Source: a virus
Lineage: Duplodnaviria > Caudoviricetes
IMG/VR virus record: IMGVR_UViG_3300037991_005821
Location: 1 to 36,634 of that record
DNA length: 36,634 bases
Reading direction: 5' to 3' (one strand)
In this document: piece after piece, positions 1-36,634 of the stretch
Numbering within the stretch: the stretch's first letter is position 1
How the letters are laid out: each line of letters begins with the position of its first letter
Notes under the pieces: generated by a model
Told to the model about the DNA's origin: nothing
Database searches by the model: none
What the model saw: the letters and a program-made list of their open reading frames with translations, nothing else
Translations under genes and position numbers: made by a program

Positions 1-329
1 AAATCTCCTGCAGGTAAAAGCATAGTAACATATCTTATGTTAGTTGAGCCTCCGCCCAAATCTACTGCATTTGCATCATCAACATTTGAATTATTTTTCC
101 ATTCTTGAAATGTAAACTGCACTTCTGCAGGAACATCTCCCATATTATAAACACAAAATGCTTTTATAGAAGGAACTATAGCAGTACCCTTAGTTCCACT
201 TACAGACAATAAATTTATAAAACCATCTGTATTATCTACTTCTTGTGTATTTTCAAATACTTGATTAAAATTTTTGCTTTTACTAAAAGCATTTCTCCCT
301 AAACTTAAATTTACATTAACATTTGCCAT
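1..329 (-). CDS. Partial (5' part) divergent allele of the 517-aa virion structural protein at 34915-36468
   Basis: ATG at 329 after a GAGGAG SD; reads MANVNVNLSLGRNAFSKSKNF..., colinear with the 36468 gene; truncated by the window edge. Confidence 0.9.
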   Translation of the reverse strand, partial: MANVNVNLSLGRNAFSKSKNFNQVFENTQEVDNTDGFINLLSVSGTKGTAIVPSIKAFCVYNMGDVPAEVQFTFQEWKNNSNVDDANAVDLGGGSTNIRYVTMLLPAGD

Positions 330-495
330 TTTTACTCCTCTACCTTAAATGATACTTTACTGTTGCATGAATCCCATAATCTGAATTAGCTGAGTCTTGC
401 CTAAATGCAAAGACTAAAACTTTGCCTGCATTTACATCTGCAGATTGAACTGTCATTTGTTGATAATAATTTTGCTCGTGTCCTGCTGATACTAT
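1..495. repeat. Imperfect terminal direct repeat, left copy (partner 36140-36634)
   Basis: Ungapped manual alignment at offset 36139; about 45 mismatches in 495 nt (about 91% identity). Confidence 0.95.
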
Positions 496-1122
496 GTCTG
501 CACCATCAGCACAAACAACTCCTCCTGATAAATCTCCACTTGTAGCACCTGAAGTTGTTTCTATGTCGTAGCTCATAAGATGACATCTGACTGTATCTCC
601 AGTTGCTGTATCTGCTCCAACCCAAAACACTACTTTATCTATTGTTATGTTATCGCATAAATAAAAATAATGACCTATAAATCTATGAGAATTACTTGTA
701 AATGTTTTAGATGTATCAGGATTTGTTCCTGTTCCTATGCTTTGAGCTCCCTCATTTACATAAACATAAGATATGGGTATAGCATGATGTGTGTTTGCAG
801 AAAAATCTGACTGAGCATTTGTTACTCCAAAATTTAAATATTGTGTATTTACAGTATGCTGTCCTATGCCTGCCTTAACAAGATCATTTGTAGAATCAAC
901 AGTAACTAAAGCATTACCATCTTTATCAAGTATAACTGTGTTTGTAGTAGAATCTGCAGCAGGCTGTATTTTAGTATTTTGAGTAGATAGATATAAAGAT
1001 GTACCATCTCCATCTCCACAAGTTATTTGTTTTATAGTAGTTGATAAACCTGTATTAGAATTGCTTGTATGAAGTATATCTTTGTAAACATCTTTTAAAG
1101 CACTACCTGTAAAACTTGCCAT
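340..1122 (-). CDS. Putative virion structural / tail-fibre-associated protein (260 aa)
   Basis: Ser/Thr/Gly/Asp-rich, beta-rich appearance; lies in the late structural operon. Confidence 0.6.
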   Translation of the reverse strand: MASFTGSALKDVYKDILHTSNSNTGLSTTIKQITCGDGDGTSLYLSTQNTKIQPAADSTTNTVILDKDGNALVTVDSTNDLVKAGIGQHTVNTQYLNFGVTNAQSDFSANTHHAIPISYVYVNEGAQSIGTGTNPDTSKTFTSNSHRFIGHYFYLCDNITIDKVVFWVGADTATGDTVRCHLMSYDIETTSGATSGDLSGGVVCADGADIVSAGHEQNYYQQMTVQSADVNAGKVLVFAFRQDSANSDYGIHATVKYHLR

Positions 1123-1262
1123 TATTTACCTTCCTTTTCTTCTTCAGACTCTTTTTTTAAATCTTCTAATTCTTTAATTTTGCCTTTTGTCATAATAAAT
1201 TCTTGCTCAAGTAAAATTAATCTTTTTTTATATTCTTGAATTCTCTTGTCGTAATTTACCAC
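1122..1262 (-). CDS. Small coiled-coil protein (46 aa, GTG start; not in ORF track)
   Basis: AAGGAG SD, GTG-VNYDKRIQEYKKRLILLEQEF..., stop overlaps the next ATG (TAATG). Confidence 0.7.
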   Translation of the reverse strand: MVNYDKRIQEYKKRLILLEQEFIMTKGKIKELEDLKKESEEEKEGK

Positions 1263-1275
1263 ATTTTCTCCTTAA

Positions 1276-1965
1276 TTAAAAATTTGTACCAAAAAATACT
1301 GAATTGTCTGTTGCTGTTACTTCAGCCAATGTATAGTCAATATATGGATCTCGACTTGTGCCTGTGTATTCAGTAAAAAAAAGCCCATTCCTATTGTCTG
1401 AAAATCCTGTTGGAGCTACATCTTTTAAATCATAATCATAATTAATTAAAACAATATAAACCTTATCGTTATCTCTCATATCTGCTAAGGCTTGTGCATT
1501 TAAAGTTATAGTATTGTAATCAAGTACATCCCAAGTAGTTACTTCAGATGAATATTCAGTAACATTACTTTCATTATCTCCACCACCACTACCATCTGTT
1601 GAACCTATTCCTGTGCTCCATCCTTCTATTGCATCAAAATCTGCTGTTCCTAAACTTTCTATATCTGAATTTGATTTAAGTGCAATTAAATCTCCTGTTG
1701 ACAGACTAACTCCCCTAATTTTTAAACTTGCAGAAGATACATCTGTTGATATTGCTGAAGTGTCAAACGAAAAAAAAGACCTGTATACATGATAAGCAGA
1801 TCCACCACCTCTAGCTGAAGTTTTGTATGCACCAACCCCTACAACAGCTATACTTGCAGTAGATGTAGAACCTAAACCTCCTGCTCCTGTTCTTGCATTA
1901 TACCAACTTGATTGATTAAAACTTCTTACCCATCCATCACTTGAATCTGCATAAATTGTAGCCAT
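1276..1965 (-). CDS. Virion protein with a DNRLRE/CBM96-like beta-sandwich
   Basis: YRSFFSFDTSAISTDVSSASLKI and C-terminal DPYIDY resemble DNRLRE-type modules; fibre cluster context. Confidence 0.5.
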   Translation of the reverse strand: MATIYADSSDGWVRSFNQSSWYNARTGAGGLGSTSTASIAVVGVGAYKTSARGGGSAYHVYRSFFSFDTSAISTDVSSASLKIRGVSLSTGDLIALKSNSDIESLGTADFDAIEGWSTGIGSTDGSGGGDNESNVTEYSSEVTTWDVLDYNTITLNAQALADMRDNDKVYIVLINYDYDLKDVAPTGFSDNRNGLFFTEYTGTSRDPYIDYTLAEVTATDNSVFFGTNF

Positions 1966-2513
1966 TATAATTCTACCTTAGGCATATAGTAAGTATTCCC
2001 ATTCATATAACTATTAGAATCAGGAGATATTGATATAGATTCAAATGATATAGAGTCAAATGAATGCTCATTGTTTTTTAAATCAAAATTATTCCAATAT
2101 GTAATTTTAGCACCATTTTTACTTCTACTTAACACAAATGATTTAACATTATTCCAATTATTATCTCCATATGTATCAATAAATATTCCATCATAAGTTG
2201 ATAGATTGTCTACAGTATACCAATCGCCTTCTATAATAGTAACATTAGGCTTGTCATCTGCCCATATTTTTAATTTTTCAATAATCTGTGGGTGTATTTC
2301 AATTATTGTATGAGAATTAACACCCTGTGCCTGTATATAATCTGCACAAATCCCCATACCAAATCCTATTTCAAGTATATCGCCTTTATTATGACATATA
2401 AACTCTGCTGATTTTTGCATTATAGGAGCTTCCCAATCCATCATAATTTCAGCTCCATCTGCATTAACTATCCTGTTGTCAAAAAACTCTAATGTTTCGT
2501 CTTTAAAAACCAT
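1965..2513 (-). CDS. Class I SAM-dependent methyltransferase, GAMT/Rmt2-like
   Basis: MMDWEAPIM, motif I ILEIGFGMG, HTIIEIHP, IIEGDW and YDGIFIDTY follow the GAMT/Rmt2 motif series. Confidence 0.85.
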   Translation of the reverse strand: MVFKDETLEFFDNRIVNADGAEIMMDWEAPIMQKSAEFICHNKGDILEIGFGMGICADYIQAQGVNSHTIIEIHPQIIEKLKIWADDKPNVTIIEGDWYTVDNLSTYDGIFIDTYGDNNWNNVKSFVLSRSKNGAKITYWNNFDLKNNEHSFDSISFESISISPDSNSYMNGNTYYMPKVEL

Positions 2514-3616
2514 TAAAATTGAAAATCCAATGTTGCTACTCCATAAGCTATTTCATTATCTGCATCCCAATAAAAAGATAATATATCAACATGATTAGCA
2601 TCTGTTGTTAATGTTGGAGCAGAGCCACCTGCCCATTTAACTGTAGAACTTCCTGATGCTGCACTTCCACTTATGTCATAGACATTCCAATTAGTGATAG
2701 TCCTGCTACCTGTTCCATCTTGTTTTAAAATTAAAGTAAAATTACCTGAAGCTAATGGAAATCCTAACTTTATAGTAGTTATATTTCCACTTCCAAATGT
2801 TAAAAACTGCTTGTTTCCTGCATCAAAGCTAACAACAGTATTACTTGAATTGTAAGTTGGCTCTATTTGGTCAAACCCTACACCACAAGATTCAAACCTA
2901 ACATAATTACCGATAGGGGTTTCAGTAATTTGAATCATACTTGTTCCCCCTGCAACTAAAGTAATAGTATCTGCTGCTTCCTCATATATATAACTATTGC
3001 TCCCACCATCTAAATATAATTTTTGAGTAGCATCTATTTTAACATCTGCTCCTGATACTATTAAATCTCCATCAGGATCTAATGTTAAATGACCTGCTGC
3101 TCCATCAGAATCTGCAGTTGCTATAGTTGTTGCACCATCTGCTGCAACAGTTAAGGTGCATAAATCGTCTAAATCGCCTGCTTTTTGAAAACTAAATACT
3201 CCTGTTTCTGCATCTAAAATTATATCGTTACCTGCATCTAAACTTATATCTGCTTCAGTACCACCACTTGCATCTACAGCTTGAAGTAAACAGTTACCTC
3301 CAAGAACAAACATTCTTACATAATCTTCATCATTACTAGTAGAATACCACCTGTATTCCCCTGTTTTAGCAGTAAAAGCCATTCTTTCATTAGGAGAATT
3401 TAGTATTCCTCTAAGTAAAGTATCAAACTCTATTGCACCTCTAATTATCAAACTATCTTCAGAAAGCTCTAAAATAGATGATTTTTCTCCGATTTTTATA
3501 GGTTTAGAGTCTGCACTTAGAACAGAATCATCTCCCAAAGAAATTGCATTTTTTCTATTAGGTTCAAATGAACCATCTTTAATAGAATTTAATGATGGGA
3601 GTTTGCTTCTTGGCAT
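2513..3616 (-). CDS. Tail fibre / receptor-binding-like protein (367 aa)
   Basis: Gly/Asp/Ala-rich beta repeats; C-terminal FTLILKQDGTGSRTI...VKWAGGSAPTLT...DILSF domain typical of phage fibres. Confidence 0.7.
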   Translation of the reverse strand: MPRSKLPSLNSIKDGSFEPNRKNAISLGDDSVLSADSKPIKIGEKSSILELSEDSLIIRGAIEFDTLLRGILNSPNERMAFTAKTGEYRWYSTSNDEDYVRMFVLGGNCLLQAVDASGGTEADISLDAGNDIILDAETGVFSFQKAGDLDDLCTLTVAADGATTIATADSDGAAGHLTLDPDGDLIVSGADVKIDATQKLYLDGGSNSYIYEEAADTITLVAGGTSMIQITETPIGNYVRFESCGVGFDQIEPTYNSSNTVVSFDAGNKQFLTFGSGNITTIKLGFPLASGNFTLILKQDGTGSRTITNWNVYDISGSAASGSSTVKWAGGSAPTLTTDANHVDILSFYWDADNEIAYGVATLDFQF

Positions 3617-3762
3617 TATCTCATTTTAACCTTTTCAAATATAGGTTTTAAGATCATGTCAAATAACATATCATCATACTTTGTTGGACTAAGTTTTACT
3701 ATTTTCTCTACTATTGTAAAGCCAAGCAAAACCCATTCCCAGTTTGCTGCCATCCATTCCAT
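3616..3762 (-). CDS. Small membrane-associated / holin-like protein (48 aa; not in ORF track)
   Basis: MEWMAANWEWVLLGFTIVEKIVKLSPTKYDD...; fills the gap, stop overlaps the next ATG. Confidence 0.7.
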   Translation of the reverse strand: MEWMAANWEWVLLGFTIVEKIVKLSPTKYDDMLFDMILKPIFEKVKMR

Positions 3763-3763
3763 G

Positions 3764-4048
3764 TTACTTCTCCTTGTTTTCTAATTTTTTTAATCTTCTA
3801 TTAATTTTATTTAAATCTTTTTTGGTAAATAGAGGTGGATGAGAATCTGCTTTTAAAGCCCCCACATCTTTTTCTAACACCTCAATATACTTTAAAGCCT
3901 TGTTTAGGTTTTTCTGAGATTGTTTAAATTTTTTATCTAGCTCATTAGGCTTATTAACATAATCATCTATTTTTTTAAGATTATGTTTTCTTTGTATAGC
4001 TTTATAAATAGAATCAAATATTAATTTTACAATTAACCCTTGTATCAT
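3764..4048 (-). CDS. Hypothetical basic coiled-coil protein in the lysis cluster (94 aa)
   Basis: ORF tightly packed in the operon; N-terminal hydrophobic stretch. Confidence 0.65.
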   Translation of the reverse strand: MIQGLIVKLIFDSIYKAIQRKHNLKKIDDYVNKPNELDKKFKQSQKNLNKALKYIEVLEKDVGALKADSHPPLFTKKDLNKINRRLKKLENKEK

Positions 4049-4257
4049 TGCAAGATACCAACCAAACTAATAGCTACTGTTAGTATAGTAAATAGAGTAA
4101 GCCCTATTGTTTTTAGCTTAACAATATCATTTTCTGCTCTATTCAATCTACCATTTACTCTTTCTAAATGTTCAAAGTTTGCATCAACTTTTTCTTTTAT
4201 ATAAGCAAGATGAGTCATTACCTCGCCTCTATACTCATCAGTATTTTTTGTTTTCAT
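4045..4257 (-). CDS. XhlA-like membrane protein (70 aa)
   Basis: Coiled coil followed by a C-terminal TM helix (IGLTLFTILTVAISLVGIL); lysis context. Confidence 0.6.
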   Translation of the reverse strand: MKTKNTDEYRGEVMTHLAYIKEKVDANFEHLERVNGRLNRAENDIVKLKTIGLTLFTILTVAISLVGILQ

Positions 4258-4546
4258 TCCTCTCCTGCATACGAAGGAACTTGTCCTTCAACCCATTGCC
4301 AGATAATTCAGCAATGATTGTTACTAGGGTTTTAAAACTATTTTCTATACCTTTTTGCTCTAATTGTTGTTTTTTGCTATTATCTATTAATTTAATAATA
4401 ATCCCTTCAACACGAGTAAAAGATTCTCTTAATTCTTTTTGAAGCTCATCTTGTATAAATTTGTTTTGTTTTTGTATAAATAGCCAAAATGCTACAGCTA
4501 CTACTAATGGCACACCATATCTTTCTAATAATTCTAACCAATCCAT
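4238..4546 (-). CDS. Holin-like protein (BhlA/UviB-type architecture, 102 aa)
   Basis: N-terminal TM (YGVPLVVAVAFWLFI) followed by a coiled coil; near the lysozyme. Confidence 0.6.
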   Translation of the reverse strand: MDWLELLERYGVPLVVAVAFWLFIQKQNKFIQDELQKELRESFTRVEGIIIKLIDNSKKQQLEQKGIENSFKTLVTIIAELSGNGLKDKFLRMQERNENKKY

Positions 4547-4684
4547 TTAATATCCCATTAAAATATTATAAATAAATACAATAACATAAATACATAAAAA
4601 CAATAATCCACCCCATATAACCATCATAATCCAAATTAAAATGATTTGATCAAATGTGCTTAACCTTTTATTACCTCTCCCCAT
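4547..4684 (-). CDS. Small hydrophobic membrane protein (45 aa; not in ORF track)
   Basis: MGRGNKRLSTFDQIILIWIMMVIWGGLLFLCIYVIVFIYNILMGY; abuts the next gene. Confidence 0.55.
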   Translation of the reverse strand: MGRGNKRLSTFDQIILIWIMMVIWGGLLFLCIYVIVFIYNILMGY

Positions 4685-5439
4685 AAACAAGTTTTTCCAT
4701 TTATAATTTGAATAATGTGAACTGTAAATAAACCTCTTTCAAAAAAATCTACTATAGCAAAAGCATGACTCCAGTTGATTCTTCTATTACCAAGCCACTC
4801 ATTTGCTTCTGCTGACATATCCTTTAAACATCCAATACTCCAAGCAGATTTTTGACCATCCATATGGGTAGCAGACATTTGTTGTAAGTCGTGCCAATGT
4901 CCATACATTATATTGCAACCAAGTTTTCTTAAATGGTTTGCTGTATGATATTGACCTCCATAGTGATGCCCATGATAAAAATTTAATTTTCCAATCTTTA
5001 AATACTTACCCATAGGATAATAATCATATCCTCTATCAGCCAAATTAACTGCATTAGCAAAGTTGTATTGAGGGATGTAAGGGTATTTAGAAACTGCAAT
5101 ATTAAGCCAATTATCATGATTCCCTTCTGTTATATATTTTTCCTTACAATTTGCCTTATCAAGGGATTCATCTATCATATCCATTCCCTTGTTTACATCT
5201 TTTATGTCTTTTTTAAAATCTTCTATAAGAAACTCTAATGGTGGGGCTTTCTTATTTTTAAATTTCCAATGAGAGAAGCCTTCCCATTCACCAACATCTC
5301 CCAAATCGACATAAGCATCAGGCTTGACTATTTCTATAGTCTTTTTAAGTACATTTATTGCTTTTTGATCGTGTAGGGGAAAATGCTTATCAGGTGTAAC
5401 GACAACTCTTTTAATGACTCCAAAGTCTTTGTTTGCCAT
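4660..5439 (-). CDS. Calcineurin-like metallophosphoesterase
   Basis: DxH (PDKH), DLGD, GNHD, HGH and GHWH motifs in canonical order. Confidence 0.9.
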   Translation of the reverse strand: MANKDFGVIKRVVVTPDKHFPLHDQKAINVLKKTIEIVKPDAYVDLGDVGEWEGFSHWKFKNKKAPPLEFLIEDFKKDIKDVNKGMDMIDESLDKANCKEKYITEGNHDNWLNIAVSKYPYIPQYNFANAVNLADRGYDYYPMGKYLKIGKLNFYHGHHYGGQYHTANHLRKLGCNIMYGHWHDLQQMSATHMDGQKSAWSIGCLKDMSAEANEWLGNRRINWSHAFAIVDFFERGLFTVHIIQIINGKTCLWGEVIKG

Positions 5440-5494
5440 ACATTTCCTCTTAATTCTTTGAAGTAAGTTAATAATTTTTTATGAAAAATAAAAA

Positions 5495-5899
5495 TTAGGC
5501 AAGGCTACGAATAATCTCACTAAGTTCTTGACTTCTAGTTGGAGTTTGTTTATGCCAAAGGGAATCAAGCATCTCATCTGCAGCTTCTTCGTATTGTTGT
5601 GTTTCTAGGTAATAAATGGTTTTTTTGAACATAGAAAATCCTGCAAGACCTAATTGATAACACATATTAACAACAACATCTTGAACTTCTTGAGGAGAGT
5701 CTAAATACCAATCAAATGTATCACAAATTCTGATTTGTAGTTTAGATAATTTTCTCATAAGTATTAAATCTGCAATATCTTCTTCTATTTCTAAGTCTTT
5801 TATAGCAAATCCATACCCTATGGTATCAAATCCTTCTGTGCATTTATAAACCCTAGACCTAAAGCCTTCATGCTTTTTAATCTCATTTATAAGATTCAT
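5495..5899 (-). CDS. Endolysin, T4-type lysozyme (GH24)
   Basis: IKKHEGFRSRVYKCTEGFDTIGYG catalytic segment, NMCYQLG, AADEMLDSLW. Confidence 0.9.
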   Translation of the reverse strand: MNLINEIKKHEGFRSRVYKCTEGFDTIGYGFAIKDLEIEEDIADLILMRKLSKLQIRICDTFDWYLDSPQEVQDVVVNMCYQLGLAGFSMFKKTIYYLETQQYEEAADEMLDSLWHKQTPTRSQELSEIIRSLA

Positions 5900-5913
5900 T
5901 TTTTTATATTATT

Positions 5914-6438
5914 TTAATATTCTATGTAAAATACAAACTCTAAGTCATCTGTTGCTGCATAATCCATTGCTTCATTAGCTATTCCAGTAAAAAAAACACT
6001 AGTTGAATCAGATTCAGCCTCAAGAATCATAGGAAAATAATCTCTTGAATTACTTGCACCCATAAGACCTGAACTTGAATAAATAGCTGCACTTCCTGAG
6101 TCTTGAGATACAACAATTTGCTGAGCACTAAAATCAAGTTTAAATGCACCAAGAACCTTAGCAGCCTGCAAATTTGCATCTGTTATACTTGGAGCAGCAT
6201 TAACTGTGCCAAAATTAGTTTGTTTTGACATAAAAATTAAGCTCATGTCGTGAGATTCTTGATCTTTATCTATTATTGTAAATCCAATTAATTTTGAAGA
6301 ACCACCTTTGCCTATTACAGCATTTGGTATTTCTGTAGCATTAAACATAACATCACCACTATCTGTAGATCCTGCTACAACAGTAGGTTTAACTCTTATA
6401 ACTTTTTTTGCTTGTTTTACAACTCCATCTTGAGCCAT
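5914..6438 (-). CDS. Putative head decoration / structural protein (174 aa)
   Basis: Downstream of the capsid gene; beta-rich composition. Confidence 0.5.
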   Translation of the reverse strand: MAQDGVVKQAKKVIRVKPTVVAGSTDSGDVMFNATEIPNAVIGKGGSSKLIGFTIIDKDQESHDMSLIFMSKQTNFGTVNAAPSITDANLQAAKVLGAFKLDFSAQQIVVSQDSGSAAIYSSSGLMGASNSRDYFPMILEAESDSTSVFFTGIANEAMDYAATDDLEFVFYIEY

Positions 6439-6623
6439 TATTCTTTCTCCTTTTTAGCCTTTTCTTTTTTAGGCTTTGCTTTAGGTTCTTCTAAAACTTC
6501 TATATCAAACTTTCCAATTTTTTTCCATTGTTCTAATCTTGCCTTTCCTACAAAATATTCTACACCAGTTCTTTTTCCAGATGGTGCATACAAACCTTTA
6601 AATTTTACTTTTATATCTTTCAT
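6438..6623 (-). CDS. Small basic hypothetical protein (61 aa)
   Basis: GGAG SD; follows the capsid gene; Lys-rich tail. Confidence 0.65.
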   Translation of the reverse strand: MKDIKVKFKGLYAPSGKRTGVEYFVGKARLEQWKKIGKFDIEVLEEPKAKPKKEKAKKEKE

Positions 6624-6641
6624 ATATTCTCCAGTTAATGC

Positions 6642-6663
6642 AAGGGGAGCATAAGCCCCCCTT
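6642..6663 (-). terminator. GC-rich stem-loop after the major capsid gene (no U-tract; attenuator or mRNA stabiliser)
   Basis: Minus strand AAGGGGGGC-TTAT-GCTCCCCTT forms a 9-bp stem with one G:U pair. Confidence 0.55.
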
Positions 6664-6691
6664 ACAGATTAATAAGCAAAGTAAGAAATTC

Positions 6692-7636
6692 TTACCAAGC
6701 AGTTGTACCATCTTCAACAATACCCCAAACTTTAGTTTGGCTAGCATCTTGATTCAAAGCAGAACCATAAATCATATCGCCTACCATTTTGTGTGCGATA
6801 AAATCAATGTCGTATTCAGATTCAATAGTTGGCTGTTTGCTAAAAGCATAAGCTAAACCTTGATTATGAACAACGAATCCACCAAGAACATTGCCATTTG
6901 TTAATGCACCATCATCAGAATCAACAGCATCATTATGATTTGTTGATGTGATGTTATTAGAAAGAACAACATCCATACCCATAACTGATCCAACTAAACC
7001 ATTTTGAATGTTAGCTGTATTAGTTTTAGAAATATGAATAAAGTCATCTATTCTAAATAATGAAGCATATAAAGTTGGATTTAAAACTAATGTACACTCA
7101 TTAAGTGGACAATCGTTCTCCATTACAACTTTTGATATGTGTGCTAATGTTGCAGCATCAATAGTTTTTGCAGTTGTATTATAAGGCTCAAGATCAATAC
7201 ACTCAGTAGTTAATGCTAAAGTAGCTTCTAAAGAAGCATCAAATCCTAAAGCCATTTTATAGCCAATAGAATCTGCATACATAGATAATAAATCACTACT
7301 TGACTGAACTTTACCCATATCTTCAACCATTGCTGAAGCATAACTATGAGTCGTTACATTTATTGCGATTTCATCTTCTGTTGCATTAGTATAATTTACT
7401 GGAACATGAGGAGCTTTAGTTGCTATATTTGCCACATCAGCTACTGATGGAATATGAATTTTATCTCCACCTGATGCCAATAATGATGAGTAATCAACAC
7501 CTAAGTTCGCTAAAACTAGATTTTTTTTGAATGAAGCTCTTACTGCTTCTGCCCATAGCTCTGGAATAAATACAGCTAATTCTGTATCGGAAGCATATGA
7601 AGCTGTAGGATTTTCTATACCTGTTAATGTTGCCAT
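6692..7636 (-). CDS. Major capsid protein (HK97 fold, P22/N4-gp56-like)
   Basis: FIPELWA, GDKIHIP and GSVMGMDVVLSN motifs; follows the scaffold; AGGAGG SD. Confidence 0.85.
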   Translation of the reverse strand: MATLTGIENPTASYASDTELAVFIPELWAEAVRASFKKNLVLANLGVDYSSLLASGGDKIHIPSVADVANIATKAPHVPVNYTNATEDEIAINVTTHSYASAMVEDMGKVQSSSDLLSMYADSIGYKMALGFDASLEATLALTTECIDLEPYNTTAKTIDAATLAHISKVVMENDCPLNECTLVLNPTLYASLFRIDDFIHISKTNTANIQNGLVGSVMGMDVVLSNNITSTNHNDAVDSDDGALTNGNVLGGFVVHNQGLAYAFSKQPTIESEYDIDFIAHKMVGDMIYGSALNQDASQTKVWGIVEDGTTAW

Positions 7637-7700
7637 TTATTTTCCCTCCTAAAGGAATTAAACTCTCTTTCAACTGCCGAAGCCTTCATTTTGAGAGTTG

Positions 7701-8240
7701 TTATTTTCTAGCTCCCTTTCTTTTTTTGGTGTACTGACCAACAATATTACTCCAGTTTTCTTTTAAAGATTGTTTATTTTGCCAATCAACTGGCTTATCT
7801 GGAATAACATTTCTAGCATTACCAACAACTTCAGGAGCATTTGGTTTTATGTTATTAATTTTACTTGTTACATATTCAAGAGTATCTAAATCTAATTTAG
7901 ATAAAGACTCTCTATCTTCTTCAGGATGACTTTCTAAAAGTTTTCCTCGTCTAGTTTCTTCATACTTAGTCCACTTTTCAGAATTAGCAGTTAAACTTTC
8001 AACTTGAGAAGAAGCCTTTTCATACAATGTTTTAAATTCTTCTTTCTCTTTTAATTTACTTTCTTCTTGTTGTGTGAACTTTTTTTCTAACTCAGCTAAA
8101 CGAGCTTCAGCATCCTGAGCCCTTTTGCGATACTTTTTGCTTTCTGCAATATACTGATCATTTGGGCTAGGTTGAGCAGTTTCTTTAGCAGGACTTTCAC
8201 TTACTGTTTCTGTCGTTGCTTGTGTGTTTTCTTCGGACAT
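7701..8240 (-). CDS. Capsid scaffolding protein
   Basis: Acidic disordered N-terminus, ESKKYRKR coiled coil, directly upstream of the capsid gene. Confidence 0.75.
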   Translation of the reverse strand: MSEENTQATTETVSESPAKETAQPSPNDQYIAESKKYRKRAQDAEARLAELEKKFTQQEESKLKEKEEFKTLYEKASSQVESLTANSEKWTKYEETRRGKLLESHPEEDRESLSKLDLDTLEYVTSKINNIKPNAPEVVGNARNVIPDKPVDWQNKQSLKENWSNIVGQYTKKRKGARK

Positions 8241-8270
8241 ACTGTCCTCCTTCTTGTTATAAAAAACATT

Positions 8271-8335
8271 AATTATGCAAATTTTTGCATATTTTAAGTA
8301 TATAACTTAAATTAAGTTTAGAAATAATGCAAATT
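8271..8335. promoter_or_regulatory. Divergent promoter region between scaffold and TerL
   Basis: Plus TTGCAT(8285-90)-17-TAAATT; minus TTGCAT(8327-32)-17-TAAGTT; palindrome ATGCAA-ATTT-TTGCAT at 8275-8290. Confidence 0.55.
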
Positions 8336-8336
8336 T

Positions 8337-9650
8337 TTGGTAGATACACAGCTAGAATATAAAGAAAAGTGGTTTGAGTACATGAAGTACAAGCCTCACA
8401 ATGGGCAAAAGAAACTTCATTACCCTACCAAAGATACTGCAAGGTTTTTTGTCATGGTATGTGGAAGAAGGTTTGGTAAAACAACAGCCTCAGCTATGGA
8501 AGCAACTTACTATGCTTCTCAGCCTAATAAAAGAATTTGGCTTGTAGGATTGTCTTATGATAAGGCAGACCTTATGTTTAGAGAAATTTGGAGGCTTATG
8601 GTTATCGGACATTCAAATGATATTATTAGAGCTTCTGAAAAAGATAGGTTTATAAAGTTTAAATGGGGAACTACTGTTGAAGCAAAGTCAGCAGATAATC
8701 CAGATTCGCTTGTAGGAGAAGGATTAGACTTGCTCATAGTAGATGAGGCAGCCAAAGTAAAAAGAAAGATATGGGATATGTATCTTTCACCAACATTATC
8801 AGACAGAAAAGGGAAGGCTATATTTATAACCACACCAGAGGGTTTTAACTGGATATACGATTTATATCTTCTTGGTAAAGAAGATGAGCTCTGGGAATCC
8901 CATCAAGCACCATCTTGGGATAATCATTTTGCCTTCCCTACTGGTAAAAGCGACCAATTTATCCTTGAAAGAAAAAGGAATATGTCTAAAGAGGTGTTTG
9001 ACCAAGAATATGGAGCTAAATTTACTTCTTTTGCAGGTCGTGTCTATCCTTTTGAAAGAGATTTAGATGTAGGAGAGTTTCCTTACAATCCTAACCTACC
9101 TACATATTGCAGTATAGACTTTGGGTATAGGATGCCTGCTGTTGGTTGGTTTCAAATATATAGAGTAGGTGGAATATGGCATATTAATATGATAGACGAA
9201 ATAATACACAAGACAAATATAAAAACTGACGAGCTAGCCTTAAAAATTAAGGCAAAAAGGTATGGTGTCATTAAATATTATGGCGATCCTGCAGGTATGC
9301 AAGCTCAAGGGCAGTCAGGTATGGGAGATATAGAGATTTTTAAAAAGCATGGAATAATAGTTAATACTAAAAGAGATAAAACATCAAGGAACATAGCTTC
9401 TGGTGTTTCACATTTAAGAGGTTTTATAGAAAATGCTGTAGGTCAAAGATTTTTTCATGTTAATAAAAAGTGTGTAGGGATAATGGAAGATTTAGAAAAT
9501 TATCGCTATCCAGAAGTAAAAGAAGGTCAAGACTTAAAACAAGAGCCATTAAAAGATGGCTATCACGATCATGGTTGCGATATGATTCGTTATTTTTTTA
9601 TAAACCAGTTTCCAATAAAACAAAGAGAATTTAAAGTGAGGGCAAGATGA
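8337..9650 (+). CDS. terL: Terminase large subunit
   Basis: Walker A CGRRFGKT, Walker B LLIVDEA, TTP coupling motif, nuclease IDFG and DHGCD. Confidence 0.95.
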   Translation: MVDTQLEYKEKWFEYMKYKPHNGQKKLHYPTKDTARFFVMVCGRRFGKTTASAMEATYYASQPNKRIWLVGLSYDKADLMFREIWRLMVIGHSNDIIRASEKDRFIKFKWGTTVEAKSADNPDSLVGEGLDLLIVDEAAKVKRKIWDMYLSPTLSDRKGKAIFITTPEGFNWIYDLYLLGKEDELWESHQAPSWDNHFAFPTGKSDQFILERKRNMSKEVFDQEYGAKFTSFAGRVYPFERDLDVGEFPYNPNLPTYCSIDFGYRMPAVGWFQIYRVGGIWHINMIDEIIHKTNIKTDELALKIKAKRYGVIKYYGDPAGMQAQGQSGMGDIEIFKKHGIIVNTKRDKTSRNIASGVSHLRGFIENAVGQRFFHVNKKCVGIMEDLENYRYPEVKEGQDLKQEPLKDGYHDHGCDMIRYFFINQFPIKQREFKVRAR

Positions 9651-11008
9651 TACATAGTTCATTTTCAAAAAATCAGACAGTAGATCAAATAATAAAAGAG
9701 TCAGTTAAAGATACAAGACTAAATGTGCAAAAGCAAAGAAGGGAGTGGGTAAGAAAAATGCTTGACTATTATGGTGGTAATTATACTAGTCAGTATATTG
9801 AGGGCTACTTTGATTCAGACTCTTTTAGAGAAATACCAACTTATAATGCTAATTTTACAAGAAGGTTTATAAATAAAATGAGTAGAATCTACACAGTTGG
9901 AGCAGATAGAAATGTAAATCCACAATATGATATTCTAACAAAAAAGAAAAATGCTAGAATGAAACATATTGAGAGAATGACAAGGCTTATGGGAACGATA
10001 GCAACACAAGTTATTTATAAAGAGGTGCATGGTGTTCCTTGCTTTGAATACAGACCAATATATTACTTTGATGTGCATTTAGATGATCCTTTTACACCTT
10101 CTGCTATAATATATCCATTATTAATGCAACCTGAAGATATAAGTTACTCACAAAACTTAGAATATGCTTACTGGGATGACAAATATTACATTCATTATGG
10201 CGAAAATGGAAAGATTATTGAAGAATATGAGCATGGATATGGTGTTTTGCCTTTCGTATTTACACATAGAGAAGAACAAGTTGATGAGTTTTTTGTAGAT
10301 GGAGCTAATGATATAGTTGATTGTAATGAACAAGTTAATATTGCAATGACTGAAATGCAACTAGGATTAAGGTTTCAAATGTTTGGACAACCATTTATGA
10401 CAGGTGTAGATAGTGATAAAAGAATAGAAAGGGCAGGCTCTGACCAAATATTAGACCTACCAGAAGGTGCAACTTATGGAATTGCATCCCCACAAGGCGA
10501 TATAAATGCTGTTATTGAGAATATTAAGTTCCAATTAGACTTAGTTGCACAAAATAATCACTTATATGTCCAATTTGCACAAGATGGAGGCGAAACTCCT
10601 AGTGGAATTGCACTAAAAATCAAAGATTTAGAGAGATTTGAGGATTATCAAGACGATATTGAGCTTTGGAGAATGTATGAACACGATTTTTATCATGTTG
10701 AAAAGCATATTGCTGAATATAATGGTATAAAACTACCAGAACAGCTAAGATTAGACTTTAATGAGCCAGAATATCCAAAAACAGTTCAAGATCAGATACT
10801 TTTAGACGAACATAGGATAAAACATCATATGATTAACGAAATAGACCTGCTTATTGAGTATAATCAAGACTTATCTGTAGAAGAAGCTAAAGAAATAGTA
10901 GAAAATAACAGAAAAGCTATGGAAGATCCTCATTTAATGGCTATGAAAGGTGAAAAAGTAGAAAATGTAGAAGAAAATCAAGACTCTGAAGAAGAATATG
11001 AAGTTTAA
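9647..11008 (+). CDS. Portal protein (SPP1-like)
   Basis: 453 aa directly after TerL; DYYGG, HGYGVLPFV and PSGIALK motifs. Confidence 0.85.
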   Translation: MIHSSFSKNQTVDQIIKESVKDTRLNVQKQRREWVRKMLDYYGGNYTSQYIEGYFDSDSFREIPTYNANFTRRFINKMSRIYTVGADRNVNPQYDILTKKKNARMKHIERMTRLMGTIATQVIYKEVHGVPCFEYRPIYYFDVHLDDPFTPSAIIYPLLMQPEDISYSQNLEYAYWDDKYYIHYGENGKIIEEYEHGYGVLPFVFTHREEQVDEFFVDGANDIVDCNEQVNIAMTEMQLGLRFQMFGQPFMTGVDSDKRIERAGSDQILDLPEGATYGIASPQGDINAVIENIKFQLDLVAQNNHLYVQFAQDGGETPSGIALKIKDLERFEDYQDDIELWRMYEHDFYHVEKHIAEYNGIKLPEQLRLDFNEPEYPKTVQDQILLDEHRIKHHMINEIDLLIEYNQDLSVEEAKEIVENNRKAMEDPHLMAMKGEKVENVEENQDSEEEYEV

Positions 11009-11438
11009 GACTACATATAGCTTTGAAAAATTAAAAAAAAGCCTAGATTTAGTTATTGAAAATGCTTTAAAAGAATCTGGAGATAAATATAAAACATCTA
11101 TGGAGAAAATATTAGATGATGGTAAAAGATTAGAGCCATTATCTCAAATAAGAATAGATAATAGAAAGGCAGGTTATGGTTGGATGGGAAAGCCTGTTCC
11201 TCCAACTGCAGATACAAGACCTTTAATACAAACTGGCAAGCTAAGAAATAGTATGAGAGTTTCAAAAGAAGGTGTTTATATGGAAGATTATGGTATTGAA
11301 CACGACAGAGCTACTTTTAAAGATTCAAAAATTCAAGTTGATGAAAGACCATTTATAAGAATGTCATTAGATGAAACTAAATTGACTGATGTTGCTAAAA
11401 AATATTACAATAAACTAAAAAAGGCATTTAAAAAATGA
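10998..11438 (+). CDS. Virion morphogenesis protein (Mu gpG / HK97 gp10-like)
   Basis: PLIQTGKLRNS and RPFI motifs. Confidence 0.65.
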   Translation: MKFKTTYSFEKLKKSLDLVIENALKESGDKYKTSMEKILDDGKRLEPLSQIRIDNRKAGYGWMGKPVPPTADTRPLIQTGKLRNSMRVSKEGVYMEDYGIEHDRATFKDSKIQVDERPFIRMSLDETKLTDVAKKYYNKLKKAFKK

Positions 11439-11626
11439 GCGATAAAAAATTTTATGAACTTATAATTGGGCTTTTAAAGTCTATAGACGAAAATACTAGG
11501 ATTTATAAAGAAGATGATACTGTTTATATCGAAAGTGATGAAAATATAGCTATGACTAGGGAAGTTTATGAGCAAATATGCGAAGAATTAGGAGAAAATG
11601 ACCTAACTTTTATGGGAATTAGCTAA
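11435..11626 (+). CDS. Small acidic hypothetical protein (63 aa)
   Basis: ATGA overlap with the upstream gene. Confidence 0.6.
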   Translation: MSDKKFYELIIGLLKSIDENTRIYKEDDTVYIESDENIAMTREVYEQICEELGENDLTFMGIS

Positions 11627-11768
11627 TTTCTATATAACTATCTACTTTTCTGCACCATCTTTCTATTTTACTAGCCTCAACCATAGAATCTCCATTTAAA
11701 TCAGCAAATATTTCTCTAGCCTCTACTAAAAACTCATAACATTTCTCTATATCTTTAATTTTTTTCAT
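11619..11768 (-). CDS. Small hypothetical protein (49 aa; not in ORF track)
   Basis: MKKIKDIEKCYEFLVEAREIF...; overlaps the end of the TerS-like gene and converges with 11435-11626. Confidence 0.55.
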   Translation of the reverse strand: MKKIKDIEKCYEFLVEAREIFADLNGDSMVEASKIERWCRKVDSYIEIS

Positions 11769-12414
11769 TTTCTGCCTCTACTATGCTTTGTTCCCACTCT
11801 TTTCTTTGTGCAGGAGTAGGTCGTCTGCCTTTAAGGGGCTTAATTCCAACCTTTTCTGCTCTCAACCTCCACTCTCTCCACAATTTCTGCTTTTGATTAT
11901 AAGCAGCCTTTCTTTCTTCATCTTTAATAGCTTTTCTATTACGAATATTCTCTTTCTTAGTTCTTTCTATCTGATTCTCTACAACTCTTTCAGGTAAATC
12001 ACTAAAGTCATCATCAACACTTTCAGCAACATCTATTATATCTTCATCTTCTACCACCTCAGCATTTTCCATACCTTTCAAGAACTTTTCAAAAGGACTG
12101 TCTATAGTAACATTTATATTCTTCACTAGCTTACCACTATGCTCCAATACCAACCTTCCTGCTTGCACATTTCCTGCTTGAGCTTCCCTTACCATAGCAT
12201 TTAAAACACTTGGTAACTGCGAACCAAACTCAACCATATACCTATCATAAATAGCATCTATGAAGTTAGGATCTTCTCGCCATTGCAACACAGACTTCTT
12301 AGTAACACCCAACTTGTCAGCAACCTGTTGCACAGTTATTTGAGGGTTAAATGCAAATAAGTCTATAGCTAGTATTTTTGAGGGTTTTTTCTTCTTCTTT
12401 ATAATATCTGTCAT
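11755..12414 (-). CDS. Terminase small subunit-like HTH protein (phBC6A51-like)
   Basis: N-terminal HTH TVQQVADKLGVTKKSVLQWREDPNF followed by the AQAGNVQAGRLVLE helix typical of TerS. Confidence 0.65.
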   Translation of the reverse strand: MTDIIKKKKKPSKILAIDLFAFNPQITVQQVADKLGVTKKSVLQWREDPNFIDAIYDRYMVEFGSQLPSVLNAMVREAQAGNVQAGRLVLEHSGKLVKNINVTIDSPFEKFLKGMENAEVVEDEDIIDVAESVDDDFSDLPERVVENQIERTKKENIRNRKAIKDEERKAAYNQKQKLWREWRLRAEKVGIKPLKGRRPTPAQRKEWEQSIVEAENEKN

Positions 12415-12457
12415 ATTTTATATAATATCGCCTTAAAACTATCAAATATCGCATTAC

Positions 12458-12486
12458 AATATAATACTATTTAAAGTTATTGTCAA
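12458..12486 (-). promoter_or_regulatory. Sigma70-type promoter for the TerS-like gene
   Basis: Perfect TTGACA (complement of 12481-86), 17-nt spacer, TATATT. Confidence 0.7.
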
Positions 12487-12588
12487 AGTTCTTATGAATT
12501 TTTCATTTGAAAGTTAATTTTCAATTTTTGTGTGGAATGTGAACCGAGAACTAATTAGAATCCTTATCCGCTTAGTCTCTGCCCTAAA

Positions 12589-12696
12589 TGAGAATGAGTC
12601 TCAGTTTCAAAATAAAAATAATTTAAAATATTTCTTGCTTTTTTAAAATATTCTTTTTGAGATTGAGTCTCAAGATCTAAATGAGACTGAGTCTCA
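12589..12696. promoter_or_regulatory. Three 15-bp pseudo-palindromes TGAGAnTGAGTCTCA (Fur-box-like or terminase-binding sites)
   Basis: 12589-12603 TGAGAATGAGTCTCA, 12658-12672 TGAGATTGAGTCTCA, 12682-12696 TGAGACTGAGTCTCA. Confidence 0.85.
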
Positions 12697-12909
12697 ATTA
12701 GAAAATAGATTGAATTAAATTAAAATATTACTTGCTTTTTAAATAAATTAAAATCAATCAAATTAGGCTGGATTTTTAAAAGTTAAATAAATTTAGGTAT
12801 GGTATAGAACACCCATTAAACAACCATATTTTAAACAAATAAACACTAAAAGAAGATTAAAAATTTTACCTTAAAAATAAACAAATAAACAAATTAAATA
12901 TTAGAATTA

Positions 12910-12940
12910 GATATCAAATAAATTTATTGATTTTGATATC
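12910..12940. repeat. Inverted repeat GATATCAAA-13nt-TTTGATATC
   Basis: Perfect 9-bp arms upstream of the cassette promoter. Confidence 0.6.
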
Positions 12941-13016
12941 ATTTTAACCCAAATAACACAAAATATTAAATATCATATCAATTTAAAAATAAAATAAAAA
13001 TAAAAATTTTTTTTTC

Positions 13017-13045
13017 TTGCATATCAATTACAATCTTTGTAAACT
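13017..13045 (+). promoter_or_regulatory. Strong sigma70-type early promoter with UP element
   Basis: TTGCAT-17-TAAACT preceded by A/T tracts, followed by a GAGG SD and the first cassette gene. Confidence 0.7.
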
Positions 13046-13075
13046 ATATCAATAAATAAACGAGGGTTAAAAATA

Positions 13076-13165
13076 ATGATAGAATATATATACATATTAT
13101 TATGGATAATTACATTTTTAAATTTAGGTTTTTTAATATGGACTTTAAACAAAGGAGTGAAATAA
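13076..13165 (+). CDS. 29-aa single-TM peptide (not in ORF track)
   Basis: MIEYIYILLWIITFLNLGFLIWTLNKGVK; GAGG SD; stop one base before the next ATG. Confidence 0.65.
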   Translation: MIEYIYILLWIITFLNLGFLIWTLNKGVK

Positions 13166-13166
13166 G

Positions 13167-13376
13167 ATGAATAATGAAATAAAAAATAAAATTATAACAA
13201 ATATTTATAATGATTTTAAATTAAATTTTGATGATATGTGTAATAACTACGACCAAAACCAAATATTTTATAATGAAATAAATAAATTTTATGACATATC
13301 AAAATTGACACAGAAAGATTTTGATATTATTAATGAATGTTTTGAAGCATATATAATTAAATATACATTAAAATAA
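13167..13376 (+). CDS. AT-rich cassette hypothetical protein (69 aa)
   Basis: AAGGAG SD; first codons ATGAATAATGAAATAA are shared with the 14345 gene. Confidence 0.75.
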   Translation: MNNEIKNKIITNIYNDFKLNFDDMCNNYDQNQIFYNEINKFYDISKLTQKDFDIINECFEAYIIKYTLK

Positions 13377-13391
13377 GGGGTAAAATAAAAA

Positions 13392-13550
13392 ATGAATAAA
13401 ACAATTAAGAGAGTTGAAATGCTAGATAAGGAACAATTAGAAACTATAATAATTAAACTTATTAAAGCACAAAGAACAAGAAATAAAACTATTAACCTAA
13501 TTAATGAAGAATTTAACAATTCATTAGGTGAAGCAACACTTAAAATATAA
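13392..13550 (+). CDS. AT-rich cassette hypothetical protein (52 aa; not in ORF track)
   Basis: MNKTIKRVEMLDKEQLETIIIKL...; preceded by a variant repeat TAAAATAAGGGGTAAAATAAAAAATG. Confidence 0.7.
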   Translation: MNKTIKRVEMLDKEQLETIIIKLIKAQRTRNKTINLINEEFNNSLGEATLKI

Positions 13551-13568
13551 AATAAGGAATAAAATAAA

Positions 13569-14315
13569 ATGAAATTATTAAGTAAACCTACAACAAATTA
13601 TAAAGCAAATAAAAATATAAAACTCGGATATCATACCTATTTTTTAAGTTTGGCTCATAGTGATATAAGTGGATATAATGTTTGCCCCATGGCTAACAAA
13701 TTAAAAGCTAAAGAAAATAATAAAAATAAATCAAGTTGTAGCTCTGTGTGTGTAGGTTATAATGGGTATGCTGGGATTTATAAATCTATTATGGAAGCAA
13801 GAGTAAGAAAAACTAAATTATTTTTTGAAAATAGAGATTTATTTTTTGAATATTTAATAAAAGATATTCAAAGTGCTATTAAATCAAGTACAAAAAAAGG
13901 TTTAATACCTACTTTTAGATTAAATAGTTATAGCGATATAAAATATGAAAATATAAAAGTAAATTATAATAATAAAGTATATAATAATATATTTGAGATA
14001 TTTCCAGATATAAAATTCTATGATTATAGTAAAATAGCTAATAGGATAACACCTAAAAATTATGAATTAACTTATTCTTATTATGGTAATAAAAAAGCAT
14101 TAAATAATGAAATAACAAATAAAAATGTTGCTATTGTTTTTGATCTTTTACCTAAAAAATATAAAAATAAAATTGTTATTGATGGAGATAAAACCGATTT
14201 AAGGCTTAAAGATAATGATGGTAAAAATGTTATTGTAGGTTTGAAATTTAAAGGTAGCAAAAAAGCATTAAAAGATGGAATTAATGAAGGTTTTGTAATT
14301 CCTGCAGGTATTTAA
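13569..14315 (+). CDS. GP88-family Cys-rich (putative Fe-S) protein
   Basis: SGYNVCPMA...CSSVC, ARVRKTKLFF, FRLNSYSDI, FYDYSK, NVAIVF, IDGDKTDLR and VGLKFKG motif series. Confidence 0.75.
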   Translation: MKLLSKPTTNYKANKNIKLGYHTYFLSLAHSDISGYNVCPMANKLKAKENNKNKSSCSSVCVGYNGYAGIYKSIMEARVRKTKLFFENRDLFFEYLIKDIQSAIKSSTKKGLIPTFRLNSYSDIKYENIKVNYNNKVYNNIFEIFPDIKFYDYSKIANRITPKNYELTYSYYGNKKALNNEITNKNVAIVFDLLPKKYKNKIVIDGDKTDLRLKDNDGKNVIVGLKFKGSKKALKDGINEGFVIPAGI

Positions 14316-14344
14316 ATTTTTAATAAAATAAGGAATAAAATAAA

Positions 14345-14719
14345 ATGAATAATGAAATAAGAGAACTTAACAAAAATATAATTAATGATACTACAAAATA
14401 TTACAATTTTGCAGATATTAGTTATGGAAATGATTTATGTGATTCTATAGGTTTTGAACTTGTTAAGGAATGGAGATTATATTTTCAAATATTTTTAACA
14501 AATTCTAAAAATAATAATTATGATAATGAAGAATTTAATACCTATCAAATTCTTTTAATTGATTATTATGGTAATGATTTAATAGAATATTGCGAATTTT
14601 TTAAAGAAGCTAATAGTTATAAAGATGAGGAATTACAATTTGATAATATAGAAGATGCGATAAGTTTTGTACTAAGTAATAAAGATATAAATAATTATAA
14701 TAAATTTTTAATAAAATAA
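14345..14719 (+). CDS. AT-rich cassette hypothetical protein (124 aa)
   Basis: Bounded by repeats on both sides. Confidence 0.8.
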   Translation: MNNEIRELNKNIINDTTKYYNFADISYGNDLCDSIGFELVKEWRLYFQIFLTNSKNNNYDNEEFNTYQILLIDYYGNDLIEYCEFFKEANSYKDEELQFDNIEDAISFVLSNKDINNYNKFLIK

Positions 14720-14732
14720 GGAATAAAATAAA

Positions 14733-15110
14733 ATGAATAAAAATATGTTTAAAAATGAATTAAATAAAAAATGTTTATTTGAAGATAAATTTTTAATTGA
14801 TGAAGTTAATGATAATGATATTAATATAAATAAATTATATAATGAATTTATAAAATTTAGAAGTTCACTTGAAATTATGACATCTAAGGAATATGGTAAA
14901 AAATATTCAAGATTTGAATTTGTTCAAGATATTAAAGAATTTACTTTATATAATTATAATGGATGTTTTATTGAATATAATAAAAATCCTAGAAAATTTT
15001 ATGTACCATTATATAATAGTGGATTTGAAGGTATTTTATCAGATTGTGAAATATATTTATTTATACATTTTTATATATATGAATGTATTGGATTAGATAA
15101 TTTAAAATAA
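14733..15110 (+). CDS. AT-rich cassette hypothetical protein (125 aa)
   Basis: Bounded by repeats on both sides. Confidence 0.8.
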   Translation: MNKNMFKNELNKKCLFEDKFLIDEVNDNDININKLYNEFIKFRSSLEIMTSKEYGKKYSRFEFVQDIKEFTLYNYNGCFIEYNKNPRKFYVPLYNSGFEGILSDCEIYLFIHFYIYECIGLDNLK

Positions 15111-15133
15111 AATAAAATAAGGAATAAAATAAA

Positions 15134-15412
15134 ATGAATAATAATAGTTATAGGTATAACCATTCTTTAAATGATATTAATTACAGGTATATAGTACAAA
15201 TTAAAAAAGATAATAATATTATAAATAAATCAGTTAAAATAGATTATTTAAAATTAGTTGATTTATTAGAATTAAAAAAAGATGATTTAAACATTGATTA
15301 TAAAGAAGGTAATACAAGACAATTAATGTTATTACAAAATTTATTATTAAAAACTAAAGCATTAAATATTATAAAATGCAATGTTTATATAAATGATGAT
15401 ATAATATTATAA
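15134..15412 (+). CDS. AT-rich cassette hypothetical protein (92 aa)
   Basis: Starts within the fourth repeat. Confidence 0.75.
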   Translation: MNNNSYRYNHSLNDINYRYIVQIKKDNNIINKSVKIDYLKLVDLLELKKDDLNIDYKEGNTRQLMLLQNLLLKTKALNIIKCNVYINDDIIL

Positions 15413-15564
15413 TGATTCCAGATCAAGATTTTTTAAGTAGAATTTTAGAATTTAAACTATTATTTAATATAAGTTGTTATATCTGGATAATTATATTACT
15501 GATATTATATTTTATAATAGATAATTTAATTGATGTTATAATAATAAAAATGGAGAGAAAATGA
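15412..15564 (+). CDS. 50-aa single-TM peptide (not in ORF track)
   Basis: MIPDQDFLSRILEFKLLFNISCYIWIIILLILYFII...; TAATG coupling. Confidence 0.55.
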   Translation: MIPDQDFLSRILEFKLLFNISCYIWIIILLILYFIIDNLIDVIIIKMERK

Positions 15565-15713
15565 AAAATAAAAAGTTACAAGAAGAATTAATATATGCTA
15601 TAAAAAATTGTTATTCTAGTGATGTATTGATTGATTTATATGATTTAATTGTAGATTTTGATACTAATTCAAAAACAAGTAGTTTAAAAGAATTTATAAA
15701 AAATTATAAATGA
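15561..15713 (+). CDS. 50-aa hypothetical protein (not in ORF track)
   Basis: GGAG SD, ATGA overlap; MKNKKLQEELIYAIKNC... Confidence 0.65.
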   Translation: MKNKKLQEELIYAIKNCYSSDVLIDLYDLIVDFDTNSKTSSLKEFIKNYK

Positions 15714-15738
15714 TTAATTATATATTATTATATATATT

Positions 15739-16011
15739 CTATTATATCCTTTATATCCAGAATAGCAGTATCCTTCCCCCTGATAATAATCAAGAAGTTA
15801 GATCTGCTATTATATCCTTCATAGAGCCATTTAATAGCAATTATAACCAGTATCAGTTATAATATGGACAGCCATTCTACAATAATATACTATCGCCTGA
15901 GAAAGTATTCTGTCTGTTTATCTACTTTGAGCCATGTACTCAGATCCCCCTTTTTGTGTGGCTCTTTTATAAATCCCTGTACCAAAAAGTATTTAACCAA
16001 AAAATACAGGG
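15739..16011 (-). ncRNA. Candidate structured non-coding RNA (or origin-like element)
   Basis: Four consecutive inverted repeats, a 13-bp direct repeat, seven minus-strand GGA motifs; lies just downstream of a minus-strand promoter. Confidence 0.45.
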
Positions 16012-16015
16012 CTAT

Positions 16016-16044
16016 ATTATACACATTATATTTGAATTATGCAA
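16016..16044 (-). promoter_or_regulatory. Sigma70-type promoter facing the non-coding hairpin region
   Basis: TTGCAT (complement of 16039-44), 17-nt spacer, perfect TATAAT (complement of 16016-21). Confidence 0.65.
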
Positions 16045-16142
16045 ATTTATATTATATTTACAAGAAAATAAAAAAAAGTTTTGAATAATGAAAATTATTA
16101 TTTATATTTTAGTATTAGATTTTAATTACATAGGAGAAAGTC

Positions 16143-16370
16143 GTGAATAACATAAAAGAAGTTATATTAAAGTCAGGATTAAGAGCCAATCATATTGCAG
16201 AGCAAGTTGGAGTATCTAAAACTGATATATCTAATTATATTGCAGAAAATAGAACACCAAATCATGAAAGATTATTAAAAATGTGTAAAGTTTTAGGTTG
16301 CACCATTAATGATTTATACCCAAATGCAAAGAGAGTTGTAACTTATGACTTGGGAGTTGGAAATGAGTAA
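16143..16370 (+). CDS. XRE/Cro-family HTH regulator
   Basis: IAEQVGVSKTDISNY...RTP...KMCKVLGCTINDLY; AGGAG SD with GTG start. Confidence 0.9.
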   Translation: MNNIKEVILKSGLRANHIAEQVGVSKTDISNYIAENRTPNHERLLKMCKVLGCTINDLYPNAKRVVTYDLGVGNE

Positions 16371-16515
16371 GCCAGATAAAGATCATTACATAGAAGAATT
16401 AGAAGGTTTAATTAAATATCAATTCGCTTATAATCTTATGATGAAATACTGGAGTTATATTCCTGATGAAGATAAGCAAGAAGTTGATAGAGAATTAAAA
16501 AAGATGGGTTTATAA
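16363..16515 (+). CDS. 50-aa hypothetical protein (not in ORF track)
   Basis: GGAG SD; MSKPDKDHYIEELEGLIKY... Confidence 0.65.
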   Translation: MSKPDKDHYIEELEGLIKYQFAYNLMMKYWSYIPDEDKQEVDRELKKMGL

Positions 16516-16521
16516 ATAACA

Positions 16522-16704
16522 ATGGAGAATAAAATGACAAATAAAAAGCAAATAAACAAGGTTAGCAAAGCAGAATGTGAAGATGCTTTGGATTATTTTT
16601 GGCAAACTATGGATTTAGATTGCGAATCTGATAAGGTTCTTTATACAAAAATATTAATGAAAAAAGTAGCAAATTATTGTAATATAAAGTTGGAGGGAAT
16701 TTAA
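16522..16704 (+). CDS. Hypothetical protein (about 56-60 aa)
   Basis: Operon packing; probable start at the second Met after GGAG. Confidence 0.65.
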   Translation: MENKMTNKKQINKVSKAECEDALDYFWQTMDLDCESDKVLYTKILMKKVANYCNIKLEGI

Positions 16705-16705
16705 A

Positions 16706-17143
16706 ATGACAAATAAAAAAGAAAGTATATATAATAAATTATATAAAGTCCAGAGTGAGATTGGGGCAATCAGTAAAGATTCTACTAACCCATTCTACAA
16801 ATCAAAGTATTTTGATATAAATTCCTTAATTAAACAAGTTACCCCTATACTAGAAAAACATAAGCTATTATTATTGCAACCTATTAAAGATGGCGAGCAA
16901 TATAGTATTATATTTGATTTAGATGGTGGCTCTGTTGAATCATCATTAAAACTACCTACTGATTTAGATGCACAAAAAATAGGATCAGCAATAACATATT
17001 ACAGAAGATATACATTACAATCATTATTAGGGTTACAAGCAGAAGATGATGATGGTAATGTTGCATCAGGTAAACATAACTACAAAAAAGGCACAAACGA
17101 AGGCAATATATCTAGTTTTGAGTCTGATGGGTTTGGAGTATAG
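16706..17143 (+). CDS. erf: ERF-family ssDNA annealing protein
   Basis: NPFYKSKY and AQKIGSAITYYRRYTLQSLLGLQAEDDDGN signatures. Confidence 0.9.
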   Translation: MTNKKESIYNKLYKVQSEIGAISKDSTNPFYKSKYFDINSLIKQVTPILEKHKLLLLQPIKDGEQYSIIFDLDGGSVESSLKLPTDLDAQKIGSAITYYRRYTLQSLLGLQAEDDDGNVASGKHNYKKGTNEGNISSFESDGFGV

Positions 17144-17152
17144 TATGGTAGA

Positions 17153-17650
17153 TTGGATAATATTTTTTGGAATAATAATAATAGCAGGAACACTAGCAAC
17201 AGAACTATGAACCATACTGAAAATTATAATAAAAGAAATGCTTTTGATTTAGCTGAGAATAAGTGTGTTGAGTTTTTAGAAAATAAAGGGATTGATTACA
17301 GAAGATTGGGATTTGAACAAAACAATGATCCAATACCAGTTAAAGACTTTATAAAGATTCCTAACACATTAAGAAGTATGCCTGACTTTATAATTTTTCA
17401 AAGTGTTCCTGTATTTGTAGAGGTCAAAGGTTGTAAGGATATACTAAGGCTCAAGGACTCAGATACAATGTCTTACAAGTTCTGGAGTAAACTTCTCCCA
17501 CTAACACTATTTGTATATTCAAGCACCTTTGACTCTTACAAACTTATACCTTTAAAAAAGATTTTAGAATTGCTACCTTACTGCGAAACAGATAGGTATC
17601 ATGATAATAATAAGTTATATTATAAAATAAAATGGGAAATGATAAAATGA
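17153..17650 (+). CDS. PD-(D/E)xK nuclease
   Basis: RSMPDFII...FVEVKG; the true start may be the internal Met (MNHTENY). Confidence 0.75.
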   Translation: MDNIFWNNNNSRNTSNRTMNHTENYNKRNAFDLAENKCVEFLENKGIDYRRLGFEQNNDPIPVKDFIKIPNTLRSMPDFIIFQSVPVFVEVKGCKDILRLKDSDTMSYKFWSKLLPLTLFVYSSTFDSYKLIPLKKILELLPYCETDRYHDNNKLYYKIKWEMIK

Positions 17651-17826
17651 TAAAAGAAATGAAATGTCATATCAATGACGAGTTCTACTTCTTCCTTAAT
17701 TGGTTAGCAGATGAGAAATCATTTAGTGCTAGAGAGATTGCTGAAGTTGCTAGATACTACTGGAAGTATGAAAAACAATGGAAACAATATTTAGAGGAGG
17801 TGTCAGATGCAATCGAGTGTTACTGA
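17632..17826 (+). CDS. Hypothetical protein
   Basis: Operon packing. Confidence 0.6.
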   Translation: MGNDKMIKEMKCHINDEFYFFLNWLADEKSFSAREIAEVARYYWKYEKQWKQYLEEVSDAIECY

Positions 17827-17974
17827 TTTTTATGAAGAAGAATGGTATAGTATTTGTTGTAATGCACCACCATTATATGAACTTTGTATAGATACTAGTG
17901 TTCCCCTGCAGATTGGATTATGTATGAATTGTAGAGATCATTCAGTATTCGAGTTAGACAATGAGAGTGAGTGA
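17807..17974 (+). CDS. Small zinc-ribbon protein (55 aa; not in ORF track)
   Basis: GAGGAGG SD; SICCNAP...CMNCRDH. Confidence 0.7.
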   Translation: MQSSVTDFYEEEWYSICCNAPPLYELCIDTSVPLQIGLCMNCRDHSVFELDNESE

Positions 17975-18122
17975 GTATATAAATTGGATTACAAGAACAG
18001 ATATCGGTATGGCTGTAAATCCTAAGCCTTATGATTATACTCACCTAACACCAAAAATGTTAGATAAAAGGGCAAGATATTTGTATCAATGTAAGTTAAA
18101 AGGGAAAAAACCAGTAAAATGA
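17961..18122 (+). CDS. 53-aa hypothetical protein (not in ORF track)
   Basis: MRVSEYINWITRTDIG...; overlaps both neighbours. Confidence 0.55.
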   Translation: MRVSEYINWITRTDIGMAVNPKPYDYTHLTPKMLDKRARYLYQCKLKGKKPVK

Positions 18123-18188
18123 AATTAGAATATTATAGATGCAGTAAATGTAAAAAACAATGTCATAATAAAAGGACTTGTAAAAAAT

Positions 18189-18629
18189 ATGATAAAAGAC
18201 AATATGCACAGAACTAAAGAAGGCATTAAAAAAAAATTAGAGAGAGATAGGGATAGGATTAATTGTCCAATTTATTTAAACAGAAGAAAAGAATTGCACA
18301 AAAAAGATCCAAGAATAAGAATGAGAGAGGGAGCAAGAAGAAGAGCAATAAAGAAAAATCTTGCTTTTGAATTATATACATATAAAGATGTTCCTAAAAT
18401 TCCTAAACATTGTCCAATTTACAAAATTCCTTTATTTGTAGGAGTTGGTGTTGCAACAGACAATTCTCCTTCTTTGGATAGAATAGATAATGATAAAGGT
18501 TATATAAAGGGAAATTTGCAAATTATATCAAGAAAAGCAAATCAAATGAAAAGTAATGGAAATTTTAAAGATATAGAAATGTTATATAAATACATGAAAA
18601 AACAAAGGAGAAAGAATGTCAAACTATGA
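18189..18629 (+). CDS. HNH-family endonuclease
   Basis: CPIYKIPL...SPSLDRIDNDKGYIKGNLQIISRKANQMK. Confidence 0.8.
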   Translation: MIKDNMHRTKEGIKKKLERDRDRINCPIYLNRRKELHKKDPRIRMREGARRRAIKKNLAFELYTYKDVPKIPKHCPIYKIPLFVGVGVATDNSPSLDRIDNDKGYIKGNLQIISRKANQMKSNGNFKDIEMLYKYMKKQRRKNVKL

Positions 18630-18879
18630 TAATAATAATACTGGTGTATTATTTAGACAAACTGACAAACAAAGTGATAAACATCCAGACTTTACAGGCA
18701 ACTGCGAAGTTAATGGTAAAAAAATGCAAATTGCATCTTGGATTAATACTTCTAAAGATGGTTCTAAAAAATATATGAGCCTTAAATTTAGTGAGTTTAA
18801 GCCAAAAGAAGAATCTGTTAGTGCATCAAACACAGATAGTGTAAGTGCTACAGGTAGTGTGGATGAGATCCCATTCTAA
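18616..18879 (+). CDS. Phage ssDNA-binding protein (DUF736-like)
   Basis: GVLF...KHPDFTG...ASW...YMSL and an SSB-type acidic tail DEIPF. Confidence 0.7.
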   Translation: MSNYDNNNTGVLFRQTDKQSDKHPDFTGNCEVNGKKMQIASWINTSKDGSKKYMSLKFSEFKPKEESVSASNTDSVSATGSVDEIPF

Positions 18880-19043
18880 TGAACGACAAGAAGTGCAAAA
18901 TGTGTAATGTTGTTTTAAGCAAATTAAATGCAAAAAAATATAATGGGTATTATAATTCCTATTGTAAAAAATGTGATGCTAAAAAACAAAGAGCATATTA
19001 TGCTGAAAGAAAAAAGAAACAACAAGCGAGTAAGTGGTTTTGA
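18879..19043 (+). CDS. Small CxxC-CxxC zinc finger (54 aa; not in ORF track)
   Basis: KKCKMC...SYCKKC; TAATG and TGATG coupling. Confidence 0.7.
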   Translation: MNDKKCKMCNVVLSKLNAKKYNGYYNSYCKKCDAKKQRAYYAERKKKQQASKWF

Positions 19044-19522
19044 TGTTTCTTGAAGTCAAAGTAAGAGTGAATGGCGAGGAGAAATGGGTTGATGCTCGAA
19101 AGTTTTTTGATTACTTAGTCAAAGAATATAGCAAGGTTAGCTATCAAGGAAAGAGTGTTGACCCATATCCTGATAGAGTTAATAAGTTTTTTGATGAAAT
19201 GCCTGAAGAATTGATTGATATGTGGAGTAAAGCATATCCAAATGTAAATATAAAAGCAGAATGCGAGAAAGCCAGAGCATGGCTTCTTACAAACACTAAT
19301 AAAGCTAAAAAAGATTTTAAAGGGTTTACTAATCGTTGGCTTGGTAGAGCCTGTAATAATGGTGGGCAAACTATTATAAAAGTTGATAAGATTTATGAAC
19401 AACAACAAAGACAAGTGGAATATCAAAGAGAAATGGAAAAGAATAGTGCTACTGATGAAGAAAGAGAAGAAGCAATTAAATCAATTAAAGAAATGTTAAA
19501 AAAGAGAAGAATAAATGGATAA
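19034..19522 (+). CDS. Putative replication initiator / replisome-organiser-like protein
   Basis: WSKAYPNVNIKAECEKARAWL...KKDFKGFTNRWL resembles the C-terminal domain of phage initiators; probable start at ATG 19043. Confidence 0.55.
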   Translation: MVLMFLEVKVRVNGEEKWVDARKFFDYLVKEYSKVSYQGKSVDPYPDRVNKFFDEMPEELIDMWSKAYPNVNIKAECEKARAWLLTNTNKAKKDFKGFTNRWLGRACNNGGQTIIKVDKIYEQQQRQVEYQREMEKNSATDEEREEAIKSIKEMLKKRRING

Positions 19523-19730
19523 AGATACAAGAGAGTTAATAGAAGAAGCTAGGTTCAATTTAGAAATTGCTAGAAAAGATAATGAAGTTTTAAATAAAAA
19601 AATAAGTATTGCAATTCAAGGCTTAGAAGTCATAATTTCTATGGGCGACTCAATGATTGAATCAGTTGCTCAACAAACACTTCAAGAAATGCAGAATTGT
19701 GATCAAAATTCATCACAGGAAGAAGAATAA
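19515..19730 (+). CDS. Hypothetical protein (71 aa)
   Basis: Operon packing. Confidence 0.6.
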   Translation: MDKDTRELIEEARFNLEIARKDNEVLNKKISIAIQGLEVIISMGDSMIESVAQQTLQEMQNCDQNSSQEEE

Positions 19731-19786
19731 AGATAGTCGGATTTTTATTTTTTAAATGAGTATGTCAATCTCATCTGTGATGATAT

Positions 19787-19886
19787 GGGAGTTTTGGAAC
19801 ATAAGGTTCTTATTTTAATAGGGGGTTGCAAGTCCTCCTTTCATTTTATTCCCCCTTATGCAGAGGTTCGATTCCTCTGACTCCCA
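19787..19886 (+). ncRNA. tRNA-like RNA (canonical acceptor and T arms, non-canonical body)
   Basis: 7-bp GGGAGTT/GACTCCC acceptor stem plus discriminator A; T arm AGAGG-TTCGATT-CCTCT; no encoded CCA; 100 nt. Confidence 0.7.
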
Positions 19887-19907
19887 CAAACATAACAAGG
19901 AGAAAAA

Positions 19908-19994
19908 ATGTCCTCATCAGATATATTACTCTACCTTCTTATGATAGTAATAGCGATAGTCATGTATAGGAGTCATAATGAACAGAAGCGATAA
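19908..19994 (+). CDS. 28-aa single-TM peptide (not in ORF track)
   Basis: AAGGAG SD; MSSSDILLYLLMIVIAIVMYRSHNEQKR. Confidence 0.65.
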   Translation: MSSSDILLYLLMIVIAIVMYRSHNEQKR

Positions 19995-20187
19995 AGATAT
20001 GATTATAAAACTATACAAAAATATGTATTTTTATTATCTTGAGAATGTAGGCAAAAGATCAGAAATAACAGGTATGTTAATAACCCCAAGAAGAATATCC
20101 AGAGTATTAGAAAGAATTTTAGAATTAGGTGGAGAAATTCCAACCGAGCCTTATGAAGTGTGTTGGGAAGAAATCACTAAAGTGTAA
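19978..20187 (+). CDS. Hypothetical protein (69 aa)
   Basis: AGGAG SD. Confidence 0.7.
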   Translation: MNRSDKDMIIKLYKNMYFYYLENVGKRSEITGMLITPRRISRVLERILELGGEIPTEPYEVCWEEITKV

Positions 20188-20362
20188 ATGTTGTTGTGAA
20201 TGGAAATATCATGCTCCATTCTATGAGTGGTATTCAATGGTTACAAAAGAGTTTATAGGCACTATTTGTCATAAATGTGCTATAAGAGAATTATTTGGAA
20301 CAAATTTCAAAGCAAATAAAAGGTATCATAGATGGTTAGAAAAAGTAAAAAAGTTATGGTAA
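20129..20362 (+). CDS. Small Cys-rich protein (putative zinc finger)
   Basis: CKCC...ICHKC; start position uncertain. Confidence 0.6.
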   Translation: MEKFQPSLMKCVGKKSLKCKCCCEWKYHAPFYEWYSMVTKEFIGTICHKCAIRELFGTNFKANKRYHRWLEKVKKLW

Positions 20363-20363
20363 T

Positions 20364-21026
20364 ATGAAGGTATTAGAATTGTTTGCAGGTTCTAGGAGTT
20401 TTAGCAAAGTTGCTGAAGAATTTGGATATGAAACTTATACTACTGACATAGAGCCATTTGAAAAAATAAATCAAGTTTGTAGTATATTTGATTTTAATAT
20501 CGACAAAATGTTGGATGAATTTGGTGCACCTGATATTATATGGGCATCTCCACCTTGCACAACATTTAGTGTTGCAAGCATAGGACATCATTGGAAAGGG
20601 GGAAATAGAGCATACATACCCAAAACAAAAGAAGCTGAAATTGGAATAAAAATAATTGAAGAAACTAATTGGCTTATTAAAATGTTAAATCCAAAATATT
20701 TTTATATTGAAAATCCAAGAGGGTTGTTAAGGAAATTACCTGTAATAACTAAAGAAAACTACATAAGGCATACGATTTGGTATTGTCAATACCATAACCC
20801 TGAAAAAGATAAAGTAAAAAGAGCAAAGCCAACTGACATATGGACTAATGATTATAAATGGAAGCCTAAGCCTGTATGCAAAAATGGTAATCCTGATTGT
20901 AATCATGAAAGAGCTCCAAGAGGAAGTAGGACAGGAACTCAAGGTTTGAAAGATAATTATGAAAGGAGTAAAGTTCCCTATGAGTTATGCAAAGATATAA
21001 TAAAAAATATTGAGAAAAATTTATGA
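20364..21026 (+). CDS. DNA cytosine-C5 methyltransferase (short phage type)
   Basis: Motif I LELFAGS, motif IV ASPPC, motif VI IENP. Confidence 0.88.
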   Translation: MKVLELFAGSRSFSKVAEEFGYETYTTDIEPFEKINQVCSIFDFNIDKMLDEFGAPDIIWASPPCTTFSVASIGHHWKGGNRAYIPKTKEAEIGIKIIEETNWLIKMLNPKYFYIENPRGLLRKLPVITKENYIRHTIWYCQYHNPEKDKVKRAKPTDIWTNDYKWKPKPVCKNGNPDCNHERAPRGSRTGTQGLKDNYERSKVPYELCKDIIKNIEKNL

Positions 21027-21163
21027 TTTGTAGTAAATGTAAAAAACAATTTAGAAAAAAAATGCTTGATGAAGCAGATGAAGCATTATTAAGATATAAT
21101 AAGAAGTTAAAAAAAATAATAAGGAAAGTTAAAAATGACACATCCAAGCAAACAAAAAGGTAA
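21023..21163 (+). CDS. 46-aa basic CxxC peptide (not in ORF track)
   Basis: ATGA overlap; MICSKCKKQFRKK... Confidence 0.5.
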   Translation: MICSKCKKQFRKKMLDEADEALLRYNKKLKKIIRKVKNDTSKQTKR

Positions 21164-21461
21164 TAGATTTGAAAGGTTGATTGTAGATAAAGCACAATCT
21201 TATGGGGTAGGTGCAGAAAGAGCTTGGGGTTCTAATGGTAGAGCTTTGGGTATGCACGAAGAAGTTGATGTTTTGCTTGAAGGCGATTTAAGAATACAGG
21301 CTAAATGTCGCAAAAAGATAGCAGAATGGCTAAAACCTTCAGAGGTTGTAGATGCAGTAGTAGTTAAGGAAGATCGTGGCGAAACCTACATTATAATTAG
21401 ATATGATGAATTTTTAGATGATTACAAGAAATTTTTAGAGTGGAAAGAAAATGAAAAATAG
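21135..21461 (+). CDS. Holliday junction resolvase (Hjc-like PD-(D/E)xK)
   Basis: SKQKGNRFER...VDV...IQAK. Confidence 0.75.
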   Translation: MTHPSKQKGNRFERLIVDKAQSYGVGAERAWGSNGRALGMHEEVDVLLEGDLRIQAKCRKKIAEWLKPSEVVDAVVVKEDRGETYIIIRYDEFLDDYKKFLEWKENEK

Positions 21462-22296
21462 TGATGTTTTTAAAAAATATGCTAAAGGTGATATAGATGC
21501 ACCATTAAAAGTAATATCTTTAGGTATGGGTGTACAATCAACTGCATTATATTTAATGAGCAGTATAGGTTATAAAGTTCCTAGGGCAGATTATGCTATA
21601 TTCGCTGATCCTCAAGCAGAACATTATAAAACTTATAAATTATTAGATTGGCTCTTAGACTGGAAAGAAAAGAATAATGGCATTGAAATTATAATTAATA
21701 GAGATAAAAATATATTAACAGATATATTAAAATCTCAAAATTCAAGAGGTGTAAAATGGACTACTATACCTGCTTTTAGTGAAAGTGGGGGTATGGTGAT
21801 GAGGCAATGCACAGGAGAGTATAAAATATGGAGTGTTCAACAATCTGTGAGAAGGCTTCATGGTCTTGAAAAAAAGAAAAGAATGAAAAGAACTGAAATG
21901 TGGCTAGGTATATCTATTGATGAAATAGAAAGAATGAAAGAATCAAGGATGTATAATATTAAGTATTTTTATCCTTTAATATATCATAATTTAACAAGAA
22001 AAGATTGCATTGAATTTTTTAAAGATAATAATTTTCCTGTGCCTGTTAAATCATCTTGCACATTTTGTCCATTCCACTCTAATGATTACTGGAAAGAGAT
22101 TCAAAAAGAAAATGGAAAGGCTTGGAAAGAAGCTGTTGCAGTTGATAGACAGATTAGAAACTCAACAAAGAAAGGCGATAAAGATAAATTATACATACAC
22201 AACTCTTGCAAACCATTAGAAGATATAGACTTTGATGATGGTCAATTAGAAATGTTTGAAGGTTTTAATTGTGATGAGGGTTATTGTGGATTATAG
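21451..22296 (+). CDS. PAPS-reductase-like / adenine nucleotide alpha-hydrolase family protein
   Basis: VISLGMGVQST PP-loop-like motif, IFADP, RQCTGEYKI, WLGISIDE, KSSCTFCPFH, C-terminal CDEGYC. Confidence 0.8.
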   Translation: MKNSDVFKKYAKGDIDAPLKVISLGMGVQSTALYLMSSIGYKVPRADYAIFADPQAEHYKTYKLLDWLLDWKEKNNGIEIIINRDKNILTDILKSQNSRGVKWTTIPAFSESGGMVMRQCTGEYKIWSVQQSVRRLHGLEKKKRMKRTEMWLGISIDEIERMKESRMYNIKYFYPLIYHNLTRKDCIEFFKDNNFPVPVKSSCTFCPFHSNDYWKEIQKENGKAWKEAVAVDRQIRNSTKKGDKDKLYIHNSCKPLEDIDFDDGQLEMFEGFNCDEGYCGL

Positions 22297-22297
22297 T

Positions 22298-23377
22298 TTA
22301 CCAAACCTCTCGAATCTTCAGAGAAATCTCATAACTCTTAAAAGCTACTTGCTTAACAGATAAAGAATCCATATCAAACTTTGCTATGCAGAATTGGTCT
22401 GGATTGTTATTAGTTGAATCAGGTTGAAATATGAAAGGTAGAGCACCTCCTAGTGTTTTATTCCACACTTGAGCTATAAAAGAATCATCTGTAAAAATAT
22501 TATAATTAAATTCATTCTCAGTTATATCATCAGAATCATAACCATCAGAGTTTTCTACATAATTACTTTTCATATAATTAGATGAAAATACATCAGAATC
22601 TGATATATGTGTAAATTTCATACTCCAAATTCTTCTACCATTTCTTTTGCATCCTGATGTAACATTTTCATAATAACTACCAACACCAAAAGGCATTATT
22701 TTTTCATTGTTATTTTCCCAGTATGGAGCACCTGTATTTCTTATATTTACTATCTCAGAACCACCAAGAGTTTGAACAGAGTCAAATCCTCCCATTTCAA
22801 CATTCATAGTTATGTCTAGGTCTGGAGAGTTGGGCATAGTAAACATTACTCCCATACTAATTGCACCTAAATCAATACTTTCTATAGCATCTTCACTAGA
22901 TATTCTAAAACCACCATATTTCATAGTTTCTGTGGGAACAAGATCAGTAAACATAATAGTAGTTCCATCACTAACTTGGCTGTTTGCTTGAAAGTTTAAA
23001 ACAGATGTTGGATTTTCTTCTATTTCAAATTGTCCATTTAAAGCATCTGCAAATGTCAATCCAGTTATGTTATAATTGTTTGTTCCAAGTCTGTGATTAA
23101 GTATTGCACAATAAAACTTCATATTATTAGAATAGTCTATATCTTTAAAGTTGTTTATTGAATCAGATTGCTGTCCAAGAGGTATGTAAAAATCTAAAGT
23201 ATTTCCATTGCCTTGATATGCTTTCGCTCTCATACCATCCAATCCAAAAGCAATATCATAATCATCTGGAAAGTTATCTCCTGATGTGTAAGTATCAAAT
23301 TCTAGTCCACTTGCTCTTAAATATCTATAATTGTCTATAAAAAATCTTGGTGATCCACCTACATTTTGATAAGCCAT
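22298..23377 (-). CDS. Tail tip / distal-tail-like structural protein (359 aa)
   Basis: Last gene of the tail operon; acidic and beta-rich. Confidence 0.55.
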   Translation of the reverse strand: MAYQNVGGSPRFFIDNYRYLRASGLEFDTYTSGDNFPDDYDIAFGLDGMRAKAYQGNGNTLDFYIPLGQQSDSINNFKDIDYSNNMKFYCAILNHRLGTNNYNITGLTFADALNGQFEIEENPTSVLNFQANSQVSDGTTIMFTDLVPTETMKYGGFRISSEDAIESIDLGAISMGVMFTMPNSPDLDITMNVEMGGFDSVQTLGGSEIVNIRNTGAPYWENNNEKIMPFGVGSYYENVTSGCKRNGRRIWSMKFTHISDSDVFSSNYMKSNYVENSDGYDSDDITENEFNYNIFTDDSFIAQVWNKTLGGALPFIFQPDSTNNNPDQFCIAKFDMDSLSVKQVAFKSYEISLKIREVW

Positions 23378-24183
23378 TAGTATTTACCCTCCTTTTTAAC
23401 AACTTTTGTTTTTGCAACAGATACAGGCTCTTGTTTCTTCATTGCAGGTTGTATTTTTTCAGTCTTTTTAGTAACTTGCACTTCTTGCAAATCTTTTTGT
23501 CTTAATGTTCTATTATACTTATTAGATAATTTTATTATTTTTTTTGTTACAGCTTTTCCTTTTGAAGGTGTTTTTGGATTAAGTAATGGAGCTGACTCAT
23601 TTGTTAATTGCTTTCCTGTAACATATAGTCTTTCTTTTGGATGATAGTTGTAATATCCAGAATATCCATTAGCAAATGGTATTCTTGTATGCAATCCTTT
23701 TATAGAGTCGTCATCTATTTGATTTTTATTTAAAGAAAATCTTATTGGCTCTATTTCTTCTTCTTCTAATAAAAGCAAACTATCATCTTCTAAGTTTGTT
23801 TTACTATGATTTATAAGTAAAGTTCTATTATTATCTGTTATACTGCATAAAAATAAATTATCACTAAAAGTTCTAACTTCTACACTTCTTATCTCTAAAT
23901 CTCCTATAAATGTAAATAATAAACCTTCATCTTTCAAAGTTCTTCCTAGCAAATTATAAATAAATATTTTGTTTTTAGTTATACTAATTCCATAGCCATC
24001 AGGAAGTTTATTATACACATTAATTAATCCTCGAAAGTTTATTGTAATAAATTTAACAATACCATCAGTATTTAATTTAACTTCATCATCAGTAATATTT
24101 ATATCTCCAAATGTAGGATTTGGAAGTATAGAATTAAAAATAACTTTTCCTAACTTTTTTATTGAGTTTATTTTATAGCTCAT
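23377..24183 (-). CDS. Tail-operon hypothetical protein (268 aa, basic C-terminus)
   Basis: Translationally coupled on both sides. Confidence 0.6.
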   Translation of the reverse strand: MSYKINSIKKLGKVIFNSILPNPTFGDINITDDEVKLNTDGIVKFITINFRGLINVYNKLPDGYGISITKNKIFIYNLLGRTLKDEGLLFTFIGDLEIRSVEVRTFSDNLFLCSITDNNRTLLINHSKTNLEDDSLLLLEEEEIEPIRFSLNKNQIDDDSIKGLHTRIPFANGYSGYYNYHPKERLYVTGKQLTNESAPLLNPKTPSKGKAVTKKIIKLSNKYNRTLRQKDLQEVQVTKKTEKIQPAMKKQEPVSVAKTKVVKKEGKY

Positions 24184-27100
24184 TACAGACCTCCTCCTTG
24201 TTCATCCTCATCTCCTGTTTGAACTCCTGAATAAAAACCAAATTCATCAAAACCAACATCATCAGTATAATTATTTCCCGGAATATAATTTCTTATAGAA
24301 CCTTCTACGATTTGATTAACAATATTAATAACATCTATTACATTGATAATGCCATCTTGATTAACATCTTGAACTAACAACTCAAATTCTGAAACATCCC
24401 CAGATGTTATTGTGCTTATAAGTTCTACAAGATCTTGAACATTCACCTCTCCATCTAAGTTAGCATCTCCTAAAAATTGACCATTTAAAACTGACTCATA
24501 AAAAAGATATAAAGTATGTAAATCACTTAAATCTTCCATTGTTATAATTCCATCTTTATTTATGTCTGCTGCATTTTTTTGAACTGTTGTAAAATATTTT
24601 TCTGATGTTTGTATAAAATACTTTTCAAAAAGGTTGTAATCTTCTAAATAAACAAATTCTTGTTGGCTAGAATCAATCATTCTTGTAATACTTCCAACCT
24701 TGCAATCGAATGTTGGCATTAAGTCGTGTAGCTGAACACATTTTAAACTTACTCCCTTTAACTTCCTCGTAATTTTAGTAATTATAAAGTATGGATATAT
24801 GTTTTGCCCATTTCTTTTTACAGGCTGTGTGTAATCTTCACCATAAGCCTTAATATCTTCTATTAACTTATCAAACTTAATAACATCACCTGCTTCTAAA
24901 TTGATATATTTTATTGGAAGTTCTAAATTGAATATATTGTGCTGATTGCAATTATACATATAAAGAAAGTTTCTTAAAGATGTTGCAGTATATTTATCTC
25001 TAATATGATCACTTTCATATTCTAAAACTTTATTTTCTCTTTCTAAGCCCAAATATTGATAGCTATAACCATCTTCTCTACCCTCAGCTTCCTCTATTCC
25101 ATCTCCATTACCAAACATATCATAACCATCTACATATCCAGTTTCTCTCATATACTCATCTTCTGCATAATCTTTTTTATATTTAACATTTACAATAGTA
25201 TGTATATCTTCTAAAGGTGTTCTTGTAAAATTATATTTAAGAATATCGTCAGTATTAATAGTTATGTTTACATCTTCATCACCATAGGTGTTTTTTATAT
25301 AAGAACAAGTAAACTCAGAGTTACTTCTAAATTTAGGCAATAACTTGGTATCTTTAGATAAATCTTCAATAAACTCTTTTCCTTTTTTAATTTCATTTAT
25401 TGTAAAAGCATAAGCATTTAGCTCATGTGCTTCTAGTGATAAATTTAATCCTTCTAAGTCTAAATTTGTATAGTCTAATTCTTTTTCTAAAAAGTCTGTT
25501 ATAATAACTGATGGATTTTCTATTAAAGAAATTTCTCCATCTTGACCTTCTCTAGTTCTTCCAAAAACATCAACATAAAAAGGACTATCTAAAGCCTTTT
25601 CAAAAATAATATAATGAACAAGACCGACTGAATAAATGTCTGTTGATAAGCGAACAGGGTAATCAGCACCACTTGCTAAAAGTGTATTAACTCTATATGT
25701 TAAATTTAAAGTTGTAAAAGTAGATGGATCAAAATAATTTAATCTTGCAAGTCCATCTGTAGAAGTGTAGTTATCATTTTCTGAGTTTAAATCAGTATCT
25801 TCTGATGGATAATCTTGTGGATCAGAACTCCACCATTGCTCAGTTCCATCAACTTGCTGAGTCGTTTTATCAATTAATTTAACAGCATCATCATCTATTA
25901 TTTCACTTAAATCAAAATCTACAACATCTATTGGAGCTACAGACAATACAAATCTTGTGCTAGGTGCACTAATAGTATCATCTGATATAAAACATTTTAT
26001 TTTACCATGAAAAAATGTGTCTGTATGTATTTCATCTGATATGTCTAAATCTCCAAGAGGAAACATTAAACTTAATCTTCTATCTGGAAGTGAATCAATT
26101 GTGTCTTCTGCTTGTATTTGAAAATAATTGCCTGAAGGTCTTAAAGAGCCATAAGAACCAAAAGCAATCGTATCATAACCACCTTCTACATAAGAGTTAT
26201 GTGCTCTGTGAGTGTTTGGAAATATGGTGTTTTTAGTAATCCTTATTTTGTTTTTTGCTTCAGGAATTGCATCAAAAGGATTGTCAAGCTGTGCATTAAA
26301 TTCAGTTAAATAAGCAAGAGTATCTCCTACATTTTCAATATTTTTTTTAGCCCATAAAACCCAAGATTGTTGAGGATTGTCAAACATATCAGTTTCTCTA
26401 GTTCTCATATGATTCCATCCTGCATAATACATACCATAACTACCAAACCATGCTCCTCCTGAATTAAAATCAGAGCCAGTATGAAAATATTGTTGATTAT
26501 GACCAAAAGTATTAAATTCTGTTTTTTTAACTCCAAAACTTCTAAAAAATTGCCTACCAGAATTAAATGAATTAGTTAATTGGTAAGGTACAAATTCTTC
26601 AAAATCCTCTGAATTAAATAAATATGGATGCCCATCTCCCAAATTAAATAAATTATAAACTTTTGTTGTTCCACTATTAGGCAAAGCATCAAACATATTA
26701 ATAGTATTATTATCCATAGTAACACAGACATAATCTGCTCCAAAAACATCTTTATAATTATTTTTTATTCCTCTAAAATAAAAGAATGGTTGTGGACAAT
26801 TTATTTTTTCTCCAGTTGCAGAAAATTGTTCATCAAACCAAGTTCCATCAGTGCTAAAAGCATTTAAACCCTCATAATTAGAGTCATCATATACAAAATG
26901 AGGCTGAATCCCCTTGCTTCCACTCCAAGGTTGTGTATCATAATTAAATCCAATAGGCACATTTTCTGAGTTTAAAATTTGATTATTTACTACTTCTCTT
27001 AATCTATTTTTAATTCCTTGTGCTGTTGGAAATTGTTTAAATACGATACTTGGATCATCATATCCTTGATTATTTATTATGTCAGAATATAAATACAACC

Positions 27101-28349
27101 ATTCATAAATTCTGTGCCCCCAAGTAACAGATGAAATACTAGGAAAAAACATACCTTTATTATTTGCATTATATTGATGTAATCTAAACCCATCATATAA
27201 ATATTCATTATCTTCAGTTATTAAATTATTAGGTATTTGTGCTCTAGTATCAAAATAACTATCAGGATTAAATATAGTAGGATTTATATTACTGCTAGAT
27301 AAAACTTGAAATGGATTATCTACTGCAAATTCAGGGTTTAAAATATCAACATTTATATTTTCATAAGAAAATCCATAATTATCAGTTTCTTCTTCTCCAA
27401 AATCATTTGTCATTAACATACATTGATTTGGAAATCTTACCTTAACACATTGAAACTCATTAAATGCAGGAGGATTTTGTGGTATAACTCCTTGATGCTT
27501 TTTTCTTATTTCTATAATGTCATTGTTAATTGTATATTGCTCCTCATCTCCCCAACTCCAATCTTCTGTATCATAATCAGCACCACCAGTAATTACATCT
27601 GAGTTGTAGTCTTGCAATACTTGATAATAAGAATCTTTGTAGATATATAAAGGATTGTTTCCTTGCTCTAAAGATGATATGTATTCACTTTCTATACTTG
27701 ACACTCCTTGTAGCTGTATGTTCCTATCTGGATCTACTGTATTTACAGCATCACATACAATGCGAACACTAACTTCATCTTCTGGATTTTCTTTGTCTAT
27801 ATAGGGAATAGCAGGTGATTTATCAACCTTTCCATATACAATAGGTATAGGCTTGTTTACATAATCTTTATTATAAACATTGTTTGTATAGCCAGTATTA
27901 GAAATGGGAACATTTTTCTTTAAAACATCTTCTGTAAAATCTTCCAAATCTATCTTTACTGTTTTGGAATCGTGATTTAACTTTCTTATAGCTCCCTTAA
28001 ATATCAACAAACAATCTTCTAAACTAGTACAAGTTTGTGTTTTGTAATATAACTCTGCTTCTTTATTTAAAAGCCCTCTTTCAAATATAAAATCACTAAA
28101 TCTTTTACCATTTATTTCATAGTTAGATATTGTAAAGGAAACTTTATTTATTTGAATTGTTTTATTTTTTATGTCTATAGAGTCAGTAGTAGATGTAACA
28201 TTTAAATTATAATCTTCTAAAAATATATCGCTATTTAAACTTCCCTTTACTGTAGATATATAAATATCATTATCAATAACTAATAATGGTGTTATATTCG
28301 TTTCTTTATACTGAATATCATTATTAAATTTCTCTGATAAATTTAACAT
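24183..28349 (-). CDS. Large tail-tip / hub protein with C-terminal dockerin-type (EF-hand-like) repeats
   Basis: Follows the tape measure; PIPIVYG and LEAGDVIKF hub motifs; DINKDGIITMED, GDANLDGEVNVQD and DVNQDGIINVID. Confidence 0.8.
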   Translation of the reverse strand: MLNLSEKFNNDIQYKETNITPLLVIDNDIYISTVKGSLNSDIFLEDYNLNVTSTTDSIDIKNKTIQINKVSFTISNYEINGKRFSDFIFERGLLNKEAELYYKTQTCTSLEDCLLIFKGAIRKLNHDSKTVKIDLEDFTEDVLKKNVPISNTGYTNNVYNKDYVNKPIPIVYGKVDKSPAIPYIDKENPEDEVSVRIVCDAVNTVDPDRNIQLQGVSSIESEYISSLEQGNNPLYIYKDSYYQVLQDYNSDVITGGADYDTEDWSWGDEEQYTINNDIIEIRKKHQGVIPQNPPAFNEFQCVKVRFPNQCMLMTNDFGEEETDNYGFSYENINVDILNPEFAVDNPFQVLSSSNINPTIFNPDSYFDTRAQIPNNLITEDNEYLYDGFRLHQYNANNKGMFFPSISSVTWGHRIYEWLYLYSDIINNQGYDDPSIVFKQFPTAQGIKNRLREVVNNQILNSENVPIGFNYDTQPWSGSKGIQPHFVYDDSNYEGLNAFSTDGTWFDEQFSATGEKINCPQPFFYFRGIKNNYKDVFGADYVCVTMDNNTINMFDALPNSGTTKVYNLFNLGDGHPYLFNSEDFEEFVPYQLTNSFNSGRQFFRSFGVKKTEFNTFGHNQQYFHTGSDFNSGGAWFGSYGMYYAGWNHMRTRETDMFDNPQQSWVLWAKKNIENVGDTLAYLTEFNAQLDNPFDAIPEAKNKIRITKNTIFPNTHRAHNSYVEGGYDTIAFGSYGSLRPSGNYFQIQAEDTIDSLPDRRLSLMFPLGDLDISDEIHTDTFFHGKIKCFISDDTISAPSTRFVLSVAPIDVVDFDLSEIIDDDAVKLIDKTTQQVDGTEQWWSSDPQDYPSEDTDLNSENDNYTSTDGLARLNYFDPSTFTTLNLTYRVNTLLASGADYPVRLSTDIYSVGLVHYIIFEKALDSPFYVDVFGRTREGQDGEISLIENPSVIITDFLEKELDYTNLDLEGLNLSLEAHELNAYAFTINEIKKGKEFIEDLSKDTKLLPKFRSNSEFTCSYIKNTYGDEDVNITINTDDILKYNFTRTPLEDIHTIVNVKYKKDYAEDEYMRETGYVDGYDMFGNGDGIEEAEGREDGYSYQYLGLERENKVLEYESDHIRDKYTATSLRNFLYMYNCNQHNIFNLELPIKYINLEAGDVIKFDKLIEDIKAYGEDYTQPVKRNGQNIYPYFIITKITRKLKGVSLKCVQLHDLMPTFDCKVGSITRMIDSSQQEFVYLEDYNLFEKYFIQTSEKYFTTVQKNAADINKDGIITMEDLSDLHTLYLFYESVLNGQFLGDANLDGEVNVQDLVELISTITSGDVSEFELLVQDVNQDGIINVIDVINIVNQIVEGSIRNYIPGNNYTDDVGFDEFGFYSGVQTGDEDEQGGGL

Positions 28350-30712
28350 TAACTTACTCCTATATCAGCACCTCTACGAATTGCCTCTTTTATTTTAGGG
28401 ATTGCTTCGTTTTCTACAAAATCATCTGACATTACATTTCCTGCAAATGAAACATTAACTCCTGCTCCACCACCTTGATTAATTCTATTCATTGTTTCAA
28501 GCCCTACAGAGTCTACAGCAGCTCTACTCATAACAAACTCACCTCTTTCTGCTTCAATCATAGTACCACCTTGAGAATGAAGATTTCCTCCAACATAACC
28601 CCCAGTAGCAAATTTTTGTGCTTGAATTTCTTTTACTTGAGCTAATCCTAATGCACCCACAAATGCTGATAAAATACCTTTAGTAACTGGATCAGTTCCC
28701 ATACGAGGATTTGACCATATCTCCATAATAGAAACAGCAGTATTCATTATTGTTTGAGCTATTTTTGTTCTTTGCATTTCTTTGTTGTGTTTTTTTTGCC
28801 TAGCAGCAAATTTTTCTTCTATTTTTTCAATTTCTTTAGCTCTTTTTCTTTCACTTTTAATAGATTGAGCTGCTTGAATTTCTGCTGCTCTCCCTGCATC
28901 TAACTGAGCTTGCCTCATTTGTCCATAAGCATTTGCTGCTGCTATAACAGATTCAGCTATCATAATGCCTTTTTCTTGTGCAGTAAATACTTTTTGCTGG
29001 GTAGTGTCTATATTGTTTAAATTTTCAATAATTTCAAGTTGAACTTCTTTAGAGAGATTTAAAAGTTCTAATTGTTCTTTTAATCCTGCCATCTCAGCTT
29101 CATCAAAAGCATCTGACTGAACATCTACATAACCCTCTAGAGCTTTTTTAGCATCCTCATACTGAATTTCTAAATCATGAATATTTCTTTTCAATTTATG
29201 ATGCTCTTGTGAGGTAACACCATAAGCATTTACTTCATTTCGATTTTCTGACAAATAATCTTTTAAAGCACTTTGAGCATTTTTTAGTGCAACAGAAGAT
29301 TCAGCATAAGAAGTTTGTAGTTTTCTTCTTGCTTTCTCATTTACCTCAAGGTCATGTAATTCAGTTTGAGAAGCATCTCCTAATAATTTTATTCTAGTTT
29401 GAATACTAGAACTTTCTTTATCAATATTCGCTATATTTAGTTCTGCTTGCCTTTTTTTAATTTTATTATGTGCTTTTGATATGTCTAGTAATTCTTGTAG
29501 GGTTGATTTTTCTTCAAGAACAGAATTTTTTACATCTAAAGCACTAACAACTAAGTTTTCATTAGTATCATTCAATAATTTTGATGCTTCTGCATTTTTC
29601 TTTAAAATATCTTCAAGTTCTTTTAATTCATCATCTGAATCACTAGCAGCATTTCTTAATCCAAAAAATGATGCTGTCATTTCAGCTAATGCAACAGTTG
29701 CTCCAACTAGCAATCCTATCTTAGCAAATTTCATAAAGCCTCTAACTGCAAAAGCTGCAGCAGTCGCTGCTCCACTAACTGCAAGGTATGCAGCCCCAAC
29801 ACCTGAAAGAGCCATTCCATAAACCACTAATAGCTCAGGGTTTGATAATATTTTCATAACCTCTGTTAAAGGTGTTATTAATCTTGATCCAATAGCTTCT
29901 TGAAATTCTTTAAATGTTTCGTTTAATGCTTTTAATTGATTTGCAAAATCTTCAGATGTCCTAGCTGCATCTCCTATAGCATCTGAACTTCCTTTTGTAA
30001 TTAAACTTAATCTTGCTTGAACTTTTGCTGATTCTGATAACTCTCCTTTACCATTATGGAGTCCTAAGTTAAATGCTTCTTGTTTTAGGGCAGATTGAGT
30101 TAAAATTATTCCATATTTTCTTACAGTTTCGTGATTACCCACAATAGCACTTTGGAAATCTCTAAGAACATCTGCATCTAGTTTATTATTAAAACTTGCA
30201 ACATCTATTGCTAATTTCGTCATTGATGTAGAAAGTTGAGCTGCAACCTCCCTAGTAAAGCCTAAGGGTACAAATGTATCTTGAAGTGTAGAAACCATTG
30301 ACATTAAACTTGAAGTAGCTCTACCTACACTATTTCCTAAGTTTTCAGCCCACTTCTTAACTATCTCTATATTATCACCAAATACTACAGAAGATTTGTT
30401 TAAGGTTTCATTATAATCAGAACTAGCTTTAGCTAAATTTAAAAGTGGTCGAATAGCAATACCCATAGCAAAAGAAGCAAGTAGCATTTGTGAACGAAGA
30501 ACTGAAAAAGCTCCTGATGTATTTCTTGCATCATGACCTAATGTAAATAATCCTTTTGATGTTTTCTTCTGTTGTTGACTTAATTTTTTTTGTTGATCTA
30601 TTAAAGGTTGATGTGTTTTTGTTAGCTTATTGTGAGATGCAGTTAAGGCATCTATGTGTCTTTTTAAACCTTGATCTTTAAAATCAAATATTATCGTTAA
30701 TTTTTCAGCCAT
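28349..30712 (-). CDS. Tape measure protein (787 aa)
   Basis: Helical, Ala/Leu-rich, hydrophobic segments, FATGGYV...GEFVMS C-terminus; follows the chaperones. Confidence 0.9.
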   Translation of the reverse strand: MAEKLTIIFDFKDQGLKRHIDALTASHNKLTKTHQPLIDQQKKLSQQQKKTSKGLFTLGHDARNTSGAFSVLRSQMLLASFAMGIAIRPLLNLAKASSDYNETLNKSSVVFGDNIEIVKKWAENLGNSVGRATSSLMSMVSTLQDTFVPLGFTREVAAQLSTSMTKLAIDVASFNNKLDADVLRDFQSAIVGNHETVRKYGIILTQSALKQEAFNLGLHNGKGELSESAKVQARLSLITKGSSDAIGDAARTSEDFANQLKALNETFKEFQEAIGSRLITPLTEVMKILSNPELLVVYGMALSGVGAAYLAVSGAATAAAFAVRGFMKFAKIGLLVGATVALAEMTASFFGLRNAASDSDDELKELEDILKKNAEASKLLNDTNENLVVSALDVKNSVLEEKSTLQELLDISKAHNKIKKRQAELNIANIDKESSSIQTRIKLLGDASQTELHDLEVNEKARRKLQTSYAESSVALKNAQSALKDYLSENRNEVNAYGVTSQEHHKLKRNIHDLEIQYEDAKKALEGYVDVQSDAFDEAEMAGLKEQLELLNLSKEVQLEIIENLNNIDTTQQKVFTAQEKGIMIAESVIAAANAYGQMRQAQLDAGRAAEIQAAQSIKSERKRAKEIEKIEEKFAARQKKHNKEMQRTKIAQTIMNTAVSIMEIWSNPRMGTDPVTKGILSAFVGALGLAQVKEIQAQKFATGGYVGGNLHSQGGTMIEAERGEFVMSRAAVDSVGLETMNRINQGGGAGVNVSFAGNVMSDDFVENEAIPKIKEAIRRGADIGVS

Positions 30713-31166
30713 TTTTTCTCTCTTGTTTAGCTTTGTCTATTTGCATTTTTTCTAATTTTGCAAAAGAACTTTTTATTATAAAATATTTTTCTACCCAAAT
30801 TGCAGGATGTTCATTGTAAGAGCCTTCATATGGACTTGTGCCTAAGTCTTTGCAGTAAACATATCTTTGTATATCTTTTTGTATAGACTTGCTGTAAAAT
30901 ATATTCCTACAAGCAAAAAAAGGCATTTGAGCATTGATAGACTGTGCTAAATCAAACTCTTTGCCTTTTTCATTTGCATCTTTGACTTCTTCAATTAATA
31001 AGTCAATAATCTCCCAAACATCTTCATCACAAGTAAATTCTTTTGTAGAATATTTACCATCTATTCTGATAGGAAGTTGTGCTTTGTAGGGGAAACTATG
31101 AAACTGACAGCCTCCACAGGTGTTTCCAAGAATATTAAGTTCTATTTGGAGACTTTGCCTTCCCCC
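30705..31166 (-). CDS. Tail assembly chaperone gpT-like segment (-1 frame extension)
   Basis: Frame is open from the slippery site to 30705, far upstream of the annotated Met at 30926; fusion product about 240 aa. Confidence 0.75.
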   Translation of the reverse strand, partial: GGRQSLQIELNILGNTCGGCQFHSFPYKAQLPIRIDGKYSTKEFTCDEDVWEIIDLLIEEVKDANEKGKEFDLAQSINAQMPFFACRNIFYSKSIQKDIQRYVYCKDLGTSPYEGSYNEHPAIWVEKYFIIKSSFAKLEKMQIDKAKQERKNG

Positions 31167-31426
31167 AATGTTAATTTCTCTTGTATTTTAACGAAAGCAT
31201 CTGTTCTATCTTCTAAAGACCATTTTACAAGTTCTTCATCTGAGTTTCCATCAGCAAGACAAGTTCTAAGCCATTTAGTAATAGTTTTATTCATCATCTT
31301 AACACCCTTCATATTACCATTACTATCCCACTCATACTCAATGCTATCCATTAATTCATCTCTTTCATCTAAAGAAATATTTTCTTTAATTTTAAAAGAC
31401 TTACCTGATTTTAGTTTGATTTCCAT
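31142..31426 (-). CDS. Tail assembly chaperone gpG-like
   Basis: Between tail tube and tape measure; ends ...LGE-GKVSK. Confidence 0.8.
   Translation of the reverse strand: MEIKLKSGKSFKIKENISLDERDELMDSIEYEWDSNGNMKGVKMMNKTITKWLRTCLADGNSDEELVKWSLEDRTDAFVKIQEKLTLGEGKVSK
31160..31166 (-). other. -1 programmed frameshift slippery site GGGGGAA
   Basis: TTG GGG GAA (Leu-Gly-Glu) near the stop, with the -1 frame open downstream. Confidence 0.75.
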
Positions 31427-31442
31427 ACATCCTCTTATTTAA

Positions 31443-32462
31443 TTAACAAGCAACTTCTACTAGAGCATTTGATCCATCACCAACTGCTTTAGCAGAAACA
31501 TCCAACATCATTACATCACCTTCATTAAATGCAACATTAGTTAAAATTGTTTTTGGCATACTTATACCAAAACTGCCATCAGCTAGTGCATCTTGATGAT
31601 TTAATTTAGTTTCTTGTGCAGCAGTTGCAGCTTGTTGAGTTTGATTGTTAAAGCTAGCCATTAAAGGCTCTGTATTAGCATCATATTTAGCTGTAACATC
31701 TAAAGTAGCAGAAAACTCACCTGCTCTTGATACAGTTTCATATCCAGTTGTTGATAATCCAACAAATGTTGCAGGGTTTTCTAATGTTAATGTAAATGCA
31801 CTTAAAACTAAATCATCAACTCCATATATTTTTCTATAGGCAACATCAGACCAGTTGCTCATAAAGTAATTTTCACTAGCAGCAAAAGTAGTATCTACTG
31901 TTGTTGAAGCATCTGACAAATCTTCTACTACAGTTCCTGTTTGAAATGTTACTGAAAATTTAATTCTTCCACCTTCTGTTCCTGCATCTCCACTTAAAGA
32001 AAGGCTAGTTACAACACAATCCTTAAATGACAAATCTGAATTACTTAAAGGGGATTTTACTACAACAGAAAGCAATGTTCCTGCTTGACTTGAGTCTGAT
32101 TTTCCAACCGACTGAACTCCCGCATTAGATGCAAAACTATAAATCCCACTCGCACTTCCTTCTGCTTCTCCTGTTATATTTTCTAAAAGCATATCAAGTG
32201 CTGCAGTTGTAGCAGTTCCTGATACTGATATTTCTTTTACTGATGCTTTATTGTCTTGAAAGAAATCTTCTTTTTGCAACACCCTACTTCCAGTTCTAAC
32301 ATCAAGAGCTTGTGTTGGATTTAAAGATGGTGTTCCCACAGAATCAACATCTAAAGCATGATAAGCATTTCCACCCCCTGCTTCTATAGTTCCAAAAGCA
32401 TCTTGTTCTGCTATTAAGACTTGAAATTGTTTAGGTGAAAAGGCTGCTGTATTGATAGCCAT
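31443..32462 (-). CDS. Major tail (tube) protein
   Basis: 339 aa, acidic and Ser/Thr/Ala-rich; FKDCVVTSLSLS and FTLTLEN; upstream of the chaperones. Confidence 0.75.
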   Translation of the reverse strand: MAINTAAFSPKQFQVLIAEQDAFGTIEAGGGNAYHALDVDSVGTPSLNPTQALDVRTGSRVLQKEDFFQDNKASVKEISVSGTATTAALDMLLENITGEAEGSASGIYSFASNAGVQSVGKSDSSQAGTLLSVVVKSPLSNSDLSFKDCVVTSLSLSGDAGTEGGRIKFSVTFQTGTVVEDLSDASTTVDTTFAASENYFMSNWSDVAYRKIYGVDDLVLSAFTLTLENPATFVGLSTTGYETVSRAGEFSATLDVTAKYDANTEPLMASFNNQTQQAATAAQETKLNHQDALADGSFGISMPKTILTNVAFNEGDVMMLDVSAKAVGDGSNALVEVAC

Positions 32463-32465
32463 TTC

Positions 32466-32654
32466 TTACTTCTCCTTATTTTTTTTAACTTTTTGAATTT
32501 TTTCCACATAATCCCAAGCAGGCTTTGGAACTTTCTCAACCTCAACTTGCTTTCCAGAATTAATCTTTTCTATTATTGAAGATTCATAACCCTTGTGTGT
32601 AAAACACCATAACTTTGTTATAGGGTTATCTTTATCTTTAATTTTAATTTTCAT
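32466..32654 (-). CDS. Small basic hypothetical protein (62 aa)
   Basis: AGGAG SD; position between tail terminator and tube. Confidence 0.65.
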   Translation of the reverse strand: MKIKIKDKDNPITKLWCFTHKGYESSIIEKINSGKQVEVEKVPKPAWDYVEKIQKVKKNKEK

Positions 32655-32662
32655 ATTTGCTC

Positions 32663-33100
32663 CTAAGCTGCATTACTTAAATGTTGGCACTTATACTGCC
32701 ATTGAACTACATAAACATTAGATTCTTCGTCTGTGTTTAAATCTGTAGAGTCAAATCTGCAATTAAATGCAAATGTGCTATCAGAAAGAGTCATTGTCAT
32801 ATTATCGTGTATTAATGCTTCTATTCTTGAAACATATCTAAGCACATGATCTAAGGCTGTTTCTCTTATGTTAGCCTCATTAAATAAGAATGTAACATTA
32901 ATTGTATATTCTCTTGTTTCAGAAAGAGTGTTATACTCTGTTAAAACACTACCAGTAGGAACTAGTTTAAGTGCTTGATTGACACCTTTAGGTACAGTAT
33001 TGCCTTTATAAACAGGCAATGCACCTTTAAACTCTGCCTCAATTATAGACTCTAACTTGTCTAAAATATTCTTAAAATTGTTTGTAAAAGTTACTGCCAT
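32663..33100 (-). CDS. Tail terminator / completion protein (putative)
   Basis: 145 aa; synteny. Confidence 0.55.
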   Translation of the reverse strand: MAVTFTNNFKNILDKLESIIEAEFKGALPVYKGNTVPKGVNQALKLVPTGSVLTEYNTLSETREYTINVTFLFNEANIRETALDHVLRYVSRIEALIHDNMTMTLSDSTFAFNCRFDSTDLNTDEESNVYVVQWQYKCQHLSNAA

Positions 33101-33101
33101 T

Positions 33102-34127
33102 TTAGTAATTTTCCAAATTTCGTGGTCTATGGTATTTGGTCAAGCCTTTTCCTCCACCTCTTGTCATTTTTACACTATTCATTGCAGAATTATCTACTTC
33201 TTCTTGAAACCCTGCTACCTCTATTTCCCACTCATCATTCGCTGTGGCTGTGCTTGCTGATATACCTGATGATGCAGTTGCATTTTCGCCACCAAATCTT
33301 ATTTGTAATCCATAAGCAAGGCTTTGATAATCTCCAGTAATAACTTCTTCATTTACTAGCTGAGTATTTTTCAGTCCAGTACCATCTTTAATAAAAACAT
33401 TGTATTTAGCAGTTCCTATTGCTCCTGCTGTATCTGCACTAATTTTAACTTTAATTAAGTCATAATCAACTCCAGAAGCTCTGCCTTTTAAATCTACTGG
33501 TCTTACACTTCCTGATGTATAAGTAACATCTCTTATAATTCCTTTTGATGAGTCGCCTGTTGTCTGCCATGATAATGCTGCTCCTCCTTTATTTAGAGAA
33601 TCTATATTTCCTTGTGCATCTTCCATTAAAGCTGTTGCTATTTCAGATGTTGGATCGTGGCTTGTAATTAGAAATGAAGCAGCTATAAGTGCAGTTGTTC
33701 TAACTATAATGTAATCAAAATTACCTGCTTTATCTTTAAATTGTTCTTTAGGAAGATTAGGATCAAGTTTAGCATCTAAGTATCTACTAGCATTTGCTGT
33801 GATTCTTGTGATTAATGCAGAAAATTCTTCTCCTGATTCTACAAGTTTATCATTTGGATTACTTGCTGAGTAGTAATAAGTAATATCTTCTGCACTATTA
33901 TAAAACCATTCTCCCTCGACATTTAGGTCTGTATGGGCAGATTGAGCTGCTCCTAAATCTTCCCCATCAACAAATAGTTGAGTCGTTAATCCACTATTGT
34001 GTGCTGCATATTTATTTGTTGTTACTTCTGTCCATCCATATAAAGCTCTTTTAGTATCAAATGAATCTACTTGTGGAAATACATCTTTTAATTCTCTATG
34101 TGTGCAATATGTTGGTGCTGTTGCCAT
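33102..34127 (-). CDS. Head-tail adaptor with inserted domains (putative)
   Basis: N-terminal YCTHRELK and ANASRYLDAKL resemble gp6/gp15/Mu gp36-type connectors. Confidence 0.55.
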   Translation of the reverse strand: MATAPTYCTHRELKDVFPQVDSFDTKRALYGWTEVTTNKYAAHNSGLTTQLFVDGEDLGAAQSAHTDLNVEGEWFYNSAEDITYYYSASNPNDKLVESGEEFSALITRITANASRYLDAKLDPNLPKEQFKDKAGNFDYIIVRTTALIAASFLITSHDPTSEIATALMEDAQGNIDSLNKGGAALSWQTTGDSSKGIIRDVTYTSGSVRPVDLKGRASGVDYDLIKVKISADTAGAIGTAKYNVFIKDGTGLKNTQLVNEEVITGDYQSLAYGLQIRFGGENATASSGISASTATANDEWEIEVAGFQEEVDNSAMNSVKMTRGGGKGLTKYHRPRNLENY

Positions 34128-34372
34128 TATTTACCTCTCATTTTCCTTCTAACTTTTTTTGAATAACTTGCTCTTTGTTTCCCTGCTTTTGTGGCTTTTC
34201 TTTTCTTTCTATTTTCATAAGCCTTTTGAGCAGGTGTTAAAGAAGCTCTTACAGATTTAGGCAAATATCTACCTCTTTTACTTTTAGGCTTTTTCTTATC
34301 TTTAGGGCTAATATAATCCCACTTCTGTGCAGTCCATTTCTTTAATGATTTTTGAGATTTTTTTAATGCCAC
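34127..34372 (-). CDS. Highly basic small protein (DUF5872-like, second half)
   Basis: SQKSLKKWTAQKW...GRYLPK...KRKATKAGKQ. Confidence 0.7.
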   Translation of the reverse strand: MALKKSQKSLKKWTAQKWDYISPKDKKKPKSKRGRYLPKSVRASLTPAQKAYENRKKRKATKAGKQRASYSKKVRRKMRGK

Positions 34373-34557
34373 TATTTATAACCCCCACCTTTAGCTTTAT
34401 ATTGGCGAGCAAGCATCTGTGCTTTCCTTGCACTCCATTGACCTGCTCTACCACCTTTGCTTCCTCTTAATATCTTTTGAAACAATCTTTTTCGCATTGT
34501 AGGCTTGGTATAATTACCTGCTTTATTTACTGTGCTTTTTCTTTTCTTTCTAGGCAT
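34372..34557 (-). CDS. Highly basic small protein (DUF5872-like, first half)
   Basis: NYTKPTMRKR...GQWSARKAQMLARQYKAKGGGY. Confidence 0.75.
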   Translation of the reverse strand: MPRKKRKSTVNKAGNYTKPTMRKRLFQKILRGSKGGRAGQWSARKAQMLARQYKAKGGGYK

Positions 34558-34560
34558 AGA

Positions 34561-34818
34561 CTACCACTTCTTACAAGACCAATATCTTGCTGTTGTTTTG
34601 TCTTTAGCTGTAGAACATTTATGTCTTGCTCTAAATGATTTTCTTCTAGCAGGGCTTGATTTTTTAATTCTCATATTAGGATCGCCAAACATAACTTTCT
34701 TTACTTTGTTTCCACTTTTAACAAAGACTTTAAATTTCTTACGACCATAACCTGCTTGTCCTTTGGTAATGCGAGATGGCTTATTTAATCTAACTGATTT
34801 TCCTTGATATTTTGCCAT
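34561..34818 (-). CDS. Highly basic small phage protein
   Basis: FGDPNMRIKK...RRKSFRARHKC...ARYWSCKKW, a motif set I recognise from marine phages. Confidence 0.75.
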   Translation of the reverse strand: MAKYQGKSVRLNKPSRITKGQAGYGRKKFKVFVKSGNKVKKVMFGDPNMRIKKSSPARRKSFRARHKCSTAKDKTTARYWSCKKW

Positions 34819-34819
34819 T

Positions 34820-34897
34820 TCACTTCCTTTTCCTAACCTTCATTTTTTTCTTTTTTCTTTTCATTTTCTTTTTGCCATATGATTTTTTACCATACAT
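34820..34897 (-). CDS. 25-aa protamine-like peptide (not in ORF track)
   Basis: GGAGGAG SD; MYGKKSYGKKKMKRKKKKMKVRKRK (16 of 25 residues K/R). Confidence 0.7.
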   Translation of the reverse strand: MYGKKSYGKKKMKRKKKKMKVRKRK

Positions 34898-34914
34898 AAC
34901 TAACTCCTCCCCTT

Positions 34915-36468
34915 TTAATTATAAGCTAAAATCTTAATAGTTGTATTTAATTTCGGATTTACACTTCTTGCACCTATTTGCTGTATTGTGTTTTTTCCAT
35001 TAGTGGTATTAGCATCTACACCTCCTGCATGAGCAGAAGAATGTATAACATTTAAAACAAAATTTGCATTAGGGAGTGAAGTAAATCTAATTTCTCCAGT
35101 TTCATAATTTATTCTACCAGTACCTGCTCCAATCAAATTACCTTGCCCATCATCATACATAAAGGCAGATTTGTTAGGAGAAGCATCATAAGTTTCTTTA
35201 TCATAAACTGTATCATCTGGAAGTTTTGCTGCAACTGCTGCCTCTACATTAGCAACAGCAGGAAATCTACCAACTCCCCAGACATCAGTATCACTTCCAC
35301 TTGAATCTGCTAGTGCTATAGCTGATGTAGATAAATGCTGCCCAGATGTAAATCTAACATCCCCATTTACAATTCCTACAGTAACTCTTTTCTCAAATAA
35401 ATTAGAGCTAGTTGTATAAAACTGTTGATTTAATACATCTTGTATTTTATTAATAACTCCATTTTTTCCACCAAAATTTGTATTAGAAGAATCTGTTGTA
35501 AACGATAAAGAATAAGCACTTCCACCATCTACTGTTATATTAAATTGATATGCAGTAGAGGCTGCTAAACCACTATTAGTATTTGGAGTTATTCCAGATA
35601 ATCCTAATTCTTGATAGCCTGCTTGATAAAATTTAATCCCTACAGAACCTGCTTGCACTCCATCAGATATTGCATCTCCTGTCCTTCCATATCCAAAAAA
35701 GTTTTTAGCATGAAAAACACCATTTTTATCAGTCTGTGCAGTAGAAAATTTATCAAAGTCTGCAACCATATTAAAGAATGGAAATAAGACATCATCATCA
35801 TCTGAATGGTCGCTTGCTGCTGTAGAGCCAAACAATCCCCTCTTAACTGTAAGTGTGCTATTGGCTAAGTCTGCACCTGTTCCAACAGCAGTTACTTCCA
35901 TTATTTCATTAGTACATCTAATTAAATCTCCAACCTTAAAATATTTTGAATGACCACTTTCTAAATAAACTGTAGTATCGCTTGCACTACCGACTATACC
36001 ACTTGCAGTTGTATTGTCTACATCAGCACCACTATCTACATACATATTAGAATTAGGTGCTGTATTATCTACAGTAGTAGCATTTGCTGCTGAGGCATCT
36101 GCATTGTATCCACAAAATCTACCATTTGGAAGATATATAAAATCACCTGCAGGCAAAAGAACAGTAGCATATCTTAAATTTGTAGAGCCTCCTCCAGTAT
36201 CTACTGCATTTGCATCATCTACATTTGAATTATTTTTCCATTCTTGATAAGTAAACTGCACTTCTGCAGGAACATCTCCTTCATTATAAATACAAAATGC
36301 TTTTAAAGAAGGAACTATAGAAGTGCCTTTTGTTGCACTTACACTAAGAATTGTTATAAATCCATCTGTATTATCTACTTCTTGTGTGTTTTCAAATACT
36401 TGATTAAAATTTTTGCTTTTACTAAAAGCATTTTGCCCTAAACTTAAATTTACATTAACATTTGCCAT
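34915..36468 (-). CDS. Virion structural protein (517 aa, multi-domain)
   Basis: Gly/Ser/Thr/Asn-rich; EIMEVT...LTVKRG and GRINYETG modules seen in virion proteins. Confidence 0.65.
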   Translation of the reverse strand: MANVNVNLSLGQNAFSKSKNFNQVFENTQEVDNTDGFITILSVSATKGTSIVPSLKAFCIYNEGDVPAEVQFTYQEWKNNSNVDDANAVDTGGGSTNLRYATVLLPAGDFIYLPNGRFCGYNADASAANATTVDNTAPNSNMYVDSGADVDNTTASGIVGSASDTTVYLESGHSKYFKVGDLIRCTNEIMEVTAVGTGADLANSTLTVKRGLFGSTAASDHSDDDDVLFPFFNMVADFDKFSTAQTDKNGVFHAKNFFGYGRTGDAISDGVQAGSVGIKFYQAGYQELGLSGITPNTNSGLAASTAYQFNITVDGGSAYSLSFTTDSSNTNFGGKNGVINKIQDVLNQQFYTTSSNLFEKRVTVGIVNGDVRFTSGQHLSTSAIALADSSGSDTDVWGVGRFPAVANVEAAVAAKLPDDTVYDKETYDASPNKSAFMYDDGQGNLIGAGTGRINYETGEIRFTSLPNANFVLNVIHSSAHAGGVDANTTNGKNTIQQIGARSVNPKLNTTIKILAYN

Positions 36469-36634
36469 TTTTACTCCTCTACCTTAAATGATACTTTACT
36501 GTTGCATTAATTGAATAATCTGAATTAGCTGAGTCTTGCCTAAATGCAAAGACCAAAACTTTGCCTGCATTTACATCTGCAGACTGAACTGTCATTTGTT
36601 GATAATAATTTTGTTCGTGTCCTGCTGATACTAT
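36140..36634. repeat. Imperfect terminal direct repeat, right copy
   Basis: Aligns to 1-495 without gaps. Confidence 0.95.
36479..36634 (-). CDS. Partial (3' end) allele of the 260-aa protein at 340-1122
   Basis: Ends ...DSANSDYSINATVKYHLR versus DYGIHATVKYHLR in the left copy. Confidence 0.9.
   Translation of the reverse strand: MVSAGHEQNYYQQMTVQSADVNAGKVLVFAFRQDSANSDYSINATVKYHLR

What the first reader, a model, noticed from the sequence alone, without database searches (positions are those of the whole stretch)
19787..19886. tRNA-like RNA carrying an anti-SD and a stretch antisense to the cassette start repeat
Seen: perfect acceptor stem and T arm, a minimal D-like hairpin (GAAC-ATAAG-GTTC), and a body with two alternative folds. 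One is GGGGG-TTGCAAG-TCCTC (weak anticodon arm, GCA = Cys). The other is GGGGG/CCCCC closing a 25-nt loop that contains CCTCCTTT (16S 3'-end-like anti-SD, 19834-41) and TTTCATTTTATT (19839-50). The latter is the exact complement of AATAAAATGAAA at the GP88-like start and matches the other three repeat starts over 11 nt; the adjacent CCTTAT complements ATAAGG of the repeat. Inference: a tRNA-scaffolded antisense regulator, made from the middle operon, that silences the cassette genes together or blocks host SD sites. Caveat: short AT-rich matches are weak evidence in this genome.
Basis: partly seen in the sequence, partly recalled or inferred. Interest (0 to 1): 0.75.

Follow-up and report, generated by a model that had tools for sequence, protein, structure and literature searches.

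The report
tmRNA-derived phage antisense guide RNA
A group of uncultured phages carries a conserved tRNA-shaped RNA gene, likely a cut-down ribosome-rescue RNA (tmRNA), whose exposed loop is complementary to the start signals of the same phage's upstream genes and changes in step with them, so it likely shuts those genes off at translation (untested).

Summary
The element is real, but it is not a Cys tRNA. Syntenic copies were found in 34 of 81 loci (21 distinct sequences). All share an acceptor stem, a stemless D loop, a P2 helix, a T arm and a non-CCA end (ACAA in 19 of 21). One homolog passes Rfam's tmRNA cutoff with 308 model positions replaced by 12 nt, so the scaffold is likely a tmRNA tRNA-like domain; the window copy has lost G3·U70. 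P2 ends in a pyrimidine-rich loop. Starts with a 9-nt or longer perfect complement to it: 34/123 upstream, 2/36 downstream, 1/169 late-type. The loop ranks in the top 0.3% of its own contig's 18-mers in 15 of 20 phages. It fits its own lineage's starts better than other lineages' (permutation 98/200000 by match length, 8871/200000 by energy). Some lineages keep the loop on a plain hairpin. Best reading: a trans-acting RNA that masks early/middle ribosome-binding sites (0.6). Expression, binding and the sign of the effect are untested; 5 of 20 phages do not fit.

The parts
19787..19889 (+). Whole tRNA-shaped RNA gene (tmRNA tRNA-like-domain architecture), ending A-CAA rather than A-CCA
   Evidence: identical in 4 of 4 viral contigs hit by the exact search
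19787..19793 (+). Acceptor stem 5' strand GGGAGUU; pairs with 19879-19885; G3-C70 here (G3·U70 in 5 of 21 homologs)
   Evidence: two-sided changes at 3 of 6 acceptor pairs
19794..19799 (+). Stemless D loop UUGGAA containing GG
   Evidence: homologs show GGUUCG, GGUUUGA, GGCUUGA, GUGGU
19800..19806 (+). P2 helix 5' strand CAUAAGG; pairs with 19854-19860
19807..19819 (+). 5' unpaired strand of the P2 loop; can pair 11 nt with the cassette SD region (-8.7 kcal/mol) but its sequence is not conserved
19820..19839 (+). Inner hairpin AGGGGG-UUGCAAGU-CCUCCU, present only in the window, L181/L182 and L187; predicted to hide CCUCCU; terminator-like together with the U run that follows
19839..19856 (+). 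Predicted guide UUUCAUUUUAUUCCCCCU, complementary to spacer + AUG (and weakly the SD) of upstream genes
19862..19878 (+). T arm AGAGG-UUCGAUU-CCUCU
   Evidence: two-sided changes at 4 of 5 pairs
19710..19783 (+). Long leader hairpin just upstream (TCATCACAGG 19710-19 / TCTGTGATGA 19774-83, with GTCGGA in the inner loop); candidate processing signal
   Evidence: arms change together (TCATCACA/TGTGATGA, TTACCACA/TGTGGTAA, TGCCACAA/TTGTGGCA)
13547..13577 (+). Predicted target: start of the GP88-family gene 13569-14315 (12-nt perfect complement, -6 to +6)
14323..14353 (+). Predicted target: start of ORF 14345 (11 nt)
14711..14741 (+). Predicted target: start of ORF 14733 (11 nt)
15112..15142 (+). 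Predicted target: start of ORF 15134 (11 nt)
16512..16542 (+). Predicted target: start of ORF 16534 (11 nt); best duplex energy with the open strand
16684..16717 (+). Possible target: start of the Erf-like annealing gene 16706 (best energy with the longer guide; no 9-nt perfect run)
19034..19522 (+). Conserved upstream marker gene (162 aa, weakly like phage replication protein O) used to find relatives

Best explanation
This is a conserved phage RNA gene with the shape of tmRNA's tRNA-like domain, likely derived from tmRNA, whose P2 helix ends in an open pyrimidine-rich loop complementary to the start regions of the phage's own upstream genes; it likely acts in trans to mask those ribosome-binding sites and would turn down early and middle protein synthesis as infection advances. 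Shown by sequence comparison: the fold, its compensatory changes, the tmRNA match of a homolog, the complementarity, its enrichment at upstream starts and its lineage-by-lineage fit. Inferred: (1) transcription as part of the middle operon, after the replication-type gene; (2) release from that transcript by host tRNA-processing nucleases (an RNase P-type 5' cut and 3' trimming), helped by the leader hairpin; (3) the tRNA-like top half serving as a stabilising scaffold, since several lineages replace it with a plain GC-closed hairpin carrying the same loop; (4) pairing of 9-13 nt over the SD, spacer or AUG in competition with the 30S subunit; (5) sparing of late genes because they mostly use GGAG/GAGG-type SDs and other spacers. 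'Early', 'middle' and 'late' are assigned from position and strand only.
For: Structure: 21 distinct syntenic homologs with two-sided pair changes in the acceptor (3 of 6), T stem (4 of 5) and P2 (5 of 5). Ancestry: L200 matches RF00023 tmRNA at 50.4 bits (cutoff 47, E 2e-17) with 308 model positions replaced by 12 nt; L130 matches weakly (19.4 bits) (8 loci searched). G3·U70 is present in 5 of 21. Loop: pyrimidine fraction 0.68-0.92; CCUUU in 19 of 21. A run of 8 nt or more identical to the 16S tail printed in PMC6288834 Table 1 is present in 13 of 21. Targets in 8 long genomes: perfect complement of 9 nt or more at 34/123 upstream starts, 2/36 downstream, 1/169 late-type. In the window 25 of 33 plus-strand 9-mer hits lie in start regions, which cover 1.4% of positions. 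Within-contig control: top 0.02% of 18-mers in the window (one other place scores as high; 0 of 747 pyrimidine-matched windows); best place in 8 of 20 phages; top 0.3% in 15 of 20. Cross-lineage test on 19 phages in 9 lineages: 98/200000 (longest complement), 164/200000 (share of starts with 9 nt or more). Examples: loop UUAUUAUUCCUUU with AAAGGAAUAAUAA starts; UUCCCUUUCUAUU with AAUAGAAAGGGAA; AUUCCUUUCUA with UAGAAAGGAAU. SD classes: AAGG(A/G)A(A/U) or GAAAGG in 40/113 upstream versus 11/129 late-type starts. Hairpin-only forms fall in several places on the marker-gene tree.
Against: No expression evidence: RNA contigs of 4 runs cover neighbouring genes but not the element (uninformative either way). 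5 of 20 phages fail the within-contig test (L132 score 0, L203 14%, L184 8%, L205 3.4%, L141 2.7%), and L203 is one of the most tmRNA-like. By duplex energy the lineage signal is weak (8871/200000), and some late-type starts in the window score as well as the cassette. Whole-RNA nested cofolding gains only 1-5 kcal/mol at 37 C (it cannot model loop pairing that keeps P2). Duplexes are short and AU-rich. Pairing in the T stem, acceptor pairs 1-5 and P2 was a selection rule, so only the two-sided changes count. Complementarity does not give the sign of the effect.
Confidence: 0.6

Rival explanations
1. General 16S-tail mimic: the loop copies the 3' end of 16S rRNA (UCCUUUCU) and blocks host mRNAs with AGAAAGG-type SDs, or soaks up a protein that binds the 16S tail. 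The match to phage starts would then follow from both resembling the tail.
For: 13 of 21 loops share 8-9 nt with GAUCACCUCCUUUCUA. CCUUU is in 19 of 21. L203 and L184 carry GUCCUUUCU loops yet match their own starts poorly.
Against: Lineage-specific flanks that are not 16S sequence (AUUAUU, CAUUUUAUU, CUAUU) track each phage's spacers. L126/L127 share only 4 nt with the tail, yet L127's loop is the best antisense in its contig. In the window CCUCCU is predicted paired.
Confidence: 0.13
2. TLD-only tmRNA decoy, as in phage DS6A: it binds SmpB or accepts alanine and interferes with trans-translation; the loop is only a cap.
For: L200 passes the Rfam tmRNA cutoff. 5 of 21 keep G3·U70, a tmRNA-type D loop, and GAC or UAC before the T arm. 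TLD-only RNAs are described and reported to inhibit tmRNA (PMC4131195, PMC11915505; passages). Other phages carry similar mini-tmRNAs.
Against: The window copy and 15 other homologs lack G3·U70, have short D loops and 0-1 nt (3 in L187) variable regions; 10 of 21 were segmented with only 6 acceptor pairs. Whole lineages drop the T arm but keep the loop. The DS6A element has a GC-rich stem cap, not a pyrimidine loop. It could still be a second role of the G3·U70 forms.
Confidence: 0.1
3. Positive or nuclease-guiding regulator: the same pairing stabilises or activates the upstream mRNAs, or recruits a nuclease to them, rather than simply blocking initiation.
For: All complementarity evidence is blind to sign. 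The tRNA-like shape could bring RNase P or other tRNA-binding factors to the duplex (inference).
Against: Matches lie over the SD, spacer and AUG (-18 to +6), where pairing normally excludes the 30S subunit (established knowledge; C4 and cuckoo RNAs). Plain-hairpin versions lack the tRNA-like part.
Confidence: 0.08
4. Cis element: a processing site, attenuator or RBS switch for the next gene of the middle operon.
For: The inner hairpin plus U run is terminator-like. The element sits between a conserved leader hairpin and the next RBS.
Against: 0 of 21 loops have a 9-nt complement to the next RBS (best 8). The terminator-like hairpin exists in 3 of 21 homologs; the scan found 2 overlapping hits at this one site against 1.5 expected by chance. 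It does not explain the fit to distant upstream starts.
Confidence: 0.06
5. Decayed tRNA or integration-site remnant with a chance AT-rich match, or an RBS and tiny ORF on the minus strand.
For: Weak tRNA score (22.7 bits; L187 30.3 bits). On the minus strand the window loop reads as an RBS + AUG of a 9-codon frame.
Against: Compensatory changes and G·U pairs on the + strand across three clades. No conserved anticodon. A minus-strand AUG is absent in 13 of 21, and frames are 1-25 codons where present. Background controls. No integrase among the 56 ORFs scanned against PHROGs.
Confidence: 0.03

Closest known systems
TLD-only tmRNA of mycobacteriophage DS6A, and CDS-less organellar tmRNAs (PMC4131195, PMC11915505; passages read)
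   Same: tmRNA tRNA-like domain without tag reading frame, in a phage; homolog L200 passes the RF00023 cutoff.
   Different: P2 ends in an open pyrimidine loop complementary to the phage's own starts; the DS6A element has a GC-rich stem cap. The window copy lacks G3·U70. Some lineages lose the T arm.
C4 antisense RNA of phages P1/P7 (PMC5320573, PMC12197685; passages read)
   Same: Small structured phage RNA, cut from a longer transcript by RNase P, whose loops pair over ribosome-binding regions, with loop sequence setting phage specificity. This is what the element is predicted to work like.
   Different: No Rfam C4 match. One guide loop on a tmRNA-type scaffold rather than three stem-loops with a'/b' loops. 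Many predicted targets in an early/middle regulon rather than the antirepressor mRNA.
Cuckoo RNAs (RSs0680/CcsR, NfeR1 group; PMC4615179, passages read)
   Same: Anti-SD-like pyrimidine motif shown in a loop on variable stems.
   Different: Cuckoo has 2-4 hairpins with constant CCUCCUCCC in alphaproteobacterial genomes; here there is one loop, a CCUUU core, lineage-variable flanks and a phage gene.
T4 RegB and RegA (PMC3014915; passages read)
   Same: Post-transcriptional shut-off of many early genes through a shared start-region motif.
   Different: RegB is a protein nuclease cutting GGAG and RegA a protein repressor; here the recognition would be by RNA pairing.
Engineered tRNA scaffold for RNA expression (PMC3753655; search listing only)
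   Same: An RNA payload placed where the anticodon arm would be, protected by a tRNA-like frame (principle recalled).
   Different: This one is natural and likely tmRNA-derived, and its payload changes together with phage targets.

Membership tests
tRNA (RF00005) | 7-bp acceptor stem and 5-bp T arm | tested here: met
   19787-93/19879-85 and 19862-78; 10 of 21 homologs were segmented with 6 acceptor pairs
tRNA (RF00005) | D stem-loop | tested here: not met
   The stemless fold is 4-9 kcal/mol better and the competing P2 helix covaries
tRNA (RF00005) | Anticodon arm with a 7-nt loop and conserved anticodon | tested here: not met
   Loops of 12-47 nt; TTGCAA in 2 of 21
tRNA (RF00005) | Score at or above the family cutoff, or an ARAGORN call | tested here: not met
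   22.7 against 29 bits; ARAGORN 0. Homolog L187 reaches 30.3
tmRNA (RF00023) | tRNA-like domain: acceptor, stemless D loop with GG, P2 helix, T arm | tested here: met
tmRNA (RF00023) | G3·U70 alanine identity pair | tested here: not met
   Window has G3-C70; met in 5 of 21 homologs
tmRNA (RF00023) | mRNA-like domain with tag reading frame and pseudoknots | tested here: not met
   P2 closes 12-47 nt; 308 model positions replaced by 12 nt in L200
tmRNA (RF00023) | Score at or above the family cutoff | tested here: not met
   Window: none at cutoff; L200 50.4 against 47 bits
TLD-only tmRNA (DS6A form) | SmpB binding, alanylation or inhibition of trans-translation | not testable with these tools
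   Needs biochemistry
C4 antisense RNA | Three stem-loops with a' and b' loops; Rfam match | tested here: not met
   No C4 match in the window or 8 related loci; different fold
C4 antisense RNA | Loop pairing over ribosome-binding regions of the phage's own mRNA, specific to the phage | tested here: inconclusive
   Complementarity and lineage fit shown; binding not tested; 5 of 20 fail
C4 antisense RNA | 5' end made by RNase P | not testable with these tools
   No raw reads over the element
Cuckoo RNA | 2-4 hairpins each with a CCUCCUCCC loop | tested here: not met
   Single loop; motif absent from the 21 segmented loops

The most novel reading that the evidence does not exclude
A phage captured tmRNA, cut it down to its tRNA-like domain and turned it into a natural programmable guide RNA. 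One loop, retuned in each lineage together with a private family of ribosome-binding sites, switches off the whole early/middle regulon by competing with the 16S tail: an RNA-only counterpart of T4 RegB. The clade preserves the full series from intact mini-tmRNA through degenerate tRNA shape to plain hairpin.
Probability: 0.45. Interest if true: 0.85.

Novelty: new variant of a known kind. Interest (0 to 1): 0.72.

Why it matters
How small phages time the shut-off of early genes, and why their early genes share repeated start motifs, is poorly understood. Here a repeated start motif has a matching RNA in the same genome, and the two change together across lineages. That gives a directly testable pair for compensatory mutagenesis. 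It would also be a case of tmRNA being reused as a scaffold for an antisense regulator. And it suggests that tRNA-like phage RNAs missed by ARAGORN and Rfam should be read for their loops, not their anticodons.

Tried and rejected
ARAGORN and Rfam at cutoff: nothing in the window; relaxed ARAGORN gave inconsistent labels on relatives. Cis pairing with the next gene's RBS: 0 of 21. Conserved minus-strand mini-ORF: rejected. A sigma-70 scan of 12300-22500 gave no excess over shuffles (84 against 78.7). The TGTGGTA(A)T motif before the RNA looked like an extended -10 box, but it is the 3' arm of a covarying hairpin and lies only 0-7 nt from the RNA's closing stem. Covariance model R1 was built on a wrong structure string and a misaligned T stem and was not used; pair counts come from a script instead. 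Expression: 4 RNA runs with small shares; their contigs cover neighbouring genes only, which shows nothing about the element. Host: no relative of the marker protein in GTDB genomes, only weak Pseudomonas phage hits in GenBank phages, no informative names among the 120 of 695 homologs listed; host unknown. A pattern scan of GTDB genomes gave 7 hits, none of this form by eye. Three outside mini-tmRNA-like RNAs with pyrimidine loops (L256, L282, L293) have at most 7-nt matches to their own starts, so the guide reading is not extended to them. Whole contigs were not available for the metagenome loci, so up to 10-kb flanks were used. Literature: 9 full-text searches showed no description of this RNA. 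In the IMG/VR candidate-RNA paper PMC10690425 I read passages and searched four supplements without a hit. Its alignment archives and PDFs could not be read, so the motif may be an unnamed candidate there. Subscription journals and bioRxiv supplements were not searched.

Full report
Setting. The window is a complete 36.6-kb AT-rich phage record. PHROGs finds terminase, major head protein and endolysin genes, and a + strand run of small genes from 13167 to 22296 with an HTH regulator, Erf, an HNH nuclease, SSB, a methyltransferase and RusA (56 ORFs scanned). The first genes of that run share a start repeat; one is GP88. The element lies in this run, after a 162-aa gene weakly like replication protein O and a 71-aa ORF. 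The host is unknown. A marine origin is likely: short RNA contigs from three runs labelled marine metagenome lie at 95% identity or more on neighbouring genes.

Observation. The 11-mer complement occurs four times on the + strand, all at cassette starts. ARAGORN and Rfam at cutoff are silent; tRNA scores 22.7 of 29 bits.

Relatives. The upstream protein found 28 and 31 viral loci (largely the same) and 50 metagenome loci. A structural pattern run on 81 loci found the tRNA-shaped RNA in 34 of them, as 21 distinct sequences; many of the rest are cut short or carry another form. All 21 segment into acceptor (6-7 bp), stemless D loop with GG, P2 (4-10 bp), loop (12-47 nt), T arm and a tail that is ACAA in 19. 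Two-sided pair changes occur at 3 of 6 acceptor, 4 of 5 T-stem and 5 of 5 P2 positions. Pairing itself was a selection rule, so only these changes are evidence. The inner hairpin is confined to 3 of 21 and its loop varies, which removes the Cys anticodon. Read by eye, other relatives (for example L134-L139, L141, L176, L190, L205, L210) have at the same place a plain GC-closed hairpin with a CCUUU loop and no T arm. On the marker-protein tree (35 rows) tRNA-shaped forms occur in three starred clades and hairpin forms in several places. This fits repeated loss of the T arm, though phage mosaicism could mimic it. A long leader hairpin just upstream also covaries.

Ancestry. Five homologs have G3·U70, a tmRNA-type D loop and GAC or UAC before the T arm. 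Of 8 related loci scanned, L200 passes the Rfam tmRNA cutoff (50.4 bits) with 308 model positions replaced by a 12-nt loop; L130 matches weakly and L187 matches tRNA at 30.3 bits. I infer that the scaffold is a tmRNA tRNA-like domain that has drifted in most lineages, including the window's. A TLD-only tmRNA is described for phage DS6A (PMC4131195, PMC11915505; passages). The matching DS6A element has a GC-rich stem cap and no pyrimidine loop.

The loop as a guide. Loops are 68-92% pyrimidine, 19 of 21 contain CCUUU, and 13 of 21 share 8-9 nt with the 16S tail GAUCACCUCCUUUCUA given in PMC6288834. Three tests used an 18-nt guide per phage and start regions (-22 to +9) from a simple gene caller. 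(a) In 8 long genomes a perfect complement of 9 nt or more is found at 34/123 starts within 7 kb upstream on the same strand, 2/36 downstream and 1/169 late-type starts; four of these genomes belong to one lineage and one (G002) has no match at all. (b) Against all + strand 18-mers of the same contig (those within 60 nt of the guide left out), the guide is the best place in 8 of 20 phages and in the top 0.3% in 15. In the window only one other place scores as high, and 0 of 747 pyrimidine-matched windows do. Five fail: L132, L203, L184, L205, L141. (c) Across 19 phages in 9 lineages that I defined, guides fit their own lineage's starts better than permuted ones: 98/200000 by longest complement, 164/200000 by share of starts, but only 8871/200000 by duplex energy. 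Lineages E (L203) and G (L132) do not fit. Phages without enough upstream sequence or without a CCUUU-type loop (L147/L148, L211, L222, L224) were left out of (b) and (c). The flanks that carry the fit are not 16S sequence. In the window's lineage the guide has moved from the SD to spacer + AUG. The next gene downstream is not a target (0 of 21). Upstream starts use AAGG(A/G)A(A/U) or GAAAGG more often than late-type starts (40/113 against 11/129, six genomes), which would let one RNA separate the two classes.

Against. No read covers the element. Duplexes are short: best own targets -14 to -18 kcal/mol at 37 C, medians -8 to -13; nested cofolding of the whole window RNA gains only 1-5 kcal/mol. 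By energy some late-type starts in the window rank with the cassette. Gene classes are inferred from position. The inner hairpin plus U run looks like a terminator, but it is not conserved.

Mechanism. Most likely the RNA is transcribed late in the early/middle operon, is freed by tRNA-processing nucleases, accumulates because of its tRNA-like shape, and pairs over the initiation regions of a subset of upstream genes (about a quarter of them), lowering their translation (0.6). Rivals: general 16S-tail mimic acting on host mRNAs or tail-binding proteins (0.13), SmpB decoy as in DS6A (0.10, mainly for the G3·U70 forms), positive or nuclease-guiding action (0.08), cis element (0.06), decay or chance (0.03).

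Known relatives and novelty. It is predicted to work like the C4 antisense RNA of P1/P7 (PMC5320573, PMC12197685; passages) and cuckoo RNAs (PMC4615179; passages), and to do the job of T4 RegB (PMC3014915; passages), but it is a member of none of these. It is built like a TLD-only tmRNA but the window copy fails G3·U70. Nine literature searches showed no description; the alignment supplements of PMC10690425 could not be read. Earlier AI notes of this scan describe other phage RNAs with anti-SD loops; they are unchecked here and are not used as support. What this case adds is a tmRNA ancestry and a lineage-by-lineage fit to named targets. Verdict: real, new variant of a known kind, interest 0.72.

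Noticed in passing
L360:3720-3799, L365:4605-4683, L366/L369, L386, L388, L346 group, L344 group: Other viral contigs carry about 80-nt mini-tmRNA-like RNAs (G3·U70, tmRNA-type D loop, P2 capped by a short hairpin, T arm, ACAA end) not called by ARAGORN; TLD-only RNAs appear more widespread in phages than the single DS6A case. The L344 group lies on 4-14 kb contigs.
   Followed up: partly
L256, L282, L293: Phages outside this clade with TLD-like RNAs whose P2 loop is pyrimidine-rich; no match above 7 nt to their own starts.
   Followed up: partly
window 19710-19783 and relatives: Covarying long leader hairpin over the stop codon of the upstream ORF, often with a GTCGGA or GGAG loop; candidate processing site.
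   Followed up: partly
window 19914-19920 and relatives: A CTCATCA motif recurs near the next gene's RBS, sometimes before it and sometimes inside the first codons; possible protein or RNA binding site.
   Followed up: no
L190:10730-10790, L195:2650-2705: An extra stem-loop is inserted before the guide hairpin; in L190 its loop is also U-rich (possible second guide).
   Followed up: no
L147/L148 upstream, L222, L224: Distant relatives carry different structured RNAs containing GCTGACCAC, at the same position (L222, L224) or in the early region (L147:459, after a T-arm-like hairpin).
   Followed up: no
window 19908-19994: 28-codon hydrophobic ORF with its own RBS right after the RNA.
   Followed up: no
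L002:5857-5930 and L179: A 70-nt insertion bounded by GCAAGG...CCTTGC directly 3' of the RNA in near-identical phages.
   Followed up: no
L008, L014, L030, L032, L043, L049, L053, L081, L096, L110 and others: Large phages with normal-looking tRNA halves whose anticodon arm is replaced by a hairpin plus ACAGCA motif; a separate class of odd tRNA-like RNAs.
   Followed up: no
window 12584-12626, 12677-12719: Two copies of a TGAGA(A/C)TGAGTCTCA palindrome-like motif in the long non-coding gap between terminase small subunit and the early cassette; possible packaging or origin site.
   Followed up: no
window 1-300 and 36140-36439: 87% identical 300-nt copies at the two ends; diverged duplicate or assembly overlap of two strains.
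   Followed up: no
G002 early region (seen output): Early genes of this relative are each preceded by GGGG...CCCC hairpins and an ACACAAC motif before the RBS; this phage's loop matches none of its starts.
   Followed up: no
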